In this document: in pieces, positions 1 through 64,000 of the stretch
Position numbering within the stretch: the stretch's first letter is position 1
Layout of the letters: each line of letters starts with the position of its first letter
NCBI GenBank assembly: GCA_964035545.1
Contig: OZ037769.1
Location: forward strand, 15,406,633-15,470,632
Source of the DNA: Bugula neritina
Taxonomy: Eukaryota; Animalia; Bryozoa
Reading direction: 5' to 3'
DNA length: 64,000 nt
Made by a program: the position numbers and the translations under genes
Notes under the pieces: generated by a model
The model's database searches: none
Told to the model about the DNA's origin: nothing
Seen by the model: only the letters and a program-made list of their open reading frames with translations

Positions 1-3000
1 GCAAAAGTTCTAACAGAGGAACTTTACAATGACCTCAAAGGCAAGGAGACAAAAGGCGGAGTAACTCTAGATGACTGTATTCAGACAGGTGAGTGTAAAA
101 CCCATCCCCTCTCCTTCTAACTTATGTATGCAACGTGTGCTTTAACTATATGATACGGTGTGTCATATTGAGTGAGAGTCAGTCAAGTTAAGTCACAATG
201 AGTCAAACTAAGTCAAAGTAAACCATAGTCAGTCACATTAAGTCAAAGTAAGTCACAATGAGTCAAATTAAGTCAAAGTAAACCATAGTCAGTCAAAATA
301 AGTCCTGGCAAAACACAGGGAATCAAACTGATGCAAACTGAATCATATTATTACACTTCTGTAGGACACAAAACAAATCTGGTAAACAAAATATGAATCT
401 ATAATTTAAAAAATGTAGCCTCAAATCTAAATCTTTACTTTCAGGCGTAGACAATTTAGGAGAAGCTGGGGCAGAGCCAGTGGGAGTAACAGCCGGAGAT
501 GAGGAGTGTTTCAGCATGCTGTCTGCACTCTTTGACCCCGTAATTGCTGCCGCTGGTGGCAAGGTAGGTTTTAGCAGCAGTTTAGCTGTTCAGAGGCATT
601 TACCAGGCTTTAACATGTAAGATAATTGAACTGTGGGCATTGTAATGATTTATTATATTTGAGCTTTTTACCAGCTCTTACTTCCAACAATTCTGTCACT
701 ATGTAACTCATACAAACTTGCTTCTATCAACTCATGGATCAATCTTGTTTCTGCTGCATTAGGCCGGCAGCCATGTCAGTAGCTTAGACGGCAGCAAACT
801 AGGCAGCACCGACTTTGACAAAGATCTAGTGGGCGATTGTCAAATCAGCGCTGGAAGGAATATCCGAGGTTTCCGTCTCTCACCATCCATTGACCGCGCG
901 GAGAGACGCAATGTTGAGAAGATTGTGTCTGATGCTGCTGCCACTCTGGACGGCTCTCTCAAGGTCAGCTGATCACATTGTGTCTGTCACAAATACGACT
1001 AGCAAAGTGGGCACAACTCCTCAGTGTGTAATACTTGAACCTTTTGTCATATTATAGTGGTGCATTATTTTGGACATTGGCTTGTCAGATGATCGTTTTA
1101 GCTGGAGTTTAATGTAATATAGAGTTTGTTGATATTTTAGTAGGTCACACTGAAACATCATATATGTAAATGTATAAAGACATGTATTTTTAATCAACCT
1201 GTAATACGTAATCTTAGTCAGGAAAGTCTATAAATAAAGTATTTTAAAGAGTTTAACCGAAAACCCTCTGCTTACAGGGCAAATACCAGTCTTTGAAGAA
1301 CATGGGTGATGCTGATAAGAATAGACCAATCATGTTCCAGAAAATCTCCTGCCCTCATTTGCTTTCTGCAGGTTAGTTGAGTGTTTGGAAGTAGCCTATG
1401 GGGCGTTATAAGAAAACTGCAATATGGCTTTTTAATGCCGAAGGTCTCATTTTTAAATTAGCGTAACTCTATTTTTAATAAAATTAATTCAACAACTCAT
1501 TTAAAAGAGCTTTTTTAGCTTTAACTTAGAATTATTGAGTTCTCTTATTATGAAAAATCAGCAACTGAATAAATTAGCAAGTGCAACTGTATGCTATCAA
1601 CTTTTATTACCTTCACATCATTATACACGTTTATATAATATTTTGGTTATTGCACAAAATTGTCCTTGCTTGGCTGACATTTTATTGTTATATACACAAT
1701 GTCATCCACAATGTTTTACACAATGCCCTACACAACGTCCTAAGCATGACTATAACATAATTGAACGCAAACCCCATCATTAGCTGATACAATGACTGCT
1801 CCATTGTTACTATTTCTCAAACAGAAGTACGCAGAGACTGGCCTGATGCACGAGGTGCCTTCACCAACGACAGCAGCGACTTCGCTGTCTGGGCTAATGA
1901 GGTGGACCATGCTCGAGTGGTTGCCAGGGGACAAAGTCTCTCAGCTGTAAGTTTCCGGTATAATCCTCTTATAGTTATCAGCCTCGTTCAGACTTAATCA
2001 TCAAAATGGTGGTTATGAAAATGTAATAAATTGCTACTCTCTAAATGTTCAACAAATATTTGTATCTATTTCCATATTACTTTAAATGCATGGCTAACTA
2101 ATTTTACAGTAGCTGCTGTTTATTATTTAAAAATTATTAATTTATGCTAGTTACTGTAGTTCACATTGAATATTGATAAAGTGAGATCTTGAGCTACATA
2201 ACAACCTATTACAAGTAAAGAATAATACTGTCAGATTCCATGTAGCTAATTTGCTGAATAAATTATTTGTGTCAATTATTCAGGTGCTTGCCAAGTTATC
2301 AGAAGGTTTGACCAAGTTTGATGCAGCTGTGAAGAAGGCAGGCAAAGAGTTCATGTGTAATGATCGCCTTGGTAACCTTGGGCCCCGCCTAGATTGCCTT
2401 GGTACCAGCTTGCAGGCCTCAATCTCGGTGAAAATGCCCAAAGTGTGCTCTCATGATAAAGTTAAAGAGGTAGAGTTGTATTCTCATGTCATGCATTATA
2501 GAGATCATTGCTTTTCTGCAGAGGAACTACACTTTTCTGAAACTCAGCCAAGTTTGATTTTAGGGAAGATAACTCTAGTTTTTCACAACAGACTATAATA
2601 ATATTATAACTTTTCATCACTAGCTATATTAAATAAGTAACTGTGAAATTTTTTGTTAATGAAGGTCACAATAATTTCACAGCATTTTTCCTTTGTACAA
2701 AAACACTTTCAAAACTTTAAATATAAACTGAACTAATAAAATAAAATAACATAATATTATCACATAAAGTAGCCTAATCATAAAAATGACAGATTTTGGT
2801 AAATTTTTGTGTGAAGTTACTTGTGAAAGTTAAAAGTTTGTGGTAAACTTAAATCTGAACATGGGACATGTAGTTATAGGCACTAGTTTCATTCTGTGCA
2901 CCTGTTTTTCAACTATTTAAATGTCTTCACAGATTTTGGCAGGATTACAGCTGAGAAAGGAAGTGGGCAAAGACGGAGGTGAAGTAATTTCAAATAAGTG

Positions 3001-3951
3001 CACTCTGGGATCTACTGAGGTGAGAGTTCCTTTTGACATGACCACTTGCAGGTCCATGTCACATGACCACCTGCCAGGTCTATGTCACATGACCACTTGC
3101 AGGTCCATGTCACATGACCACTTGCAGGTCCATGTCACATGACCACTTGCAGGTCCATGTCACATGATCATATGCAGGTCTATATCACATGACCACTTGC
3201 TGGTCCATGTCACATGACCACCTGCAGATTCATGTCACATGACCATTTGCTGGTCCGTGTCACATGACCACCTGCAAGTCCATGTCACATGACCACTTGC
3301 TGATCCATGTCACACGAGACAGCTTAGAGTATTTAAATGAATATAACTAAAAAGAAAAGATAATTCATTTTAACACATTTTACAAACAATAAGTGTTTTA
3401 AGTCACACTTGAACAACCTTCACAGCTGGCAAACTAGATCAACTAAAGACTGCACTTTATTTTAAGCACATGTGTCATTTTGATAGGCAATAAATTATAA
3501 AGTAACCATTAGAAAGTATATATGTACTGAAATGCACAGAGTTGCTGATTTAGCTATATCAGAACTTTTATAGTGTCGGTAGTCTGTAAATAATGATTGA
3601 TTGATTGAAAGTTTGATTTATATATAATGAAAATACAATGATTTATGTAATTGTTGGAAAATTAAGCACCATGCTTCTGTCATAAATTCTGTCAGATTAA
3701 GAGAAGCTAAATTTTTGATCTTGTCTTGTCTATTAAACGCTACTTTTATTATGCAATCAATTTTGATGTCTTGCACAATACAAGGTTAGAGTTATTGCAT
3801 GCTGACGTAGAGTCATGGTTTTCAGGTTGACCAGGTTAAGTGTCTGGTGAGTGGCGTGCAGCACTTGTGTAAAATAGAGAAGGCTCTGGCTTCAGGTAAA
3901 GGTGCTGATGACCTGATTTCTCAGGCTGTATCTGGAAAGGTCAAGGTCTAA
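1..3951 (+). CDS. Phosphagen (ATP:guanidino) kinase family protein, creatine-kinase-like; 5' partial; probably catalytically inactive
   Basis: Exons 1-88, 445-563, 763-963, 1278-1371, 1825-1946, 2284-2469, 2933-3019 and 3826-3951 are all GT-AG, phase-compatible, and give 340 codons plus TAA. The translation has CK-type blocks: AKVLTEELY, TLDDCIQTGVDN, VGVTAGDEE, LFDPVI, GRNIRGF, ERRNVEK, RDWPDARG, LGT, SN..LGSTEV. Catalytic motifs are degenerate (see findings). Confidence 0.9.
176..304. repeat. Degenerate 10-bp-period tandem repeat (agtcaaagta-like) in the first visible kinase intron
   Basis: Repeated agtca/aagtca units. Confidence 0.8.
3035..3315. repeat. 25-bp minisatellite (cacatgaccacttgcaggtccatgt), about 11 copies, just after the donor at 3019
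   Basis: Direct reading of tandem units. Confidence 0.9.
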
Positions 3952-5462
3952 AAGGGTTCGTAAGAATTTCTACTTATCATCAGAATGAACTAAATAAATA
4001 CAAATTTATTTTTAACTACAAATTGCTAATAATTTGATAATAAGTTTATGAAGTATAGACAACGTTTTTCATGTATCGAAGTCATTTAGCTTAAAGCCAA
4101 TCAAGCATTGGCTTTCATCATTGAAAGACTGTGATTGGCTAAGTAGCCATGCCTTCTAAGTGACTGAAAAGGCAGTCACTTATTTGTATGCTTCAGAAAC
4201 AAAATGGTAAAATTTTGAGCTCTTCAATTATGTTAGTCTTTTCGATCAGGGTTTAAAATAAATGTTTTTGGCAAAATAAAAAGCTCACTAATGGAAAAAT
4301 GCAGTTTTTAGACGCGGATTGAAAGTAAGGTTTCCTTGGTTGCTCCTTTTAGCTTCAACTTGAATTTTTAAAATAACAAGTGATAGACTAGTTGTATATG
4401 ACATGCTTAGATCAGACATACATATAAACCAAGACAAACAGAAAAATGTGAAAGCTAAAATTTTTAATTAAAATGCAAAACTAATATCTTTTTGATTAGT
4501 CCAATTTTAACAGGATAATAATTGTATTTGGTTTATTTAACCAATTAAAATAATACACAGACTCATTATATAAGAAAATAATTTGCCGTTATTTTGTAGA
4601 AGGACCCATTTCAAGGTATGACAAGAGATAAAGTTAGCAGACGCACAAAGACTGTGCCTAAAACTGTCTGTATTGAGAGAACCATCTCACAATATGTTTG
4701 CCGTGGAAATTGTTGTCTTGTGTTGAGTGGTTGTAGATTGACTCATTGAATGTAAATTTTTACTTCCAAGTAGAAATCAATAGTAAATTATGCAGAATAT
4801 TTTGTTTTACATATCTGTTGACTGTACTATCTTTTAGCCACTATTTATATACAAATGCTTTTCTAGTGTTAAGCCTTGTTTTGTATGCAGCAGTTTAGAT
4901 CTATAAATAAAAAGCTATTTTAACTGTCGTTGGCAATTGAAACTTTACATTACATTTGCATATTTAAATTTAAAAATTTATTTGCAAAAAAATAAAAACT
5001 AGGAGTTATCGCACCTAAAGTAATTTGTCTATGGAGACTTGCATTCTATAGAACATGTCAAAAGTTACGGTGATAGTAAGTAGTATATGCTGATACTTGC
5101 GTAAATGAGAGTAAAAAAACTATTAATAATATAATTAAAATTTTTGTACAAAAAAATAAACAAGAGCAAGTGAGTGGGCAACTCCCGTGCATGCAGAAGC
5201 TTGCAAGTAACATAAACTGGGAGAAAATAACTCCCACATCAGTAATTATAATCTGTAACGCCCTTAACCTAAGTACCAATATGAACAGTGTTCAAACTTA
5301 AACCCGAAATCTAAAGCAACCTGGTGTAAACTTCATCATGTACTCAACATTGTCAACTGAATTAGTTAGTTTCATGAAATTACAATGGCACAATTGGATG
5401 ATGAATATATATTGTTGCTGTACAGTAAGTAGGATAGAGTGAGTATTTGGTAGTTGTCTTCC

Positions 5463-8400
5463 CTAGCTCTGTGTATCGTCTGATTCACTAAGTGGCGGGG
5501 TCGGAGGTAAATTGTCCGTTTCAGCGTTAGACGCGAGTGGCGTGGTCTCAGTGACGGCGCCGTTGTGTGGGTAAGCCGGAGGTTTAGACGTCTGCTGCAT
5601 CAACGGCTCGGTCTCTGCCGGCTGCGACTTGTTGATAGTCTGTAGCTCTCCTTCCATCACCACAGGGACGCCTGCTTCTATGTAGGTGCCGTTGCTCTTG
5701 CTCACATTACGGCTGTCTTGCCTTCTGTGACGTATGCAGACGACAGCCACCACAATAACTATAATAACTACAACTATGACTACTGTGAGAGGAATAATAA
5801 CGTACAACACGGTGTTATCTTGACTAACCGATCCGCCTGGAACGGGAGCCGTAACTTCCCACTTGTCTTGAGCTGGCTCAATCACGTCGATACATGCCTT
5901 TTGAGGAGTAAAAGAAGCTTCCAGAAGCTTATAAGGCGCACATTTTGCTGCAAAGTCTGTTTTTATATTGCCTTCTGCATCAAAGAGTTTATTTTTGTAA
6001 CCTTGTACGCCGACGCAGCCTGTCTGAGTACGCTCGTCCATTTGAGAGTCGTACAACCCAAATGCCACCACCACCGAACCAGAGGAGATTTTACTGATCT
6101 TCACTTGAGTCGTACCTGATTCATCAAACAGACCCTTCACCTTGCTGTACATGCTAACTTGAGATTTGACATCATTGGCAAACTGTGAGAAATTCTCATC
6201 AAAGGTTAGAGTAAAGAGATTGTTTATACTGTCAGTGTTAGATGAGAGAGCGACCTGTACTTCGATAGGGAAGTTTGCCGTCTTCCCGTTAGAGTCTGTA
6301 GCCACAAGGCTGTATTGAAACTTTCTACGACTGGTGATGCCCCATGGAAGGCCCATAATGGTGCCTGTTTGCTTGTGGAGGTAGATCCAGTTAGCTGAGT
6401 TCAGCTCCACTCCGTCTGTGAGCAGCTCCAGCTTCATGAACTGCAGGTTTATGTCCTCCTGTAAGGGACATGACAATATGACTGCTGTGAGACGCAAGAA
6501 ATTAACTAGCAGTACAGAATGTTCTAGAGAATAAATTTTGCCTTAAATTATAAATATTATTGAAAGTTTGGTAATAATTTATAATATAAATTAAATTATT
6601 ATTTTGTGATTGGCCTTTTCTGACAAAACGTTACAGAATAAGCTTCAAACACCATCAAACTGGCAGCCCTCAACAGTTGATCATATTGACTGAAGCTGGC
6701 TGATGAAGACTCATAAATCTTAGCTACTCCATGACTCATATTCAGTTCTAACAAACACACACAGCAGTGCCAACACTCACCTGGTCTTCAAACAGGTTTA
6801 CCGGGACTTCCACTTTGAACAACTCTCCTTCCACAGCCACCAGCTGAGACATAAAAGGGTCAATGACAGATATGTCGGTGGTTTTAATCGGAGAAGAATT
6901 CTCACAGGGAAGTTTTGGAAAACTGCGCACGTAGAGGATGTCTAGTTTAGAGATAGTCTTATAGATGAGCAGCTGCAAGTCCTTCAGTTGCCGAAGTGTC
7001 TTGAGATCCTTACTGCAAGCATACAAAGTGTGTGAGACTCGGCGAGAATGAGTGAGACTTGGGGAAAATGAGTGAGACTTGAGGAAAATGAGTGAGGCTT
7101 GGAGAGAATGAGTGAGACTTGGCGAGAATGTGTGAGACTCGTGGAGAATGTGTGAGACTCTCTAAGAATGAGTGAGACTTGGGGAAAATGAGTGAGGCTT
7201 GGAGAGAATGAGTGAGACTTGGCGAGAATGTGTGAGACTCGTGGAGAATGTGTGAGACTCAGAGAGAAGAGTAGTAGAAGGGATTTGCAAGAGGCAAAAG
7301 TTCAAAATATCTCAATTGGAAAAAGAGGAGGTTCTGCCATTTCAAACTGATGGGTTGAATAATTGCACGTCGTCATTTACTTAAAGATGCAAAATAATGG
7401 TAAAAGTGTTAATTATAATAATATATTCTAAACACTTGGCAACTAAATATTATATCTTTATGGAAATAATTTGAATATTCTGACAAAGTATTTCAGAATG
7501 TAATTAAAAACAAGTGGAGGGTTGGCCTGGGAGAATAAGCCGGTTTCTAACTTTTCCGTAAAACACCGTGTCTGTCGAGATTTAATTATTAATTTATCTT
7601 CTTGTTGCAAATTAAAATTCAATAATACGCCTGCTTAGTGTCTAACAGAATGGAATTAAAGAGAAATATTCTTGTATCAGTCTGTATTAACTTCTAGTGT
7701 TTCTCTGTTAGACTTGAACCCAGCCAAAACTTGAAGAGACAAGAACTAACATAAAGCTTAAAACAGACTAAACAAGATGCACCGAAAACAAATCCGTTCT
7801 CTTTTAAATGCATTTTAAACTTGAACTAATCAAATATAATTCTAAATTTTCGAAGTTGATAACCAAACCCTGGACTCTCTAAGGGTTTGTCAGAGATTAG
7901 ATTATGGATTAATGCAGCTTTACAGAAAAACAATTTTGGTGGTGATGTCATACATAATCGCGAGAATCCTGTTATACTCCAGTACAAACTGCCAGGTGCA
8001 CAAGAGAACCAACATACGTACCTGTTGACGTCAGTTGGACATAGAGATGCCGAGTGACCAGCTGGCGGGGATACCGAGAACTTGACGGTAGCCTTGTCGG
8101 AGTACTCCACGCCATCCACCGTAATCTGTCTGTCCTCTGAGCCTATCAGCAGGGGGTTGAGGGTGTACACCAGATCCAGCATCTGGCGGGCTGAGCCGCT
8201 GAAGGGGGCGGCCACGGCCATGGCGTATAACTGTAATTATTATACAGCATATTTAGTAGAAATTTTATGCTCTCTTTGTTAGGAGATTAAAAGTTTATTA
8301 GAATCAGTATTAGCATTAAGAGTGCTCAACAAGGGAACATAACTTCCTATATTCTATAAGACTTGTGGTCAGACAGTTGAGAGAGTTAAATAGTTTCTTA

Positions 8401-11400
8401 GCGTCCTGAAAAACAATTTGTTAGGGTGTTCAAATTAGCATGGTCTTTAAAACTCAATTCCAATAGACATAAACCCCAAACGAGTTGAACACAATAACCA
8501 ACTGTTTACCAATGTTGTGACTCAATACCATTAGCCCTCCAAATGGCTACATGGGTATTGCACCTATACCCTCTCAATAGTTACCTGAGTTACTTTAGTA
8601 GTACTTTTCGGGCTCACTGCTAAGGTGAGGTGTACAGTAGTCATAAGGCCATGAGAGTTCATTGCGACAAGGAGGTATTTACTCGTTCCAACATTGACAT
8701 CAAGTGGCAAAGCTAAGAGCTCATTGTTAATCTTGTCGAATGAGAGCCAGGAACCTTTACCATCATCCACATCTCGGTCTGTGCTGAAGTCTCGAACTGA
8801 GAATTTTAGTATTTCATTGTTCTGTAAAATATTTACAATAAATATTCAGTCATTGTTTAATCATGTTTATTATATATCAACAATTATCATAAAATGAAGT
8901 GAGGATAAGTTCTCCGAAATACAGAGACATTTCTTAACTGGTTCTGTTCTAACGACTCATCAGTAAGTCACTTTGACTCAGTGTGAGTCAATTATCACAT
9001 CGATTCTGATCAACTAGTGAAGGTGAGTCACTGTGATCAACAATCACTAAGTGTTAAAACTTACTTAATACCAAGACATGATGGAATAAGCTCCAATTAC
9101 AATAAGACCATAACATATGTTACACAGAACTAAATACTTTATAGTGTTGAAACCTTCTTTAAAGGTATGAGGAGTTAGGATTGACTCATTTGGTGTACAC
9201 ATGTATAACTACAAAGTCAAACAGTAAACAAACTACTCAATGCTTAAGAATGATGAATGAGTGAGTAGTTGGTGGGAATACATGATTAGGGACTTAATCT
9301 AACTCTATGTCACCTTTATCTATTTGGCTTGTTGATAATATTTACCTAAACACTTGTGTATTGTTACCCTGCTGTAGCCAGCCATCACCTAACTACTTTC
9401 CCTTCTACACCATCCTACAATCTTACTTTTATAGAACTTATTGTTAGCCTTTTTTTTAGCATTTCATTGACTGTTTTTCAGCATCTTCATTTTTTAAATT
9501 ATTAGTAATAATTGCTACCGTTTTTTGGTTACAAAACTTCTACAAGTAGGAAAATAATGTACTGGTATCTGTAAAAGACCTGGTCACTGTATGAACTGTC
9601 AAATGCTACAATATCCATCATAATTCTAGCAATCATCTTTCTGGTTGACCTTAAGTTAGAGGTACAATCTACTTTGAAAGATTAGAGGTGGAAAACAATC
9701 AATTTGCTGTAGTCTCTCATTATTTGATGTGGGCAACCATTAAAGCTCCCTGGTACCAATATTTGAGAGAGATTAAAAGCCAGGTACCACCCTAATATTC
9801 TCTATGCGAGAGATAACTTGGTTGTTTCTACTGCAACTATTAATGTATACTTTTATCAAATTGATTAGCATTTGTGGAAGTCAAGAATCACTTGTCAACT
9901 GAACTTATTTATTAGCTGATTGGTGGAGGTAAATGTCAACAGGACTGAAGCACTACTAGCTCTCTCGAGAAATTCGGCTGAGGATTAGACTCTTAGAGTT
10001 ATACGTTGATAATCACAAACCAACAATCCCGACTGTGGCATATGAATTCCGTATATTGTACAAATCCTAACCCTGGTTTACGTAATCTGTGTAATTGTTG
10101 GTTCGGATTAGACATAAACATCAGGTAATGTGTGATGAAAAGAAGACAGTAATACTTATATATTATAATTAACTTATAATAAATTTCGGTTTGTGTTACT
10201 GAATAAGCCAAGTAAACATTTTACTTTAAAGAAAAAATGAAAAGCCAAATGCATTAGCAACTTCTTCAAAAAGGATATGGTATTCTGCATACATGTTTTA
10301 GCATGTAAACCAATTTAACATATGGACCATTTTAGCAAGTAGACTACATTAGAGACCATTTTAGAAACCAATTTAGTACAATATTAACTACTTTGCCAAA
10401 TGCACTCTCTCAACGGAAACTATTAGTGATGGTAAACAATATGAGATAATTAGAAATATGCTGCCTTAACTGCTGACACAGGAAGACATCGCTTACACCT
10501 GGTGTGAGAAGTGCTTCTTTTAACAGTTAGGGCAGATGCTCATTGCTGAGTCAAGAAGTGTTTTAGATCTACATCGCATTCACCCACCCACACAACTAAC
10601 GAACAGGTCTACTGCTCACTCTAAGGCTATCCTTCGTGTATGTTAGTATTTTACACTACTTTGACATTCGAATGCAAAATACTTTACCAAATAAAATAAA
10701 CCTAGCAGGAAATCTTTGGAATTGTCTTCTATTTAAATCAATCCTGGGAATACTTACAGGATCGCTGAAGAGATCAGTTGGCATCTGGTAGGTAAAGAGT
10801 TGGCCACTCGACATCTTCAGTCTCAAAGGAGTGGAGTAGTTGGGGTTGAGCAGAGGGGGTTTGGGCACCAGTGGCTTCGTCACTATGATCGGTGGTGGCG
10901 ATGGGAAAGGCTATAAACAGCGAAATAACAAGTCAGCACTTAAAAGCAGCACATTCTACGGCATCAGCTAGGAGTAGAAAAACTGGTTTACAACGCATAG
11001 TTAGCTCATTGCTTCAACATAGCACACAGTGGTACTGCAGGGTAACACTACATCTCAAACATAAAGTAGGTGATTGTCTCCACATGTTAGCTTTAGTGTC
11101 AAACAAAAGGAAGCAGAGGTTAGATGCTGTAGAGGTGACATGAATGTAACTGTCAGAGATAATCTAAGAGTTAGAGATATAGCCTGAGGACTCTACATTA
11201 TACACAGAGGAGAGAGTGAAGGAGATGAAATGCACCTTGTTCTAGAGAATATGAAGGATAAATATTTTTTATCAAGTTTTTCGGAAGTGTGACACTAATA
11301 AAAGATATCAGAGCCGTGATTAGATAACCAAACTCTTTCCAGTGTCTAGTACGGGTGGTCCCACTGCCACCCGTTAGACAGAGTGGGATCAGCGGCTAGA

Positions 11401-14400
11401 GAGATTGTACTTTCTATCTAATCTGTGACAGCCTTATATTAGCAGAACTGGTCTATAAATAGAATTCATATCTCTACTCTTGTTATAAGCATCTGAGAGA
11501 AAACAGATAGTCATGCCAATTCTACCAATATTCTTATGGCCTATGTACATAATGTGAAGGTCACACTAAGGGCAAGCTAATGTGATCAATAGTAATCGTA
11601 AATATTGTATGCATTCTGTAGGTTATTTGATAGGAAATTACTTTCTTAATAACATTCTATGAACTAACTTAAAATTTGTGCTAAAAGAAAAATAATTGTA
11701 GGCAGCATCTTGCAGGGAGTTGAAATTTATATTTTCTAAGTTACCTGACTTGAAAAACATTGTTAACTATTTTTTATAAAATTGAAGTTACCCCCCCCCC
11801 TGGAAAAAGGTGTAAACACTATTTGATGTTGAGTCAATTCTGTAACATATTCACCTGGAAGGAAAGTAAATTGCGAAAAGTAACTACAAAATATATTTCA
11901 GCTATTTCAAAGACTGCTGCCGAAGGACATCTGCTGCAGATGCACGCTGCCGGTTAGCTAACAGTGGGGGAAGTGCAGCTAACTATTCCATTGATGCAGT
12001 TCACATCATGTAACACGGCATTAATTAATACAATTTGTTAGAAGCTAAATTTATATGAGAAATAGTAACTTCCTGCCCCCAGCTGCTACCGTTAGACACA
12101 ACCTGCAGGCAGTGGCAGCAATTAGCTGCCAGATAAAAGCAAACTTGAGATTCAATCAATGTTTTAGTGTAGTGTACTGCGTTGCTGACTTAACTTCTAT
12201 TAATCAATACGATATGCTGCCTCGTAAGAAAACACGAGGACGTGAAATTTCAAGGAGCAATTTTAATGATGTCAAGTATTGATTGTCCACTCGTTAAGTT
12301 GAAATAATTTCATTTGGAAATATTCTGTGGTTCATTGAATTTAGGGGATTGTTTGAGGTCAAACTACCGATCTTTCTTATACACTGAAACCTGCAATGCA
12401 ACCTACACTATATAACCTACACTATATAACCTACACTATATAACCTACACTATATAACCTACACTATATAACCTACACTATATAACCTACACTATATAAC
12501 CTACACTATATAACCTACACTATATAACCTACACTATATAACCTACACTATATAACCTACACTATATAACCTACACTATATCTACACTATATAACCTACA
12601 CTATATCTACACTATATAACCTACACTATATCTACACTATATCTACACTATATAACCTACACTATATAACCTACACTATATAGCCTACACTATATAGCCT
12701 ACACTATATAACCTACACTATATCTACACTATATAGCCTACACTATATAACCTACACTATATAACCTACACTATATAACCTACACTATATCTACACTCAC
12801 TGTAATCAACACGGCAGCCCACACTGTAAGCCGCAGCTCTAAGCATTCCAATATTTGACAAAAGTAACCTAGTATATAATATATATCTAATTGCTTTAAA
12901 TATACTTGCACAATAATCAAGCAGTAAAAATTACAAGTTTTTGAGCTACTTTATTAAAAAATGAAAAACAAGTGTTCTAGCATTTGAAAATATATTTTAG
13001 CTAGTTTTTTTATGCCGGGAGATGAAATGAGATTACGGACAGCTAAATGTACTCCCCACATAGGACCTCTAAACACGATATACAAACTGGTTATTTTGCT
13101 TGAGCTGCGAATTAATTGTGGCATATTTTAGCATTGAAATGTGAACTTGTTTGGTCGCTGATATTTATGTTTATAGGTTAGTGTGTCTTATTCTATATCA
13201 TAATCGCTATATCGTGTAGCATGGAATTTGTCATAAACATGATACGATATACTACAAGTGTTTGCATACCACGTCTAAGGTATATACGCAAACTGTCTGT
13301 TTATCGTCAACATTTCATTGAGGGACCGGAATAAGTAAGTAGGAGTAGTAGTGTACACAACATATTAGCCACACTATCAAATACTGGACTGATAAGGGAC
13401 TTCTAACTACGCAGCTTCATCAGTCGAGTACGATACGAGTGTCGATACGAGTGTCGTACTCGAGAAGTGTATACTGATGAAATGATAGAAACGAGTGTTT
13501 GAATTGTCAACACAGTGCAATTAGTATAATGTTTCAGCAGCAATAAATGTGAATAATTTAACCATGTTCGAGTTATAAAAAATAGTTTTGAAGGTGGGAG
13601 AAGGGGGCCAGGGCCGATTCTATCTGCTACACACAGTTTATGGCAAGGATTTTTACAGGGTATCTGAACTGTTCTATTAATAATTTAGTATAGACAAAAT
13701 ATAATCAATGAATGGACACATTGAAAACTGAGTAGTTAAACACTTGTCATCATATTTTCAAGCTTATGGCAACAAAAGATAAATTACAGATAGAAAAGTT
13801 CAAAAATATCTCTCAAAACTGTTTTCTAATTTATATAACTAACATGAACCTAAATTTGTGAGATTTTGAAGAGGCAATCTGTCTGCTATATTTAGTAGTA
13901 ATACCTGAGTACAGATTGTACACAGTGAAGATGCAACTTTATTGTCAACACAACCTCTGTTGAGAGCTTGCAATGAGGTCTACAGAGAGGGGCGTGGTTA
14001 CGTGGAATAGATTCAGACTAGAAGTTAAAGGGATGATCTACAGGTAAGTTAAAAGCGTGAGTAGACAGTGCAGTAGGCAAATAACTCAAAAACACGCACA
14101 ACTGAATGATAGCAGACTGGTGTATGAAATTATATGAGGTCTACAATGGCTTGCACTGAGAACTTATCAGGAAGTTTGTTTACTGAGTCAGACATCATTT
14201 GGTGATTGGTTCAGACACAACAGTCCAGGGCAATCAGAAAAATCCAATCAGTAATTAAGTACTAGTTGAAGTCAAATGATTAATTAGTTAATTAGCTTAC
14301 GGATTAAATGAATTCATCTACTGATGTGGCATTTTTAAGTATTATGCTTGAAAAAGAAGGAAAAATGCTATTATATCTGCCAGCAGGAGAAAAATTTTTA

Positions 14401-17400
14401 CCATAGAATTTAGATTGGGCAGAGAATTTGATAAGCTACGAGATGTTAAAAGTTAGGCGTAAATACTATTGAAGAGGTCAATGAGTAATAGAGGTGTGTG
14501 ATCACACAAACATAGACATACACTTTGTTGTGTTGATCTGAAGTTACACCATTGCTTACAACAAGTAAAACACAACTAAATCATGCGTATGCTGCAGACG
14601 ACGTATTGTTGCAGACGTAAGTTGCAGTTAAATGACTCACAGTGAATCAGTGACTCATCATTCAGTCATTGACTAATTAACTGGCAATAGATCAGTTACT
14701 AGTCAATAGATAAATAAGTCAATGACTAATAGACTGACTGAGTCAGTGACTGACTAAATTACTGACTGAATGACTGAGTCAGTGAGTCTGTGACTGACTA
14801 ATTTACTGACTGACTAATTTACTGACTGAATGATTGAGTCAGTGAGTCTGTGACTGACTAATTTACTGACTCATTAACTCAATGAGTCAAAAGTGCAAGC
14901 GATGTTTATATTAAGACAAAACAACATGTGAATGTCTATGCAGAGACCATACTTAGCAAACCATGATCAACGACAAGTACACAAGTATACTTGTCGTGGC
15001 TGCAACTCCTATATAAAGAAATGGAAAACAGAATAAAGTATAACAACTGAAACAATGCCATCTTATGCAATACCCACAGTACAAGATCATATTGAGAAAA
15101 AACACATGTAAGAAACAGTTGTTAGTATTGGAATGGGGGGGTTTACAATCTAAATATTGGAGAACTGAATGTAGGGAGTAAAAACAGTTCATATGCATAT
15201 CTAAACACCAAAAGTTAAAAGAGGCACAGTCCTTAGTAAATTAATATGTTTATTCTGAAAACAAGAAAAATAACTTTAACATAACGTATTGTCAAAGTTT
15301 TGGCGTTATTTCACCCACATTCATGTCCAACTTAATTAACTACTAATTAGAGCTTTGACAATCTCTTTTATTGATACATAATTGTCTTACCTTGGTAGTT
15401 GCAGCCGATGGTGAAGTCATGGTTTGATTACCAGGAGATTCAGTGGTGGAGTGAGTCTTTGGTGTGCTGGAGGAGTTGAGTGGTGGTAAAGGAGTGGATG
15501 TAGTCGTGGGTGGAGGTGGAGGGGGTGTTGGTGGAGGAGTTATGAATGTGGATAAAGTAGAACCAGATGGTGTGGTAGATCGAACAGATCGAGAATTAGA
15601 AGTAATATTAGGGCTGACTTGAGGCAGCAGAGTTGTAATGACTGTAGAGTTGCCAGCACCAGTGGTAGAGGTAGCTGGAGTAGTTGTTGTGGGTACAGGT
15701 GTTGTAGTTGTAGGTACAGGTGTTGTAGTTGTAGGTACAGGTGTTGTAGTTGTAGGTACAGGTGTTGTAGTTGTGGGTGCAAGTGTTGTAGTTATGTTTG
15801 TGGGAGTAGTTGTGGGTGCAAGTGTTGTAGTTGTGGGTACAGGTGTTGCAGTTGTAGGTGCAGGTGTTGTAGTTATGTTTGTGGGAGTAGTTGTGGGTGC
15901 AAGTGTTGTAGTTGTAGGTACAGGTGTTGTAGTTGTAGGTACAGGTGTTGTAGTTGTGGGTGCAAGTGTTGTAGTTGTGGGTACAGGTGTTGTAGTTGTA
16001 GGTACAGGTGTTGTAGTTGTAGGTACAGGTGTTGTAGTTGTAGGTACAGGTGTTGTAGTTGTGGGTGCAAGTGTTGTAGTTGTGGGTACAGGTGTTGTAG
16101 TTGTAGGTACAGGTGTTGTAATTGTGGGTACAAGTGTTGTAGTTGTGGTTGTAGTTGTGGGTGCAAGTGTTGTAGTTATGTTTGTGGTTGTAGTTGTGGG
16201 TACAGGTGTTGTAGTTGTGAGCACAGATGTTGTAGCTGTAGGTACAGGTGTTGTAGTTGTGGGTACAGATGTTGTAGCTGTAGATAAAGGTGTTGTAGTT
16301 GTGGGTACAGGTGTTGTAGTTGTGGGTACAGGTGTTGTAGTTGTGGGTACAGGTGTTGTAGTTGTGGGTGCAAGTGTTGTAGTTGTAGGTGCAAGTGTTG
16401 TAGTTGTAGGTACAGATGTTGTAGCTGTAGGTAAAGGTGTTGTAGTTGTGGGTACAGGTGTTGTAGTTGTGGGTACAGGTGTTGTAGTGGTAGGTGCAGG
16501 TGTTGTAGTTGTGGGTACAGGTGTTGTAGTTGTGGGTACAGGTGTTGTAGTTGTGGGTGCAAGTGTTGTAGTTGTAGGTGCAGGTGTTGTAGTTGTAGGT
16601 ACAGGTGTTGTAGTTGTGGGTGCAGGTGTTGTAGTTGTAGGTACAGGTGTTGTAGTTGTAGGTGCAGGTGTTGTAGTTGTGGGTACAGGTGTTGTAGTTG
16701 TAGGTACAGGTGTCGTAGTTGTGGTTGTAGTTGTAGGTACAGGTGTTGTAGTTGTGGGTACAGGTGTTGTAGTTGTGGGTACAGGTGTTGTAGTTGTGGG
16801 TGCAAGTGTTGTAGTTGTGGGTGCAAGTGTTGTAGTTGTGGTTGTAGTTGATGTGGTTGTAGTTGTGGGTGCAGGTGTTGTAGTTGTGGGTGCAAGTGTT
16901 GTAGTTGTGGTTGTAGTTGATGTGGTTGTAGTTGTGGGTGTAGGTGTTGTAGTGGTTGTAGTTGTAGGTGGAGAACTACTTTCCTTAGGTTTCACAGTAG
17001 TCGTCACTTCTGATGAGGGCACAACCCTGAAACAAAAGCCGGCAGCTCAGGGTAAAGACAGAGTGGAAAGCTGTTAACTCTGGCACACACTGGCACACAC
17101 CACAACATTCCTAAATGCCTAGAGCTATGGGAAACTGAATTGACTTTTTGACTGAAAAGTGTGAAAGTATAAAAATTTCAAAGCTACAAAAATTTTATAA
17201 CTGACTTCCAACATATGGATAATAAATAATTTTGATTTTTAGTTATGAAAGTTTTACTGTTTTTTGCACATTACCCCGACTTGACACCAAATATCCCTGA
17301 TTAATGGAGAACCAGGCAAGTCGAGTTATTTCTTCCAGACAACATAAATAACGTTGCCATATGAAAGCAGGCAGTAAAACTCAAGTGACAGATTTGGCTC

Positions 17401-20104
17401 TATTTGACTGCACACCAAAGCCGGCTCTTTTTAAGCAGCTAGTAACATGTGCCAAGATCAGTTTTCTTATTTCAGGAAAATAATTTTTTAAAATGTTTCC
17501 CTGTTGAGTAATTTTATTTAAGTGATTTATCAATTTGAATATGTTACCTTGTATATCGAGCAAAATTATTGAAAATTTTGTGATTTTTTTTTTTTAAGTA
17601 TAGTTATACTAGTATATGCCGGTTTATTAGAACCCATTCTTTCATCACTAAGAATTTGCTAATCAGAGTTACTAACCACTTTTTCTGATGCCAATAAAAA
17701 TGAAAATGGGACATAAATTTGATTTTCCCCCTTTTTTTCCTTAATTATACGCTAGATCGCTAGACTATTGTGGAGGTGGGACCTAACCAGTCACGATGCT
17801 GGATTAGTCAATGAATCTGTCACAAATTATCTAATATTTCTTCCTACTTCCTTTAACACACAATTCTCAATTTCTCAAACACCCGTCTTCTCAAGAGCAA
17901 CCACTAAAACTGGTGTAGGGAGATTCAACATAGCGCAACCAAAAGAGTTACATAAAAGTTTAAGTACAAAGTTACTGCTTTTGGGTCATTTTACTTAATT
18001 TAGCACACATTGGAAATCTCCAGTTTTCAGCTATTTTTCACAATTTAGCTGCTAATGAACATGGGTTTTTGTCCAAAACTAGCAAAATATCAATAAATAC
18101 ACCTAAATAATCAAGGTTCTTTTTCATTTTTGCTTGATTTCCCATGTTTTTCCTAATTATTCAGCTACTTTTGATTGTGGACTGTAACGACACACTTTGT
18201 GATTCAAAGATATTTTCAATTATTTACGCTCCGCTGTAAGTGTAAGTGAACAACTTACGTGGAAGATATTTGGGTAGAGGTCTGGGTGGGTGTACCTACA
18301 AATATAACCCATGTATATATCAGATAATATTTTGCATGTATGCAGCTGTATGTACAGCTTAGACTATATAATTATACTATAGAGTATAGAGTATATGAAC
18401 ACTGCAAGTATATACACTGTGTACATATTATCTATTATATGTAGACTACCACTAACCTAATCTAATTTATATTCCATTATAAATCACACTGGCCATAATT
18501 TGTAGTATATTAGATTTTATGGCTCACTAATATTAATATTGAATGTCACATAAATGCAGCTGCAGTCCTATACACAGTATAAATTATTATTGTATAGACT
18601 GGTATTTCAAGTGGCTTCACCCTATTATTTCCTTTAACAGCCTATTTATACTCATAATTTATAGCGCTGGATCTTCGTAAACCCACCAGGTGAAGGGGTG
18701 ATCGTCACTCCAACCTGCCTCTTCAGCCTTCTCTTGCCCAGTGATCCCCTACCCTTGCTAATCACCACTTGCCATCCAATTACGCCATGACTTAGCTTTC
18801 TGCCGAGACTTCCATCTTTTGCGGAAGTTTCTAGTCTCTCTAGAATATCCATCTGATTCGACTTGACAATCCCGCAGCCGACGTTCCAGTACAGCACGCT
18901 GCTCGTCTCGGCACTGTGAGACGTCTGCTTCTTCTGATCGCCGACTCCCGAGACGAGGGCAGACGCAGGGTCAGCAACATCCTCTACGGTCTGCGAGCGA
19001 AGAGATACGTGCTGCGGCTTCAGCGAGAGATACTCACTCAAGTCTCGTATTAAATTGTATCTCTCGTGAGGTCGCAAGGTGATCATGTTGGCGTTCACAG
19101 TGACCTTGACCTGAGTAAGAGAGTCCTGTGGTTTGCATACGACAGGCTCTTCGCTGGAGTGAGTCGGCTCGGCCACATCTCGGAGGTCAGTGGAGCGTAC
19201 AGTGATGGCGAAGAGGTCATTGTCTGCAGACAGGATGTATGTGCCTCTGTCCTTGCCACTCGGTACGCCTAGCAGTGTAGAACTCAGTGTGTCGTACGTA
19301 AGCCAAGTCGGTAAACTGGATTTGCCGACTTCAATCACCTACCAGATAAAATGAATATATATTTGTTTTCAAAGTAACAGGAAATGTAGGAATTCGGAAG
19401 AGTTAGGTGGAGCTGTTTATCTATGACGAGTTGAAACTTTCATCATTACCTTATCAAACAAAGACTCAAAAATGTGAATTTTGTTTCTAATGTTAGCATT
19501 TAACCACAGTTTTACACCACCATAAGTTGTGTATAACAACTACTACTTTAATTATTGATAAATTTTAAATAAGAATCAAGCAAAAGGAAAATATACAATT
19601 TTTACATGGCACAAGTAAGACAAAAAATGTTTATGCCTAATTGCAGTGAATGCAAATTTATGTATATTTTTCATCCTACAATTTTTACACCACACCTTGT
19701 GATATTTTCTCAAATACTGCTTACTCAAAGAACTTAGCTTGCCTTGTGCATTTTGTTACATTTTATCAAAGGTGATTGCTTCACGTTTTATGTCATAAAA
19801 GGAAGAAGAGTACAAAAGTTGCAAGACGTGAGCAATTAAATAAGAATTTGTAACAATACATAAAGCATAGTTTGCCACGTGATGTTTACATATGACTACT
19901 TATAGTAAATAAAAGAGCTTGTGAAGACCTCCTTGTTATTGCAGTTAGTAGTAGTAGTGTTAGTAGTAGTAGTACTAGTACTAGTAGTAGCAGTGTTAGT
20001 AGAGTTAGTAGTAGTGTTGGTAGTAGTAGTAGTAGTACTAGTAGTAGTAGTAGTAGTAGTGTTAGTAGAGTTAGTAGTAGTGTTGGTAGTAGTAGTAGTA
20101 GTAC

Positions 20105-20142
<38 letters not shown>

Positions 20143-23100
20143 CTAGTAGTAATAGTGGTAGTAGTAGTGTAGTAGTAGTAGTAGTAATGGTAGTAGTAGT
20201 AGTAGTAGTAGTAATAGTACTAGTAGTACTAACTGGTAGTACTACTAGCAAAAGTTACAACAGTTCAGGGTAGAAGTTATCAGCATTAATTTGCTTCTCG
20301 AAATCAAAATTCTAGTAGAAATGCACCGAAGCCGACTAGTATTGATTTTAACTAAAGAGTTGATATGAACATTGAGTATTTAATATTTGCAACTGGCCAC
20401 CAGCCACACTAACTTGAAAGCAGAATTGCCACCCTTTAAAGTCTAAGAGAAACAAGGTCACATTCTACCACCATTAATAACTCCCAGGCAAACCACTGTA
20501 GAAAATAAAAAGCGATAAAACTGTCCAAAGAGGTTCTAAAGTCAAAACTTACAGGAAAGTTTCAACAGTGTCTGTCTGTAACAAGATTTATTTATGTGAA
20601 CTTTTATTCTGCGCTATAAATAAAGCAGGAAAACATTTATTCAAATTAAATCTTTTTATAAAGTTTTTTTTTGCAATTAGAATAACAAATAGACATTAAT
20701 CTTGTCACTTACTGTTGCAAGAGAAAAAAAACTTGGCTTCAGTTTGATGAGGGAAAACTCAAGCCAAGTATGTAAAATTCATGTGAAAGTAGAAGGCTGG
20801 GTCCATGCAGGATGATGCAAAGGCTATGTTTCAAAGGTCGAAGATGGAGTAGCAAATGCACAGTGAAAGAGTGAAAAATATTGTTATGAACAAAGAAAGT
20901 TATCTTATTACACATCGATGACATACAATGAAATACAATACAAGATGTAACAACTAGCTTGGATAATTTGTTTGAAAAGTTGAAACATCAAAGAAACACA
21001 CCTTTAATTTGGTGCACACAGGAGTGTTGGACTTACACTTAAAATTTATTATAAAATGTAGAAATACTATGATTCGTGAATTTATCAATATAAATATCAG
21101 ATTATCCTACAAGCAGGTTGAAATGACATATATTGTGAAATGCTGCATTGGTAGGTTTTCTAATTGGTGCAAGAAACCACTGCTGAACTAAATGATACTG
21201 ATTAAGACATACCACAACTAATAATTATACTCAAGTTAGCACTTGATCACCAGGTGAGGTTAACCCAGCCGGCATTTGACACATCAATAATCATAATCTA
21301 TCTCAGTTCTCCCATGGCAGGTCATTAAATTACAAATGTAATTCATTTTAAAACTTTATTAAACTGTAAAATCTTAGAGAATTTCCACCTTTTTCTCAAA
21401 GACTGATTTTATAATCAAATACGTTATAGTAACAAACTAGGATCCAGACTTGTAATGTTAATCTCATCTAAAACGCATTCACCAGTGTCAGTCATTGCAA
21501 AATGCTTCAAAAAGCCACATTGTCAAGTTATTGCTCTTGCTGTGGCGAGAAGAACAGAGGTTTGATTCATGACAACAAATTACCTTTGTGTCAGCACTCT
21601 TGCCGGGCAGCGTGTACAGGAACTGTCTGTCCACATACGCTGCCACATCAGGTAGATTTGATGTTGAGTCAGCAAATGTCATATACAGCAATCCTTGTAG
21701 AATAATATACAGGCAAAGTGTCATTGTGCAGTGTGAACTTTACCAGCTGGTTTAACCTAAAATCATATAATCTTTGGTTGTTTGAAAACAGAAATAGTCA
21801 TATTTTAATATTGATACTATCTTGCATGTAAGCAGTGTAACAGAATTTCCTCAAACCCAACTAAATTTCTTATAATGCCAGTTGTTTATCTACACAGTCA
21901 TAACAATAATTTGTTAGTTTAAGAATATGATGACTATAATAGGCAGCTAGAAGTTAGCTGTATACAATGAGTGTAAGGGCAACAGTTTCATTCCACTAGC
22001 CAATATCACATCAATAAGACCTTATGATAATACTATGATTGTTTTAGAAGTAATTTCAAAGTACATGTTTTATAGAAACTAAATTCCAGTTTTTCAGATT
22101 ACAAATTGATGCTTCAACACTTTAACTAATTATATAATTCTGATCTGATGCATGCTCTACACATCTGACCGTGTTTATTATATTATGTTATATTATTATA
22201 CATTTAAATCATCAAAATATTTTTGAAAGCCAGTCACTCATTTGTCACAAGGAAAAGTAAAAGGTTTATGTCGGTGACTTAAGTTGTTGGTTTATTAATA
22301 TTATACTAAAACAGCTGCATAAAACTAATTATTAAAGTTATGCTGAAAGGTTTATGATAAAGTTTTGCAGAAGCCTTGTTTTTAAAATAAAATTATTCAG
22401 AAAAAACTTCAATGTATTGGTAGTAGCTGATTTAGTTCTTGTCTACTTTATTACTACAACCAACAGACTTTTATTACTTTTTCCCACAAATAGAAATTTG
22501 AATTTATTATATTCATTAGCGTTTTTGTTTATGAATAGTTTCAGCTTTACTGTTCTCTTTTGAACATGTATTCTTTCTTTCTTCCCTTACACAAGTAAGT
22601 TCAAGTTTAAATTGTTTTCCAAATTACAAGTTTACCCAGTGTTATTATTACCAGTACCACAGTCATTATTATTCTATTCTATATGTATCAACGCTCATTA
22701 AATATGGTAAAATAAAGCAATAGTATTCCAACCTTATTATCTTTCTAAAACTCTAAGTTAGTGTTACACTAACAAAGTATCAATAAAAAGTTTAGATGTG
22801 ATCACCTCTACAAATGTAGTTGATTATTATTATACTTTTTTATAAACAATACACTTATTGTCAGATCATGACTAGGAGACTGAATATCACTATCACTATC
22901 ACTATGAGACTGAGTATGAGTGTTGTCCTACTGGTACTGATAGTATGAATATTACCATCACAATAATGATGATAGTCATATTCATATTGATAATGATAAA
23001 CTTATTACAAGTTTAATCATAATGATTGCCATCCTTATAAAGCTAAAACTCCAAGCTTAAGGCTAGCGACTAAGTAGCAATAATTATAATACTAAACATT

Positions 23101-23378
23101 CTGATTTTCCATATTCAATTCCATGGCCATACTTGAACTTCATGGTCATAGTCATAGTAATAGGTGATACTGATAGTGATAATAGAAACATTAACTAATA
23201 GTAATACTAGTAATTGTAAGTCTAATAACTATAAGATTTATACTTAATATTATAGTTATACCAACCTATATAGTGATATACCATTGATAAATTAAAATAC
23301 TTTGATTTTTAAGAGCCGCACTATAGGGCTAAACAACTTCTTACTAGCAAATAAAAGACGGATTTGTGCGTGGAACAT
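5463..23378 (-). CDS. DAG1: Dystroglycan-like type I membrane glycoprotein (cadherin-like/CADG and S6-like N-terminus, furin site, mucin region, two CADG-SEA modules, TM, PPxY tail), about 1431 aa
   Basis: Exons (minus strand): 23378-23345, 21693-21584, 19338-18687, 18295-18259, 17026-15391, 10910-10758, 8821-8585, 8230-8022, 7012-6781, 6458-5463; phases are consistent. Motifs: LPTWLTYD..LLGVPS, SALVSGVGD, LYWNVGCG, VIGWQV, RRLKR furin site, SWLSFD..LALPL, SSGSVVV (SEA cleavage-type), TM VLYVIIPLTVVIVVVIIVIVVAVVCI, GVPVVMEGEL, PPAY. The first two exons are less certain (AAG acceptor at 21694). Confidence 0.88.
7028..7262. repeat. 20-bp minisatellite (gtgagacttggggaaaatga-like) abutting the dystroglycan acceptor at 7013
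   Basis: About 12 tandem units with a higher-order duplication. Confidence 0.9.
12401..12797. repeat. 14-bp minisatellite (acctacactatata)
   Basis: About 29 tandem units, some 12-bp variants. Confidence 0.95.
14690..14890. repeat. Degenerate gactgact/gagtcagt repeat
   Basis: Repeated gactgactaatttactgactgaatga.tgagtcagtgagtctgt blocks. Confidence 0.7.
15391..17026 (-). repeat. Coding tandem repeat: mucin-like exon of dystroglycan (21-bp unit, PVPTTTT/LAPTTTT)
   Basis: ORF 15343..17022(-) is almost all Thr/Pro heptads. It is bounded by tttcag at 17027 and AAG|gtaaga at 15391. Confidence 0.9.
19945..20248. repeat. (TAG/CTA)n imperfect microsatellite in a dystroglycan intron
   Basis: About 100 gta units; gives spurious poly-V/L/T ORFs. 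Confidence 0.95.
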
Positions 23379-23379
23379 T

Positions 23380-23720
23380 TATAAACAATGATGCTACAGT
23401 CGGAGCGCACCTGAACGGTGTTACAGGAACACTTGGAAAATAGCATTTTAGGTTGCCACAACTTACTCCATGCTTGATTTTAATCACGTGGTTTGCAGAC
23501 TTGTCCAATCCGTGTAAGCTATTAAGCTGTCAAAAGTAAACATAGATTTGTCTGTCTATCAAATTGAGCATGATTGGTTAGTTTGAGTACTTACGTCTAC
23601 CATTGGTCAAAAGTTTCACCAATGAATTTCATACGTAAGGCGAGCACAATAGTAAACTTTCTACTCATCATCTAATACGGAAATCCGATGCAAGTTGTTG
23701 TGGTCTGTTTCCTTACGGTA
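23380..23720. promoter_or_regulatory. Putative bidirectional promoter shared by dystroglycan (-) and iPLA2 (+)
   Basis: Locally CpG-richer island in very AT-rich DNA. It has an E-box CACGTG (23485), four CCAAT/ATTGG boxes (23505, 23573, 23602, 23619) and CGGAAA (about 23678). The dystroglycan ATG is at 23378, and a probable iPLA2 5'UTR donor ACG|gtaact at 23717 could join the acceptor at 25002. Confidence 0.6.
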
Positions 23721-25027
23721 ACTATTGTTTACTTTGTTACATTTAAATGCTCTCAACTTTTTTGTATGTAGTATATATCAACTAAGTTTAGCTATTTTTA
23801 AAGGTGTGTCACTTTTTATTTGAATTTACAGTTTTAGCTATTTGAATTTTGGATTAAGAGTGGTGTTATGTTGAAAATACTTTAGAGTTTAGACTAACTT
23901 CAACTTGAAGTTAAAGTTTCAACTTAAAGTTAAACTTTAACTTAAAGATTAAAAGTAAAATTAAGTCATGTTGATATAGATGTTAATAGTTTTACTGGAT
24001 TTGATATTTATATAGTATTTAATATTGCTATATTTACAGTTACACAAATATTTTTGTTTAATGATCGTCTTGTAACTACACAGTTTGAGTTACACTTTGA
24101 ATTAGTGACTTATACTTATAGCGACAATTATAATTATTTACTTGTATTTTCCATTAAATGTTAGTATTACGATAAGTATTACCTTTGCATACAATTACTA
24201 TTATAGTTATAATATTAATATATTATACTTATAGTTGTTGGCTATACTATAAGAGGTGGGTAGCCATTATACCGACACCTATAATTAATTTTAACTCACC
24301 TCGTAAAGTTACGAACTAGTACTTGTAGTAGTTTTATTTTGAGTTTGTAATAATACAAACAATTTCAAAATGATTATAATTGAGGTTTATTTCTAATCTT
24401 TATTTTATTCAGTGTGACGCTGATAAGTGCTACTGACTTACAATTACATTTATGGTATTGGTTGTATTTGTTCAGTTTGAAATTCCAATGACTAGTTGTA
24501 AGCAGTAATAATATTAAATTACTTTAGCTTGTAGTTAGTGTTACTAACAACTCTAATTCTAAGACTAATATATAAATATATATATATAACTTTATTTAGA
24601 TGGGATCAAGTTATTTTTGTTTCAGTTTTACAAAATATCTGCTCATTCACTGTTCAGTTATTGAATCAGTATTACTATTATAAATGTTCAATATGTTTTG
24701 TTTTATTTTTATAATTGAGCTTTTTTTAAATTAAAATTCAAATCTCGCACTTAAAGTCACACATGCAATTGTTTTTTATTTATATTTTAATTTAAACAAT
24801 TTTATTGTTGCTTTTGCTTAGAAAAATAATAATGTGGTTGCGATTTAGTCAGGTGCGAAATATTTAAATTTCAACATCATATGTTTACAAATAGAAGCAT
24901 GTGGATAAAACTCAAAAGTTTGTACCTCAGCTTATAATTTTTTAGTCAGTTGGTTTGTCAATTTGACACAATATTTGTAAAAGAAGTTTCAACTTTTGTT
25001 AGGTGTGACATTATCTGTATACAAACA

Positions 25028-27278
25028 ATGAATTTCATATCGTCGATAGTAACGAAGGTGTCAGAAACCTTAAGTTCATCGGCAAATTATTCTGTTACTG
25101 ACATACCCCGCTCTTTACTGTTACAGTAAGTTATATCTGTTTCATTTCTACTCTTTGCAAACTTTAACTCCCCAAACACATGTTTATAACTTTGTAGATA
25201 AACTGGATTTGATTCTTATCTGGCAACTTAATCAAACATATTGCATTATTAGAAGTTATGAGCTTTATTTATTTGATTATTTGTTTTTTCTTTGCTATTA
25301 CTTCACTTTAGTTATGACTTGAAATCCTGTTTTTATGAATGTCTATCTATTTTTTGTAAATATACGCTATTTTTGCACAATATGAAGAAAATTTAAACCA
25401 TCACAACACACCGAGTTGAACAATACGGTATATTATTTTCACTTATCTCAACACAGGTACGAGCCCGTATCATCTGATGATGCGTGTAACTCTAAGCTGT
25501 ATAAGACAGGACTTGGGAAAGATGAGCGATACATCTATGTGCTCACTGTACCTGGCTCTGTGCCAAAGTACTTTAGGCTCTTCCATTTAGCCAATGAGGC
25601 GGAGGCCCTGTCTTTGTATAGTCTGTTTAGTACCAGAGTTGTCCCTCTTGTCGCGGTCTCTAAGTCTATATCCAGTTCTACCTCCAAAATACAGGTGAAA
25701 AGTTGTCTCAGCGCTACTATTAGTATTTGTAAAGTTGCCTTGTCTCAAATATAAAAATATTACTTCAAATATATGCAAAAATATGATGACTTTATTTAGC
25801 TTTTTATATATTCTTTAAAGGCTGAGTTACCAAGACTAACGATGCCAACTGGTTATGTTCATTAATGGTTTAGCTTTTTCTTTTCGTTTTAGTGAAATGT
25901 AGATGCATTGTGGGAAATGTAATCTGCGTAAACCACACCATCTAATTTCAGATCTAACTACACGTTGAACTGCCATGCAATTTTAATTCGTGACAGTTTT
26001 AATCAGTTTGTTATTGAAAAAAATTCATGGTAGAAATCATTTAGTGGTAAAATCAGTGCCGACCCAACATGACGTATCAGTAACTGTGTACCAGCTAGTA
26101 TATCTCTACTATAGTGTCATGCAGTGTTTTGTTTTTGGCCAATCAGGACATCTGTCACAAAGTTCGCGAGAATCCATCCAACTCTGTGACTCATCTTTGC
26201 GTTAAGTTGGGACTGAAAGACGCGATCAAGCGACATTATCCAGAAATTGTCAGGTGTGTTGTCTACCAATTTACCTTATACAACCTCTATCTTTCATTTA
26301 CCTGCAGTGTGTTTTCTGTTATTTTACCTGCAATTCATACAGTGTGTATTATGTTTATTTACCTGCAGCATATAATGTAGTGAGTCAACTATGTCCGAAA
26401 AGGTGTCAGTAAGGTGTCATCTAACTTCTTAAAGGACAGAGTAACACACTTCTACCTTCATGTAGTCTGTTCTCATATTAGACTAACTCTTTGTAGACTT
26501 GGTATACAGAGTATTATATGGCAGTAAGACTTTGAAAATATCTATCAAGTTACTTGAAATAGAAAAATTATTTTCATTTGACTGGCGTTCTAAAAACAAG
26601 TTGTGTGGTTTACTTCTTTTTCGTAGTTGAATAATCGCTTGTTTATAGGTAAGTATTTTTCTCAGTATGTTCTCCGTTATATCATTTATTAATGTGAAGC
26701 TAAATATTTCAGCTCTTATATGCCAGCTGCAATACTCTGTGCATTTAATGTGCAATAATGTTCATCTCCAGTCTTTTGTCTAAGTCTCTTCATAAAACAG
26801 TAAATGTATTTAGTTTCTCTTTAATACTCTTGTCCATCTGACAAAGTGGTAGTTTCTCTTTATTCTTCTTGTCTATCTGATAAAGTAGTAGTTTCTCTTT
26901 AATACTTTTGACCATTTGACAAAGTGGTAGTTTCTCTTTAATATTCTTGACCATCTGACAAAGTGGTAGTTTCTCTTTCATGTTTCTCCATCATACAGTG
27001 TGACATTGTGTGGCTACTAATGCTATAAACTAATCTAATTTATAGGGCAGTTTAACTTAAACAGTCTCCTGGTGTATATTTTAGAAATGTGAATGCACTA
27101 GATGACACCAACAGCAGCCCACTACACTTGGCATGTTTCTCTCCGGATGTGAATGCTGACTTCGTCAAGGAGCTGATCGTACTTGGTGCTGACGTGACGT
27201 TACGCGATATTCACGGTGACACGGCATTCCATCACGCTGCCAGGAATTGTCCTCAAAAGTTACAGGTTAATCTACTAG

Positions 27279-27352
<74 letters not shown>

Positions 27353-27371
27353 ATACTACTACTACTACTAT

Positions 27372-27402
<31 letters not shown>

Positions 27403-27418
27403 GCTGCTACTACTGCTG

Positions 27419-27460
<42 letters not shown>

Positions 27461-27686
27461 TTACTACTAGTACTACTACTACTAGTACTACTACTATTAC
27501 TACTGCTACTACTACTACTACTACTAGTACTACTACTACTACTACTACTACTAGTACTACTACTATTACTACTGCTACTGCTACTACTACTATTACTACT
27601 ACTACTACTGCTACTAGTACTACTACTACTACTACTACTACTGCTACTACTATTGCTACTACTACTACTAGTACTAGTAGTAGTAG

Positions 27687-27720
<34 letters not shown>

Positions 27721-27740
27721 GCTGCTACTACTGCTGCTAC

Positions 27741-27798
<58 letters not shown>

Positions 27799-30042
27799 GC
27801 AGATGCTGCTAAGTCAAGGGTCACCGGCAGTCAACTGTATGAATATCTACGGAGAGACGGCAGTTCACATAGCCTGCACGGAGAACCAACCAGAGTGCTT
27901 GGAGCTGTTGCTGATGAATAATGCTGACCCAATGGTGTCTGAGTCATACAAGTCCACAATACATTGCGCTGTGAAGGCCAAGAACACTGAGTGAGTTTTG
28001 TAATACACTAATATGTCACATGACAAAGTACTGGTGTGTTTGGGCTAGGGACTGCTTTTTCTCCTTTCCTTATAAACTAAATGAAATTTGCTTTCAATCT
28101 TGGAGTTTTCCGCACTTTACTATGGTGCAGTTGCCAGGTAACATTGTGTTGAACTAGAATTAATCTATTATCATTCTTCCCATGTTTAGATTGCTAAGCA
28201 TTGCTGTGCCCTTTTGAAATAATGTAAAACTAAATAAAGGTTGTTTATCACATATATACAATGCTTTTCTATTTTCTAGCTTATGTATCTATGAGACATA
28301 ATATCATGCTGTAATGTGATTGGTAGATGTGTGAGATTATTGGCTAAGAAGAAACCACAACTCCTAGAAGTTAAAGACGGGAAATTTGGCGGCACAGCTT
28401 TGCACTGGGCGACTACTAGAGAGGTTTGTATGTCTTACGGCATATGTATTGTCTTTACATTTGTGTGTCTGCGTGTGTCTGCATGCGCGCGCGTGTGTGT
28501 GTATAGACTAATATAACATTCATAGACTGATAAAAGAATTAACTTAACCATTACTAGTGACTATGAACATAGGTGTGTCAACTATTACTCTTACTTCTAC
28601 TGTTAGTATGACATAAACTAGATTTCACTATTAGTGTAGATTATTTAGTAGCTTTAACTACAAGACTCTAACTAGGAGTGCAACACTGATAAAGTCTTTA
28701 GTTAATTACTGCTAGTATAGTAAAAAACACAACATTTGCTACAAGTATAAGTACTAGCAAACATGAAGCAGCAGAGGTCTAAGGGTTAGAGCGATTGCCT
28801 AGTAAACTCGAAGTCATAGGTTCGAACCTCCGACAAAGGCCATTGGTGATGTTAGGAAGAGTATCTAGTCATAATTGCTCCTGTGTCACATATGAATAAG
28901 TCCTTAGCCCAATCTAACAAAAAGCCCTTCCATCAGGGTTTCCTCACAGGGTTTTCTCACAGTGACTATAAATTAGCGTGAGATTTTTTTATAAATGCTA
29001 GTAGACATAAACATGTATAAGCAAGACTATCGCTAAGGGCATAAAAATAACTATAAATAGAAAAGTAAGACTATTAAAATTAGTATTAAAACTCGAATGG
29101 ACTATAAATATAATAATTATAATATATATAATATAATAATTATATTATATTATATAATATAATATAATAATTATATTATATAATATAATATAATAATTAT
29201 ATTATATAATATAATATAATGATTATATTATATAATATAATATAATAATTATATTATATAATATAATATAATAATTATATTATATAATATAATATAATGA
29301 TTATATTATATAATATAATATAATAATTATATTATATAATATAATATAATGATTATATTATATAATATAATATAATAATTATATTATATAATAACTCACG
29401 CAGATCATCTTCTGTCTGCTGGAACATGGAGCCGTAATAGACGCTCTCTCCAACACCGGGGACACTCCGCTACACGTCATGCTCAACGAGGACCGGAGAG
29501 ATTGCGTCAACTGTCTGCTAACTGAGGGGGCGGATGTCACCATCCCCAACCATGAGGGGAAAACTCCTCTGCACATTGCTATCCCGGTACTCAGCTAGTA
29601 ACTTGTGTGTTACTTTAATTAGTCCAGATGTTTGATTAGCTGATGGAGTTATCATCTCTTTTATTACTTGGATAGTTTGTGTTCTCAGTATAGCCTTAGC
29701 TTTGACCTTTGCTGTAAATATGTTGAACACTCGTGCTTGTAGCCCCAGTCTGTTGCCATTCTGTAAAACTCAGTGAGCATTCATTATGTTGAGAGGGTTT
29801 TGATTGGAGTTGTTTTCACTCAGCTGTCTATAAGAATTATATGCTGCTTTGTACTCAACACTAGATGTATATTTTCTGTTGTTAGAATGTAGTGTCTGTG
29901 TGGACAATAAAGTTTCAAATCATTAGGTGGTGTTATACTATTTTGTGCCTATGTATCTATATTCTACATGTAGACACACTATATTCTACATCTATACACA
30001 CAATATCTATATTCTATATCTATACAGATAGTCTGCATATAT

Positions 30043-30106
<64 letters not shown>

Positions 30107-30922
30107 CACACGTAGACACACTATAATCTACTTACAGACAGACGATCTGGCCATGGTACGAAGTCTGGTAGTATTTGGTGCAGACGTCAATTCTGTCGAC
30201 AGAAACGGCAATTCTCCCCGGCATCTCGCTGCCACACAACGCTCTAAAAATAGGTACAGTTTTATATCATTGTCTATAAATAGGTGCAGTTTTTATATCA
30301 TTGTCTATAAATAGACACACAATCGATAAAGTGAAAGCCATAGAATTCACAACTCCAAGGATTTGAATGTTCGTAAAATATATTTGCTTGTTTTTCGAAT
30401 ATTTCATGGAAAAAGATTCCAGGTGGTAGATAGATTATGCAGTATAAATAAGAAGATGTATTGTAGAAGCAGTCGTGTGTGAAAGCTATATATTCTAATT
30501 GGCTGTAGTGAGAAGATACTTGCTACGCTGCATCTGATTGGTGCAGAACGGTGTGCTGCGGGTAGAAGGGAGTGCAGGGAGGGCTGTTCTGCTGCCGGTA
30601 CCAACAACGGTGCTAAAGTCAGCGATGTAGACAATGATCGTCTTAAAGCCGATGACGGTAGGGCGTGTGAGGGCCTCGTGTCATGTGACGTGTTGTGAGT
30701 GTCATGTGACGTGCTGTGAGTGTCATGTGACGTGCTGTGAATGTCATGTTATAAACCTTAAATTATTTTATTTACATGTAAACTATTGCTCTTTCAGCAT
30801 TTGATGACATGATGAACACTCTTAGTGAATGTGACAGTCAATCGGATGGTTACAGAGTAAGTTTAACCTTTCATATTTCTTCTTTCTCTAATATAATATA
30901 TATGTATATGTATATATATGTA

Positions 30923-30984
<62 letters not shown>

Positions 30985-33900
30985 TAATATATCATCATCC
31001 TAACTTGTTGTATAAATTTGTTTTGTGTTGAACTTTGTCACGTTGTCACAAGAAACTCAATGCGCTGTGTTTAGATGGTGTAATATCTCCTTCCAGGTGC
31101 TGTGTTTAGATGGTGTAATATCTCCTTCCAGGTGCTGTGTTTAGATGGTGTAATATCTCCTTCCAGGTGCTGTGTTTAGATGATGTAATATCTCCTTCCA
31201 GGTGCTGTGTTTAGATGGCGGAGGTATTCGAGGTCTCATACTCTCTATTATGCTGATTCAACTGGAGAAGTCGGCGGGTAAAGATATCAGGGACTGCTTT
31301 GATTGGATCTCCGGCACCAGTACCGGAGGTATACTTGCTTTGGCCTTGACCTACGGTGAGTCTGAAGGATATATACTAATTTCCAGCGTTAGTCTCAGTC
31401 AACTGTTTCACCTACGCGATTCATATAAAATTTCCCTGCCAAAGTTAAATAGATCAGAATACCTTTGACTCCTTATTTTAAATTTATTTTCTCACTCGAC
31501 AGTATTTATAGCTTGTGTTTCAAACTTTTAAACCACCCAATGATTAGCCTGTGTACTGCTGCAATTGATGATAACCAAGTTTAGCATAACTCAAATGTTA
31601 CACTACTGAATCAGGTAGCAACTTCACTAGTGAGTAAACCAGTCTAAAGATTTTATTAAATACATGAGCACACAACTCTAAAGATGTGTCACGGCTACAA
31701 GTGATGAAATTACATCATTTCTGTGTAAGAAGTAGAAAAGTTCCGCCGTATTTCTGTCTCATACCCCTTGTATTTCACATACCTTGTGTATTTCACATAC
31801 CTTGTGTATTTCACATACCTTGTGTATTTCACATACTCTGTGTATTTCACATACCTTGTGTATTTCACTTACTCTGTGTATTTCACATACTCTGTGTATT
31901 TCACATACTCTGTGTATTTTACAGGTAGAAATGCCAGGTACTGTCTGGGGCTGTACTTCAAGCTGAAGTCTCAGTTGTTTTCTGGCAGCAAACCGTACAA
32001 CAGCGAGCACTTTGACAAGATCTTGATAGAGGAGTATGGAGAGCATACCTTGATGTCAGAGCTTCCCTATCCCAGGTATCAGCTTGTGTATGACACTTCT
32101 GTGTATTACAAGGTATCAGCTTGTGTATGACACTTCTGTGTATTACAAGGTATCAGCTTGTGTATGACACTTCTGTGTATTACAAGGTATCAGCTTGTGT
32201 ATGACACTTCTGTGTATTACAAGGTATCAGCTTGTGTATGACACTTCTGTGTATTACAAGGTATCAGCTTGTGTGTGACACTTCTGTGTATTACAAGGTA
32301 TCAGCTTGTGTGTGACACTTCTGTGTATTACAAGGTATCAGCTTGTGTGTGACACTTCTGTGTATTACAAGGTGTCAGCTTGTGTGTGAGACTTCTGTGT
32401 ATTACAAGGTGTCAGCTTGTGTGTGACACTTCTGTGTATTACAAGGTGTCAGCTTGTGTGTGACACTTCTGTGTATTACAAGGTGTCAGCTTGTGTGTGA
32501 CACTTCTGTGTATTACAAGGTATCAGCATGTGTGTGACACTTCTGTGTATTACAAGGTATCAGCTTGTGTGTGACACTTCTGTGTATTACAAGGTATCAG
32601 CTGGTGTGTGACACTTCTGTGTATTACAAGGTATTAGCATGTGTGTGATACTTCTGTGTACTACAAGGTATCAGCATGTGTATGACACTTCTGTGTATTA
32701 CAAGGTATCAGCATGTGTGTGACACTTTGTGTATTACAAGGTATCAGCTTGTGTGTGACACTTCTGTGTATTACAAGGTATCAGCTTGTGTATGACACTT
32801 CTGTGTATTACAAGGTATCAGCTTGTGTATGACACTTCTGTGTATTACAAGGTATCAGCTTGTGTATGACACTTCTGTGTATTACAAGGTATCAGCTTGT
32901 GTATGACACTTCTGTGTATTACAAGGTATCAGCTTGTGTGTGACACTTCTGTGTATTACAAGGTATCAGCTTGTGTGTGACACTTCTGTGTATTACAAGG
33001 TGTCAGCTTGTGTGTGACACTTCTGTGTATTACAAGGTGTCAGCTTGTGTGTGACACTTCTGTGTATTACAAGGTATCAGCTTGTGTGTGACACTTCTGT
33101 GTATTACAAGGTATCAGCATGTGTGTGACACTTCTGTGTATTACAAGGTATCAGCATGTGTGTGACACTTCTGTGTATTACAAGGTATCAGCTTGTGTGT
33201 GACACTTCTGTGTATTACAAGGTATCAGCTGGTGTGTGACACTTCTGTGTATTACAAGGTATTAGCATGTGTGTGATACTTCTGTGTACTACAAGGTATC
33301 AGCATGTGTATGACACTTCTGTGTATTACAAGGTATCAGCATGTGTGTGACACTTTGTGTATTACAAGGTATCAGCTTGTGTATGACACTTCTGTGTATT
33401 ACAAGGTATCAGCTGGTGTATGACACTTCTGTGTATTACATAGTATTGCTATATTACTGCTTTATATGACTGCAATGTTATGTTACTATATATTACTCTA
33501 TTTTACAGAGTATCACTATATTACTACTGTATATTACAGAGTATTGCTATATTACTACCATATATTACAGAGTATCACTATATTACTACTGTATATTACA
33601 GAGTATCGCTATATTACTACTGTATATTAAAGAGTATTGCTATATTACTACTGTATATTACAGAGTATCGCTATATTACTACTGTATATTACAGAGTATC
33701 ACTATATTACTACTGTATATTACAGAGTATCACTATATTACTACTGTATATTACAGAGTATTACTATATTACTACTGTATATTAAAGAGTATTGCTATAT
33801 TACTACTGTATATTACAGAGTTCTAGTTACTTCTGTGTTAGCTGACAGATTTCCACCGGATTTCCATATTTTCCGAAACTACGAAAACCCCCTGCACCAG

Positions 33901-35925
33901 CTGCTGCCAGTGGCGCGCAGTGACAGTCATGGAACTCCTCCCAAACCCAACGGTTAGTCTACACCCCTGATACAATGTACTCATCTGTTGATATGGCAGA
34001 TGAGTACAGATAATATATCTGTCCCAGCAAGCAACATTTGTCTGTCATCTACTGTATTGTGTTATATTATATTGTAGAGGTGTGTATTATATTGTAGAGG
34101 TGTGTATTATATTGTAGAGGTGTGTATTGTATTGTGTTGTGTTGTGTTATATTATATCGTAGAGGTGTGTATTGTATTGTGTTGTGTTGTGTTATATTAT
34201 ATCGTAGAGGTGTGTATTATATTGTATTGTGTTGTGTTATATTATATCGTAGAGGTGTGTATTATATTGTATTGTGTTGTGTTATATTATATTGTAGAGG
34301 TGTGTATTTGGCAGGCAGCACGGAGTAGTGGTGCTGCCCCCACCTTCTTCACCGCCAGTATGAACATGTTCCTAGACGGGGGTCTCATGGCCAACAACCC
34401 GACTCTAGACACCCTCACTGAAATACAAGAGTTTACGGCAGGCCTCAAGGCTAGGGTTTGTTTCTACTTTGATTGTGTATGAAAGTCATCTTCGCGTTTT
34501 ACTGTTTAAATTCAAACTTTGTTTTGTACAACAATTCTGAAGTTTTCTCCCCTTCAAACTGTAGATCTCGGTATAAAATATTGCCTTGTTTATTCAACAT
34601 GGTTTCCCATCAACTGACTGGTATATCCTACTTTATAGCATGAGTACAAGGAAGTGAAACCCATAAGGTGTGTCGTGTCACTCGGGACGGGTCGTTGCCC
34701 TAAAATCCCCGTTACTGACTTTGATGTGTACAGACCTTTTGGGCTTGTCGACGCCTACAAAGTAGTGCAAGGTGCAACATCTCTCCTTAGACTCTTGGTG
34801 GAGCAGGTTAGTGTGTCACTTTAGAGGTTTATGTGAACTTCAGTTAGTTTCGTATTATCCAACGGAATTGTGAGATATCTCAATTTATTTTGAAGTTATC
34901 TTCTCATAAGTTTAATTTTAATTTGTCCATTAGTTTGGCTTTGCATTAGTTACATCCAGTAGTCAGTTTTAAGGTGCATTGGATTGGAGTTTGGGCAGGT
35001 AACTCATAGAAAAAGGGAAATAAAATGAACGTTATTTGCTACTCAGTCGGCCACTTTTGTCCCATCAATAAAATCCCGCAATTTATTTGCATTGAAAAAA
35101 ACTTATAATAATGTCGCATTGAAAAGGGTTGATGCTGCATATTGTTGTGCTGTTATCTCGTGTACAATGGAGTTGTCTTCACATTTCAACATCTACAGTT
35201 GCTGTTTCCCTTTCATACGCGCCAAGTCATGGGGTGCATGAAGCATGAATGCTCACAGGAATTTAAATTTTAATCTGTTATACTTTATCTTCGCATCAGA
35301 CATTACGCTTATCAGATGATAATCCAGGTTTTATGGGTTACTCACATCTCTTTAAGTATTCCAAGTCTCTACAAGATCTTCCAGTTATGGTTCACAATAT
35401 GGTATGATGACATGAATTATGAAACATAATTCAATAAGCAAAATTGCGTTACGTAACGTTCAATAGCAGACAACTTCTAATATTTTATCTTTGAATAATA
35501 TTCTCTGAATTGAAGAGATGCTACTTTATGTTTCACTCAGTTGACCATAAGTACTACAATTCTGGCAGAGCTAAATGTTTACAAACTCTTTGACCATTTC
35601 AGCTCCATATTTGCACATTTTATTTAATATCCACATCTTTATTCACTTCCCAGTCAATGCAGGGTGCAGGATAGCCTGTGTTTTATGTCTTTAGGCTACA
35701 CAATCAGAGGGGAGGCCAAACGAGAGAGCCCGAGCATGGTGCTCCGCGATCAATTCTCATTTCTTTAGACTGAGTCCCCAGCTGTCATTAGACATAAACT
35801 TGGATGAGACGAGTGACGACAAGCTGCTGCTAGTCTGCTGGGAGACCATGGTATATCTGCACCACAACCAGGACAAGATTGCCAAAATAGCCAGTATAGT
35901 TACCAACTGCTCACCAAACTCATAG
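25028..35925 (+). CDS. PLA2G6: Calcium-independent phospholipase A2 beta (85/88 kDa iPLA2; ankyrin repeats plus patatin domain), about 803 aa
   Basis: 16 exons: 25028-25125, 25457-25694, 26147-26253, 27085-27265, 27803-27990, 28327-28423, 29404-29586, 30138-30253, 30509-30657, 30798-30856, 31202-31355, 31925-32075, 33819-33952, 34298-34455, 34639-34806, 35695-35925; all phases are consistent. Ankyrin motifs: [40 protein letters not shown]. Patatin motifs: [44 protein letters not shown]. Confidence 0.95.
26808..26980. repeat. 39-bp tandem repeat in iPLA2 intron 3
   Basis: tagtttctctttaata.tcttg.ccatctgacaaagtgg, about 4.5 copies. Confidence 0.85.
27272..27800. repeat. (CTA)n microsatellite filling almost the whole iPLA2 intron 27266-27802
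   Basis: Produces the poly-Leu in ORF 27089..27994; bounded by CAG|gttaat and ctgcag|ATG. Confidence 0.95.
28765..28970 (+). mobile_element. tRNA-derived SINE-like copy in an iPLA2 intron
   Basis: A-box-like GGTCTAAGGGTTAGAGC (about 28776) and B-box GGTTCGAACC (28819-28828) at tRNA-like spacing, followed by a non-tRNA body (tggtgatgttaggaagagtatc...). No complete cloverleaf or acceptor stem. Confidence 0.6.
29105..29395. repeat. Almost pure A/T minisatellite (about 29 bp) immediately upstream of the acceptor at 29403
   Basis: ataatataatataataattatattatat units. Confidence 0.9.
31062..31218 (+). repeat. 35-bp tandem duplication spanning the intron/exon acceptor junction
   Basis: gtgctgtgtttagatggtgtaatatctccttccag, four copies; AGs end at 31096, 31131, 31166 and 31201. 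Confidence 0.95.
31758..31924 (+). repeat. 18-bp minisatellite ending in the acceptor at 31924
   Basis: tgtgtatttcacatac(ct/tc), about 9 copies; the last unit reads tgtgtattttacag. Confidence 0.9.
32074..33440 (+). repeat. 37-bp minisatellite, about 37 copies, starting at the donor at 32076
   Basis: gtatcagcttgtgt(a/g)tgacacttctgtgtattacaag units. Confidence 0.95.
33442..33821 (+). repeat. 31-bp minisatellite ending at the acceptor at 33818
   Basis: agtatcactatattactactgtatattacag, about 10-11 copies. Confidence 0.95.
34055..34308 (+). repeat. 20/45-bp tandem repeat spanning the acceptor at 34297 and the first 11 exon bases
   Basis: ..tattata(t/c)gtag|aggtgtgtatt.. repeated 7 times. Confidence 0.9.
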
Positions 35926-36529
35926 AAACAATACTGGAGGTGTTTACTACAAACTATTTCTCTCTACTTTCCATTAGTCTTTCAATGGTTTTTAGTTATA
36001 TCAGTTTTTACATCGATAATCAACAAATATTCAATTTGGTTTGTTCTCATTAAACATGACTATGCATTGATCAGTCTTTGTCTCTATTTCCTTTGCTGCT
36101 TTTGCATATATATATTTGATTTATTTTATTCCAAGTTGGTGAAATAGTACATTGGGGTTTTTAAAGGTAGACATGAAAAAATATATGAATTAATTAGAAA
36201 TCTGACTTCGCTCAAGACTTTGGTTTCATTAAATTATTTTCGCTTAGGAAAGCTAAGCCGTATAATGTGACAGTTTCAACAGGTTATAAATCATATTCAA
36301 TCATTTTGCTATGCAAACTGTTAATTCCATTTAAATATTAGAATAAATATTTTGTTATAATTTAACTTCAAAATTATTTATAGCGTTTTTATAGCCCGAA
36401 TTTGGTGGCTGCTTTATTTATATGCATATTTGTACATCAGCCTAAGTTGGTTGCTGATGGAATGATTGCTGAGAATTCGTCTTGCCAACTGCAGCCTGCT
36501 GTTTACTCATACTGCTTGGACAATACAAT

Positions 36530-39394
36530 AGAGGGGTTTCAGACATCCCTCTAGGGGAATTTGTATTTTAAAGTTGTCTCCCCCTACAGGGATTGGGGGC
36601 AGTCTCGATGATATATAGAAGGCCCATAAAATAAGTAGAAATGTAAGGTTTGAGTGAAGACTACTACTAGTATAAGTTTCATTTTTTCTGAGATTAATAT
36701 TTTGGCATAAATACACATATGAGCAGTTTCAGAATTTTTTTAAAAAATTTTGTTAATGATGAATGGCACAAAAACAAGACTTCAAAGCATATTTGTGGTT
36801 TTGGTTATTGAGCAAATCTGAAGCTGGCAGCTGTCATTATTATTTGCTTTGCTGACTGTAACCAGTCTGTTTAGAGCTGCTAACCTTTCAACTCTTAGAA
36901 CAATAATAACATGCTCGTACACTATATAGCTGCACTAGTGGGCTCTGTCTTACTGAACTTCAAACGCTCCAAATTATGGGTTGGAACACATGCCTGTAGG
37001 TTTATGAAGGCACTGGCTCATTTGTATTAACATGTTCACGTACTTACACACCTATACTATGAAAATAACTAAGCCACCCTACTATCTAATATTTCTATAT
37101 ATTAAAAAAATTATTATAAATATAAGGATATGTATTAAAATAGATAGATTAAATTTGTAATTTCAAGCAACATCTTATCTAAAAATGCCAAACACTGTAT
37201 AGCTATATATATGTTTTAAAAGCATTTGTTTACATGGCATGCCTGCAAGTCAATGAAAATATTTAGAGAACAGTAAAAAGAAGCATATAAATTTCAGAAT
37301 AGTTTCTTCTTTTCTGAGATGAATATTTTGGAAATGGCCCACAATTCAACATTTAAATTAAATCTGTAAAAAAAATTTCACAGTGTATTTTCAATAAATA
37401 ATTATTCTTGCAAGCTGCTTGTATACCAACATTCCTAATACAGAAATGTTTTTGGAGCATTGTAAATTACATACTGCTGCATTGCAGAAAAAAATCATCA
37501 AAAAAAGCACTTTTCAGTCAAATCAACTTGGCTTGTTTCCAAAAAAGAGTTGAAATGTACATTTAGTACCAGCTGTAAAGTATAGAAAGAACGAACTATG
37601 TCATAATGACTGCATTCTTATGACACTAATGAAATTGAGATTGGCTGTACTCCATACGATCTTGCTCAAAGGTGGAGTTTAAAATAATGCTACTAAGTTT
37701 CACTAAATTCCCAGATAATACTTTTTATATCAAATTATTTGGCTTTGCTGATTTAGCTATGTTATGTACATTTTGTACTTATTTATCTCTAGGTCAGTTT
37801 TCAGCCATATATTTGACCACATTGCTATACTTCCTTTGTGCCAGCATTCTCTCCTTTATATCTTTTCTGTGGTTTCTAATAATTTTCAGTGGTATGTCAC
37901 TGTATGTAAACTATGTGAACCATCAGGCTATCTCTTACACAATGCATGCTGCTATAAGAATAACAGCAGCTGTTATGTATTCAATCAACCTCATTGCAAG
38001 AATTGTGTTTGCTTGAAGCTCTCTGTTGAGTAGCTGTCTCTCGATATTACATAACTGCTTGTTTAAGAAAGTGCAAGATGAGAACTGTCCAACTTTAGCC
38101 GTCTAACTTAAATTACATTATATAGGATTACATCACTACATAATAAGCTGATTAAACAACACATATAAATCAGCCAAAAACACCACACACTTGACTAGCT
38201 CTAGTTTGACTCATTTATATTTCGAGTTTTTCACATTACTTGAACATGCTTTAGCTAATTTGTTGCATTATTTTTCATCCATACATGTAATACAAGAATT
38301 TATTATATTATTTTTTTAGGTTTGGATTGTCTACTAGGCAGCTATCGCAGATATTTAATCAGACTGTGAAGTTGCTTAGAGAAGCTCTAAATCCAATGAT
38401 AGTATTTTATCAACACGCTGAGGTTAAGAAAACTATTCCACCTCAATGAACTTTGACCTAGTTAACTAGACCACTGTAAAATGGCATGCCAGAACAAACA
38501 CAAACCAGCTTGCAAGAATAATTATTCATTGAGAATACACTGTGAAAAATTATTTTACAGACTTAATTTAAAAGTTGAATTGTGGGACATTTCCAAAATA
38601 TTCATCTCAGAAAAGAAGAAACTATTCTGAAATTTATATGCTTCTTTTTACTGTTCTCTAAATATTTTCATTGACTTGCAGGCATGCCATGTAAACAAAT
38701 GCTTTTAAAACATATATATAGCTATACAGTGTTTGGCATTTTTAGATAAGATGTTGCTTGAAATTACAAATTTAATCTATCTATTTTAATACATATCCTT
38801 ATATTTATAATAATTTTTTTAATATATAGAAATATTAGATAGTAGGGTGGCTTAGTTATTTTCATAGTATAGGTGTGTAAGTACGTGAACATGTTAATAC
38901 AAATGAGCCAGTGCCTTCATAAACCTACAGGCATGTGTTCCAACCCATAATTTGGAGCGTTTGAAGTTCAGTAAGACAGAGCCCACTAGTGCAGCTATAT
39001 AGTGTACGAGCATGTTATTATTGTTCTAAGAGTTGAAAGGTTAGCAGCTCTAAACAGACTGGTTACAGTCAGCAAAGCAAATAATAATGACAGCTGCCAG
39101 CTTCAGATTTGCTCAATAACCAAAACCACAAATATGCTTTGAAGTCTTGTTTTTGTGCCATTCATCATTAACAAAATTTTTTAAAAAATTTCTGAAACTG
39201 CTCATATGTGTATTTATGCCAAAATATTAATCTCAGAAAAAATGAAACTTATACTAGTAGTAGTCTTCACTCAAACCTTACATTTCTACTTATTTTATGG
39301 GCCTTCTATATATCATCGAGACTGCCCCCAATCCCTGTAGGGGGAGACAACTTTAAAATACAAATTCCCCTAGAGGGATGTCTGAAACCCCTCT
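36530..39394. mobile_element. Non-autonomous foldback DNA transposon, probably ISL2EU-type (PIF/Harbinger superfamily)
   Basis: Near-identical inverted arms at about 36530-37417 and 38506-39394; ORFs 36507..36716(-) and 39208..39399(+) give the same peptide. Termini AGAGGGG...CCCCTCT are flanked by AT on both sides. The spacer holds a transposase HTH remnant. Confidence 0.75.
37418..38449 (+). pseudogene. Decayed two-exon transposase fragment (HTH region that precedes the DDE_Tnp_4/HARBI-like catalytic domain)
   Basis: About 37418-37671 reads LYTNIPNTEMF...(one TGA)...NDCILMTLMKLRLAV-(frameshift)-YDLAQR. Spliced CAAAG|gt (37671) to tttttag| (38320), it continues FGLSTRQLSQIFNQTVKLLREALNPMIVFYQHAEVKKTIPPQ*. 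This matches the LMTLMKLRL..DLA.RFG.S...S.IF pattern of this family. Confidence 0.75.
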
Positions 39395-41167
39395 ATTAGT
39401 TCAGTTTAATTAAATTTGGATTAATTCTTCACTGTATGGTGGTATGTTGAATGGGTGAATATAAAGGAGACAGGTGATGGATTGTCCATCAACCCCCTCC
39501 TCATTACTCATGGCTGAATTTGGTTCTCGCCAAGTTCTTGTGTAACATGTATTAGATTTCCTTGGAGAGTTTCCCACAATTCAAGGGTTCATTACTCCTC
39601 AACTACTCGGTAATGTGTATGTTAGCACTTTTACCAACATTTTGGATGAGTAAATATGAAATAACGTCTTTTCTCCCTCATGTTTTAAGCTTGGCAGCAA
39701 GAAAAATTGAGATGTAAAAATCAATAGAAAAATCAGTTCTCTTTTCTTATTGTAAAGTTGAAATATATAATCTTGATCTAAGCAGTTTACTGCATTGTAG
39801 ACCAACTGGTAACCACTGTGACTACCAGGTCTGGTCAGATTGACCACGCCTACTTGAACTCTGAGCATACTTCATGATTTAACAACTCTACCAATTAAAA
39901 TCGTTTCAGCAAAATTTTAGATGCAAGCAGAAATCTAAAAGCATATGGTGCAAACAGTATTTACTTTTACTAACAATTACCTAATAGTTTCGTTCAAGTT
40001 GCTTTAATTTATACCATAAATTCAACAATTTTTCTAAACTGAACAAATATTTTATGGATTTTAAATTCGTTTTGATATCATATTGCAATATACAGTAAAT
40101 ACCAAAATGGATAATATAAAATATTGATTTATTGAAAATTGGGTTGTGGCAAAAATAAACTATGAGTGAGTCCGATAACATAATTTCTGTAAGAAGTAAC
40201 GTGTCAATGAAAGTTGATAGAATAAGAAATTATAATTATAGCTATGGTTCAGCGATACTACAGTTTCTAATTTTCGTGTATGTGTAAACTCATGAGAGCA
40301 GAAAATATATAATTTAGAATATTATAGTAAAAGGATACGAATGGATTATAATGATATATAATCATACTCTATACTACTATGTAGAATATATAATATAAGG
40401 TTTCACTTAGATTATAGCCATAGAAGTAATATCTAATAGAAAGCAATATAAAATAAAGATCCAGTTATAATTATTTGAAAATATACTCTAAGACAATATT
40501 CACATGAAACATATTTTCATCTCTCTTTTGAAAAAAAGATAAATATTGATATAGATATGGCATTGTAAATCACAGATCTAAATAGAAAGCAACGTAACTA
40601 ACATGTAATTCCAACATCATCCCATTTACCCAACTTCACCAGCTCAATGCGATTGGCAGGCAGCCAACTCTTGAAACCCAACTAAGCAAAGAATACAGGT
40701 GGCTAAAAATAGGTATAAATAAACATAATTCAAAGTTTATAATACAGCTGTGAAACTAATTAAATAATTTAATATGTGCTTATACTGTTATTTTTCTAGT
40801 GGTGGGGGATAAATCCTCATAATTACTATAAAATGGGACAATAACCTAGAATACTAGAAAATGAAAGTAATACTAGTTAATAACATTTGGGTTCATTTAA
40901 TTATCATACAACTTGAGTAATCAACTGAAATGACAGAGGATTATTGAAAAAAAACACAAATCACAAAATCTGGTCTCAATACTGTTGGGAGTATATAATG
41001 AAAATGTGTATAATGAATAGTCTTGGTCTACAGTTATATAAATACTAATACTTTTTGTACTGCAGTGGCCTTCCATAGAATTTGATTTTCTCAGAGTTTG
41101 CTTTGATGAAACTCTTCAAGGGTAGGCAGGCCATCGCATAGAGTAACAGTGGAAGCACAACTCTAAA

Positions 41168-53448
<12,281 letters not shown>

Positions 53449-56400
53449 CTACAAATTAACAACAGAAAGTAAACACGCTGTCTGGTGGTAAACTGAAATA
53501 CAACTAACAGGTGTTTACACAACAATTCTTAGAAACTCAAAATATTTGTAATTAATCTTTCAAGACCAAAACTTAAATTATCAAAATAACGCTTCAAATA
53601 GCCTTGGGGTGATGATATCCAGGCATATGTTCACACACTGCTTCGTTATAACAAAACAAAACAAATGAATTTATTGAAGGTCAATAATATGTGACCAGCA
53701 CACCAAAGCATCTCACATTTATAACAATATAACACATTTTCAATTTAGATTAATAAATTACAGGTAATAATAATAATAAATTCAACTACATATAAAATAA
53801 AGAGCTTCATCTGGCAACTGCAGTGTAATGTACATTATATATCATGGCACGAAACTATTAAATTTATAGTAGAATTGCCTAATCCCATATAATCCACTAT
53901 TAATCCACTATATATTTCAATATATAAATAAACATTACAGTGAAATTGCCTTCAATCAGCATCTGAATTGGAAAAGTTGACTAATGCTTTCATGTCTATA
54001 AATCAAATGAAGTATTTCCAATAATTTAGTGGCTCTTTCAACAAGATGAAAACAATATATTACCATCATTATTATCCCTACACTGCATATATAATATGCT
54101 CTTACCACCATATGAGGAATGAAAATGAAACAGTATTTTCAGTATTAGGGCTACATTACACGATTGAGAAAATCAAAGGGGCAATATACAGTACAAAGGC
54201 AATAAAACTCTCAGTAATGCAATACTCATTGAAAAAAGTTCAGTTTTTGCAAGAAATAAATTTGCAAGAGCTAAAGTTTATTCCCAAAAGATCCAAATTT
54301 GATGTAATATTGATAACAATGGATCTTCCCTTCAATAGAGGGTGGCTGGTGGAGCATCTGGAATTTACCAACTGTTGAAAGCAAAAGTACTCCTGCAAGG
54401 GAACTGCTGGCAATACATTATTCTATATGGGGGGGGGGGGGGATAAAAACCCTCTGATAATAAATTATTATCTGTTGGCAGCAGTTGGCAGCAGTGGGTA
54501 AGGTAGGGTGAAGAAATGTGAACAGAGGGAAGATGGCGAACAGGATGTAGACTGTGAGTGGATTAGAACTTAACCACAGAGAATGCAAAGTATGATGGAT
54601 GGATAACACTCTCAGACGTAATGTTATCATTACCTCATGCATGTTCCTTGCAGAATACAATATAAACAGCAAATAATGCAGCAATATGAGACAAGTGAAA
54701 ATAAAGTTCTATAAAGAGAAAGGAGAGACAGAACTGAAAGCAGAAATAAAGGGTGAAGTCTAGGTTAGTTTAATAAATAGAAATAAATAAAATATTAAAA
54801 ATAAATAGAAATAATGAAGTAAAATAAAATACTAGTAGCAACGCTAAACAATAGAAATGAGAGTAAGATGATAAAAATATAATAAAAATATTACGTTAGC
54901 TATTTCATAAACTATTTCAAAAACTTCTATCAATTTTTTTCTAAAGTAAAACATTGAAGAACTGTTTGACTGAAGAGATGAATCAAAAGGAGAAGTGTTT
55001 GACTGAAGAGATGAATCAAAAGGAACATGTAGAAGGATAAGTTATGCTGGTTATACCGAGAGTGAGATTATACTGAGAGAGAGAGATGGAGAGAAGTAGA
55101 GTTCTGTGAACATTTGATAATTGAATGGTTCACAGGTTGATGGTCTAATAATAATAATAATAAAAATAATGGAAGAGTAAAAACTAAGGTTGTTGGCTGG
55201 TCAGGCAGTAATGGGATAATAATGAGGAGCATTGCTAGGCAGTGAGGGAGACCCAAACTATGGTCTAGTTATCCTCTCTAATGTCTGGCAGTGTAACGTA
55301 CTGTGTAGTCACGTGATCTATATAGACATTCTCTAGCTAGCAGCTGTAAGTAAGGGGTGTTATGTACAGGAGAGAAATTGGCGACTTGAGGCCTTTTTGA
55401 GGTGTTGGAAGTATTCAAGGAAAGAGCACTCTAATTTATCTTGCAGTTTTGTTGTCAATGTTGAAATCCGCTATTACTACTCAAGGGAAGGGGGGTATTG
55501 ACACTGTCCCTTAACATAAACAAGATAGCTAATAGATTACAGGCTACAGGTCACATGACAAGGGATACAACTTGTAGAAACATTCGTTGCAGTAGTTGAG
55601 ATTATAAACTGTAAAATACTGTTGGATTCGGCAAAAATATTCCTAAAACTGATGATTAAAAGAATATCAAGATCCTAGTCCAGTTTCTTTAGATGTCAGT
55701 AGAGAAGAGGGGGGAGGAAGACGCCTACACACACTCAGCTTGGTACAGAGTACCCTTATCTGGTAACCTACATCGGTGTAGCAGTAAATACACTCTCTAG
55801 TATGTAGTATATGTAACACTTTCAACTGACTCACAGTAAATATAAATATAAGGGGAGTATATTAAATAATGTGGTACCAACATAATATTCCCTTGCAAGT
55901 CTCTACTATCTCTCACTCTACTGCTTCAACAGTTTAGACACTTACTCATCAAAAGAAACAAAGGGCAAGTTGTTTCACAGATTTCACCACTCAACTTCTG
56001 CCTGGTGGTAGCCTGGCAACACCCACTTTTAGTTGGGCATTTAATTGTTAGAGAGGAAATTTTTGTCTGATTAAAAAAGCAGTCTGAAATTTGACAGTCG
56101 AAACTACTGTTTCCAACAGGTTCATTGCAATGTTTATACTTATTACTGCTAACAAAGGATACAAACAACAATTGCTACGTTTTCCTAACAGATAAGAACT
56201 AAGACTACAGGAGTTGATACTTGTTAGATTATGTAATTGAGTAGTTTCTATATATGCAATTAACTGGCCCATGATAAAACTTGCACTAATCATATACATA
56301 TAGCAAAACACATCAATATTTGCTCATACAATGTTATAATGATAATGTGTAATACAAGCCTCTAGGGGCAAAGTTGATAAAAATTTATGGTACAATAAAG

Positions 56401-59400
56401 AGTATGTAAACAGGACCTAGTAAGATTAGGTAATGTTATACAAGACACAGTAGACTAAGCAGGCTATGGCCCTAGTAATACACAACACGCGTAGAATAAC
56501 ATAGTACTTTAGTAACTGCTTCTTTACAGCATGGGTAACTGCATTCAGCTATAGTCTAAGTAATAGTTATCAGTCATTGTGAGTATAGTTACTCAACATT
56601 GGTTCATTGCAACTGCAACAGTGAAGTTATTATTATTATTCACTCAAACACCACAAATTATTTGCTATAGCCTATATTTATACCTGAAATACAGGAAATA
56701 CAGGGAATAAAGCTCCTTGAACGTCGAATACACCCTTAAAAGATATTCTACCTTTTGAAAACCACTTATCTAACAAAATATTCACCGAAATCTGAAAATT
56801 TGCAGTAAAAGAACAACTAACCTCATGAAAAATCATGTAAGCCTTAATTTAACTGCAGGAATTGACTGAAGGAGGTTGTGAAGAGGTAAAGCTAGTCAGT
56901 TGACAGTAAATCCTACTCCCACTGGATACCAGAAGGTATTAGAACGCTACAGACGTCTCTTAGAGGAATATCCAGACCACAATCTCTTCTCACCTTCACT
57001 TTGCCAGCCTGCCACTTAGCAGCCCCAATAAACACTGTTTACTAATCTTTTCACGGGAAGCCTCATGATTGGCTAGCCTTAGTTACTTGTTATTATTTGC
57101 TGTTTGTATTGTAAATAGACCAATGAAAGTGGGCAGTGGCAAGTATTTAGGCTAGGGACTCGGCCAAGCGTGTCTAGCTAATCACCCAGACATTAGAGGT
57201 GGGAGATGAGAAAAAGCTGTTAGGTGCTTGAGCAATGAACTATATTACTTAATCACGGAGGAAATCTTGTGTTTGAGTGCAAAACTCGATGACAACCGTA
57301 CAAAGCTTATTACATAATTTCAAGAAAAAGATTTTTTTTTACTGTGTTGCTAATAACTAATAATATAACAAAATATTATAAAATAATAAATTATTCACAT
57401 ATTAATATTTAGAATTTATTAGGGTGTATAATGGCATACTACTTTTATTTTTTTCTGATATACAAATTCAACCCCTAAAGTTTATAAGCTCCCTGCCTAT
57501 TGTAGCATGGCCATCTTTTAGGTATTGCATCAGTTTCCTTTGCATTTCCTGATATTCACCAAATGCAACTATTACGGGAAAGGTGAGTGTAACAGAAATT
57601 CTAGGTAGATTAAAAATTATTAATCATTCAAGTTGATCAAAATTATGAACACTATAGAATATCAACCGACTGTCACCATTAATCTTGATACGAGTGTGTA
57701 TAAACTCAGTCTAAGGTAGGTAGATGCTATCAGCTAAATACCTATGCAATTTCTATTAAATAATCTCCTTGATAATGGGTGTGAATGGTTAGTCCAATAG
57801 AGTGGTGTCAGATATTTCACTATCTTTATGATAAATTAAATGAAATAACACAAAGCCAATCTCTTCAAAAACCCATTGTTTATTATTCTTCCAGCTAAAG
57901 AGATGTAATACCGCATGTATACTCAGCCATGTATACTCAGCCTACCAATGCAATAACCCTAAAAGTTTAGAAATGGTAGCCATAATAATATATGGGCGGT
58001 AAAGTACACAGTATTTAAACCGTTATACAACTTTTCAGCAACTATCATATTTCGAGGAATGCATTGCTTACTACAAATAGGCTATTAGTATTATTTCCAT
58101 TCACCAAATAAATACCCAAATTTTAACACTTTGCAAATTTATTAGTGCAATATTATCGGGTTTTTTCATTATTTAGTGTAGCGTCAATAAAATTTTATTT
58201 CTCTTATTTAAAGATTTTTTAGCTGATTTCAGACAGAAGTTCATTTGAGACCAGAATATCAAAAAGAAGAATAAATGAAATTCTTTAAAGGAAATGATTC
58301 GTTCAGTTATTGAGATTATGAAAGGCAGTTTGAATTACAAGTTTGGAGTTGTGCTACCACAGGTCCAAATGGATCACATTGGTTATACAGTAAGGAGCAA
58401 TAGTAGCAACAGCTAAGGATCTCCCCTTCACTTCCAAAAGTAGAGTGGTTACTACACATAGAATGGTATGAGCACATCATAAATAGTGCAAGAAATTATT
58501 TTAGTAGTGCCGATGGTACTGCGACTGTAAGTGATAATACAACTGTAAGTGATACTAAAACTGTGAGTGATACTATAACTGTGAGTGATACTACAACTAT
58601 GAGTGATACTGCACCTCTACTACCACTAAGTACTACAACTGGGTTATAACAAACTAATATAGTAATATCACAGTTACTATCAATGCCGCCAGCTAAATCA
58701 CTCCTAATGATTCTATTGCACTAAAACCAGTAATATTATGCAATTTGTTTATCTCATGATAATTATTGGAGTTATTTTATGAAGAAAAACACCTTTGTCT
58801 AAGCAGTTTCTTTTTATAAATGAGTGAATTTGAGATAGCAGGTACCTAGTAGTATGTTGATAAAGCCGAAGTTAAGACACTATACACTAGTTGAATATTT
58901 TATGGATGAGGCACCCAGTTCGTCAAAGGAAAGACAACTCTTGACCATAAAATTTACAATACAACAGCTGATTTCTAATCAGCTTTAGTGGTCTCAGTTT
59001 GAGGCGGTAAGAATAATACAGTGCTCTCTCCGTATCTCACTAAGCTACTGGTTCGAACCTCAATCTCTGACATAGTAGTCAAAAGAATACCAGATTAAAT
59101 TCAGGATCCAGTTAAATTCGGCCATTTTAACTTGTTTCTAATTTTGTTTAAAGAAAGTGTTTCTAGTAACTATGAAGATTTTAACTAGTTGAGGGCCAAA
59201 GGCTATTCCAGAACAAGTAAAGAAAGCTGGGCCAGTCACAGTACTCATCTCTAAACTACACTGTTACTGTAATGGATATAAAATAGCTAAAGTAAATAAA
59301 CTTTTATTATCTAATAATAAAACCCAACATAAAACTCAGAAGCCTGACCCCTCGAATGACAGCAAAAAATTGAAAGCCTGTTTAATGGCTTGTATAATGT

Positions 59401-62400
59401 GCAGTACAACGCAGCTATCTTCCTATCCTAAATAAAATAAACTATTGTAAACAAAGACAGCTATTGAAACCAGCAGACCCCAGTGCATTGTTTATCCAAG
59501 ATATCAAACAGGCTCAAGAGATAACACACAAATGAGAAAATAAGACACGACTATAAATACTACACTAAGTGAATAGCCTGCCAAGAGTTCGGCCAGGTGA
59601 CTAGTTGGCTAATGGCAGAATAATGTCCATTGTTTAGATAAGAGGGGAAGGGGACCGTGTGTGGAAAGTACATCTTGATCGGGCCCTGGAAGGAGCTGGG
59701 TGATTAATACCATTGCTGTAATATTACAACCCATCTCAAGGCATAATATAAAGTAACTAAATATACTAATAGCTAAAAGTAAGCTAAAACAAGGGGCATA
59801 AATCTCTCCAAAATTCCTGATTACATATAATTATGTAATAATTATACCTTACACTTTAGCCGGAGTAGATGCTGAACAGCTATATAGCACCAGTTAATGA
59901 ACCCAGTAGTTGCTTTTTAGTGAGCAACAACCATTAAACAATTGGCGTGTAATCTGCTACGGTAATAAAATAGGGCCCAATAAGGCCATTTACAAAGAAG
60001 CTATAACTGTACAACAGTAGAATATAGCAAGTTCAGCTTACATGCACCACCAGAGTTATCCGCTTTTTCTTGCAACTGAGAAGTACTAATATTATTTTAT
60101 AGAACTACAGCTATAGACAGTCAAACTTGTGTTTATCTGTTTATCACACAACAAAGAGCAATATTTTATTTATAACTATTGTTTACAAACAAGCATGGAG
60201 TAGTGGCATAACGCCAAGCGCTACTTCGGCCCACTTATAAGGCCAGCATTTCCTTATTTATGAAGGGTTAGTAGTCCAAAGAATACAGACAAAAGTATCC
60301 CTAGTCGTGGGTGTTGGAGATGTGACCCTAGTTCTGTGGACACAATCACAGCAGGATGGGGAGGTCACTGAGCACCCCTCGTATTTTAGTTATATATTTG
60401 GCCTGAATATCTAGGCCTACAGTGTAGTCTGCAGTCTTGATATGTCAAGAGATAGGTCAGTTAACATGCACTGCGGTTCGATTGCTTCGAATATAGATCC
60501 GTACATGGGTTTGCGGTTGCAGTTTGGATTCGATGCAACTGTTCTCACATCTAATGGGTAAATCTATTCGAATAACTCGAAAACAATCGAAAGTTAGTAA
60601 TTGAATGCCAGCGTTGCATTTATTTACACCTTCGTAAAGTGGAGGGAAGCACAACTCCTTATAGTCAAATCCAAATAGATATTTTGACAAGTTATATCGG
60701 GTTTAGTATTTGTTACCAGAACAACTGGTCACACGGAATAATTCTAAGACCGGTGCCACTGAGCTGAAGGACAGGGTATTTCTGTTAAGGGGCAGTCAAC
60801 TTAAAATATTTACATTGAATTAGGTTGAGTAATTCCAGTCACTGAGCAAATCACTCGTAGTAGACAGGGTTAATGCAGAGCCGCACAATTTATTGTCTTA
60901 CTGTGTTATGAAATAATTAGATTAGATGGCAAGAATGAGACATAGTCATTGCATAATTAGATTAGTCCACCATTGTGTAGGGGGCAGGTGATGTGACAGC
61001 CTATCTGAAAGACAGAGTCTACCTAGGAACTCTAGCTAAGAAAGAGGTACTGTATGTAAACTATGTAAACACTAAACAGAGTTGTATACTATGTTTATAT
61101 AAATAAGGAGATGACGATATCGGCTGCCAGTAGCGACAGCAGTGGGTAGAGGCTGACCGGCTGTACAACGCATTGATACACTTGCGCTAGCTACAACTTA
61201 GAATAAACATAGTCCTAGAGTGTCTCATGTAACCTACAGGTGGAGAAGTGTCTGCTAGGAAATCAAGACGAGGCAGAGGCAGCGTTGCTGGCAGCATGAT
61301 ATACAGTTTCAAGGATATTGTGTTGATGCTCAGCTGTTGTAAAGTAGCAGCCTGCATTACTGATATATACAATTATTTATTATGCTGGCAGGTCAATATC
61401 ATTACAACAACAATCCATTATTTAGTCTGTGTAGATAAAAAATATCTATTGCAATGTAAGCAAGAAGAATAAAACAAATATATAAAGAGCTTTTGTGCCC
61501 AGTTGGCAAGCCCTGTAAACTTATTCATCTATAGCTTACATAGTTTTATGCAACACAATGCCCTATCATATCGGATTGCATGTGAGCCTAGGCAGTGCAC
61601 CCACAGCTGTGTACATGCGTTGTGGTATTTGGGCCCCATCTCGTCTTATCTCACACTAACTACACACAATCCAGTGACCCAAATAGATAACCTTAATTCA
61701 AGGACTTTAATAGACAGCCCTGCAAGGGAGCTGCCACTGAGCCCAGTCATCTTGTGCATGTGACAGGAAATATTGTAAAAGTCTTCAGTTAAATTTAATT
61801 GATTTCTCAATGGAATAAGTTACTAATATCTTAAACTATATGCGTTGAAGCTGCAAAGGATTGGAGTTTGAAACTTCTAGAACAGCCACAGAGGGAGTTC
61901 AATATTTAGACTGTAACTGATGGCCACAATCACTATTATCTGTCAGATGACCAATCACAATGATCCTTTCATTTTAGTAGCCTTAGTTCTTAGTAATTGT
62001 AGAAGAATGTGAGCTTGTAATGAGTCAACACTGTGTGCTATGACTTTTACTACAGCAAACTTTAAAAGTTCCTAATCCTTCACTCAGTAACGTAGTATTA
62101 TGTATGAAGAATCTAAACTGAAACTACAGGAAATACTTGGCATCAGCCTCGAGCAGTTTCACTTTAAATGGCAATGTTGTAAATGTCGAAATTTAAAATA
62201 ACATTCAAAATTAGTAAACACAGTTTGAAAGATACGCGAACAATACTATTTCTCTCATTCTACAGAATTATAGTGTGACACAGCAATAGCGAACTAACCT
62301 CGTGAAATACTACACCAATATCTTCTACCATAGCATATCCATAGAAGTCAGAAACTGAGTACCTCCACAGACCCTCGTAGTTGTTTGTTTACTGAGATGA

Positions 62401-62630
62401 GATTTGGTGAACAGTATTATATAATAGTAACAAAGTGAGCTACAGTACGTTGAACTATGGATTGCCCAGTTGCATAAGTTATCGAAGCCCCAGTCTCTCT
62501 CTGTAGATGTCTGTATTGCGAAGCGGCAACAGTCAATGCCATTATAATGAATATAGGGCAACGCATAACATGTATACAACATCTTGTTTTTATTAGCTAA
62601 CTATTGTTGATCAATTACCAGCTAGTACTA

Positions 62631-63158
62631 CAGTCGACTCCCGAAATCTTTCTCGGTAGATTATGTAATGGTAGCCGTCGTCCAACAACAGCGGGCAGGA
62701 AAACATTCAGCTACTTTCATCACTAGAAATATTTATTAGATATTTTGAGAACCAAACTTCGACCTGACCAAATGCTTTACACCATGTACTGCAGAAAACC
62801 AGGTCTCGAAAATATAAAGACAGGTGAGGGAATTTTCAGGGAAATCATAATGGAGTGTCAAAATTTGAAATACCCCCCAGCAAAAAATATTTAAATCATT
62901 GATTTAAAATGCAATTTTATTGAAAAGAAAGACGTTAGTACTTTTTGTTGTCATTTTATTTACAAAAAATCAAATACTTTATATTAAAAATTTTAATATA
63001 CCAGTTCGACGGAAATATTGTTCTACCTTCTACTATCAACTATTTGGTGAGGTAAATAAAAATATTACATTTTTATTCTGGTATTTGACCACTAAAATAT
63101 TACTATAAACATCTAGTGTAGGAATGAACGTTGCCGACTAGAAAAAAGGGCTCGACTG
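62631..63158. mobile_element. Possible Tc1/mariner (pogo-like) MITE
   Basis: TA|CAGTCGACTCC ... GGGCTCGACTG|TA: a short imperfect TIR starting CAGT with TA on both flanks, and an AT-rich non-coding interior. Confidence 0.4.
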
Positions 63159-64000
63159 TAGCAATGTTGCATAGAATACATTATAGTAGGGTCTCGCTGT
63201 GTTTAGTGTGTATGTTTATAGACTCGCCTAGAGCCAACTGTTGGAAATGGTAGGAAACTGCAAACATCTGTGCTAACTAAAGTCAAACGAACAATACTCA
63301 TCGCCTCAGTTCCACTTCTTATTAGATAAACAACTACTAGGTTACGGGTGTCCAGGAAGAGCCCGCATTTGTGTACTGCATAGAGCGTAGGCTACAGACA
63401 CAACTAATCAAAATAATGGGGGTAGCAAACCCTACACAACACATGTTATATCATATCACTAACTCAATGCACATGTGCCACTAAAATAGAGAGTTTAGCA
63501 TCCAACTGTAGCATAACTTCATTAGAGAATAGTCGGCAGTTCAATATTCTATAACTATATTGCTCCACAGTCACTCTTTGTAAACATATCACGCTGCAAA
63601 TTCTCTCAGTAAATGACAGCACTCTCAATTACCAACTATAAATTGTCTTCCCTCGCACGTAATCGCTAAGAAATATACATGGCAAGACACTGAGGTCGAG
63701 TGATTTGTGTTCACAGTATATTCAGGCCAACACCAAGTAATTGTATTACTGACCGTATATATTACCTAAATACAAATCACAAACAATACAGACTAAATAA
63801 TAATGTTTGTGAAAACAATGAAATGGAGTATTTATTTCAGTTTATTGTATAAATACAATCACTGCGTATTACCCATGCCTATTCACCAGTATTTATCTAG
63901 CAAAGGGTTATTCTAATCGGTATAATGTGTGTATATTTAGCAGCCACAGCAGCATAAGTATCCCCAGCAGAACTGGGTATCAAATGAACACAGTGAAAAA

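What the first reader, a model, noticed from the sequence alone, without database searches (positions are those of the whole stretch)
1..3951. Intact but apparently catalytically dead phosphagen kinase (pseudoenzyme)
Seen: eight clean exons with no stops or frameshifts and conserved fold blocks. Compared with creatine kinase motifs (vertebrate numbering, from established knowledge), the changes are: SSRVRTGR to DCQISAGR (R130 and R132 lost); NEEDH to NEVDH (catalytic E232 lost); YILTCPSNLGT to NLGPRLDCLGT (reactive C283 lost at its aligned position); LRAGVH to LQASIS (R292 and H296 lost); QKRGTGGVDTAAVGG to RKEVGKDGG (R320 lost and the flexible loop about 7 aa shorter); the DDHFLF histidine is absent. 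Only R236 of the five phosphate-binding arginines remains. Inference: selective loss of the active site in a preserved ORF points to a non-catalytic role (structural, crystallin-like, regulatory heterodimer partner, or a dead C-terminal domain of a multi-domain kinase such as the flagellar CK type).
Basis: partly seen in the sequence, partly recalled or inferred. Interest (0 to 1): 0.8.

Follow-up and report, generated by a model that had tools for sequence, protein, structure and literature searches.

The report
Dead half of bryozoan phosphagen kinase
In the moss animal Bugula, an energy-buffering enzyme carries a second copy of its own fold that has lost its active site but is still conserved by selection, most likely as a built-in silent partner that holds the working half in its paired shape; no such dead domain was found described for this enzyme family.

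Summary
But this is not a stand-alone dead enzyme. It is the C-terminal domain (D2) of a 17-exon, 748-aa two-domain protein of Bugula neritina whose first domain (D1, upstream of the window) has a complete active site. Synteny, 14 of 14 intron positions and trees show the gene is domains 1+3 of the three-domain flagellar creatine kinase, which is intact in the bryozoan Watersipora; the middle domain was deleted. Two tandem paralogues upstream share the layout and a dead D2. D2 is under purifying selection (dN/dS 0.10, against 0.018 for D1), keeps 9 of 9 creatine-kinase dimer-interface residues and only 3 of 15 active-site residues. D1 has arginine-kinase-like specificity changes. Best reading: D2 is a non-catalytic built-in dimer partner (about 50%); scaffold/targeting, allosteric and passenger roles are rivals. 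Expression and activity were not tested. The scan earlier noted other features of paralogues A and B and a separate degenerate mitochondrial kinase in this genome. New variant of a known kind.

The parts
1..88 (+). Exon 10 of 17 (3' part; starts about 80 bases before the window): start of dead domain D2, N-terminal helical subdomain, with interface residue D54
   Evidence: PF02807 E=7e-9
445..563 (+). Exon 11: D62 kept; specificity loop altered (H66>E); R96-H97 deleted
763..963 (+). Exon 12: S128>D, R130>Q, R132>S at 835-849; dimer-interface R148, R152, K156 kept
1278..1371 (+). Exon 13: 4-aa deletion removes H191; K196 kept
1825..1946 (+). Exon 14: R209-D210-W211 kept; NEVDH at 1896-1910 (E232>V); R236 kept at 1914-1916
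2284..2469 (+). Exon 15: C283>R at 2386-2388; R292>Q and H296>S at 2410-2427
2933..3019 (+). Exon 16: R320>E at 2960-2962, flexible loop 7 aa shorter, D335>V, R341>T
3826..3951 (+). Exon 17: C-terminal helix and stop codon (3949-3951); protein ends -KVKV
3993..3998 (+). AATAAA, candidate polyadenylation signal 42 bases after the stop
   Evidence: sequence; use not tested
5472..6482 (-). Last coding exon of the neighbouring dystroglycan-like gene; synteny marker shared with the Watersipora flagellar CK locus
   Evidence: PF05454 E=7e-22; tblastn E=7e-66 to L035

Best explanation
Window 1-3951 encodes domain 2 of a two-domain phosphagen kinase made from the three-domain flagellar creatine kinase by deletion of its middle domain (shown by synteny, introns, trees). 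D1 does the catalysis and has probably switched from creatine to arginine (inferred from sequence). D2, the old domain 3, no longer binds substrate or transfers phosphate (inferred from lost residues) and is kept under purifying selection (shown). Most likely it serves as a built-in silent subunit: creatine-kinase-type enzymes work as dimers, and D2 offers D1 the conserved dimer surface, within one chain through the 35-aa linker or between two chains, so that D1 stays folded and active (inferred, untested).
For: In-frame 17-exon model with D1 intact; D1 15/15 and D2 3/15 active-site residues. Same layout in tandem paralogues A and B. Watersipora XP_067930370 has three intact domains, the same dystroglycan neighbour, and intron positions identical to Bugula D1 (7/7, domain 1) and D2 (7/7, domain 3), none of the domain-2-specific ones. 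Tree: the three D2 plus bryozoan domain 3 form one group, 100/99. dN/dS 0.10 (17.5 N, 45.5 S; p about 1e-15) against another B. neritina lineage; paralogue B D2 0.045; linker 0 N, 4 S. Literature interface residues (PMC4754747, PMC7934860) D54, D62, R148, R152, K156, K196, R209, D210, W211: 9/9 kept in this D2, 8/9 in all three D2, against 68/187 other conserved positions (p=0.002). A CK-like N-terminal arm with an invariant WRATPK motif is kept in all three D2. Single changes at E232, R292 and R320 equivalents cut human mitochondrial CK activity to 0, 10 and 2% (PMC5133464).
Against: No structure of the full-length protein, no activity assay, no RNA or protein evidence for this gene. The interface list is short, chosen by me from two papers, and several residues (R209-W211) are also structural. 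Kept interface residues do not say whether D2 pairs with D1 or with another D2. The two-domain arginine kinase of Anthopleura packs asymmetrically, not as a pseudo-dimer (PMC12467219), so tandem domains need not mimic the dimer. D1 keeps its own interface (8/9) and could homodimerise without D2.
Confidence: 0.5

Rival explanations
1. D2 is a scaffold or targeting module: it docks the active D1 on cilia, myofibrils or an organelle, and carries paralogue-specific tails.
For: The three paralogues differ mainly in D2 (45-52% identity, against 79-86% in D1) and in the tail after it: an acidic Glu-Pro-Lys tail in A like that of Watersipora, -SKL in B, -KVKV in C. The ancestor is a flagellar isoform.
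Against: A 350-aa fold is not needed to carry a short tail; no partner is known. Not exclusive with the best explanation.
Confidence: 0.2
2. D2 is an allosteric sensor, like the non-catalytic half of mammalian hexokinase I or of eukaryotic phosphofructokinase (own knowledge), binding a nucleotide or other anion and tuning D1.
For: W228, N230, D233, H234 and R135 are kept in all three D2; this D2 also keeps E231 and R236.
Against: Four of five phosphate-binding arginines, S128, H191, H296 and D335 are gone, and the cleft has decayed differently in each paralogue (R236 is R, Q, H; position 130 is Q, W, R), which argues against one conserved ligand.
Confidence: 0.13
3. D2 is a trapped passenger with no role of its own; selection acts only against misfolding of an abundant protein.
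For: dN/dS is five to six times higher than in D1 (Fisher p=0.015); about half of the family-conserved positions are lost; long branches. An AATAAA in the intron before D2 could give a D1-only transcript.
Against: One nonsense change would remove D2, yet it survives in three old paralogues (synonymous sites in D2 saturated) and in two lineages; surface interface residues are kept preferentially.
Confidence: 0.14
4. D2 keeps weak kinase activity or has gained another catalytic activity.
For: A cysteine sits three residues after the lost C283 in this paralogue; paralogues A and B keep E232.
Against: That cysteine is K in A and B; C283, R132, R292, H296, R320 and R96 are lost in all three.
Confidence: 0.03

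Closest known systems
Three-domain flagellar creatine kinase (Watersipora subatra XP_067930370; Chaetopterus AAR14888; sea urchin P18294)
   Same: Syntenic orthologue of the Watersipora gene; D1 66% identical to domain 1, D2 49% to domain 3; identical intron positions; paralogue A keeps the acidic tail.
   Different: Middle domain deleted; domain 3 has lost its active site; domain 1 has lost the creatine-specificity residues (H66-P67-I69 loop shortened, V325>E); gene triplicated.
CK-derived dimeric arginine kinase of the sea cucumber Apostichopus (PDB 3JU5)
   Same: Best solved-structure match to the first D1 exon; similar shortened specificity loop with a Phe after the DNP motif; R96 kept.
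   Different: That enzyme is a single-domain homodimer of two active subunits. D1 groups with bryozoan flagellar CK domain 1, so the likeness looks convergent (3JU5 itself was not in my trees). The substrate of D1 is untested.
Two-domain phosphagen kinases (Anthopleura and clam arginine kinases; trematode taurocyamine kinases)
   Same: Two tandem phosphagen kinase folds in one chain of about 80 kDa.
   Different: Those keep the catalytic motifs in both domains (cysteine motif seen in both domains of 4RF6 and 4WO8) and arose by duplication-fusion, not by deletion from a three-domain gene.
Active-plus-dead tandem enzymes (hexokinase I, eukaryotic phosphofructokinase, JAK pseudokinase; own knowledge)
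   Same: A catalytic domain fused to a homologous non-catalytic one kept by selection.
   Different: Other folds; their dead halves keep a ligand site, while here the cleft has decayed differently in each paralogue.

Membership tests
ATP:guanido phosphotransferase (phosphagen kinase) fold | N-terminal (PF02807) and C-terminal (PF00217) domains | tested here: met
Active phosphagen kinase domain (D2) | Five phosphate-binding arginines, E232, C283, H296 | tested here: not met
   only R236 kept
Active phosphagen kinase domain (D1, upstream) | Same residue set | tested here: met
   15/15
Flagellar creatine kinase | Descent from the flagellar CK gene (synteny, introns, tree) | tested here: met
Flagellar creatine kinase | Three contiguous active domains | tested here: not met
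   two domains, one degenerate
Flagellar creatine kinase | Creatine-specificity residues H66, P67, I69, V325 | tested here: not met
   absent from D1 (loop deletion, E325) and from D2
Flagellar creatine kinase | Location in flagella or cilia | not testable with these tools
   none
CK-derived arginine kinase (D1) | Shortened specificity loop and Glu at position 325 | tested here: met
   AK-type proteins carry E325
CK-derived arginine kinase (D1) | Phosphorylates arginine | not testable with these tools
   a paper on B. neritina arginine kinase is cited in PMC6429109 (ref. 176) but is not held
Pseudoenzyme domain | Loss of catalytic residues in an intact reading frame | tested here: met
Pseudoenzyme domain | Maintained by purifying selection | tested here: met
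   dN/dS 0.10 (gene C), 0.045 (gene B)
Pseudoenzyme domain | Fold retained | tested here: inconclusive
   only a 210-aa fragment of paralogue B was folded: pLDDT 58, Foldseek best match CK E=5e-13, TM 0.5
Pseudoenzyme domain | Expressed as RNA and protein | not tested
Pseudoenzyme domain | No measurable catalysis | not testable with these tools
   needs an assay
Pseudogene | Stops, frameshifts or dN/dS near 1 | tested here: not met

The most novel reading that the evidence does not exclude
The Bugula lineage rebuilt its flagellar creatine kinase into its only working phosphagen kinase, an arginine kinase, and turned the last domain into a dedicated pseudo-subunit that both completes the dimer and controls or positions the active half, with paralogue-specific tails sending the copies to different compartments; together with the degenerate mitochondrial kinase this would be a whole creatine shuttle converted into one active domain plus pseudoenzymes.
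Probability: 0.25. Interest if true: 0.8.

Novelty: new variant of a known kind. Interest (0 to 1): 0.57.

Why it matters
Why creatine-kinase-type enzymes are dimers, and how the domains of the contiguous flagellar enzyme interact, are old questions usually approached with engineered dead subunits. This gene is a natural active-plus-dead pair with an intact, syntenic three-domain relative in Watersipora, in three paralogous versions. It makes the contribution of the partner subunit to stability, cooperativity and substrate switching directly testable, and adds the phosphagen kinases to the families with conserved pseudoenzyme domains. It may also identify what the reported arginine kinase of Bugula larval settlement, an antifouling target, really is.

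Tried and rejected
Stand-alone dead enzyme or crystallin: rejected, D2 has no start of its own and is fused in frame to an intact D1. Young pseudogene: rejected by dN/dS. Alternative exons restoring the motifs: none in 1-5400. Recent tandem duplication of D1 giving D2: rejected, D2 has the domain-3 intron pattern. An intact flagellar CK or a canonical protostome arginine kinase elsewhere in the genome: not found with PF00217, PF02807, P0063, P0211 or a flatworm AK; these counts are lower bounds. Single-base gaps in exons of GCA_010799875.2 (L032) and short gaps in L031 were treated as assembly errors, since L030 is intact, and those exons were left out. It named no place as human-like; single exons of that stretch were later used by reference in protein searches. 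The joined 748-aa model was built only inside scripts; it was not sent to any search or folding tool, so domain packing was not modelled. No degenerate orthologue outside the B. neritina complex was found, but length limits and ranking make this a weak negative. Literature searches found no described phosphagen-kinase pseudoenzyme; subscription papers are not covered.

Full report
Observation. The eight exons are real and read in one frame with canonical GT-AG introns: 1-88, 445-563, 763-963, 1278-1371, 1825-1946, 2284-2469, 2933-3019 and 3826-3951 with TAA at the end. Pfam finds both phosphagen kinase domains. These positions are 98-100% conserved in the reference set. R96, S128, H66, D335 and R341 are lost as well. 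Twelve of 15 active-site positions are gone against 54 of 120 other highly conserved positions (p=0.01). No hidden exon with intact motifs lies in the introns.

What the gene is. The window starts inside a gene. The genome search placed it at G000:C5:15406633 and showed six phosphagen kinase domains in 44 kb, alternating strong and weak. Reading upstream gave a 17-exon, 748-aa model: ATG about 4,000 bases before the window, an N-terminal domain D1 (residues 6-362) with 15 of 15 active-site residues, a linker of about 35 residues, and the finding as D2. Two tandem paralogues, A and B, have the same structure and also a degenerate D2. All three D2 have lost R96, S128, R132, C283, N286, R292, H296, R320 and R341; E232, R130, H191 and R236 differ between them, so decay began before the triplication and went on separately. 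Database fragments 90-97% identical are annotated as Bugula neritina (KAF6024027.1, KAF6024028.1), so the genome belongs to that species complex.

Selection. An intact allele from another B. neritina lineage (L030) differs in D2 by 45.5 synonymous and 17.5 non-synonymous changes: dN/dS 0.10, p about 1e-15 against neutrality. D1 gives 0.018 and the linker no amino-acid change. Paralogue B gives 0.045 for D2. D2 is therefore constrained as protein, though five to six times less than D1 (p=0.015). This is indirect evidence of translation; direct RNA evidence could not be obtained.

Origin. The best match to both domains is the three-domain flagellar CK of the bryozoan Watersipora subatra: D1 to domain 1 (66%), D2 to domain 3 (49%). 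Both loci have the same dystroglycan-like gene downstream on the opposite strand. Intron positions and phases agree 7 of 7 between D1 and domain 1 and 7 of 7 between D2 and domain 3, while Watersipora domain 2 has its own pattern. The Bugula linker exon begins in phase 1 like the exon that ends domain 1 and ends in phase 0 like the exon that ends domain 2, as expected if a deletion between the similar ends of domains 1 and 2 removed domain 2 (inference). Maximum-likelihood trees group the three D2 (100/100) with Watersipora domain 3 and a second bryozoan-like domain 3 from a metatranscriptome (100/99), and the D1 with Watersipora domain 1 (86/86). Both of those domain-3 sequences have complete active sites, so the loss arose on the line to Bugula.

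The working half. D1 lacks the H66-P67-I69 loop and has Glu at 325, where 97% of CK domains have Val and arginine kinases Glu. Its first exon matches best the CK-derived dimeric arginine kinase of a sea cucumber (3JU5), including a Phe in the specificity region, where Phe63 of the sea cucumber enzyme is tied to arginine affinity (PMC11492440). No canonical arginine kinase and no intact three-domain CK was found in the genome, and an arginine kinase has been reported from B. neritina (reference 176 of PMC6429109; paper not held). The only other family member, a mitochondrial-type gene on C4, has E232>R and C283>S. So the three D1 seem to be the only complete active sites in this animal, and probably use arginine (inference).

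How D2 most likely works. Catalysis is very unlikely: in human mitochondrial CK the E232 equivalent to Ala abolishes activity and the R292 and R320 equivalents leave 10% and 2% (PMC5133464), and D2 combines these with more. What D2 keeps is telling. Cytosolic CK is a stable dimer whose monomers are less active (PMC7934860). Of nine interface residues, eight named in PMC4754747 and PMC7934860 plus W211 from my own knowledge, this D2 keeps nine and all three D2 keep eight, against 68 of 187 other conserved positions (p=0.002) and 1 of 15 active-site positions; E19 and D55 were left out because they vary among flagellar CKs. D2 also keeps a CK-length N-terminal arm with an invariant six-residue motif. 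I read D2 as a built-in silent subunit that supplies the dimer surface to D1 (0.5). Rivals are a scaffold or targeting role (0.2; the paralogues end in an acidic tail, -SKL and -KVKV), a passenger kept only against misfolding (0.14), an allosteric sensor (0.13) and residual catalysis (0.03). Shown: gene structure, residue losses, selection, orthology. Inferred: absence of catalysis, D1 substrate, domain packing. The joined model was not sent to search or folding tools; a fold of a paralogue fragment was low in confidence but matched CK structures.

Comparison and novelty. Multi-domain phosphagen kinases are well known, but the characterised ones keep catalytic motifs in every domain. Active-plus-dead tandem enzymes are known in other families (own knowledge). 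The searchable literature gave no phosphagen kinase pseudoenzyme. Unnamed database proteins show the same thing arising elsewhere: P0108 (three domains, third dead), P0129 (second and third degenerate), P0198, a krill four-domain AK P0204 with a degenerate last domain, and four-domain protist-like proteins with all domains degenerate. The case is thus a new variant of a known kind, probably one of several undescribed ones, and unusually well anchored by an intact syntenic relative. Interest 0.57.

Noticed in passing
G000:C5:15366900-15374420 and 15384050-15395820 (L024-L027): Two tandem paralogues (A, B), each active D1 plus dead D2. The late D1 exons are nearly identical among A, B and C while D2 synonymous sites are saturated, which suggests gene conversion confined to the catalytic half.
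   Followed up: partly
L029:4478-4483 (154 bases before the window): AATAAA in the intron between the linker exon and D2; read-through meets a stop after 8 codons, so a D1-only isoform is possible. Paralogue B has one too, A does not.
   Followed up: no
G000:C4:20585150-20588650, minus strand (L028): Mitochondrial-type kinase with E232>R, C283>S, H191>G, V325>T but all five phosphate arginines kept: a second, independent degenerate phosphagen kinase.
   Followed up: partly
G000:C5:15395690-15395815: Paralogue B ends in Ser-Lys-Leu through a 10-base last coding exon.
   Followed up: partly
P0004, P0010, P0016, P0017, P0018, P0013: Protist-like proteins of 1,400-1,800 aa with three or four phosphagen kinase domains, all with broken catalytic motifs; one has a PH domain, one a weak RIIa docking domain. 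Possibly an undescribed family of flagellar structural pseudoenzymes.
   Followed up: partly
P0108, P0129, P0198, P0204: Multi-domain CKs or AKs with one or more degenerate domains, including a krill four-domain arginine kinase whose last domain lost R236, R292 and R320.
   Followed up: partly
P0183-P0197: Unnamed four- and five-domain creatine kinases with all domains intact, longer than the classic three-domain form.
   Followed up: no
window:5472-6482 (-) and upstream exons to at least 8845: Dystroglycan-like gene, convergent with the kinase, syntenic in Watersipora.
   Followed up: partly
window:3036-3314 and 177-329: Intronic minisatellites: 11 copies of a 25-base unit right after exon 16, and a 30/60-base repeat after exon 10; related copies occur on other contigs.
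   Followed up: no
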